In this document: piece after piece, positions 1 to 24,562 of the stretch
Layout of the letters: each line of letters starts with the position of its first letter
Numbering within the stretch: position 1 is the stretch's first letter
IMG/VR virus record: IMGVR_UViG_3300025630_000054
Span: 1 to 24,562 of that record
DNA: 24,562 nt
Direction: 5' to 3' (one strand)
From: a virus
Taxonomy: Duplodnaviria > Caudoviricetes
Position numbers and translations under genes: made by a program
The notes under the pieces: generated by a model
Seen by the model: only the letters and a program-made list of their open reading frames with translations
Databases searched by the model: none
Told to the model about the DNA's origin: nothing

Positions 1-57
1 CCCCCGTCGAAACGCGAAGTGGGGGGGGTGTTTTGCGCTCAGCGCATAGCAAAACGG

Positions 58-85
58 CGGTCGCATAATAGTTATTATGTTAAAT
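58..85 (+). other. dif-like XerC/XerD recombination site
   Basis: CGGTCGCATAA-TAGTTA-TTATGTTAAAT has the 11-6-11 layout. The right arm is identical to the E. coli XerD arm TTATGTTAAAT; the left arm matches the XerC arm GGTGCGCATAA at 8/11. Lies in AT-rich non-coding DNA. Confidence 0.85.
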
Positions 86-104
86 AACTGCTTTTGTGTA
101 ACGT

Positions 105-117
105 TATCAAGCACTTA
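105..117 (+). promoter_or_regulatory. IHF-consensus binding site
   Basis: TATCAAGCACTTA fits WATCAANNNNTTR exactly, about 20 bp from the dif-like site. Short motif, could be chance. Confidence 0.45.
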
Positions 118-148
118 CGTTTCTCCGAAGCTATGCGTTTACGTCAAA

Positions 149-200
149 CCACAACATATTGTGTTTTTACCGAATGGTAAAAAATTGACCATTTGGTAAA
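149..200. promoter_or_regulatory. cluster of palindromic operator-like sites
   Basis: CCACAACATATTGTGT (149-164, NrdR-box-like), TTTTTACC-GAAT-GGTAAAAA (164-183, 8-bp arms) and the related TTGACC-ATTT-GGTAAA (185-200). Confidence 0.4.
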
Positions 201-264
201 AAACGCGTATTCGCGCACGCGCGTCTGAGCGTCGGCGTGCCTGCCGCAGAGGCTAAACATGCCC

Positions 265-504
265 TCACGCTCGTTTTAACCACCGCTGAAGCGGCATAAC
301 GACAAAGCAGCTGGTCACCCCCCTGTAAACCTCGATTGGCTCCTCCAGCGGCTTCCCAGCGCCTCTGAGCAACTTGCACATCTCCCGCACAATAAATCCG
401 TTGCCAACGACCTCCAAGCCTTCGCACCTCGCGCGCTGCATCTTATCGTATGTACCGCCGAAGCGGTCATACCTCCGCACGGTGTCCAGCTCAATCCTCG
501 CCAT
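265..504 (-). CDS. hypothetical phage protein (79 aa)
   Basis: Co-oriented with and overlapping the end of the upstream gene; GGAGG SD upstream of the ATG. Confidence 0.65.
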   Translation of the reverse strand: MARIELDTVRRYDRFGGTYDKMQRARCEGLEVVGNGFIVREMCKLLRGAGKPLEEPIEVYRGVTSCFVVMPLQRWLKRA

Positions 505-766
505 GCCCCGCCTCCAATTCGCCCGCTATCGCAGCGTAACCGCACACGTCCACCCAGTTGTCCGAGTGATCGCTGGCGCGCGATCGCGACACCTTCAGCA
601 GCACCATCATCGCCGCCACGTCCACCTCGGTCACGTCCACGCCGAGATACGCTGACCACATGCCAGCAATCCTCGCGTGACTGTCCTTCGCCGACCCGTA
701 GGTCGCCTGCCTGTCGCCCGTGATAAGCTCACCGGCTGTGCGCAACACGTCTTCCCTCGTCACCAT
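491..766 (-). CDS. DUF6378-like phage protein
   Basis: Motifs GDRQATYG, IAGMWSAYL, MMVLLKVSR and DNWVDVCGYAA are typical of this small phage family. Confidence 0.8.
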   Translation of the reverse strand: MVTREDVLRTAGELITGDRQATYGSAKDSHARIAGMWSAYLGVDVTEVDVAAMMVLLKVSRSRASDHSDNWVDVCGYAAIAGELEAGHGED

Positions 767-1347
767 GGAATATCGTCCTCTATGTTTCCGTTGCCACTTT
801 CGTCCACCACACGCGTTACCTTCGCGTTGGGGAACGTCTCAAACGCCTTCTGCAAAAACGCCTCGCTGAAGTGCTGCTTCAGTATGCACGCGGCATCCTC
901 GAACGAGTAGACCACCCACTCGGGATACCGTTTGCGCAGCTCGGCGCATCCCTGCCGCGCGAAGCACACGATCTGCCCGCCATCCACCTCCACGCACCAC
1001 GCGTGCGGCGACAGCGGCTTATGCCCCGCGCCCTCCGCTTCTGCTTCCATGCGCTTCCACCCCGCCATGAGCTGCGTGGCGATCTTGTTCGTCCTGACGA
1101 CATCACAATCCACGACCGCCTGCTTCAGCGCCTCATACGCCGCCTCAAACTTGCCCGCCAGCTCCGGCGTGACCAGCGACGGCAGCGTGTCACCCCACCG
1201 CTCGGTCATTTCCCTCGCCACCCGATCGAGCGGCTCCAGCTGACCCCAGACTGCCGCCGGTATAGGCTCCGTCCTTTCACCAACCGTGAACTTCCCCTTC
1301 GACGCTATCTGCTTTGCCGTAGGCCGACGCCCTTTCTGCTTAACCAT
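760..1347 (-). CDS. hypothetical phage protein (195 aa, starts MVKQKG)
   Basis: Start moved to ATG 1347 using the AGGGGG SD; acidic-aromatic C-terminus EDDIPW; overlaps the next gene start. Confidence 0.75.
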   Translation of the reverse strand: MVKQKGRRPTAKQIASKGKFTVGERTEPIPAAVWGQLEPLDRVAREMTERWGDTLPSLVTPELAGKFEAAYEALKQAVVDCDVVRTNKIATQLMAGWKRMEAEAEGAGHKPLSPHAWCVEVDGGQIVCFARQGCAELRKRYPEWVVYSFEDAACILKQHFSEAFLQKAFETFPNAKVTRVVDESGNGNIEDDIPW

Positions 1348-1380
1348 GAACATGCCCCCTACGCATCCCCAGCAAAACAA

Positions 1381-1527
1381 TCTCCGCACCTTCAATAAAT
1401 ACGCCCGCACTTCTCTCCGCACCTTGCATATATATATGCAAGTGGTGCGGCGGAAGATTTCTTGCCGTATTTACCGCACCCTCGGCACCACGCCGCACCA
1501 TAAGTGCGGTAAGTGCGGAACGTGCGG
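1381..1527. repeat. iteron-like repeat cluster, putative replication origin
   Basis: Nine CCGCAC/GTGCGG hexamers in both orientations around a perfect 20-bp AT-core palindrome CTTGCATATATATATGCAAG (1423-1442), directly downstream of the primase-helicase gene. Confidence 0.65.
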
Positions 1528-1575
1528 AAACGCCCCCAAATCCCACGCCCCCGACGCCACCCGTCTCGCTGGCCA

Positions 1576-3777
1576 TCATACCCCCGCCTCCTCTCCCGTT
1601 ATCCATTCACCCACCACAACGCACGGCACATCCCTGCCGTCACGCTTGCTTGGCGCAGACGTCTTGCGCAGCACGCCGTTCTCGATCCACTTGGCCACGA
1701 TCGCCTTGGCCTTCGCCTTCTCGTGGCGCTTGTCCAAGTCCAGCCCCAGCACGTCTGCCACCGTGACGCCGACCCACGTCTTGGCCTGCACGTTTGCGCG
1801 GAGCGGCTCGCCCTGCGTTTCCGCGTCGCCCACCGCGCGCTGCACCTTCATCGCGTCGCGCGCCGACACGCCGTCGAAGAGATCCGGCATCGCATACTCC
1901 GTGGCCACGCCGACATATTCCATGTTTGGCAGCTGCACGCCCACCATGCGCCGGTAGACCGCCTTTGCGGCTGGCGGTGCCAAGTTTGCCTTGCCGTCGT
2001 CCACGCGGAATATGCCGAGGCTCTCCGCTTCGCTCACGCCGAGCTTCTGCGCGTCTTCCGCGCTGATCTTGTTTATGACCCGCGCCGCCCTCGCCGCCCC
2101 GATCAGCGACCCCGCGCCCCTGACGCTGTCTATGGTTGCCTCGTCGCCGTTGCCCTTGCGGATGTGATGCACCAGCGCCACGGCGCAGTCTGTCTCGTCG
2201 CAGATGCTACGCACGGCCCCGACGGCTGCATTCATGGCCACGTTGTCGTTCTCGTTGATCTGGTTCGCGCCAACCCACGGGTCGATCATCACCATGCCGA
2301 TGTCGTTCTCCTTGATCTTGGCCGCCATGTAGTCGAGCATCTCGTCGTTTACCTCGATCCCGTCGCGCCCTTGGTTTGCGAACACCATGTTGAGGCTCCT
2401 TCCGGCGTCGAGGAACAAGCGCCCCCGTATTTCCTCGGCGGTGACGCCGTAATGCAGCATCGCCGCCGCGAGGCGTCTCTGCATCTCCTCCAGCGGGTCT
2501 TCTAGGTTGATGATCCACACCTTGCACGGCTCGTGTATGGCCTCGCCCAGCAGCGGCTTGCCCGTTCCGATGCACAGAGCCTCCACGATTTGCAGCGACG
2601 TCTTCCCGACGCCGCCCGCAGAGGCCAGCACGCTGACATGGCCTCGCACGTAATGCTTCCCGTATATCCACCGCCGCGCCGGTATTGTCGCGGGGTCTAT
2701 TGGCTCGTATGCGGTTGGCCACTGGCGCTCGCCTGCGATGCGCTCCTGCTTTACTTCCTCGACCGGCTTCGCCAGCGCCAGCGCCTCGCGCAGCTTCTCC
2801 GCGCCCGCCTCCTGCAGATAGTCGTTGGCATCCTTTACGTTTTCCACGCCCAGCGCGTCGAAGCGCACGACGTGGACGTCGGTGCTGCCGTCTCCGCGCA
2901 GCACGTCTGCGACCGCCTCCACGTCGAGATCAGGGTCTGCGCAGATCGTGACGTCTGATGCACGCGGCGCGTTAAACGTCTTCATGCCTGACTTGCCGAA
3001 CGTGCAGACGATCGTCGCCTCAACGTGGCCCATGATTGCCTGACGCACGCTCAGCGCATCCTCTGGCCCCTCGACCAATATGATCGCGCCGCCCTCGTGC
3101 TGGTCGCCGATCCGCATGGCATTGCCGACCAGTGATCCGCGTGAATACTTGTTGATGTTGTTATGCTCGCGCTTCTTCCCGTCCGGCGTCAGCAGCACCG
3201 CCTGCACGCCGCAGACGTCGCCCTCCGCGTTGGTCGCGGGAAACAGTATCGCTGGCCCGTCGTATAGGCTGGGGCTGAACCGCGCGACGCCCTCTGCGAC
3301 GCCTGCGCGCATCCCACGGTTATTCAGATACAGCAGCGCCGGTCTGACGGCGTCCTTGTTCTCGCGTGATATTGGCACGCTGCGCTCCCACGCGGCCTGC
3401 GCCTTTGCGATTTTCTCGGCGCGCGTTTCCTCGTCGCGTATCAGCAGATCCTTGCTGGCCAGCCTTACGATCAGGCGATCCATCTCGCTCGGCTGAAACG
3501 GCACCGCGTCATCGTTTTCGAGCTGCTTGGGGTTTTCGCTGCCCCGCTTGAAACCGCTGCCAATGGTTGCCTTGATCTCGTGCTCCTGCAGCCCGATTGC
3601 CTTGGCCGCCGTGTGCAAGTCTATGACGCTGCTGTCGATGTTGGCGGCGTCCATGTGCGCGTGCCGACCCAGCGCGTATGCCGCTAGGTTCAGCGCCTCG
3701 TTGCGACGCCCCTTCGGAGCCATGCCGATCTCGGAAACGACGCTTTCCCGTACCTTTGCAAAATAGTTTACGCTCAT
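1576..3777 (-). CDS. TOPRIM primase - SF4 (RepA/AAA_25-type) helicase fusion
   Basis: TOPRIM motifs ILVEGPEDAL, ICADPD, KDANDYL; Walker A ASAGGVGKTS; Walker B MVMIDP; LVHHIRK and VRGAGSL helicase motifs. Confidence 0.9.
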   Translation of the reverse strand: MSVNYFAKVRESVVSEIGMAPKGRRNEALNLAAYALGRHAHMDAANIDSSVIDLHTAAKAIGLQEHEIKATIGSGFKRGSENPKQLENDDAVPFQPSEMDRLIVRLASKDLLIRDEETRAEKIAKAQAAWERSVPISRENKDAVRPALLYLNNRGMRAGVAEGVARFSPSLYDGPAILFPATNAEGDVCGVQAVLLTPDGKKREHNNINKYSRGSLVGNAMRIGDQHEGGAIILVEGPEDALSVRQAIMGHVEATIVCTFGKSGMKTFNAPRASDVTICADPDLDVEAVADVLRGDGSTDVHVVRFDALGVENVKDANDYLQEAGAEKLREALALAKPVEEVKQERIAGERQWPTAYEPIDPATIPARRWIYGKHYVRGHVSVLASAGGVGKTSLQIVEALCIGTGKPLLGEAIHEPCKVWIINLEDPLEEMQRRLAAAMLHYGVTAEEIRGRLFLDAGRSLNMVFANQGRDGIEVNDEMLDYMAAKIKENDIGMVMIDPWVGANQINENDNVAMNAAVGAVRSICDETDCAVALVHHIRKGNGDEATIDSVRGAGSLIGAARAARVINKISAEDAQKLGVSEAESLGIFRVDDGKANLAPPAAKAVYRRMVGVQLPNMEYVGVATEYAMPDLFDGVSARDAMKVQRAVGDAETQGEPLRANVQAKTWVGVTVADVLGLDLDKRHEKAKAKAIVAKWIENGVLRKTSAPSKRDGRDVPCVVVGEWITGEEAGV

Positions 3778-3807
3778 CCCACTTCCCCGTTCAAACTTTT
3801 GTTATAA

Positions 3808-3831
3808 CCACGCCCGCCGAAGCAGGCGTGG
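3808..3831 (-). terminator. UUCG-tetraloop hairpin (weak terminator or mRNA stabiliser)
   Basis: Minus strand CCACGCCTGC-TTCG-GCGGGCGTGG: 10-bp stem with one G-U pair, between the SSB-like and primase genes; poor U tract. Confidence 0.55.
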
Positions 3832-3842
3832 AGCTTGTTATC

Positions 3843-4430
3843 TTAGAAGCCGAAATCGTCTGCGTCTACCACGCTTGAAACGGGTGCCGATGCGGTTGGC
3901 ACCGGCTCCGGCTTAGGCGGCGTGCTGTCTGCGGGTTTCGCAATCCACTTGGATATGGCAAAGCCCAGATCGTATGACGTTCCCTTGCCGACCACGACGG
4001 GCGTGGACGTCGTGACGCTGACGACCGGCACCATGCCCTGCGCGAACTCCGGCGCGCTTTCCGCTTGGTTGTACAGCTTGGCAATGAACTGCCCCGTGCC
4101 GTATGAGTTGTTGCTGAACTGCGCCTTGGTGCCGTCCGACATCCAGCAGTCCACGTCGAAGCCCTGCTTGTACGCTGGCTTGCCCTCCGAGTCCGTCTCG
4201 GTCGGCTTCGGAAGCGGCTGCGATGGCGATGGCCACTCCTGCCAGTCGCGCATCCCGACGGCGATCTTGAGCCACCCGAACTTCACGTTTGCAATGTCGA
4301 TTGCGATACCCTTGGTCATGTCGATGGCTTCGGGGTCGCCGCCCTTGTTTACCGTCCAGCGGTTCTGCGGAAGGTTAACCCGTATATACGCGCCGCTCGC
4401 GTCTGATGTTTCTCCGAAAGATATTGGCAT
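3843..4430 (-). CDS. putative single-stranded DNA-binding protein
   Basis: Aromatic/beta-rich core, Pro-rich linker and acidic-aromatic tail VDADDFGF; lies between exonuclease and primase; AAGGAG SD. Confidence 0.6.
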   Translation of the reverse strand: MPISFGETSDASGAYIRVNLPQNRWTVNKGGDPEAIDMTKGIAIDIANVKFGWLKIAVGMRDWQEWPSPSQPLPKPTETDSEGKPAYKQGFDVDCWMSDGTKAQFSNNSYGTGQFIAKLYNQAESAPEFAQGMVPVVSVTTSTPVVVGKGTSYDLGFAISKWIAKPADSTPPKPEPVPTASAPVSSVVDADDFGF

Positions 4431-4459
4431 GTTTGTCTCCTTGACGTTGTGTGCCTGTG

Positions 4460-5260
4460 CTATGCGCCGTGTGACGCGGTGAATTGGAACGCCCAGCGCG
4501 GTATCTGGAGCGTTTGCAGCTCCCCATACCCGTAGCCCCAGACGCCCGTGTTACGCGCTATCGCATACTGCTCCAGCGCGTGTTGAACTGCCGCGTCGCC
4601 CTCGTTAAGCGTGCGCCAGTCAAGCTCGTACACACCAACGGGGTAAGGCGCTTCCTTGCCCACGCTGATGAAGATAAACCTGTCGATCTCCTCGCCGATC
4701 AGGCCCATCGTCCTGCGGTAGAAGCTTTCTTGTATGTGGTAGCCGAAGTTGGCCACCTGCTTGGAAAAGCCTTCGGGGTCAGGCGCGATCGTCGTCTTCA
4801 AGTCGATCAGCGCCCCGATGTCACGACGCCACCCGTCTGGACGGCAGCGCAGATCCACGCCCGTCTTCTCGTCCTTCGCAAATATGCTGGCCTCGCAGAT
4901 CAGGTCGCCGGATAGCAGCTTGGCCACCTCCTTGTTGCTGCGCACCGCGTTTGCCGCGTCCACGGCGATCTTGTAATCGCCTTCCGTCAGCAGCAGCGCG
5001 CCGTTGGCGTCGGCCTCTGCCTTATGCTGCGTCCACTCCTTGCCGCGCCGCGTCTCCGGCCCGCACCAGACGGTGTTTGCGTGCTGCGGCTCGAACACCA
5101 GCGTGTGCGTGGCCGTGCCGACGTCAAACGCTGTGCTTTCCTTGCGCTCGGCATATTTGTAATGCGCCAGCGACTTCATGGCGATTGTTTTAGCGCCAGA
5201 GGCGCTGAGCGCGTCGCTGAGGTGATATTCCTCGTTTGACATCGTGGTTGATATGGTCAC
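4460..5260 (-). CDS. PD-(D/E)XK exonuclease, RecE/exonuclease VIII-like (DUF3799-type)
   Basis: LSASGAK, GTATHTLVFEP, RCRPDG, IDLKTT and YHIQESFY motifs. Confidence 0.85.
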   Translation of the reverse strand: MTISTTMSNEEYHLSDALSASGAKTIAMKSLAHYKYAERKESTAFDVGTATHTLVFEPQHANTVWCGPETRRGKEWTQHKAEADANGALLLTEGDYKIAVDAANAVRSNKEVAKLLSGDLICEASIFAKDEKTGVDLRCRPDGWRRDIGALIDLKTTIAPDPEGFSKQVANFGYHIQESFYRRTMGLIGEEIDRFIFISVGKEAPYPVGVYELDWRTLNEGDAAVQHALEQYAIARNTGVWGYGYGELQTLQIPRWAFQFTASHGA

Positions 5261-5712
5261 GCCTTCCCCCTTCCGTACAGCGCTATCAGCAGCGCCTCTG
5301 CTCTATGTTCATCTTTCTTGCGCTTCAGCTCGCTCGCCCTGTCGGGGAACCACTGCTGCGCCATGCGACGCGCCGCGTCCTTATCCTTTGGCAGGTTCAT
5401 CGCCCGCTTCCACACGACCGGCGTTACCATGGTGTAGCGCGTGCGCGACAGCGCCACGGTCGTCGTGATCTGGCCAAACGCATACCCCAGCTTGAACGTC
5501 GAACTGACGCCCTGCTTTGGCATCGCCTGCTGCCTCTCGATCCAGATGTGGTCGAGCCGATCGAGCGACGTGAGAATGTCCATCAGCGCCACGACGTCAA
5601 CGCCGCCCTCGCTGTAGACGGGTAGGTCATGCACCTCCGACCAATTTTCGCCGACCAGCGCAACGCCGCCCGTGCGGTAGCCGCAGTCTATGCCACACGT
5701 TACGATGCTCAA
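5257..5712 (-). CDS. RuvC-like Holliday junction resolvase
   Basis: GIDCG, IERQQAMPKQGVSSTFKLG, WKR..KDAAR and DEHRAEALLIA motifs. Confidence 0.85.
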   Translation of the reverse strand: MSIVTCGIDCGYRTGGVALVGENWSEVHDLPVYSEGGVDVVALMDILTSLDRLDHIWIERQQAMPKQGVSSTFKLGYAFGQITTTVALSRTRYTMVTPVVWKRAMNLPKDKDAARRMAQQWFPDRASELKRKKDEHRAEALLIALYGRGKA

Positions 5713-5990
5713 TGCATGTCCTCCTTGTCGGGCGTGTTGTACGTTTCAAATATGATCCCCATGGTCATGGCGATGGCGTCCTGCACGTCGCAGTCGTGCT
5801 GGCGCATGTAGCCAACGACTGCCTGCAATCCAGCGCCCAGCGCATACACCTTAGCGAGATCCGGCAGCTCTGTGCGATCGGTGATCGCCAGCATGTCACG
5901 CATCAGCGCGTTGACCTCGGCCATCGTGTTGCTGGCAACCGCGTGCATCTCTGCCTGCTGCTCCGGCGTCAGCGTGAACTCTTTATCCAC
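5709..5990 (-). CDS. hypothetical protein (93 aa, GTG start)
   Basis: GTG at 5990 with a GAGGT SD overlaps the RHH gene end; its stop overlaps the resolvase start (ATGA). Confidence 0.65.
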   Translation of the reverse strand: MDKEFTLTPEQQAEMHAVASNTMAEVNALMRDMLAITDRTELPDLAKVYALGAGLQAVVGYMRQHDCDVQDAIAMTMGIIFETYNTPDKEDMH

Positions 5991-6144
5991 GCTGTACCTC
6001 AACGCCATGCTCATCAAGCAGGCGCAGGATGGCGCGCTCCGTCAGGCTTGCCATGCTGATGCGCTCCTGCTTTGACAGCTCACGCAGCGCCTCGAAGACG
6101 TCGGCGCGGATGCGCGATCCAAGTTGTTTCATCTCAGTGTCCAT
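5983..6144 (-). CDS. ribbon-helix-helix DNA-binding protein (53 aa; absent from the ORF track)
   Basis: Hand translation MDTEMKQLGSRIRADVFEALRELSKQERISMASLTERAILRLLDEHGVEVQRG shows a beta-alpha-alpha RHH pattern; GGAGG SD. Confidence 0.75.
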   Translation of the reverse strand: MDTEMKQLGSRIRADVFEALRELSKQERISMASLTERAILRLLDEHGVEVQRG

Positions 6145-6167
6145 AATTTCCTCCGTTGGTCTGGGCC

Positions 6168-6195
6168 ACTATAACGCCGCGTTAACATTGTGCAA
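6168..6195 (-). promoter_or_regulatory. sigma70-like promoter for the replication operon
   Basis: Minus strand TTGCAC-16 nt-TATAGT, just upstream of the RHH gene. Confidence 0.55.
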
Positions 6196-6198
6196 GTG

Positions 6199-6531
6199 CT
6201 AGAACGCAAACTCTTCCTGCGTGCGCAGCCGGTACAGCTGCTGGCCCTCGATGAACGACGTCTTCACGATTGTGCGCCGCTCCCGCATGGTCTTCAGCCC
6301 GATGTCGATATGCACGGCGTCCTGCTCGATCATGCTGCACAAGTCGCCCACCGACAGCTCGCCATGCCTGCTCAGGCAGCGCTTGATCTCCTTGCGCAGC
6401 TTCTCAAGCGGCCACGGCTTGTGGGCATACGCGTGCATGTCATCGCGGCCAATGAGCCTGCGCTTCATGCGCGCGTTCTCGATGATCGCCAACTCCTTCC
6501 AACGCTCCAGCGGTGTCATGTTTTCCGTCAC
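6199..6531 (-). CDS. putative winged-helix DNA-binding protein (~110 aa)
   Basis: GTGA-coupled start; the C-terminal GELSVGDLCSMIEQDAVHIDIGLKTMRERRTIVK resembles a wHTH. Confidence 0.6.
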   Translation of the reverse strand: MTENMTPLERWKELAIIENARMKRRLIGRDDMHAYAHKPWPLEKLRKEIKRCLSRHGELSVGDLCSMIEQDAVHIDIGLKTMRERRTIVKTSFIEGQQLYRLRTQEEFAF

Positions 6532-6758
6532 AGCCGCTTCTCCAGCATCTCGCAGAGCGCCATGATCTCCTCGGCGCGCTGCTTGATCGTCAGGCGCTCT
6601 GGGCCACGCCCCGCGTCCATACGCATGATGTCTGCCTTGCGCCGGATCGACATGACCAGCATCTGCGGCGTTGGCTGCGTCGGCGTGCTGCTGTCCTCGT
6701 CGATATACGCGCCCACGCTGGCGCTGTTTTCCAGTTTTGATAAATCCCATTTAGCCAT
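6528..6758 (-). CDS. hypothetical protein (76 aa, MAKWDL)
   Basis: AGGAG SD 7 nt upstream; overlaps its neighbours. Confidence 0.65.
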   Translation of the reverse strand: MAKWDLSKLENSASVGAYIDEDSSTPTQPTPQMLVMSIRRKADIMRMDAGRGPERLTIKQRAEEIMALCEMLEKRL

Positions 6759-6951
6759 TTTCATTCTCCTGTGTTGGCCGTGGCTGTGGTCTGACGTCGG
6801 GCCACGGGCGGCGGTAGTCTGCCTCGCCGCCCATCTCGACGCATTGCGGCTCAAAGATCCGCGCTAAGTCGTAGTGTTTCGCAAACGCCTTGCACTCGTC
6901 TACGGATGAAAAGACGGCGAATGCCATGAAGACTGGTTCTGCTAGGGTCAT
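6751..6951 (-). CDS. hypothetical protein (66 aa, MTLAEP)
   Basis: TGATG coupling to the upstream small ORF. Confidence 0.55.
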   Translation of the reverse strand: MTLAEPVFMAFAVFSSVDECKAFAKHYDLARIFEPQCVEMGGEADYRRPWPDVRPQPRPTQENENG

Positions 6952-7043
6952 CACATCCACCCCATGCTGACGGCGCCGATCCAGCCCAGCACCGACGCGG
7001 CAATCGCTGCGGCGATGATGATGTCTTGCGTCCACTTAGTCAT
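6951..7043 (-). CDS. small single-pass membrane peptide (30 aa; absent from the ORF track)
   Basis: MTKWTQDIIIAAAIAASVLGWIGAVSMGWM; ATGA overlap with the Tas-like stop and TGATG overlap with the next start. Confidence 0.6.
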   Translation of the reverse strand: MTKWTQDIIIAAAIAASVLGWIGAVSMGWM

Positions 7044-7744
7044 GCTGCTTTCCATTCTACAAATAAATCACGCACCAGCTTCTTTGTCATGTATCTCAAT
7101 GCACGATTGTGCGCGTGGCCATCGCTATCTACACGCTCGCGCTCAAGCGTTTTGCGCGTGTCATATATCCTGCGATACGGGCCAGCGTTTTCTTCTTTTC
7201 CTTGGCTCTTGAGCAGGCTGTCGCCGATCGTCCAGAATACCGAATGACGTGACGGGCTATATCCATGCGCCAATGCCATCTCCGCATTGCTGCATTTGCG
7301 CTGCCTCTGGCCATCTATCACGGCAAGCCCAGCGCGCTTATATATGCCGTCAAGCTCCTTTTCGTATTCCATAAAGTCGCCTACCTCGCCAACAATGCCC
7401 GCCAAGCCCAGATGGCCAAAGCCTTTCACCTTATCGACAAACGTTGATACTGGCAGCTCCTTTGCCAGCCCCACAAGCCACTTCTCAAACTCGGCACGGC
7501 TTTCTAAGAGCGGCTGCCTTGCCTCAAATAGTGGCTTTGTGGCGGCGTATTCATCCATTGTGCCTTCGCCCCTCTTCAGTTGGGCGAATAGCTTATTGGC
7601 TTCCTTGATGTCGCCGTCACGAAAGCTGCGGCAGATTGCTTTAATCTGCAACACCAGCTTTGCTTCAGCGCGAACCATGTTCTGCCTATTGCGCCAAGTC
7701 AGATATATCTTGGCAATGGTTGGGTCTTCGTAACGTTTATCCAT
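7040..7744 (-). CDS. tasA: IS110/Nop-domain RNA-binding protein without nuclease domain (TasA-like, 234 aa)
   Basis: Likely start ATG 7744 with AAGGAG SD. The N-terminal coiled coil (WRNRQNMVRAEAKLVLQIK) and VKGFGHLGLAGIVGEVGDF...IYKRAGL...YRRIYD...HAHNRALRYMTKKLVRDL match the IS110 C-terminal/Nop fold. No RuvC or HNH domain and no SG catalytic loop. Adjacent to a dual-spacer array. Confidence 0.8.
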   Translation of the reverse strand: MDKRYEDPTIAKIYLTWRNRQNMVRAEAKLVLQIKAICRSFRDGDIKEANKLFAQLKRGEGTMDEYAATKPLFEARQPLLESRAEFEKWLVGLAKELPVSTFVDKVKGFGHLGLAGIVGEVGDFMEYEKELDGIYKRAGLAVIDGQRQRKCSNAEMALAHGYSPSRHSVFWTIGDSLLKSQGKEENAGPYRRIYDTRKTLERERVDSDGHAHNRALRYMTKKLVRDLFVEWKAA

Positions 7745-7766
7745 AATGGATCTCCTTGTTTTATGC

Positions 7767-8197
7767 GAGGCGGAGGCAAAATGACTTTTCTGCGTAGCTT
7801 GAGTGGCCTCTGGTTGTTGGTGCGCCAGTTCTATGGCATCTCTGCGGGTTCTGATCGGCACCAAATAAAGTGGGAGCGCGGGCTTCTTGGCATTTCTGCG
7901 TAGAAAATTTGGCTCCCTGTTGTAAGGCGGGGGTGCATGATCGGTGGCATTTCTGCATGCTTTAGATGACCCCCTGTTGAATGGTTGGGAAGGGTGACGG
8001 CTAATCGGCATTGCTGCATGGTCAGTATGACCCTTCCCATTGGCGCGCTCAGTATTCGGCATAATGCGATGATCGAGTGGCACCAAAATAAGGTGGGGGC
8101 GTGGATTGCATGGCATTGCTGCGAAAACCCAATGACCCCCTGTTGTAAGGCGGGGGCGTCGCATCGTTGGCATTTCTGCGTTGGTTGACCGACCCCC
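7767..8197 (-). ncRNA. TIGR-like stem-loop guide-RNA array, 8 units each with two 9-nt spacers
   Basis: Minus-strand unit: stem-YCR-N9-YG-CAGAAATG(variants)-YCR-N9-CR-stem. All 16 spacers are exactly 9 nt and different. Outer stems differ between units but stay self-complementary. The inner hairpin is mostly GCA-GNRA-TGC. Confidence 0.88.
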
Positions 8198-8206
8198 TGT
8201 TAAACA

Positions 8207-8737
8207 TTATTCTACCAAAGCCTGCTCATACTCAGCTTTGACTTCGCTGATATTCCAAACATCTCTGACGACTTTATCATCAGTGACGCGGGCCTTGATG
8301 GCAGAATAGAAGCTGCGCTGCCCCTCATGGTGCTTGCTGCGGGATGTCTCGTGCATAATCGCCTGCTCAAGATCCTCGCTTGTTGCATCGCCCAAGCAGA
8401 TGCCGGTATTGGGCAATAGCCAACGCTCAAACATATCCTTTGCATATGCGGGTGCCATGTTTTTCAGTGACACGGCTGGCGTTGATGTCTCGCCCTTGCT
8501 CAGCACAGTTTGATGCGCTGCACGCTTAAGTCGCGCGCGGTAGCCTCTGGGCTGCGCAACAACATCCAAATATGCAATGCGCTCCAAGTGGCGGCGTGTA
8601 GCCTCTTCGCGCAAAACATCGTCTTGCTGAAGCATAACCAGATATTTCTCCGATGCTTCCTTCGCGCTAGCAGATCCCTCCCAAGCCTTTTCTACGGCCT
8701 CGGACACAATCGAAATAATATTTTCTTGCTTAGTCAT
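8207..8737 (-). CDS. uncharacterised protein upstream of the array (176 aa), candidate Tas partner
   Basis: TGATG-coupled ATG at 8737; stop lies 9 nt before the first array unit; no family recognised. Confidence 0.75.
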   Translation of the reverse strand: MTKQENIISIVSEAVEKAWEGSASAKEASEKYLVMLQQDDVLREEATRRHLERIAYLDVVAQPRGYRARLKRAAHQTVLSKGETSTPAVSLKNMAPAYAKDMFERWLLPNTGICLGDATSEDLEQAIMHETSRSKHHEGQRSFYSAIKARVTDDKVVRDVWNISEVKAEYEQALVE

Positions 8738-8886
8738 CACTCTTCCTCTTCTTCATTGCGCCAATTGAACTCGTCTTCGTCTTGGCATTCTGGGCAGCGC
8801 ACTATTGTCCACGCGTCGCTGTCCGGCGTGTTGACGAAACGCGGCAACTCGATGAAGCCGGTTCCGTCGCAAGTCGTGCAGATCAT
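8737..8886 (-). CDS. small zinc-finger protein (49 aa)
   Basis: MICTTCDGTG...RCPEC (DnaJ-like CxxCxGxG pattern), acidic tail; ATGA-coupled start. Confidence 0.7.
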   Translation of the reverse strand: MICTTCDGTGFIELPRFVNTPDSDAWTIVRCPECQDEDEFNWRNEEEEE

Positions 8887-9425
8887 TTGTACACATCCGC
8901 GTTGATGCTCCACAGCACCAAGGTCGCGCGCTGCTGGCCTGCACGCTGGTTTACATGCGCTTTGCATATCTCGCCGCGTGCGTGCATGTTTTCGAGATGC
9001 TGTGATAGCTTGCGCGTCTCAACGCCAACGACCTCAGCGATGTCTGCCGTTTCGCAGTAGGTCGCCGCGTCGCTCCGCAGGAACGCAATGACCTCGCGCT
9101 GCACGGCAGGCCAATTAATCGGCTCAGGCTTCTCGGTGGGCGTTTGCACGGCCTCTGCTGGCGCGTCAGTCGCCAAGCCCAGCACGTCACGCGCTGCGCG
9201 TCGCTCCTGCACATATGCGGCGACCCACGGCGTGCGCTCGCGCTGCTCTTCCACGGCGTTCTGCACGATGATGCCGACGCAGATGTCGTCGAGGTTTGCG
9301 TGCGCCTGCTGGAGCAGACGCGGCGATATGTGGACGCTCTCGCCGTTGTCGGTGCGGACGCCAAAGCCTGTGCCGCTGTCGGTGATGTGCGTGATTAAAA
9401 ATTCATGTGTGTGCGTAAGGTTCAT
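8883..9425 (-). CDS. putative nucleic-acid-binding protein (cold-shock/OB-like N-terminus plus wHTH-like C-terminus)
   Basis: GTGFGVRTDNGESVHIS resembles CSD RNP motifs; ETADIAEVVGVETRKLSQHLENMHARGEI resembles a wHTH; GGAG SD. Confidence 0.65.
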   Translation of the reverse strand: MNLTHTHEFLITHITDSGTGFGVRTDNGESVHISPRLLQQAHANLDDICVGIIVQNAVEEQRERTPWVAAYVQERRAARDVLGLATDAPAEAVQTPTEKPEPINWPAVQREVIAFLRSDAATYCETADIAEVVGVETRKLSQHLENMHARGEICKAHVNQRAGQQRATLVLWSINADVYK

Positions 9426-9504
9426 TATGGTTTCTCCGTTTCAGTTTCGTGGCCGGTTTGGCGCACGGCAAGGCAGCGCCGCGCGGGCGCTGCTAAGCGA
9501 TGCG

Positions 9505-10074
9505 TCAATAATCTTCTCCGTTGACTGTGACTTTTGTGGGGCGCTGGATGATGGTCTGCTTGACGCCATCGCGCACGCCATGCTCTTTGACTTTGGCCGT
9601 GCAAGTTACTTGAGCGCCTTTGGCCCAATACTGCGTGCCTTTGTAGATGACAACGTTGTCATCAGCGTCACGGCAGATGTGGAGGTGTGAAATGCCATAC
9701 ATGCTTTCCAGCTCGACAATATGCTTGACTGTGAGTGCGAAGTCTTGGCGCTCGCCTACGGTGCCAACAAACTCGCACTTGCCATCTCTGGTGGCCCACT
9801 CAGCTTTTTGAGCGGCACGCTTGTCCAGCGTCTTGACCATGGCGTCACGCATGTTAGGTGTCGGCTGGCCGTATGTGTTGATGCCCTTCTTAACCGCTGA
9901 GAAAAACCCTTCGCCCTCTGGGCTGTAGTCAGCCAAGAAGTCGATAATCTCTTGGGCGCGATCATCAGACGCCAGCCAGTTTACACGATTGGCGTGGGCA
10001 GCATTTGCCAGCTTGCGGGCGCGAATTGATGGGTAGTAATTATGCTCATATTCATGCGTTGGGTCGTATGCCAT
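9505..10074 (-). CDS. hypothetical early protein (189 aa), possible C-terminal OB-like fold
   Basis: GGAGG SD before ATG 10074; first gene after an AT-rich intergenic region; beta-rich C-terminus. Confidence 0.7.
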   Translation of the reverse strand: MAYDPTHEYEHNYYPSIRARKLANAAHANRVNWLASDDRAQEIIDFLADYSPEGEGFFSAVKKGINTYGQPTPNMRDAMVKTLDKRAAQKAEWATRDGKCEFVGTVGERQDFALTVKHIVELESMYGISHLHICRDADDNVVIYKGTQYWAKGAQVTCTAKVKEHGVRDGVKQTIIQRPTKVTVNGEDY

Positions 10075-10181
10075 ATCTTCCTCCATTGCTTATATTGTTA
10101 ACATACAGTTACCACAGCATATCGCAAGCAAAAAATGCACCTGACGGAAACTTTTTTTCGCCTCTATATAAAACCGTTTAA

Positions 10182-10562
10182 ATGCAGTATGTTGCGCGCG
10201 TGGCCAACAGCATCAACGTCGGACGTGCAGGCGAGTTTCTCGTTGCAGCCGAGCTTGAGCAGCGCGGGATACGCTGCCATCGGGTAGACATGCAGGACGA
10301 TGACCTATGGGTGAAGTCGGCCAGCGGTGAGCTGTTGACGATGCAAGTGAAGGCGACCATCGAGCCGCGCGCCGATCGCAGGCGCAAACCGTGCTACATG
10401 TTCACACGCGCAAATGGCGATGCGCAAATATTTGCGTATGTGGCTCTGGATATACGATTGTTTATACTGCGCGACGCGCCGAGCGGGAAGACGGTACGCA
10501 TAAAGCCCGCCGATTTTACGCGGCAGGCTATGGATGACAGCATTAAGGCGATGCTAGGTTAG
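10182..10562 (+). CDS. PD-(D/E)XK-superfamily endonuclease-like protein
   Basis: GRAGEFLVAAEL...DDLWV...MQVKAT motif; the only plausible plus-strand gene; the start may be GTG 10200. Confidence 0.7.
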   Translation: MQYVARVANSINVGRAGEFLVAAELEQRGIRCHRVDMQDDDLWVKSASGELLTMQVKATIEPRADRRRKPCYMFTRANGDAQIFAYVALDIRLFILRDAPSGKTVRIKPADFTRQAMDDSIKAMLG

Positions 10563-11014
10563 ACCATCAGCTCAAAGTGCGGAGCGTCGATAAACGGGCG
10601 TCTGCCCTGCCCGCGACGCGTGTCGATGTAGTCGTTCATCGCGTCCTCCATCGTGCCATCCCACTGTGCTATATTTGGCACAGTCCACGCGGCACCCCAC
10701 CTGATTGGCACGTCCACCTCGCGCGCAGCTTCTGCCATTGCGTCAGCGATGTCGTCATATAGGTTAAGCTCCCACGATCCACGCGGGCCAACATAGGCCA
10801 TAAGATCGACGGCCAACCCGTCTATATGTTTCGATTTCATCGTCTGCGACGCGCCGCTTTTCACAAGCTCGCGCTGCTCCTCGATGGTGCGAAGCCCGCA
10901 GATGACGCCGAAGTCAATCTTGGTTCTGTGGATTGCGCTGGTGACGACAGCCGCCATGCGCTCGTCCACGCCTGATAGCTTATCGCGGCTGCGTGCTGAT
11001 AGTTTGAACGTCAT
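10559..11014 (-). CDS. endolysin, M15-family (L-Ala-D-Glu-type) peptidase
   Basis: GLRTIEEQ, SKHIDGLAVDL, WG..W and DAPHFEL zinc-peptidase motifs; ATGA-coupled start at 11014. Confidence 0.85.
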   Translation of the reverse strand: MTFKLSARSRDKLSGVDERMAAVVTSAIHRTKIDFGVICGLRTIEEQRELVKSGASQTMKSKHIDGLAVDLMAYVGPRGSWELNLYDDIADAMAEAAREVDVPIRWGAAWTVPNIAQWDGTMEDAMNDYIDTRRGQGRRPFIDAPHFELMV

Positions 11015-11355
11015 TTCTTCAAGCCTTTCATTGTGCGGATGCCAAAGCTGGCGGCGATGGACGCATACATGCCCCACTGCACCCAGAGCGGCGTTGTTTC
11101 AAGATTGGCGAATCCCTCTGCCATTACGTCCTGCATGGACGGCACAAAATTCATGCACAATATGGCCACGAAAACGATTGTCCACAGCTCATCCTTCCAG
11201 CTGTCTTTGCTGGCCTCGATGGCCGACTGCTCCCAATCCATCTCGCCGGTTGCCTGCTTCAGCTTGATCTCGGCATTCGCCTTCTGGATTGCCGTCTTGC
11301 CGTCGAGGTAGCTTGTGGCCAGCCCGCCTAATGCGCCTACTATCTGGCCAATCAT
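11011..11355 (-). CDS. putative holin
   Basis: Two to three hydrophobic segments, basic C-terminus, directly upstream of the endolysin. Confidence 0.6.
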   Translation of the reverse strand: MIGQIVGALGGLATSYLDGKTAIQKANAEIKLKQATGEMDWEQSAIEASKDSWKDELWTIVFVAILCMNFVPSMQDVMAEGFANLETTPLWVQWGMYASIAASFGIRTMKGLKK

Positions 11356-11540
11356 TTCTCAGACCCTAGCCACACGGCAAAAGCACCAGTCATGGCACCG
11401 GCAACAACGCTAATAAGCGCACTCTGCTGCGTGCTAAGGTCAGGCTGCGTCAGCGCCCACTCGATGCAGCGTATATACATAATCGTCATCACGGCCATCA
11501 TTAGACGCGGCATGATCTTATATTCCAAAAGCTTTTCCAT
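11352..11540 (-). CDS. small two-TM membrane protein
   Basis: Two hydrophobic helices; GAGGT SD; ATGA-coupled to the holin-like gene. Confidence 0.65.
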   Translation of the reverse strand: MEKLLEYKIMPRLMMAVMTIMYIRCIEWALTQPDLSTQQSALISVVAGAMTGAFAVWLGSEK

Positions 11541-11541
11541 C

Positions 11542-11796
11542 TTACACCTCTATGTTGATGTTTGTGCCTTGCGGCCTGTCAGCAGTGGTCTTGGTGCCAA
11601 ACCTATCATAACCCTTGCCTAAGTCCAACTTCTGCTCTCTGAGCGCCTCCAGATGCGTGTGATTGGCTCTATGCTCCTTGGCTACCCTCTGCTCCGTCAG
11701 ATGCGCTTCTATGCGCTCACGCGTCTGCGTTTGTTGGTGTATGTCCGACTGCACGTTAAACGGTGCGCTGCCTATGCCTGATACACCGTCAGCCAT
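11542..11796 (-). CDS. hypothetical protein (84 aa, MADGVS)
   Basis: TGATG-coupled start at 11796. Confidence 0.6.
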   Translation of the reverse strand: MADGVSGIGSAPFNVQSDIHQQTQTRERIEAHLTEQRVAKEHRANHTHLEALREQKLDLGKGYDRFGTKTTADRPQGTNINIEV

Positions 11797-12257
11797 CAGC
11801 GTTTCACCGCGATCCAGACAAAGCCAAACAACGCGCCCACGCAGATCAGAAACAGGAACAAGCCCGCCGCCCACGCGATGATCGTCTCCTTGCGCTCGAT
11901 GCGCTTATACATTGCGTCTTTCTGCTTCTGCCGGATGTCGTTTTCCATGCGGATCAGCTCCTGCCACGCAGACGGGCCAAGCGTTTCGCTAATCATCTTG
12001 CGCAACTCGTCGCGCATATTCTCGCGCTGCTTCTTCTGCACAAACAGATCCATCGCCTGCTGCTCGACGCTGCCGAAGCTCTGATACCATTTTGGGTTTT
12101 CTACGCGCTTCGCTGCAAAGTCGAAGTCGCTGATCGCCTTAGACCAGCGCCCCAGATCGCCAGCCATGCCTTCCAGATCACGCCCGATCTGACAGCCCTT
12201 CTTGATTGCGTTAAACGCAGCACCAGCGGCCATGATTGCGGTTGCGGGGTCTATCAT
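11796..12257 (-). CDS. hypothetical coiled-coil protein with C-terminal TM
   Basis: Helical, ending IIAWAAGLFLFLICVGALFGFVWIAVKR. Confidence 0.75.
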   Translation of the reverse strand: MIDPATAIMAAGAAFNAIKKGCQIGRDLEGMAGDLGRWSKAISDFDFAAKRVENPKWYQSFGSVEQQAMDLFVQKKQRENMRDELRKMISETLGPSAWQELIRMENDIRQKQKDAMYKRIERKETIIAWAAGLFLFLICVGALFGFVWIAVKR

Positions 12258-12430
12258 TTGGCATCTTTACCCACGTCAGCTAAACGCGGGCATCCACTAT
12301 TATACTCCACCCTTATAACATATGGGTAGTGATACCAGAAGCTTGGGTATGGGCATCTGTATATACACGCCGTGTAAAGCTGCCCGTATGCAAGCACGCC
12401 AACGGCTACGCTGGCGAGCGAGCAGATCAC
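12254..12430 (-). CDS. small Cys/Tyr-rich protein (58 aa; absent from the ORF track)
   Basis: MICSLASVAVGVLAYGQLYTACIYRCPYPSFWYHYPYVIRVEYNSGCPRLADVGKDAK fills the gap exactly, with GTGA and ATGA overlaps. Confidence 0.6.
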   Translation of the reverse strand: MICSLASVAVGVLAYGQLYTACIYRCPYPSFWYHYPYVIRVEYNSGCPRLADVGKDAK

Positions 12431-12660
12431 CGCTCCATCAGACGGTCTATTTTCTCCTCGATGCGATCAAAGCGCGCTACGATCTGCGCCATGACGGCAG
12501 TGCTGTCTGCCTTGGTGACATAATCTTTGGCCATTTCTTCGCGGGTCTTGTTCAGCAGAATATTGAGGCGCTGCATCTCGTCCACAGCGCTTTTCAACAC
12601 CCAGCCGATCAGGCCCAATCCGGCAGTAAGTGCCGCCGTCCAAAGCATGTCAGCGTCCAT
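12427..12660 (-). CDS. N-terminal TM plus coiled-coil protein
   Basis: LWTAALTAGLGLIGWVL followed by heptads ending RFDRIEEKIDRL. Confidence 0.7.
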   Translation of the reverse strand: MDADMLWTAALTAGLGLIGWVLKSAVDEMQRLNILLNKTREEMAKDYVTKADSTAVMAQIVARFDRIEEKIDRLMER

Positions 12661-12947
12661 CAGTAAGACCCCTCCCAGACGCGCATCTTGGCGAACTCGC
12701 CTGACATCATCTTACGCTTGACGACCTCTTTGGCCGCCTCCGTATCAGACCACGCCACACCGGCTTCCTTCAGCCACGCGGTAAGCACAGCGCCGTCCAG
12801 AAACCCGACAAGCCGGTTTTCGCCTGACATGCCTATGCCAGCATCTCTGGCCGCCTGCGCGTCTTTCAGAGACTGGCTGACGTCATGACGTTGTTTTATG
12901 ACCATGTGGTCATGCTCGAAGTCGATCTTTTCCGAAATCTTCGCCAT
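12660..12947 (-). CDS. hypothetical protein (95 aa)
   Basis: Coupled ORF in the post-capsid operon. Confidence 0.7.
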   Translation of the reverse strand: MAKISEKIDFEHDHMVIKQRHDVSQSLKDAQAARDAGIGMSGENRLVGFLDGAVLTAWLKEAGVAWSDTEAAKEVVKRKMMSGEFAKMRVWEGSY

Positions 12948-12950
12948 GTC

Positions 12951-13142
12951 TTATTTCTTCTTGGCGCGCTTCGTTGGTGCGGGTGCAGGCGCTGGCTCAA
13001 CGTCGCCAGTGACGATCAGTGCGTCTGGGCGAACGCGCATCAGCGTTTCAACCTCTGCGTTTGGCAGCTCGGCGTTGTCGCCTTTTACCAGCTTGCCGAT
13101 TGACGTGTGTACCTTGTGGCCTACAACTGTAACTTTTTTCAT
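12951..13142 (-). CDS. hypothetical protein (63 aa)
   Basis: GAGG SD; PAPAPAP/KRAKKK tail, common in small genes following capsid genes. Confidence 0.65.
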   Translation of the reverse strand: MKKVTVVGHKVHTSIGKLVKGDNAELPNAEVETLMRVRPDALIVTGDVEPAPAPAPTKRAKKK

Positions 13143-13160
13143 GTCGATCCCTCGTTAAGC

Positions 13161-13185
13161 AGAAGGGGCGCAAATCGCCCCTTCT
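13161..13185 (-). terminator. hairpin downstream of the major capsid gene
   Basis: AGAAGGGGCG-5 nt-CGCCCCTTCT, perfect 10-bp stem; weak U tract on the minus strand. Confidence 0.6.
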
Positions 13186-13194
13186 TGTAGTATA

Positions 13195-14151
13195 TTACGA
13201 TGTGGTGTTGTCGTAAATTGCGCCGTTGGCTTTCTCGTTTTTCGAGCAAAGCGCCAGCTCTGTTGTCACCTGACGTGTGGTGTTGTCGCCATTTTTGGCC
13301 AAGGCAACGTTTTTGGTTGGACGCAATACTGCGCATTCCCACATGTTGTCCTGCAAAATGAACACGTCACGGCTACGGTTTTCGCGTGAAGGCATGAACT
13401 GCACGGTTCCCCACGGTGTCACGTAAACTGCAAGCGATTTGACCACAGTCTCGTCACCGGCTTGCACCGCTGAGCGCTGGTTGTTGTTACCAGTGAAGCC
13501 CAGAGCAACGTTCATCTGGAAGGCTGACAGATAGCAAGTATCTGGCTTACCGCCTTCTTCCCAGATTGACTGCATAACGTCGTCAAACTTGGCCTGCGAG
13601 AATGCAGTTGGAGTGCCGTCGTCTGTACGGGCGTCTGTGCCGTCGCCGGTTGGGTTTGCACCAGAGTTACCAGACTGGAAGTTTACGTTTGTAATCAACC
13701 ATGATGGTACACCACCAGTTTTACGTGCAGCAGTTGAAGAGCCTGCAACGTTACCTTGGTTAGCAAACAACGCCTTTTCGATGTCGAGCTTTTGCTCTTT
13801 AGCGATAAGCAATGTTTGGTACGCCATTTCCTTGGCGCGGCCAGCATTGTCTACTGCTTCATCGGTATCGGAAATCACCACAGCGTTTTTAAAGATCTGT
13901 GTTCTCGCTCCGAGGCGTACAGTCGGCGTAACGGCATCGGCAGATGTCGCATCACCTTCGATGTGAGCGTTTACGGCTGACGCGCGCAACGCTTGTGTTT
14001 GCCACTCAACCAAAGTGTTGCGTGCTTTTGTTTTGCTCGACTTAGAGTAAAACGGTGTTTCAGATGGGTCTACATTGTAGATCACATCTGACAAATCTTC
14101 ACGAATGCCTACGGCATCATACGTGTCGAATGTATTGGTCGGCTGTGCCAT
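13195..14151 (-). CDS. major capsid protein (DUF5309/SU10-like)
   Basis: REDLSDVIYNVDPSETPF, EWQT, EGDA, TQIF and AKEQKLDIE motifs; follows the scaffold gene. Confidence 0.88.
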   Translation of the reverse strand: MAQPTNTFDTYDAVGIREDLSDVIYNVDPSETPFYSKSSKTKARNTLVEWQTQALRASAVNAHIEGDATSADAVTPTVRLGARTQIFKNAVVISDTDEAVDNAGRAKEMAYQTLLIAKEQKLDIEKALFANQGNVAGSSTAARKTGGVPSWLITNVNFQSGNSGANPTGDGTDARTDDGTPTAFSQAKFDDVMQSIWEEGGKPDTCYLSAFQMNVALGFTGNNNQRSAVQAGDETVVKSLAVYVTPWGTVQFMPSRENRSRDVFILQDNMWECAVLRPTKNVALAKNGDNTTRQVTTELALCSKNEKANGAIYDNTTS

Positions 14152-14169
14152 TTTTTCGTCCTTTCAAGA

Positions 14170-15153
14170 CTAGCTTTTTAACATCAAGCTCAATGCGTCT
14201 TCGATTGAGCCTGTCTTCTGCAAGCGCTGTTGCGCTTTTTTACGGGTAGCAGCCTGTCCGTCTGGGCGTTTCTTTGCGCCAGCTTTGACAACGGGTCGAG
14301 CGCCATCAGCTTTTGACTGTGACTTCTTCCTATTGGCAACCAGTTGACGATATTTACGCGCGTCGTTTAACGCCCGCACATATCTCGCATCAGACACGCT
14401 AGCCATCTCTTCGGGTGTGAAGCCGTAGTGAACGCCTGTATCTATGATGCCCGCCTTCAGCTTTTCGCCTTTTTCGGGATCTGCGATTTCAGGGATATAC
14501 TGTTTCAACACTTCCGCTTGCTCCGCAAGGTAGGCTTGTCTGGCCGCTTGCTGTTGCTGCGCTTGTTGCTGATGCATACCCCGCAACTGGACTAATTGCT
14601 GGTCGTGCGCGGCCTTTGCCTCGTCATATTGCAGCTTCGCTTCCATGTATCCAATCGGATCTTGGTCGAAAAGCTCTTTGGACGGTGGGGTTGGGGCTTG
14701 CAGACCACCTTGCTGGGCTTGTTGATACAAAGCCAAGACTTGTTGCTGCTGTTGGGCCAATGCTTGAGCCTGCTGCTTGTATTGCTTTTCCAAGGCAGCA
14801 TTTTCTTGCATCTTTTGATTGATGTAACCCTGACCCGCCGCAGATTGCTTTAACTGATCCAGTGTCCAATGCTCTTCTTTGCCGTTAATTTTAACGGGGA
14901 TGAGATTGGTGTCTTCAGCCGCCTCTACTAGGTCGTCGTCATCAATTTGGTCATCTTCGACATATTCTGCGTCTTCTATGTCATCGCCGGATGCCTCGAC
15001 GTCATCATCGCCCTCGGCAATATCTTCAACTGCTTCGCTCTCAACGTCTTGAGATGGCGCTTCAGCTGCTTCCACTGCTTCGCTTTGATTTTCTTCACTT
15101 GGCGCTGGGGCCAACATTGCCTCTACGGCACTATCTAGGCTAGTCGCTTCCAC
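14170..15153 (-). CDS. capsid scaffolding protein
   Basis: Acidic N-terminus, VKINGKE..TLDQL motif, Q-rich coiled coil, DPIGY, basic C-terminus; immediately upstream of the capsid gene. Confidence 0.8.
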   Translation of the reverse strand: MEATSLDSAVEAMLAPAPSEENQSEAVEAAEAPSQDVESEAVEDIAEGDDDVEASGDDIEDAEYVEDDQIDDDDLVEAAEDTNLIPVKINGKEEHWTLDQLKQSAAGQGYINQKMQENAALEKQYKQQAQALAQQQQQVLALYQQAQQGGLQAPTPPSKELFDQDPIGYMEAKLQYDEAKAAHDQQLVQLRGMHQQQAQQQQAARQAYLAEQAEVLKQYIPEIADPEKGEKLKAGIIDTGVHYGFTPEEMASVSDARYVRALNDARKYRQLVANRKKSQSKADGARPVVKAGAKKRPDGQAATRKKAQQRLQKTGSIEDALSLMLKS

Positions 15154-15157
15154 GGTG

Positions 15158-15400
15158 CTAGTTCCTCTGTTTGCGATCTAAAAGCGTCTCTGCTGCAAGT
15201 GCAGCGTCGAGGGTCACTTCGATCTGGTTAAGCGCACGGATTATCGCGTGCGCCTCTTCACGGGCGGCCACGTCAGCCACCCCACTGCTTGCGAAAACCT
15301 GCATTTGGTTATCGCGCACACTCTGCATAAACTGCTTAAATGCAGTATCGTTTTTCAAACGACGGGCCTCTTCAGCCTCTATGCGTATTTCTGTTGTCAT
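15158..15400 (-). CDS. hypothetical protein (80 aa)
   Basis: Small helical ORF between portal and scaffold; ATGA-coupled. Confidence 0.7.
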   Translation of the reverse strand: MTTEIRIEAEEARRLKNDTAFKQFMQSVRDNQMQVFASSGVADVAAREEAHAIIRALNQIEVTLDAALAAETLLDRKQRN

Positions 15401-15735
15401 TTTGCTAAAAGTCCTTGCATTGCTCCATTCATTGCGCTTCGGTGCATGGCACGCTCTGCACCAGCGCCAAAGTTTCCGCGCTCAAATCTAGGAAACTTTT
15501 TACCAGTGGCTTTTTCGTAATCTAAAGACAACATTCTTGCCGTTTCGACCGGAACTTTAACTGCCTCACCATTTGGCTTGAACCAAATGGTCGGGAAGTT
15601 AAACGGAACGCCATCCTCATCTGCCTCTGTCGATATATGCTCAGTTGAAAGCCCACCAAGCCCTAAATCTTGGGGCTTGTGCTTTTCTGGATCAAATGGC
15701 TCAAGGCCAAATGTCTTGCTCAGTAGTCCTGTCAT
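15397..15735 (-). CDS. hypothetical protein (112 aa)
   Basis: ATGA overlaps with the portal stop and with the next gene. Confidence 0.65.
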   Translation of the reverse strand: MTGLLSKTFGLEPFDPEKHKPQDLGLGGLSTEHISTEADEDGVPFNFPTIWFKPNGEAVKVPVETARMLSLDYEKATGKKFPRFERGNFGAGAERAMHRSAMNGAMQGLLAK

Positions 15736-17822
15736 TGTTGCACCCCTTGAGCCATGCCGCCGATCATGCGCATTTTATCCTGTTCCGCTTTTACACGCGC
15801 TACATCTACGGCAGTGCCGTATTGGCCATATATCTTGGCAGCATCAACCATGAGATCCTGCGCCATCTGATCGCGCTTCAAGTCGTCATCTGCGGCTGCT
15901 TTCTGCGCCTCAAGCTGCAGCTTCATCATGTCAGTCTGCGCTTTGCTTTGCGCCTTGATCTGCTCGGCCTGCAGGAATGCGGCGTTTGGATCTTGCGCCT
16001 GCCCCTGCTGCGCCATCATGGCCTGCTGTTGCTGTTGCAACTGTAGCATCTGCATTTCTATTTCCGGCGTAATCGGCGCGAAGTAGCGGTCGGCATTGCG
16101 CACGCCTGACAACGCCAGACTGTCGGCCAGCGTGTTGCGGATGTTGGTCAGCGATACCAAGCCGTTCATCGGGCCATATTGCTGGTAAACCATCTGCTGC
16201 ATCTGCAACGCCTGCTGCAACGCCATCTGCTTCTCTTCTTCGCGGCCAGTGCCAAGCCCGACGTTGATGCTGATGTCCATCGACGTATCCCAGACACGCG
16301 GATCAACTGGCACAAACTGCCCGTTCATCCGCATCATCTTCTGCTCGTCCATATTCTTATTCATCAGGCGCAGCATGATGCCAAACAGGTCGCGCAGGCC
16401 GTCGGCCAAGTTGCGCACCATCACCTCTGTCTGGCCCGCAGCGGCCTGCACAGACGCCTGAACGGCTGCCTTAGTGGTAGACTGTAAAGCGTCAGGATTA
16501 AGCCCCACAGAGGCGCTTGTGACGCCCGTCTTCTGCTCTGTGAGCTGATCCATGTATGCCAGCGCAGATAGCGTCTGGCCAGCAACAAACGGCACGCTGA
16601 GATCCTGCACAGATCCTGCTTGGCGCATCCGCACAAGTGACCCGATCTCGTTGTTCAGCACGTCGTCAATATTTACTGCGCCGTCTACGATACCAATGCG
16701 CGGATTGTTGGTCATCGCCACGTTATCCAAGATGCCACGCAGAATAGACGTTGCCGCATCTTGGTCATTTTCTACCAGCTCAGACAGGCTGTGTCCGTAC
16801 CAGCTGTGTGGCTCTGGGTCGATCTCAAACTTGGCAAACGGGATCTCGTCGCACGGCATGAAGTCTAGCAGCTCGTATGACGTGCCGCCGCAGAGAAACT
16901 TGTACAGCACCGGCACGCCGGTTCCGTCCACATCCATACGCATGTAGGCTTCTGTAATTCCCACCAGCTTCATGGACGGGTCTAGCTCGTCTTCGTCTGA
17001 CAAGTCTTCCTCGTATCCTTGGCGCTCAAGCACCTCTGCGCCAGACATATCGTTTGTGCCGTCTATTGGCGTCAGGTTAGACACGACGTCAAAATCAAAG
17101 CCCATCTCGACCAGATCGCCGACGCGCATATCTGTGCGGTGCGCCACGACATATGCGTCATCGAATGACCGGCAGTCGCGGTTGACGAAGAACTCTTCCG
17201 GCGGGATGCTTTCTATACGCAGCTCGCCCTTCATCTCTGTGCGGCTAATCTTGACCGAATGGACAGGAAGCTCGATGTCCATGCCCATCTCGTCCACCTC
17301 AATCGACATTTCCATCGTATGCTCGATCACGTCCACGTTATCTTCTTGGATCAGAAACGTGTATTCATCATCAGACAGGTCGGTGTAGGTGTATATTTCG
17401 GCCACGGGGTAGTCGTGCCAATACGCCTTCACGATGCCCTGCTTCTTCACCATGGCGTCTTGAAACGCGTCGTTTAGCACGCGGTAGCCGTTTAGACGCG
17501 TAAACTCATGCTGGATGTAGCTGGTGGCCTGCTCGGCCAGCGCAACGTCTTCTGGCCCCTTCGGGATAAACTCTACCGGCCTTGCGGTGGACATGAAGAT
17601 CCGCATCAGGCTTGGCTTCACAGAGCGTACGGTATCCCGTACCTTTGTGGCCACAACCTTGCTGCGCCCGTCTTCGTGGCCAATATCAACCTCGCCGTCA
17701 TAATAACGCTGCGCCTTGATGCGGTCTTCGCTAATCTCGCTCTCAACGAAATCAACGGCCTCGCTGATCGCATTTTGAACAATGCTTTCTATCTCGCGGC
17801 GATCTTTTGGCTGTGGTTGCAT
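15732..17822 (-). CDS. portal protein (P22-like size, Q-rich C-terminal helix)
   Basis: 696 aa; RYYDGE..GRSKVV..V.DTV, IPPEEF, PHSWYGHS and INVGLGTG motifs; upstream of scaffold and capsid. Confidence 0.88.
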   Translation of the reverse strand: MQPQPKDRREIESIVQNAISEAVDFVESEISEDRIKAQRYYDGEVDIGHEDGRSKVVATKVRDTVRSVKPSLMRIFMSTARPVEFIPKGPEDVALAEQATSYIQHEFTRLNGYRVLNDAFQDAMVKKQGIVKAYWHDYPVAEIYTYTDLSDDEYTFLIQEDNVDVIEHTMEMSIEVDEMGMDIELPVHSVKISRTEMKGELRIESIPPEEFFVNRDCRSFDDAYVVAHRTDMRVGDLVEMGFDFDVVSNLTPIDGTNDMSGAEVLERQGYEEDLSDEDELDPSMKLVGITEAYMRMDVDGTGVPVLYKFLCGGTSYELLDFMPCDEIPFAKFEIDPEPHSWYGHSLSELVENDQDAATSILRGILDNVAMTNNPRIGIVDGAVNIDDVLNNEIGSLVRMRQAGSVQDLSVPFVAGQTLSALAYMDQLTEQKTGVTSASVGLNPDALQSTTKAAVQASVQAAAGQTEVMVRNLADGLRDLFGIMLRLMNKNMDEQKMMRMNGQFVPVDPRVWDTSMDISINVGLGTGREEEKQMALQQALQMQQMVYQQYGPMNGLVSLTNIRNTLADSLALSGVRNADRYFAPITPEIEMQMLQLQQQQQAMMAQQGQAQDPNAAFLQAEQIKAQSKAQTDMMKLQLEAQKAAADDDLKRDQMAQDLMVDAAKIYGQYGTAVDVARVKAEQDKMRMIGGMAQGVQQ

Positions 17823-17823
17823 G

Positions 17824-19785
17824 TTATTCTCCGCGTGTTGCGCCGTAAGTTGTCAGGCCGAAAGTGGTCAAGGCGTCAAGCACTTGCTGCGCCCGTGTTG
17901 GGTCTTGAAGCCGTTTAGCTTCTTGTAACAGAATTGGCACTATTATGTCACGATCTGCGCCCTGCATCGACAGTAATTCACCAATCTCGCGGTTTAAGTT
18001 TGAGCGCCTTTTGCCGTACATAATTTCGTCTATAATGCGATTGAGCGGATCAGCTATAGCGCCTCTGTAAATGCGCGAAAATGGCCCTTCTCTTTGCGTT
18101 CCAGAAGGATCGCGCAAATCAGCGACATCAGCCGCTCCTTCCATGCGGAAAGCACTCTGGGAACCCTTTAAAACATCGCTGCGCGTGCCGGAAAACTCTT
18201 TTTCGGCAAACAACCTCTGTATGACGGCATCCGCGTCAGGCTTGCCAAGTAGAAGTTGCAATTTCTCGCGGTTCCAAGATTTGTCAAACTGCTGCCACGC
18301 GGTTGCCGCATCGCTTCTCGATGTACCCATAAGAGCGGCAATGTATTCTCTCGCGCCTTTCACATATGCGTCACGCTCAAGCGGCTTCATTTTATCAAGC
18401 ATTGCTTTTAATTGCGCTGGAGGCAAAGCAGACGTTGGGCCGCCAGAAAACACAGTGCGTCCATCCATTACGGCATCCTCAATTTTTGAGCTTTCGGCGT
18501 ATCCGGCGCGCGCCGTGGCGTAGTTTGGGATCTCATCAAGGCGCCTGTCCATATCGTCTAATATGGGCATCAACTGCCTTGCTTTGCTCTTCTGACCGGC
18601 TATTTTAGCAGCGAAGATCGCGTCGCTCAAAGCGCTGCGGGCGTTGTGGAGCTTAGACGCAGAAACTGGCCCCTCCTTACCCAGATCACGCAGAACAACG
18701 TTCAAGGCGCTTCTGACGTTAGACGCTGCATCGTCTGCCATCATAACCAAGCCAGAACGCAACGCGCCAATATCAAACTTAATATCGCTCTGCGTAGCCG
18801 CGTCATACATTGGGCCAAACTCAGACGACTTGCGCATTTCCTGCGCTGCGCGCTCCTCGGCGGCAGCTATTTCTGGGCCAAGCCTCTCGGTAACAATGTC
18901 TTCAGTGCGTTGTCCTGCGCCGCCTGCTCGTTGCTCTATTCGCGTGCGCAATACGTCCGAACCCTCCCCTTGCAACACTGCTAAAGATTGCGCCAGCCCG
19001 CGCGGAGATCCGGCAATATCGGCCACCATTCCTTCTGGGCCAAGAGACTGCAAGTATTCTTCAATATTTCGCCCCGCCACCATCGGGCTTTGCAATTTTT
19101 TCCCAACTCTGCGCAACGAAGCTCCGCTGAAGCCCCCCTCGCCAGCACGGCCTATATCTTGAATGCCTCTGGTAACAGCGCCTGCCACGCGACCCGCCAC
19201 TGGCGCAGCAGCGCCAATCGTTGCTCCTGCTGCTGCAGTAAACGGCGAAACCTCTGCCATGCGTGGCCCGAAGCCTCCCTCGCCACCAGCGAACTCTGGC
19301 AGCGTTGCCGTCGCCGCTCCTGTGCCTGCCCCAGCAACAACTTTCCCTGCCGTTCCCAATCCTCTAGCCAAACGCATAGACGTGCCGACAGGCAGCATCG
19401 CACCCGCAACGCCGCCTGAGACTTCACCTTTGGCAAACTGCTCTGGAGCCAGCAGCTGCGCCGCCTCGTCGCGCTGGCGAACAAGGTCACGATATTTTGC
19501 GTATGCTTTTTTCGCGCCCTCGATGTCGCGTTTGCGGAGCAACTCGTTTGCCGCTTGGTATGCGCCAGCAATCTCGTCGGCCAAACCTAAGCTGACGCCC
19601 TTCTGCGCGCCGCGATATGTGGCGATGGTTTCAATTTCAGCCTGCCTTGCTGGCTTGCGCTTTTCCCGTGCAGCGTCCAGCGCCTTCTGGCCGTCAGCGC
19701 TTATCGTTCCGGCGGCCTCAAGTTTTTCTAAGGCGGCGATTGCCGCTTGAATATTGGAGGCTTCGGCGTATGTCATTTCAGCCAT
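17824..19785 (-). CDS. putative internal virion / DNA ejection protein (653 aa)
   Basis: A/G-rich helical protein with GVSLGLADEI and hydrophobic GAxxG repeats; last of the ejection-like cluster. Confidence 0.6.
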   Translation of the reverse strand: MAEMTYAEASNIQAAIAALEKLEAAGTISADGQKALDAAREKRKPARQAEIETIATYRGAQKGVSLGLADEIAGAYQAANELLRKRDIEGAKKAYAKYRDLVRQRDEAAQLLAPEQFAKGEVSGGVAGAMLPVGTSMRLARGLGTAGKVVAGAGTGAATATLPEFAGGEGGFGPRMAEVSPFTAAAGATIGAAAPVAGRVAGAVTRGIQDIGRAGEGGFSGASLRRVGKKLQSPMVAGRNIEEYLQSLGPEGMVADIAGSPRGLAQSLAVLQGEGSDVLRTRIEQRAGGAGQRTEDIVTERLGPEIAAAEERAAQEMRKSSEFGPMYDAATQSDIKFDIGALRSGLVMMADDAASNVRSALNVVLRDLGKEGPVSASKLHNARSALSDAIFAAKIAGQKSKARQLMPILDDMDRRLDEIPNYATARAGYAESSKIEDAVMDGRTVFSGGPTSALPPAQLKAMLDKMKPLERDAYVKGAREYIAALMGTSRSDAATAWQQFDKSWNREKLQLLLGKPDADAVIQRLFAEKEFSGTRSDVLKGSQSAFRMEGAADVADLRDPSGTQREGPFSRIYRGAIADPLNRIIDEIMYGKRRSNLNREIGELLSMQGADRDIIVPILLQEAKRLQDPTRAQQVLDALTTFGLTTYGATRGE

Positions 19786-19786
19786 G

Positions 19787-21322
19787 TTAACCTCCGCTCG
19801 ATGGTTTTAGCGTTTTAAGCGCTTCTTCTTCTGTCATGGACGGCGCGGGTATATCTGCGCCACCCCCAAGGAAGCTTCTGACGCTTTCAAATGGATCTGG
19901 CAATGCTGCGATTTCCTCTTCGGCTTGCTGGATGCTAAAGTCTGGGTCAGTTAGCGCTCTGGACGCTATTCTGCCAACTCTGGCATTGTGTTCAGTAATC
20001 GCCACCATGCTCTTCACGATAAGCTTGTTGCCGTTTGGCTGGTTCTGGATGGCTGGCAGCGATGCCTTATACAGCGCCAAGTCTGCATCCGAAATAACGC
20101 CAGAACCGGCTGGCCTTTGCGCCGGAACAAGTTGGCTGATTATGGCTTCGGCTGCTGCTGCTGGGGCGCTTCTAAAGTCTACGCCAAAATACTGGTTGGC
20201 GCGTGACAAGAAGCCTGCGCTTAATCCTGTGTCACTTTCATCAAGCAGATCGTCAAGAAGCTTAATGCGCCCAAGATTAGACGTCGCGTCTCGTCCGGCC
20301 TGCGCCATCTCGGCAAAGTTTCTAGCCAACTCGGCTTGGCCAACCTTCACAAACTCACCTTCACCGCCGCCAATCTGAACCATTGGGCCGCCGCCGATCT
20401 TATTGGCAGTGCCGTCTGGCTTCAAATTGTACAAGCCTTCAGCGATTTCCGCATTCGGGTACATCTTGCGCAACTGCTCGGCGCTTACGATCTGGCCTTT
20501 GCCCTTCGGCGTCTCCAGCGATTTGCTGACCAACGCATTCATAATATCCTTTGCGCCGATTGACCCGCCCTCTACGGCGTCAGCATAATCGTCGTAGCCC
20601 ATCCTGCGCAGATACTCGACTGTCTTGTTCTTTGTCGCAGCCGCCTGCCGCTGCGCGCCGCGCGCCCTGATCGCTTCGCCAGCACGCAGCTCCGGCATAA
20701 TTAGCGGATCGAGCGCCGCAGCAAATTGCTCCGCTCTACTTAGACCCGTCGTCGGGCTTGGCGTTCCAAGGTAATCCATGATGCCGCCTAAACCGCCTCT
20801 ACGCTGCTGCGGCGCTGCCGCTGCCTGCGGGCGATCCTGCCGAAGCGCTGACAGAGGCGCGCGTGGCGCTGTTCGTGGTGCCATGCCGGTGGCCAGCATC
20901 TGCTGGCGCAGCTCTTCTTCGCGCGCCCTATCGAATGGAGTTGCCATGTCTTTTCCTTTCAAACCTTCCCAAGCTGATGGGCCTTGCGTTTTGTATATCC
21001 ACTGCCCGATCTTATCTTGCAAATCTTCCGTCATCATCTCGCTGCCAGTTAGCCCAAGACCTTTTTTTGCCTCTGCAAGAGTAGACCCAACCACTTGATA
21101 AGCGCCCATCGGTGTGGCAACGCGGCCAACTTGGCCCTTCACATATTGCGCGTATGGGCCAGACGGGCTGGCAAACTCAAGCGCCTCGTCAACCGTCATG
21201 CCCGTAAGATTAAACCCAGCGAAAGGATTTCCTGCGCGGTTTGCGTAGTTATACAGCGCGTTATAATCGCCGCCGCTTTCAGTGGCGAATATACTTGGCT
21301 TTAGGCGCTCAAACGGTGTCAT
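19787..21322 (-). CDS. putative ejection protein with N-terminal lysozyme-like domain
   Basis: IFATESGGDYNA...GAYQ...QDKI resembles lysozyme-superfamily/lytic transglycosylase motifs; the remainder is helical. Confidence 0.65.
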   Translation of the reverse strand: MTPFERLKPSIFATESGGDYNALYNYANRAGNPFAGFNLTGMTVDEALEFASPSGPYAQYVKGQVGRVATPMGAYQVVGSTLAEAKKGLGLTGSEMMTEDLQDKIGQWIYKTQGPSAWEGLKGKDMATPFDRAREEELRQQMLATGMAPRTAPRAPLSALRQDRPQAAAAPQQRRGGLGGIMDYLGTPSPTTGLSRAEQFAAALDPLIMPELRAGEAIRARGAQRQAAATKNKTVEYLRRMGYDDYADAVEGGSIGAKDIMNALVSKSLETPKGKGQIVSAEQLRKMYPNAEIAEGLYNLKPDGTANKIGGGPMVQIGGGEGEFVKVGQAELARNFAEMAQAGRDATSNLGRIKLLDDLLDESDTGLSAGFLSRANQYFGVDFRSAPAAAAEAIISQLVPAQRPAGSGVISDADLALYKASLPAIQNQPNGNKLIVKSMVAITEHNARVGRIASRALTDPDFSIQQAEEEIAALPDPFESVRSFLGGGADIPAPSMTEEEALKTLKPSSGG

Positions 21323-21330
21323 CTACTACC

Positions 21331-22254
21331 TCAAAACGGCAACTGCTTAGGTTTAAACATGCTTGCGCCAAGCTGCAGATAGTTGAACAATCCCGGCTGC
21401 ATTGACTGCGTTGTCGTTGACTGGCTTGGCGTTGCCCCAAGCGCCGCCAATGGCGCTGCGAGCGCTGCCTGCGGTGCGCCTGTGTAGCCTGCATATTGGC
21501 CGCGCGCCGCGTCGATAAGCGCCTGCTGCAATCCCTGCTGCATGAGACCCTGCTGCATCTGCTGCTGCTGGATCGCCTGCCCTGTTCCGAATGCCTGCTG
21601 GCCAAGTCCGGCGAGCTGCCTCGCTGCGCTCAAGCGCGTACCCATTGCGGCTTGCTGAGCTTGCAGATTTTGCTGCTGAGCCGACGCCGCCTGCTGGGCT
21701 GCGAATTGCGCGGCTCTGTTTTGCGCTGCGATGTCTTGGCCTGCCATACCCATTGCGCCTTGGTATCCTTGCTGGCGCAAGCCTGACGCAGTGCGCGCCG
21801 CCTGCTCGGCAAAGGCGCGGTTGGTTTCCGCTTCAGCAATGCCGTGTCGTGAACCGCCAAACGCTCTGGCGCGTGTTGCCTGCGCGCCGCCTAAGTTTTG
21901 CTGCATCTGGCGTGCGCGCTCAAGATCAGCCAGAGATTGCTCCACGACTTGCGCCTCATACGGGTTGGTATATGGCGCGAGGCTTGTGCCAGCAATCTGT
22001 GCTGGCGTGTATCCGACCGCCTCGATCTGGCGCGGCGTGAAGCCAAGCCCGCTTTGCGCGGTTCCCATCGCCTGCTGTAACGCGCCAGCGGATGCAAGAT
22101 TTACGTTGAAATCTTGCGTCGGGGCCAGTGGCGGCGGCGCAGGCGCTGCGACTTGCGGCGCTGTTGGCGTAATCGGGGCCATGCCGAATGTAGGCGTTGC
22201 GCCCATTGTTGGCGCTACTACCTGACCGCCGCCTTTTGCACCTTGTCCAGCCAT
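21331..22254 (-). CDS. putative DNA ejection/pilot protein (Q/A/G-rich)
   Basis: YTNPYEAQVV and AFGGSRHG motifs plus low-complexity Q/A helices typical of podophage internal proteins. Confidence 0.6.
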   Translation of the reverse strand: MAGQGAKGGGQVVAPTMGATPTFGMAPITPTAPQVAAPAPPPLAPTQDFNVNLASAGALQQAMGTAQSGLGFTPRQIEAVGYTPAQIAGTSLAPYTNPYEAQVVEQSLADLERARQMQQNLGGAQATRARAFGGSRHGIAEAETNRAFAEQAARTASGLRQQGYQGAMGMAGQDIAAQNRAAQFAAQQAASAQQQNLQAQQAAMGTRLSAARQLAGLGQQAFGTGQAIQQQQMQQGLMQQGLQQALIDAARGQYAGYTGAPQAALAAPLAALGATPSQSTTTQSMQPGLFNYLQLGASMFKPKQLPF

Positions 22255-22282
22255 TATGCTGCTCCTTTACTTATCTTGTAAA

Positions 22283-23824
22283 TCATTTGCCACCGCCTCC
22301 ACCGCGCCTAGCGGGCTTTGATGGAGGGGCGATTGTGGCCCTTCCAGTGGTAGGCGCAAAAGAAATCGGTTCATTTCTAAAACTATCATCTCTTTGCGGC
22401 ACAATAATTGGCGCTGGCAAGTCTGGATCCACAAACCCAGCCGCGCCGCCTGCAAACATCGGGTCGCCAACACTTACCGCTGGCCCTAATATACTTTCCA
22501 TTATTGCGTTTACATCACTAGAGCCAGTGTCGGCAGGCGACGGTGGGGTCGCCGGTGCCTCTTCGACTATGTTGTACTTGCTTGCCGTGTCTGCGCCAAA
22601 CATTGTACTTATGTCTCCGGCTTGGTTCCCGCTTTGCTGCAAGTTGCCAGCAGCGTCAAATAACTGATACGATGAAGTTCCATCACCTAAAGGCGTGTAT
22701 CTTATAGTTTTCTTATTTGGGTCTATTGCTGGTGCGGAGGGCGCTGCTTGGCCAATACCAAGCGCCTCCTCTAAAGCGCCGATTGCGGCACCAGTTATGC
22801 CGCCACCCATAATAAAGTTGCCAACATCAGACAGCAGCCCGCCGCCCTCGAATGGGCCGCCAGCCGCATTAGGGCCGCCGCCGTCAATCATATCTATAAA
22901 GCCTGTGTATTCTTGTGGCTCTAAGCCCAATATTGCCTGCTCGCCTGCAGCAAGTGGCCTTCCCTCTATCGGCGTGTAGCCAATTTCATCTATCGCTGCG
23001 CTAATTGCGGGGTCTAATGTGTAGTCGCTGGGAACTGTTGGCGGCAAAAATGCATCAACACCCGCAGCATCAATAATCTCCGGCGTTATGCCAAATCCAG
23101 TTGATTGCCCTGTCGGGTCTTGCGCTGCCTGCGCGGCTTGGTATTCGTAAACTGTTTGGAAAGCCTCATTATAATCAGGGTTTGTGGGATCAGTTGCCAT
23201 TATTTGCTGAGCAATCTGAACCTCTGGCGGCGCGATATTAAATATTTGGTCGTTTGGCTGCACAGCCAAGTTTGGGTTAGCCGCAAAGCTTGTTGTCTCA
23301 TATGTAACATTTTGCGGCCCCGCAGCCGCCTGCGCCTGCGCGATCGCAAGCTCGTTTGCGCGATCTGCTGCGCGGATGTCTGCCATCGTACCCATAGTGC
23401 TGTAATCAACAGCAGGCTGCACACGCGTTCCGGCTTGGCCTGTCACGGGATCAATGAAAAAGCTCTCAATGTATTGCGCCTGCGCTGGGCGCTGCGCGGC
23501 AAGCTCGTCAACGGCCTGCTGGTACAATGGAGCTGCGCTATATCCGCGTACACCGCCAGCAAACTGCGTTGGCTCTGGCATGCCGCCCATAATATCAGCT
23601 TGCGTTGTTGGCGTTCCCAACCCAAACGCAGACGCAACGTCAGCGGTTTGCTGGAAGCCAGCCTGCTGGAACGGCGTAAACGCGGCAACATCCGGCCCGA
23701 AATATGGCACATAGCCAATCTGGCTGATGCCTTCGGCCTTTGCCAAGTTACGGCGCGCTGCTTCTTCAATGTATTCTGGAATCTCGACGCTTGTCGATGT
23801 TGACCCGCCCTTGCCGCCTGACAT
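22283..23824 (-). CDS. putative internal virion protein (513 aa)
   Basis: N-terminus MSGGKGGSTSTSVEIPEYIE is typical of ejection proteins following the GNAT-like gene; acidic Pro/Gly-rich C-half. Confidence 0.6.
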   Translation of the reverse strand: MSGGKGGSTSTSVEIPEYIEEAARRNLAKAEGISQIGYVPYFGPDVAAFTPFQQAGFQQTADVASAFGLGTPTTQADIMGGMPEPTQFAGGVRGYSAAPLYQQAVDELAAQRPAQAQYIESFFIDPVTGQAGTRVQPAVDYSTMGTMADIRAADRANELAIAQAQAAAGPQNVTYETTSFAANPNLAVQPNDQIFNIAPPEVQIAQQIMATDPTNPDYNEAFQTVYEYQAAQAAQDPTGQSTGFGITPEIIDAAGVDAFLPPTVPSDYTLDPAISAAIDEIGYTPIEGRPLAAGEQAILGLEPQEYTGFIDMIDGGGPNAAGGPFEGGGLLSDVGNFIMGGGITGAAIGALEEALGIGQAAPSAPAIDPNKKTIRYTPLGDGTSSYQLFDAAGNLQQSGNQAGDISTMFGADTASKYNIVEEAPATPPSPADTGSSDVNAIMESILGPAVSVGDPMFAGGAAGFVDPDLPAPIIVPQRDDSFRNEPISFAPTTGRATIAPPSKPARRGGGGGK

Positions 23825-24186
23825 TATTCAAACTCCTTCACATATGAGGCGTGCAGTGGCACCCAGCCATGCGCCTTCAGTGGTTTCTTCCAGCCAAACC
23901 GGCCCGTCATGGTCAACGCAGAGCATCCTTGCGCTTTTGCCCATGCTATCACATCTTCATGCATTTCTAAAATCTGATCCAACTCGCCGCCGCCAAGAAA
24001 CACGTTTAAAACTTTCTTTCTCGGATATACCACTATTTCGGTGACTATGCACCCCCTCGGCGTAGGCCAGAGCTGCATCGTTCCCTTGTATATACCCTCG
24101 GCCACGTCGATGAAGTCATGCGTGCCGCCGGAATACTCCAAAGCGGCCTCAATCCATCCACGGCATCTCTCAAGCTCTTTATCCAT
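23824..24186 (-). CDS. GNAT-fold acetyltransferase-like phage protein (120 aa)
   Basis: LNVFLGGGEL...WAKAQGC..LTMTGRFGWKK..GW pattern; start at MDKEL with GAGG SD. Confidence 0.6.
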   Translation of the reverse strand: MDKELERCRGWIEAALEYSGGTHDFIDVAEGIYKGTMQLWPTPRGCIVTEIVVYPRKKVLNVFLGGGELDQILEMHEDVIAWAKAQGCSALTMTGRFGWKKPLKAHGWVPLHASYVKEFE

Positions 24187-24562
24187 GAAGCCTCGCCATA
24201 GATATAGTTGCTGACGGCGTAGCGGGCGCAAATGCAGTTGCGGCCACTGCCTCTAAGTACCCGCTTGTACTGTCGGTAGCCCACATGACCTCTATGTGAT
24301 CTCCTGCGGAAAGTTGCAGTATCGCTGACTTTGTAACGACAAGAGTTGATCCATTTTGGTGCAACGTGTTTTCCATTGCAGATTTGGGAACATCTGTGCC
24401 ATTAATTCTAACCCAAAACCACATCCTAACAGTTGAGGCAGATGTTGAGGCCATTTGCATTGAATATGTCACAGAATATTGCCCAGCCTCGTCAACGACC
24501 AAACGCGAAGCTGGCGTGCCGTTCGTTATTCCTTCAGCCAAATCTTCAGTAAACGTCAGCGC
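24179..24562 (-). CDS. partial tail-associated protein, C1q/BclA-like beta-sandwich C-terminus (5' end outside window)
   Basis: Frame is open to the window edge; AGQYSVTYSMQ...LSAGDHIEVMW pattern. Confidence 0.55.
   Translation of the reverse strand, partial: ALTFTEDLAEGITNGTPASRLVVDEAGQYSVTYSMQMASTSASTVRMWFWVRINGTDVPKSAMENTLHQNGSTLVVTKSAILQLSAGDHIEVMWATDSTSGYLEAVAATAFAPATPSATISMARLHG

Follow-up and report, generated by a model that had tools for sequence, protein, structure and literature searches.

The stretch of viral DNA analysed here (the window, 24,562 nucleotides) contains a tandem series of small hairpins between positions 7767 and 8197. The locus raises the question of what kind of array this is, on which strand it is read, and which sequences the short variable segments inside its hairpins address.

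Anatomy of the array and its reading strand

A strict pattern parses exactly eight units from the minus strand of 7767-8197 and none from the plus strand, while a looser pattern returns the same eight units and two scattered plus-strand matches (562 and 10714). Each unit has the layout stem / YCR, 9 nt, YR / loop of 7-8 nt / YCR, 9 nt, YR / stem, and in all eight of them two 9-nt spacers, A and B, are placed between YCR and YR. The units stand in tandem, with variable palindromic stems where edge repeats would stand. The outer stems include three of the G5/C5 type, one GGGAG, two TTGGTG (one with a G-U pair), one stem of 9 bp and one GAGG. The closing pair is U-G in units 1 and 2, U-A in units 4 and 5, and C-G in units 3, 6, 7 and 8. 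The loop is of the GNRA type in six units, a triloop in unit 3 and degenerate in unit 8. An array of eight structured units with these stems, closing pairs and loops had been proposed in a preliminary description, and the parse recovers it at the same positions.

All units are read on the minus strand. Unit 1 (8152-8197) has spacer A at 8189-8181 and spacer B at 8167-8159, and it is followed by unit 2 (8095-8140; A 8132-8124, B 8110-8102), the triloop unit 3 (8040-8086; A 8077-8069, B 8056-8048) and unit 4 with the 9-bp stem (7986-8039; A 8027-8019, B 8005-7997). Unit 5 (7929-7974; A 7966-7958, B 7944-7936), unit 6 (7872-7917; A 7909-7901, B 7887-7879), unit 7 (7817-7864; A 7855-7847, B 7833-7825) and the degenerate-loop unit 8 (7767-7810; A 7803-7795, B 7781-7773) complete the array. 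Segments 7863-7981 and 8086-8204 form a 119-nt duplication with an identity of 73%, and for this reason the eight units are not eight independent samples. The trinucleotide CUU occurs 1-3 bases after the stem in four of the eight units (7929-7925, 8095-8090, 8152-8147 and 7872-7868), and it resembles a processing motif described in the available text of Xu et al. (10.64898/2026.09.09.750476).

The differing stems were also said to pair without exception. Pairing was scored over 18 units, the eight of the window and ten selected in four loci that are more distant; of 162 cells, 97.5% are paired and 29 are changed on both sides, a test that is partly circular since the ten additional units had passed a stem-requiring filter. 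None of 500 shuffles reaches the observed pairing, and slid controls are paired at 32-50%. These values agree with the earlier statement.

The reading strand is fixed as the minus strand by the asymmetry of wobble pairs and by the orientation of the genes on either side. A count over 159 units from 21 related loci, which are kin and not independent, gives U-G in 25 cases versus C-A in one for the outer closing pair, and G-U in 23 cases versus A-C in none for the inner pair. Folding energy does not fix the strand. The whole-array energy is -167 for the plus strand and -133 for the minus strand; per unit, the plus strand is lower in seven of eight cases and the minus strand has the better z-score in six of eight. 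The minus-strand assignment of the preliminary description stands on wobble pairs and gene direction, and not on folding energy.

The same description had each unit display two 9-nt guides in a pseudo-symmetric loop similar to box C/D or bridge RNAs. This is the arrangement of the stem-loop tigRNA as described in the available text of Faure et al. (PMC12045711). The proposal has its limits: for naked RNA, minimum-energy minus-strand structures pair part of the spacers in all eight units, so an open loop would need protein. The YCR and YR flanks are the protein-binding boxes C and D and not stem ends alone. A scan of the window against Rfam gave no match.

The TasA protein and the cassette in the carrier phage

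The open reading frame of tasA (7040-7744, minus strand, 234 amino acid residues) starts 23 nt downstream of the array and is preceded by the sequence AAGGAG at 7757-7752. Its product consists of a coiled coil and a Nop C-terminal domain. The sole sequence match in the PDB is 9MTY (TaTasR, E 2e-11, residues 96-227), and the Pfam scan gave no match for this protein. The structural model (pLDDT 96) has a long coiled coil, the helix of which begins at residue 8, followed by the Nop C-terminal helices; it contains no strand of at least three residues, and it ends with helix 208-233, without the C-terminal Y/H processing loop. The top ten Foldseek matches of this model are TasR and TasH, followed by IS110 and Nop-family chains. 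As modelled, the protein is without a nuclease domain, that is, a TasA rather than a TasR or TasH. The PHROGs label of the protein is transposase (phrog_4285). Relatives of TasA in 16 genome loci are 27-57% identical and name no host. A TasA-like gene (36%) in a Zhengella genome (L519:2056-3768), is located among phage recombination genes with repeat-looking DNA upstream, and is likely to mark another TIGR prophage.

The array and tasA together are almost certainly a member of the stem-loop TIGR-TasA family. The preliminary description neither named this family nor connected the array with the Nop-domain gene that follows it. The family was published in 2025, and the array as such is one of its ordinary members. 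An entirely different reading takes the array as coding DNA that adds an N-terminal extension, for a protein of 377 residues, and the hairpins as incidental; the tasA frame is in fact open from 8173 through the array in the window. However, this open frame is not conserved, with 1-154 codons upstream of the tasA ATG in 20 related loci (52 codons in ten of them), and the coding reading was rejected on this ground. A ribosome-binding site also precedes the ATG at 7744, and the closest protein cluster (135 members) has a length of 234 and not 377 residues, which leaves a coding extension extremely improbable.

The window encodes an SU10-type portal and capsid, a primase-helicase and a resolvase, a gene set from which the carrier is probably a podophage. 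A 41-kb record, G006, includes a stretch identical to the window. This record also contains a second copy, about 85% identical, of the genes at the right end of the window (L291:1-1707, L292), possibly two strains joined in assembly.

The gene upstream of the array, orfU (8207-8737, minus strand), encodes 176 residues predicted to be helical. It is found in this position in every related locus that reaches that far, including the clade with 81-84% TasA identity, in which orfU is 48-56% identical. No Pfam or PHROGs family was found for it, ParB included, and all 17 profile matches are without annotation. A single-sequence model has a pLDDT of 49, and an Atlas match of 0.89 leads to an unnamed viral cluster.

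Together, orfU, the array and tasA make up an accessory cassette of 1,694 bp, which is bounded on either side by a copy of a 9-bp direct repeat, both given here on the minus strand. The right copy (8729-8737) coincides with the start codon of orfU, and the left copy (7035-7043), which overlaps the stop codon of tasA, with that of the phage gene that comes next. In 62 kin contigs fetched by a neighbouring gene, this site is empty in 33, contains the cassette in 18 and other inserts in eight, and is unreadable in three. One sequencing-run contig joins across the cassette. Because other inserts use the same slot, a recombination exchange at the gene boundary is likelier than self-mobility of the cassette.

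The inserts in the eight contigs are a low-GC gene of 382 residues, three small genes, or four genes that end in an endonuclease-family gene (L028:1108-2256, L034:10693-11271 and L040:8969-10410; the window slot is at 8737). A second variable slot lies just downstream (window 6528-6544; L003:6459-7739, L017:3815-4810), and in some kin it is occupied by what is presumably, by its motif, a cytosine DNA methyltransferase gene. About half of the kin (L001, L002, L005-L008, L013-L016) have the block 6200-9440 of the window in inverted orientation with respect to the structural genes, and several of these have a resolvase-exonuclease allele of about 71%. At the edge of this block, between the lysis and early modules, there is a lone plus-strand gene (10182-10562) with a weak match to phrog_24524.

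Guide turnover and the search for targets

TasA is carried at 81-100% identity by 22 loci. The kin arrays have 6-11 units each and together 159 units with 96 distinct guide pairs, or 98 when later loci are included. Diversity in the last three slots of 17 loci is 0.35-0.52 for the spacers, compared with 0.036 for tasA, 0.025-0.06 for the boxes and loop and 0-0.076 for the stems and linkers. The stems and linkers are slot-specific and nearly fixed, and the guides turn over fast inside fixed scaffolds. There are seventeen guide pairs with one half in common and the other half different, and locus L004 fuses two slots at the loop. These two features point to a shuffling of alleles, apparently by recombination at conserved loops and stems. 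Among L010 and L012-L016, one 9-mer is used in both positions, as spacer A in four of these loci and as spacer B in the remaining two. The guide of unit 3 is common to three further loci; this unit (8040-8086) is unchanged there in spite of its shortened loop and partly self-complementary spacers. The array of L021 has an odd loop similar to that of unit 3.

Two guides of the window lead to the same group of siphophages. Four kin alleles of the unit 1 guide all read TMRLVD on one strand, and a degenerate scan built on this guide returned 14 loci. Three of these are one siphophage tail gene in the predicted frame, each with another synonymous TMRLVD allele, and the other 11 lie in unrelated contigs and were treated as chance. 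Unit 1 matches this tail gene (phrog_2048) in 17 of 18 bp at L449:3437-3454, and the one change is silent. Unit 5 has an exact 17-bp site at L473:5022-5038, made of nine bases of B and eight of A, which covers the start codon of a long tail-fibre gene in the same siphophage group; for the seven other window guides, by our own arithmetic, such a match has a chance of about 1e-4. Homologous sites in L447 and L388 have two mismatches.

No credible target was found in 521 loci for units 2, 3, 4, 6, 7 and 8. For unit 4, a scan of viral contigs gave nine scattered matches in unrelated contigs, which were rejected. Unit 8 has one match of 17/18 in a kin phage (L103:2706), at the level expected by chance. 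With respect to the carrier itself, the best matches of the window guides in the complete identical record G006 have 4-5 mismatches (for unit 3, apart from its own array), and among 11 carriers no guide matches its own record with fewer than three.

The wider test used target-group loci fetched by the protein of the unit 1 tail gene, and guides outside the two families that had selected the group. The ten closest loci, with a tail protein at least 76% identical, amount to 83 kb of fragments in which mostly the structural region is sampled. Six of 53 held-out families match within two mismatches, compared with a shuffle mean of 0.82 (six is reached in 0 of 300 shuffles) and one family in the wrong order. 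A relaxed 17-bp rule, in which the middle base of the site may match either spacer, was adopted after matches of the unit 5 type had appeared; under it, 10 of 53 families match at the sequence level when A is followed by the reverse complement of B, and two in the other order (shuffle mean 1.52; 0 of 200 reach ten). Unit 5 of the window is one of these ten. Controls with real phage DNA expect 1.1-2.1 of 53 families and not 0.4, versus the six seen in the peptide-identity test, values that are upper bounds because some of the control pools held members of the target group. The margin is accordingly smaller than the shuffles suggest, and modest.

When the group is extended to 13 loci by three BLAST-similar contigs, all of them with earlier guide matches, 21 of 98 guides match within two mismatches. 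Five of these are exact, and the seven single mismatches are all silent. In 12 loci, two of which were included for earlier matches, silent near matches are 23 of 70 versus 0 of 174 for shuffles, 14 of the 23 being from a selecting family. The sites are found in terminase, head-closure, tail, tail-fibre and lysis-region genes. Sites of 18 bp fit unit 1 and some other guides, and sites of 17 bp fit unit 5 and others. Complementarity between the last bases of A and B is seen in 50 of 98 guides (25 expected); counted by family, it is seen in 27 of 55 (14 expected, p 1.5e-4).

The commonest kin guide, scanned with its middle left free, gave 120 loci, 78 of them with the predicted 17-bp form. A cluster of varied phages accounts for 24 of these loci, with the site over the start of a tail-module gene. 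A 42-contig cluster of isolate prophages matched by this guide was treated as chance, being one allele in one group of lower GC. Roseobacter phage CRP-6 has one match with two mismatches, in a repeat-rich tail-fibre gene.

No excess was found in more distant siphophages (47 loci; 4 versus 6.5 expected) or in a wider tail-module set without four siphophage-like contigs (97 loci; 11 versus 14.7). An all-synonymous frame across 16 multi-allele families was also not significant (6 versus 6.9 simulated). Many phages share tail-fibre modules, and for this reason the true targets may be wider than the group sampled.

The matches in the siphophage group make it quite probable that the guides aim at rival phages. 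About 40 of 55 families are without a target in the phage DNA sampled, and this could mean that most guides aim at host genes, of defence or metabolism, or at kin phages, with the siphophage matches a minority use. In kin DNA, 24 of 53 families match within two mismatches, compared with a shuffle mean of 16.9 (0 of 60 shuffles as high), and 2 of 95 guides within one mismatch, compared with control means of 0.35-0.9; the kin match of unit 8 belongs here as well. However, the wrong-order control, with 22 families, equals the excess in kin, and there is no exact match in 2.3 million distinct 18-mers of kin DNA. In addition, the target group was sampled as 83 kb of fragments, which limits what can be mapped. 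We consider a main use against host or kin unlikely, although some of the guides may target kin.

Proposed mechanism and comparison with known systems

The capsid of the carrier has its closest cultured relative in an Octadecabacter phage (62%). The target tail gene is closest to Roseobacter phages (60%) and the target capsid to Rhizobium and Labrenzia phages (47-54%). One lysis-region gene is common to carrier and target with 61% identity. From these relationships, the two phages are likely to share an alphaproteobacterial host of the Roseobacter type. DNA records with the locus are labelled as freshwater and mollusc metagenomes, and a search of genome contigs found no prophage relative of the target tail gene. 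A promoter and terminator scan gave nothing above shuffles. Five metatranscriptome runs yielded low-depth contigs over parts of the cassette, and these contigs show neither transcription nor its strand or ends.

The anatomy of the array, the fold of TasA, the cassette and its empty site, the turnover of guides and the target matches above several controls allow us to propose that the array guides a TasA dimer onto genes of unrelated siphophages and represses them during co-infection of a shared host. We give this chain as a whole a probability of about 0.7. The array would be transcribed together with tasA, the transcript would be cut into single hairpin RNAs, and the TasA dimer would bind boxes C and D. 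Spacers A and B would pair with opposite DNA strands, on sites of 18 bp (unit 1) or of 17 bp, in which the middle base pair may be read by one or both spacers (unit 5). The structural genes of the rival siphophage would then be repressed without cutting in a co-infected cell.

MbTasA represses a reporter in E. coli reversibly (10.64898/2026.09.09.750476), and the available texts describe no other activity of TasA. It could also be imagined that TasA bound on rival DNA bends or opens it, and so blocks replication or packaging, or else aids recombination and the capture of tail modules. A block of replication and an aid to recombination are both raised for TasA in the available text of Faure et al. 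(PMC12045711). Four of the sites cover gene starts, which are module borders, and the cassette lies near genes for a RuvC-like resolvase and an exonuclease. However, there are also sites internal to terminase, head-closure and siphophage tail genes, for which a podophage would have little use, and with repression the only reported activity, this alternative appears rather improbable.

An action on RNA has also to be weighed, in which the particle works like box C/D particles with one spacer covering the translation start of a late mRNA. The start codon is covered in three of ten held-out families, compared with 1.8% of positions, an excess that may be detection bias, as gene starts are perhaps better conserved and hence easier to detect. 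However, the two halves match on opposite strands, and one mRNA cannot offer both; the sense and antisense roles also switch between A and B. TasR is inactive on RNA substrates in the available text of Faure et al. (PMC12045711). Action on RNA is therefore most unlikely, and repression at the level of DNA is the preferred reading.

A further extension is speculative and, in our judgment, has only a small chance of being correct. In it, orfU would be the missing partner for acquisition or processing, and the array would be rewritten in place from rival siphophage DNA with its scaffolds kept. The sites would be of 17 or 18 bp with starts of late genes favored, and the module of orfU, array and TasA would be an adaptive weapon of phage against phage.

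Natural TIGR targets and the origin of spacers are called open questions in the available texts (PMC12045711; 10.64898/2026.09.09.750476), and our literature search found no paper in which TIGR guides are assigned a natural target in a phage. Natural targets of this recently discovered system are rarely seen, and the locus gives such a view, with a near-identical phage population, 98 distinct guides, an empty site and a mapped group of rival phages. The question of TasA targets can now be taken to a bench test with native guide-target pairs, among which an exact 17-bp site would be missed by the published 18-bp rule. If the proposal is true, nuclease-free TIGR systems serve competition between unrelated groups of phages.

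The closest known systems are the stem-loop TIGR-TasA examples PlTasA, BlTasA and MbTasA (PMC12045711; 10.64898/2026.09.09.750476; 10.64898/2026.08.11.744272, in their available texts). The present array shares with them the tandem hairpins, two 9-nt spacers, box C of the CCA type and box D (CG/UG), variable palindromic stems, the short conserved loop, the adjacent Nop-only protein and the viral location. CCA with CG or TG is among the stem-loop motifs given in the available text of Xu et al., who catalogued 2,559 stem-loop arrays (10.64898/2026.09.09.750476); the locus may be one of these arrays, or may be listed in Table S1 of PMC12045711. It differs from the published TasA systems in the second gene, orfU, in the known empty site of the cassette, and in having targets mapped within a single siphophage group, for two guides of the window and for a dozen or so families from kin. 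In the available text of Faure et al., spacer overlap was judged unlikely, only gaps were tested, and the published rule is 18 bp (PMC12045711), whereas many of the sites here are of 17 bp.

The dual-repeat TIGR systems TasR and TasH (PDB 9MTY, 9W04) have in common with this locus the Nop fold and the box C/D core with two spacers, but here there is no RuvC or HNH domain and no C-terminal loop past the last helix, and stems replace the edge repeats. The IS110 bridge-RNA recombinases (IS621, ISCro4) and box C/D snoRNPs share the Nop domain and two guides between C and D boxes, and their Nop chains appear at Foldseek ranks 12-28 with E-values of 0.03-0.4. TasA is without the DEDD RuvC-like recombinase domain of IS110, and an IS110 bridge-RNA element was rejected for this reason; the array also has eight single-loop units instead of one two-loop RNA. 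Guides of the box C/D snoRNA type have RUGAUGA and CUGA boxes with a K-turn. Such a guide was rejected here, since the boxes are YCR and YR and there is no Rfam match, and no fibrillarin or L7Ae partner was found among the genes scanned. A CRISPR mini-array was likewise rejected, because the spacers are of 9 nt, the stems differ and there are no identical direct repeats. Viral mini-CRISPR arrays rely on host Cas.

According to the available texts on VIPR (10.64898/2026.04.26.720920) and on viral mini-CRISPR arrays (PMC6858448), phage-borne guides against other viruses are shared with both, although the protein and the guide code are different here and the mini-arrays rely on CRISPR repeats (PMC6858448). 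Repression of transcription, which is a feature of VIPR (10.64898/2026.04.26.720920), is what we propose for the present TasA.

Follow-up and report, generated by a model that had tools for sequence, protein, structure and literature searches.

The window analysed here, a 24,562-nt stretch of DNA from a virus of the Caudoviricetes, lies within a complete 41,353-bp virus record (G001). Its minus strand carries a stem-loop TIGR array of eight hairpin units (7771–8192), situated upstream of the gene for the Nop-domain protein TasA (Table 1). The 177-aa open reading frame adjoining the other end of the array gave no match in a Pfam scan, and its 3′ end is retained in the close relatives shown. A 377-aa open frame (7040–8173, minus strand), in frame with TasA, spans the whole array and may reflect either chance or read-through; TasA has its own ribosome site (7745–7760), and several longer homologues (249–410 aa) have N-terminal extensions. 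The gene directly after tasA (downstream of window position 7040) occurs in two unrelated versions among near-identical phages (L001 vs. L003).

Table 1. Genes and guide units at the TIGR-TasA locus, with window coordinates of the two spacers of each unit.
Feature	Coordinates	Strand	Spacer A	Spacer B	Description
TasA	7040..7744	-			Solo Nop-domain protein of 234 aa, modelled as all-helical; preceded closely by an AGGAG ribosome site
Guide unit 8	7771..7806	-	7795-7803	7773-7781	
Guide unit 7	7823..7858	-	7847-7855	7825-7833	
Guide unit 6	7877..7912	-	7901-7909	7879-7887	
Guide unit 5	7934..7969	-	7958-7966	7936-7944	
Guide unit 4	7995..8030	-	8019-8027	7997-8005	
Guide unit 3	8046..8080	-	8069-8077	8048-8056	9-nt variant loop
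Guide unit 2	8100..8135	-	8124-8132	8102-8110	
Guide unit 1	8157..8192	-	8181-8189	8159-8167	
177-aa ORF	8207..8740	-			Upstream; its 3' end adjoins the array

TasA aligns with the Nop domain of TasR (9MTY) at an E value of 2e-11 as a single sequence and of 1.4e-20 as a 30-sequence profile. The structural model of TasA (pLDDT 89.2) consists of a coiled coil from residue 8 and a helical C-terminal domain, with TasR and TasH as its best fold matches. No RuvC or HNH domain and no Pfam nuclease is present in its 234 residues. The C-terminus is short, with the last helix ending at residue 233/234, and the long Y/H processing loop is absent. Among the listed rows of the supplementary protein table of PMC12045711, at least 61 begin like this TasA and none holds its exact sequence. 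The cultured Rhizobium phage RHph_X2_25 also encodes a Tas homologue (MW960032.1:24918–25703), which is 33% identical and bears the annotation hypothetical.

Each array unit runs from box C (YCR) through a 9-nt spacer A, a near-constant loop that opens with box D (YG/CA), a second box C and a 9-nt spacer B to a final box D, and is closed by a short stem. The box C/D base pair is kept in 322 (outer) and 327 (inner) of 337 distinct units, with CG/TA/TG covariation, and 325 of the 337 have a perfect stem of at least four pairs (fold z –2.36), variable palindromic stems replacing the edge repeats. Judged from the DNA letters alone, CCTT or CTTT follows five of the eight window stems, CUU at the stem base being a processing mark elsewhere. 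A scan for promoters and terminators gave no signal above shuffles, and the RNA runs checked for array expression held at most 0.21 of the words, as contigs only. Dual-repeat TIGR arrays have identical edge and loop repeats and a 36-nt period, whereas here the unit spacing is 51–61 nt and the stems differ; CRISPR-Cas, with its direct repeats and single spacers of 25–40 nt, is set apart by the split 9-nt spacers and by the lack of any cas family among the 14 window proteins scanned. The system is a stem-loop TIGR-TasA, an already-known type. In a TasA lineage with 59% identity (L304–L306), the arrays are built of highly uniform 57-nt units that share a single stem type, and are intermediate between stem-loop and repeat arrays.

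Under the TIGR rule, as given in the available text of PMC12045711, spacer A pairs with one strand and spacer B with the other, and gaps of 1–2 bp are tolerated. The order A followed by the reverse complement of B, rc(B), is our own deduction from the 3′ overhang reported in the same text. The original prediction had joined the eight spacer pairs in this way into 18-bp targets; all eight are A + rc(B) in the right register, and the coordinates of every A and B spacer were confirmed. The 18-mers are also, as had been proposed, richer in AT than the phage (GC 62/144, or 43.1%, vs. 56.5% for the window; binomial p = 0.0013).

The carrier is a marine podophage that probably infects pelagic Roseobacter. 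Its capsid and portal proteins are closest to those of Octadecabacter Antarctic DB virus 2 (62% and 48%), and its endolysin, a tail protein, a holin-like protein and one hypothetical protein find their best cultured matches in pelagic Roseobacter RCA phages; these lysis, tail, capsid and portal matches point to a probable Roseobacter host. No match was found between the G001 reading frames and the integrases of 16 roseophage genomes. An alignment search of GTDB with TasA returned three loci, all unrelated, and the endolysin search gave 0 of 401 alphaproteobacterial GTDB genomes. G001 contains two similar copies of a tail-gene block (1–4259 and 36799–41353), so that the block is either truly duplicated or repeated by an overlap in the assembly; window positions 23677–24562 are 85% alike to G001:1560–2445, and 513-aa and 219-aa reading frames with the same starts occur twice.

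Two scans for related TasA loci yielded 22 from viruses and 48 from metagenomes, and parsing of their arrays gave 268 distinct A/B pairs; the single called unit of L087, which is not part of an array, was left out. Over all parsed arrays taken together, both spacers prefer T at position 1, purines at positions 4–5 and C at position 7, a preference counted with related guides uncollapsed that may reflect ancestry or pairing preference. One 9-mer is spacer B in the MNLWLP guide family and spacer A in the SDLWLP family, as if a single site had been captured both ways (L010, L013, L014 vs. L012, L013, L015, L016).

The window contains no full match to any of its eight guides, in agreement with the first inspection by eye, and the complete 41,353-bp genome contains none either. 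At gaps of 0–2 nt between the half-sites, the best G001 matches of seven guides have 4–5 mismatches, and the closest self match of guide 3 is its own array unit, with 3. Spacer A of unit 3 together with the variant loop of that unit is 3 mismatches from the guide 3 target. Targeting of self or kin was rejected for the first 115 guides, none of which lay within 2 mismatches as A + rc(B) at gap 0 in 22 kin loci and the window (arrays masked); matches in other geometries on the same sequences looked like chance. One later guide, from an 82%-identical relative (L295), matches the holin-like gene of kin phages (window gene 11011–11355, minus strand), where its in-frame reading is WKDELW; there is one mismatch in L021 and there are two in several phages closely related to that of the window, all synonymous. 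Targeting among TasA-carrying relatives is thus possible; kin matches of this kind are not enriched as a class.

Guides 1, 3, 5, 6 and 7 were searched in IMG/VR as A, 0–8 free bases and rc(B), with gaps of 3–8 serving as the null. For guide 3, 18 of 22 matches were at gap 0. Seventeen of these 18 lie in the LDHLSI codons of T7-like primase-helicases, which we take to encode a Walker B-type motif, and form nine clusters at 90% flank identity; the remaining one lies antisense, close to the start of an 806-aa gene which, by eye, looks like a T7-like RNA polymerase. A conserved multi-lineage motif (eight homologous loci, portal gene) was also struck by one of the 30 null patterns, and because the null is heavy-tailed, the guide 3 count in IMG/VR is indecisive when taken alone.

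The matched helicases are closest to those of the Roseobacter autographiviruses CRP-403, CRP-118 and CRP-804 (74–80%), with 66–68% to CRP-361, CRP-171, CRP-113, CRP-125, CRP-114 and CRP-227. Across the nine cultured roseobacter autographivirus genomes taken in (CRP-143 left out), guide 3 finds an exact site in CRP-171 (position 8608) and in CRP-113 (8767), and a site with a single differing base in each of the remaining seven, at A1 in two, A9 in one and B4 in four. This last position, at which 4 of the 9 phages differ, falls inside the seed defined for TasR in the available text of PMC12045711. Of all possible 18-mers, only 22, at three sites, match every one of the first eight genomes with no more than one mismatch, and guide 3 is one of them. 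Its sequence is the commonest allele at the motif, with 9 of 78 sites in 80 helicase loci, a count biased by the query itself carrying that allele; no site within 3 mismatches was found in 17 distant helicase loci. The four runs that hold the carrier contained short pieces only of two target helicase genes, mostly less than 90% alike. An integrase is present in 9 of the 10 target phages described in the accessible part of PMC11092137, and for this reason the target phages may be met as prophages. As far as sequence can tell, the guide 3 match is very likely a true target in rival roseobacter T7-like phages.

The 268 pooled guides were searched against 3.72 Mb (both strands) of autographivirus loci, chosen by TerL or helicase, and cultured genomes. 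It was guide 3 that led to the choice of the helicase loci, and the TerL query was picked after 2-mismatch TerL and TerS matches had been seen. At gap 0, two guides were exact and seven within one mismatch, vs. 0 and 0–3 at gaps of 1–10, with means of 0 and 0.9 for shuffled pairings; at 2 mismatches there was no excess (21 vs. a shuffle mean of 18.4). With guides collapsed to families and real pairings excluded from the null, the 116 near-CRP loci were matched by five families within one mismatch (mean of the null 0.65, maximum 3.2 in 300), and since the null never exceeded 3.2, the four families without guide 3 still surpass every shuffle. The same count was 0 on 53 distant autographivirus loci and 0 on 43 unrelated loci. 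Eleven other cultured roseophages, five larger genomes and CRP-7 among them covered to base 50,000, yielded one match within one mismatch, not above the null.

The sites of the five families fall within the genes for helicase, the large and the small terminase subunit, a collagen-like tail fibre and integrase. The tail-fibre guide is exact in CRP-125, its target being a low-complexity collagen repeat that is easily matched, and the integrase match came from guides obtained later and is independent, in a single context. A synonymous polymorphism of the TerL target is reflected in two variants of the TerL guide, and one non-synonymous base differs between TerL guides and targets. Matches in which all mismatches are synonymous numbered 2, 4, 6, 11 and 15 at 0–4 mismatches, vs. 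shuffle means of 0.03, 0.23, 1.03, 2.38 and 4.38, and the 11 at 0–3 mismatches exceed the shuffle maximum of 9 in 200. No such excess was seen in the other sets.

Other orders of the half-spacers gave lower counts of all-synonymous matches (0, 2, 3, 3 and 5 for rc(B)+A and 0, 0, 0, 1 and 3 for A+B at 0–4 mismatches); the two rc(B)+A matches within one mismatch compare with a null mean of 0.23 and a maximum of 3. Exact natural matches occurred only for A + rc(B) at gap 0. This ungapped geometry, on which the original prediction was built, is supported both by the exact occurrence of guide 3 in other phages and by the enrichment of related-array guides, which exceeds shuffled pairings at A + rc(B) and gap 0 in one phage clade. 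The AT-richness of the targets had been taken as a hint of non-self or regulatory DNA. The exact natural targets of guide 3 in other phages uphold the former; the latter finds no support, every validated site being positioned within a gene, and we regard the targets as coding DNA of other phages.

We propose, at a probability of roughly 0.7, that guide 3 directs this stem-loop TIGR-TasA to the helicase gene of T7-like phages of Roseobacter, and that the complex of TasA and guide would bind such sites and block transcription or replication of the rival. Silencing of rival phages is the likely role because guide 3 matches the helicase gene of phages that probably share the carrier's host. The array would be transcribed together with tasA and then cut into single hairpin guides, which would load on a TasA dimer that, by analogy with other TasA proteins, clamps an 18-bp site without cutting it. 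Non-cutting DNA clamping is described for other TasA proteins in the accessible part of 10.64898/2026.08.11.744272, and TasA represses transcription in E. coli and acts in vitro too (10.64898/2026.09.09.750476). The carrier would benefit if a T7-like phage that co-infects or is induced had its helicase, terminase or virion genes blocked, and the rival could be either a co-infecting or a resident phage of a host that the two would share. Matches within one mismatch in the target clade exist for only 1 of the 8 window guides and 7 of the 268 pooled guides; the other guides likely aim at unsampled rival phages or are hybrids.

The array is a fast-changing repertoire. Loci with TasA 98–100% identical (n = 43) hold 34 distinct arrays and 131 distinct guides, which vary by point changes and by swapping of halves. 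Unrelated partners accompany the same half-spacer in 8 cases among 221 A spacers and in 4 among 228 B spacers, so that part of the 18-mers may be hybrids without a contiguous target. Substitutions among guides are spread across all positions, and a codon-phase test of them was negative. A first synonymy test, with fewer guides, was negative and gave 28 synonymous and 31 other changes (shuffle 32 and 29), and a second, pooled over 20 guide families, gave a modest P of 0.027; several families vary almost solely synonymously across the A/B junction, and many others show no codon pattern. The swapped halves, the substitutions at all positions and the families lacking a codon pattern are consistent with a rather unlikely alternative, in which spacers once derived from rival phages now drift and reshuffle, leaving many targetless hybrids and guide 3 as a surviving functional or relic unit. 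The strict conservation of boxes, stems and TasA argues against such drift, as do the synonymous families and the identity of guide 3 in five distinct arrays, but it can hold for some guides alongside the targeting of rival phages.

As targets, the eight predicted 18-mers fared differently: guide 3 found its sites, guides 1, 5 and 7 had no gap-0 match in IMG/VR (0 of 6, 0 of 2 and 0 of 29 matches, respectively), and those of guide 6 were scattered. Five of the seven guide 6 matches were at gap 0 (tape measure in three cases, an SNF2 helicase and GroEL), and with three unrelated genes struck they were judged chance. Guides 2, 4 and 8 were tested on the fetched loci only, outside the IMG/VR collection scan, and the target clade offers guides 2, 4, 5, 6 and 7 no site at 2 mismatches or fewer. 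On one strand the guide 1 family (eight variants) translates as T(M/I)RLVD, with seven synonymous changes and three others (P = 0.017), and this synonymous variation suggests a coding target. In frame, guide 8 corresponds to AQARGK(I/M), a motif that CRP-403, CRP-118, CRP-804 and L193 retain in their large internal virion protein; with three synonymous mismatches in the best match, a target in that gene is suggestive only. Spacer A of guide 5 also occurs with unrelated B spacers, spacer B of guide 6 is one base from that of an unrelated guide, and both guides may be hybrids.

That seven of the eight window guides are without a phage target in the searched data would also fit guides aimed mostly at defence or regulatory genes of the host chromosome, with TasA serving mainly in counter-defence and rival phages as a minority of targets, and TasA can silence a chromosomal gene of E. 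coli (10.64898/2026.09.09.750476). We consider this quite improbable: the very high guide turnover would suit moving viral targets over fixed host genes, and guide GC equals phage GC (45.3% for guides vs. 45.5% for autographivirus loci). Still less probable is that guide 3 matches a conserved helicase motif by chance and that the pooled signal stems from loci picked after near matches, a view favoured by the null pattern that struck a multi-lineage motif, the partly post hoc choice of queries, the easily matched collagen repeats and the lack of excess at 2 mismatches, but opposed by the inferred host that the matched clade shares with the carrier, by the mere 22 of 6.9e10 18-mers that fit all eight genomes, by the zero count on distant autographiviruses picked with the same queries, and by the later-obtained guides, which gave one exact and one independent one-mismatch synonymous match.

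The silencing of rival phages by TIGR-TasA may, more tentatively, form part of an adaptive phage-vs-phage weapon, in which the lineage would write guides to conserved genes of its T7-like rivals and track their synonymous escape, possibly with one 9-nt half anchored and the other rewritten from adjacent target DNA. Anchored rewriting, if true, would account for the families of synonymous variants as well as for the halves that unrelated guides have in common, and the 268 guides with their variant families are material for the question of spacer acquisition. Because guide 3 matches the cultured phages CRP-171 and CRP-113 (cultured host FZCC0023), and natural one-mismatch variants exist, the competition role, the mismatch tolerance of TasA and synonymous escape are directly testable.

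According to the available text of Faure et al. 2025 (PMC12045711), the natural targets of TIGR systems could not be determined, and genuine targets were likewise not determinable in the survey of Xu 2026 (10.64898/2026.09.09.750476, September 2026). Among the literature matches listed, from a search that left subscription journals and bioRxiv supplements uncovered, none reported natural targets of TIGR-Tas or a role in phage competition. Passages of a preprint on yeast editing and of one on a language model contribute nothing about targets. The guide 3 match, a correspondence between sequences, is a candidate answer to the natural aim of TIGR guides.

The stem-loop TIGR-TasA systems of Faure et al. 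2025 (PlTasA, MbTasA and BlTasA), as described in the available text of PMC12045711, likewise combine a phage-borne solo Nop-domain protein with hairpin units in which two 9-nt spacers lie between boxes C and D around a constant loop. Unlike these, as far as that text goes, the carrier's system has a candidate natural target identified, and its boxes C and D are YCR and YG/CA, with covariation. TasR and TasH (9MTY, 9W04) have the Nop fold and A + rc(B) tandem targeting in common with it, but RuvC and HNH, the dual-repeat 36-nt array and the long C-terminal processing loop are absent here. Type IV and V-M CRISPR, going by the discussion in the accessible part of PMC12045711, likewise provide non-cutting RNA-guided interference between mobile elements, whereas the present locus has no cas genes, no direct-repeat array and no adaptation gene that we could see. 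The closest functional parallel is VIPR, also a phage-encoded RNA-guided silencer, whose natural targets, in the available parts of 10.64898/2026.04.26.720920 and 10.64898/2026.10.15.759431, are coding DNA of competing phages, satellites and prophages, as the targets here are coding phage DNA. The VIPR protein is unrelated and its GGY/NN guide code skips wobble positions, whereas the Nop dimer, by analogy, would read a contiguous 18 bp on both strands, and synonymous variants of a target would need new guides.

Follow-up and report, generated by a model that had tools for sequence, protein, structure and literature searches.

Two questions are raised by the uncharacterised gene that immediately precedes a guide array in this phage: does it belong to the TIGR-TasA system beside it, and what could its product contribute? 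The window (the whole stretch of DNA analysed, coextensive with a virus record of 24,562 nt) belongs to a tailed phage whose capsid and portal genes are of SU10 type in Pfam and PHROG searches. The 176-aa protein of the ORF at 8207-8737 (minus strand) is named X here. The following features are considered:

8207..8737, minus strand: partner gene X, 176 aa, two predicted helical domains, related to PHROG 4604
7767..8197, minus strand: stem-loop TIGR array of 8 units
7040..7741, minus strand: TasA, 233 aa, Nop domain only, with an AAGGAG ribosome-binding site upstream
8729..8737, no strand: 9-bp direct repeat (sequence repeat), copy at the start of X
7035..7043, no strand: 9-bp direct repeat (sequence repeat), copy where TasA stops and the downstream 30-aa gene starts

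X is a real gene under purifying selection. Its start overlaps the stop codon of the upstream Zn-finger gene and lies behind a GAGG element. Among 22 alleles, the variant codons are 74 synonymous vs 28 non-synonymous (pN/pS = 0.11). The stretch quoted as motif-like in an earlier note on this DNA, WLLPNTGICLGDATSEDL, is present in the translation. As that note had stated, X is co-oriented with the array and TasA, all on the minus strand, and its stop is 9 nt from the first array stem, which begins at 8197. X would be co-transcribed with the array. Contigs assembled from RNA libraries cover parts of X, the array, TasA and the flanks; such contigs cannot show transcription. The lower GC content claimed for the block was also found (52.1% vs 60.7% and 60.5% in the immediate flanks), although that of the region 9425-13200 is only 55.0%.

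The array units consist of a stem, a box C-like NCA/NCG motif, a 9-nt spacer A, a box D-like YG motif, a loop, box C, a 9-nt spacer B, box D and the stem, and this layout corresponds to the one given in the accessible part of PMC12045711. The stems are palindromic and variable in sequence, and the spacers differ among relatives. A 377-aa frame (window 7040-8173) that crosses the array and continues into TasA lacks conservation in relatives and was rejected as a candidate gene. Arrays have on average about four stops per frame, and the spacer variation, checked for codon-like periodicity, gave no clear signal. TasA matches TaTasR (9MTY) in the Nop part only (E=2e-11, aa 95-226, phmmer) and PHROG 4285 (E=1.6e-14). 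The 233-aa protein does not match the N-terminal portion of 9MTY, shows neither a RuvC nor an HNH domain at its N-terminus and has no Pfam match, and a RuvC-like DEDD catalytic domain had no Pfam match in X or TasA. The Tas-like protein thus has no detectable catalytic domain, as had been claimed.

We analysed the co-occurrence of X and TasA in loci pooled from X-based and TasA-based searches (L001-L178). In all, 124 distinct TasA loci were compared: X precedes TasA in 102, and 20 of the others end within 1,300 nt upstream. Two loci, L177 and L178, have room for X and no significant match; the upstream ORFs there overlap, rank immediately under the significant matches with E=1.6 and 5.6, and were not counted as homologs. 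TasA is present in 98 of 101 X loci, the other three being truncated, and no X locus (0/101) has room for TasA yet lacks it. In these loci homologs of X are therefore found mostly with Tas, the opposite of what would have refuted the earlier note, which had proposed this neighbourhood check. Among 31 viral loci retrieved with X as the query, TasA follows in 26 and five end within 500 nt. The order X-array-TasA and the strand are constant across loci, X always being 5' of the array and TasA. These counts are not independent, as most loci come from related marine phages and some are identical to the window; the depth across clusters is the stronger evidence. X stands beside TasA in nine clusters at 50% identity. 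When loci with a TasA of 33-57% identity were searched with a profile built from X hits only, X was recovered ahead of TasA in 10 of 12, among them those of Rhizobium phage RHph_X2_25 and of three contigs from genome bins. In one of the distant loci (L153:4248-4737) the X homolog is split over two reading frames and TasA is intact; this may be a sequencing error or decay. In RHph_X2_25 the cassette (L072:2682-6707) lies between a divergent repressor C gene and an XRE HTH gene, that is, in the immunity region of a repressor-carrying phage.

A lead to cultured phages was given by a Foldseek search of X on viral models, in which nothing was found at E<=0.001 and the ranks served as a lead only. 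Rank 2 (not significant) is a 166-aa protein of mycobacteriophage Omega, whose accession was equated with Omega gp22 from the organism and the protein length alone; for ranks 1 and 3 (172 and 190 aa), length was the only basis for equating them with Peregrin gp186 and Morrissey gp43. Omega gp22 (166 aa) is encoded upstream of gp21 (PHROG 4285) and belongs to PHROG 4604, as do Bethlehem gp73, Peregrin gp186 and Morrissey gp43. The Omega gp21-gp22 region (L185:9600-11570) contains 10 TIGR-like units around both genes. The unit pattern search in actinophages found units in Omega only; in Bethlehem, Peregrin and Morrissey hairpin units were recognised by eye. Omega gp22 matches 81 records and gp21 matches 91, many of them A1-type mycobacteriophages. 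Eight annotated phages were picked from the 91 records, and a PHROG 4604 gene lies upstream of the gp21 homolog in seven, all actinophages; one of these has a 74-aa gene between the PHROG 4604 gene and the Tas-like gene.

The proteins of the seven actinophages and the X family align in hhalign with 95% probability (E=2.9e-8, 144 columns, 9% identity). The X profile matches three of the seven (E 2e-6 to 3e-4), and five X homologs match the PHROG 4604 profile (E 3e-5 to 0.013), with no match for X itself. The single sequence of Omega gp22 gave no alignment with the X profile (0.6%). PHROG 4604 proteins thus share with X the size, the place upstream of a Tas-like gene and the profile-profile match. 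However, they are very distant in sequence, and their neighbour, the PHROG 4285 'transposase', has been read as IS110-like in the accessible text of PMC3706429. In Microcystis phage Mvi-JY20 (L259) no partner was detected upstream of the Tas-like gene. The upstream genes of this phage belong to other families without known function (PHROG 35913), possibly including a different partner.

Since its relatives keep their position in very distant phages, X is likely to be a third component, and we consider it very probable, on gene order and homology, that X is a true component of the TIGR-TasA system. In a phage cassette of three parts, namely a partner, a stem-loop guide array and a nuclease-less TasA, X would be the one always placed first. 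As judged from sequence, X, the array and TasA are a stem-loop TIGR-TasA subtype with a deeply conserved third gene. Known stem-loop systems (PlTasA, BlTasA, MbTasA; PMC12045711; 10.64898/2026.09.09.750476; 10.64898/2026.08.11.744272) also have a phage-borne Nop-only Tas adjoining hairpin units that each contain two 9-nt spacers along with box C/D-like motifs, but they are described as an array and one protein, whereas the window adds a conserved gene upstream of the array. The only partner named in the accessible part of Faure et al. (PMC12045711) is tasParB, obtained from neighbour clustering at 50% identity; such clustering would split the X family. The tasParB-tasA operons described there also have a second gene in the tasA operon, sometimes with the array between both. 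However, TasParB has a ParB/Srx-like CTPase domain and goes with dual-repeat arrays, whereas X is nearly all helical, goes with a stem-loop array and, like 27 of its homologs, has no Pfam match to ParB.

The accessible text and supplements of PMC12045711 give no partner other than TasParB; the text of figs. S13-S14, probably outside this portion, may matter. A partner gene is not mentioned in the accessible main text of Xu et al. (10.64898/2026.09.09.750476) or Guan et al. (10.64898/2026.08.11.744272). More generally, no description of an X-type partner was found in the TIGR and Omega literature searched, most subscription journals being outside its coverage. Of the suggestion that this is an undescribed three-part system, the three-part arrangement is strongly supported by the neighbourhood, and the novelty holds within this limited coverage.

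What X does was approached through its homologs and its predicted fold. Word-indexed searches found 14, then 20 close relatives, and a profile search with X gave 39 hits. We aligned 24 distant full-length homologs (18-29% identity), leaving out short fragments and three long proteins; these are sequences without genomic context, so solo copies are possible among them. LGDAT..DL is the best-conserved motif of the family, and conservation is concentrated there and at R67 and V157. Among 41 sequences no residue is invariant, and only R67, L115, A118 and V157 are conserved in at least 90%. In 49 sequences D117 is conserved in 73% and D122 in 80%, and no invariant acidic or His cluster was found. 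The net charge across the family ranges from -16 to +11. X has diverged faster than TasA (identity 51-54% vs 82%; pN/pS 0.11 vs 0.03).

The AlphaFold2 model (29 sequences; pLDDT 89, pTM 0.57) is almost all helical, in agreement with the earlier description of a helical protein with a motif-like stretch. It has three N-terminal helices, a soft linker at about aa 81-90 between the two helical domains, then a helix, a small hairpin and a 30-residue helix. In L177 (2700-3080), the long middle segment of the upstream ORF folds as RNA into several hairpins similar to guide units, and this segment sits where X has its flexible linker. No fold match of the X model was found in PDB (best Foldseek E=1.5), and a VIA fold search gave only generic helical pieces (best Z 5.7), with the N-terminal part barely covered. 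ESM Atlas returned only viral clusters without names (scores <0.9). X itself has no match in Pfam or PHROG and none to nucleases, polymerases or recombinases. No matches were found by tblastn of X against GenBank phages, or of the X homolog of L170 against plasmids; no viral contig was found with an alignment of the distant X clade as the query, and no further X in 400 genomes of the family of G001.

The N-terminal half of X matches a cellular alphaproteobacterial family present in 10 of 401 genomes of the class of G001 (E 4e-8 to 9e-4). Its members (L186-L195) are stand-alone proteins of about 130-260 aa with no assigned function. They have a three-helix N-terminal half as in X, then a Pro-rich linker and a conserved C-terminal helix; the LGDAT domain is absent and the neighbours vary. 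No Pfam family scored above the cut-off, and no Tas was found within about 1.5 kb of these genes.

Our main reading, with a probability of roughly 0.4, is that X is a non-catalytic helical cofactor of silencing by TasA and its guides. A structural cofactor is favoured because there is no catalytic signature and the helices are long. X may contact TasA, guide RNA or DNA, and it would act with the TasA-guide complex on DNA targets, stabilising or extending silencing. It is more likely to be a modulator than the sole output, because published TasA binds DNA and represses alone. Indeed, in the accessible literature stem-loop TasA binds guide-specified DNA and blocks transcription, and in E. coli TasA proteins act as transcriptional repressors with no partner (Xu et al., 10.64898/2026.09.09.750476); thus X is not needed to supply the basic output, the role that had been proposed for it. 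The cofactor would not be obligatory, as MbTasA represses and PlTasA binds DNA, with no partner described in the accessible parts of the two reports (10.64898/2026.09.09.750476; 10.64898/2026.08.11.744272). Several further observations stand against this reading: the range of net charge is ill-suited to a surface conserved for binding nucleic acids, the divergence of X is faster than that of TasA, the N-terminal half also occurs in a cellular family with no Tas within about 1.5 kb and the 24 distant homologs may include solo copies, Mvi-JY20 has a Tas-like gene and no detected partner, and Omega gp22 alone does not align.

The arrays change rapidly. There are 359 distinct units in the marine arrays and 92 in 26 loci with X and TasA genes sharing about 96% DNA identity, and among the latter loci spacer variants recur at equal array positions. 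The window and 25 sibling arrays contain position-linked spacer families with differences of few bases, and A and B spacers reassort; this suggests that spacers change in place rather than by addition at one end. Matches of the 359 units in 1.57 Mb of loci and in 0.66 Mb of 20 kin phage contigs were no more frequent than with shuffled controls. Kin- or self-targeting had no excess over shuffled or re-paired spacers in these loci and contigs, and the guides had no matches to the cassette flanks beyond chance.

The fast turnover at set positions and the constant place of X 5' of the array and TasA could be explained if X helps to cut the array transcript into guides or rewrites spacers in place. 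This is attractive because stem-loop Tas proteins have no processing loop and no adaptation gene is known, according to the accessible part of 10.64898/2026.09.09.750476. However, nothing in X supports catalysis, given no enzyme match and no invariant acidic or His cluster, and the earlier suggestion of RNA processing or spacer renewal found no catalytic motif or known fold in its favour. Moreover, stem-loop arrays are processed in E. coli, with constructs that possibly include an X-like gene (PMC12045711; 10.64898/2026.09.09.750476; accessible parts), and host or phage recombination could account for the turnover. A role in maintaining the guides therefore seems unlikely, if worth keeping in mind, and a dedicated guide-renewal (adaptation) factor rewriting spacers in place with TasA is about as unlikely.

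Aca regulators sit beside anti-CRISPR genes, and by analogy X might be an autoregulator or a temporary inhibitor of the cassette, limiting TasA or guide expression or self-targeting. X is the first gene of the unit, and the RHph_X2_25 cassette starts divergently from repressor C. There are also below-threshold matches to TetR C-terminal domains (PF17940, E=0.006, in the X family search; PF16859, E=0.003, for a cellular protein matching the N-terminal half of X) and to the LuxT domain (Z 4.8 with the X model). However, the TetR-type matches are at chance level, no HTH family matches X or its homologs, and X in the window is joined to the gene ahead of it, which leaves no intergenic space for a promoter. 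We regard this function as improbable.

The gain and loss of the cassette was analysed in 57 new loci anchored on a downstream gene, with 4 already fetched cassette-bearing loci left out. Both flanks are spanned in 48 loci: X and TasA are both present in 10, both absent in 38, and in none is there only one. X is also absent from six sibling genomes at least 90% complete. As it is absent from cassette-free siblings, X does not belong to the core genes of the phage. The two flanking genes adjoin each other in 28 of the 38 cassette-free loci, forming precise empty sites at the junction marked by the repeat copy 7035..7043, and other, unrelated sequence occurs at the same gene start in the remaining 10. 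Loci with unrelated inserts starting at the gene start of this junction include L209, L229, L234, L238, L240, L246 and L249. X does lie in a block bounded by direct repeats, as had been noted, with copies at 7035-7043 and 8729-8737, but the repeat does not look cassette-specific. A cassette-specific duplication made by a transposase was set aside because unrelated inserts use the same junction. The best interpretation of the repeat is microhomology of gene starts within a hotspot for insertion.

The precise empty sites and the bounding repeat could also indicate an RNA-guided mobility machine divided between X and TasA, X replacing the RuvC domain lost from an IS110 ancestor. Indeed, TasA shares the Nop/Tnp RNA-binding domain with IS110 bridge recombinases, whose precise presence or absence resembles that of the block, and the accessible text of Pope et al. 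(PMC3706429) describes the Omega region as a precise, IS110-like insertion accompanied by a duplication of 5 bp and notes Omega relatives without the element. On the other hand, the window genes have no RuvC-like DEDD domain, the array has multiple units and the site is open to unrelated inserts, the repeat being a shared gene start; the helical model of X differs from the alpha/beta RuvC fold; none of the 11 cassette-bearing contigs searched has a second copy of the cassette; and guides match the flanks no more than by chance. Such a machine is very improbable. The Omega element is flanked by a repeat longer than the 5 bp reported. It probably reads better as a partner-array-TasA cassette than as an IS110-like transposon. 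Finally, an independent moron-type gene merely travelling with TasA, as the hotspot and the resemblance of the N-terminal half to a stand-alone cellular family might suggest, is highly implausible given that the linkage persists through nine clusters at 50% identity and reaches actinophages whose genomic settings are unrelated, with X alone in no locus that has room for TasA.

With X as a probable component and, tentatively, a cofactor of TasA, the finding bears on questions that the accessible parts of PMC12045711 and 10.64898/2026.09.09.750476 leave open in the field: the natural role of nuclease-less TasA, the processing of stem-loop guides and the gain of spacers by TIGR arrays. Published TasA work was done without an X-type partner, and a second gene kept next to TasA in marine and soil phages of alphaproteobacterial type as well as in actinophages is an obvious candidate for the missing piece. 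If X did renew guides, it would be the missing adaptation component, and the cassette, with its two genes, would amount to a full adaptive system of RNA-guided silencing, one that cultured mycobacteriophages already carry and that was filed there as a transposon. The link to PHROG 4604 brings the system into cultured phages, Omega and many A1-type mycobacteriophages, that grow on M. smegmatis.
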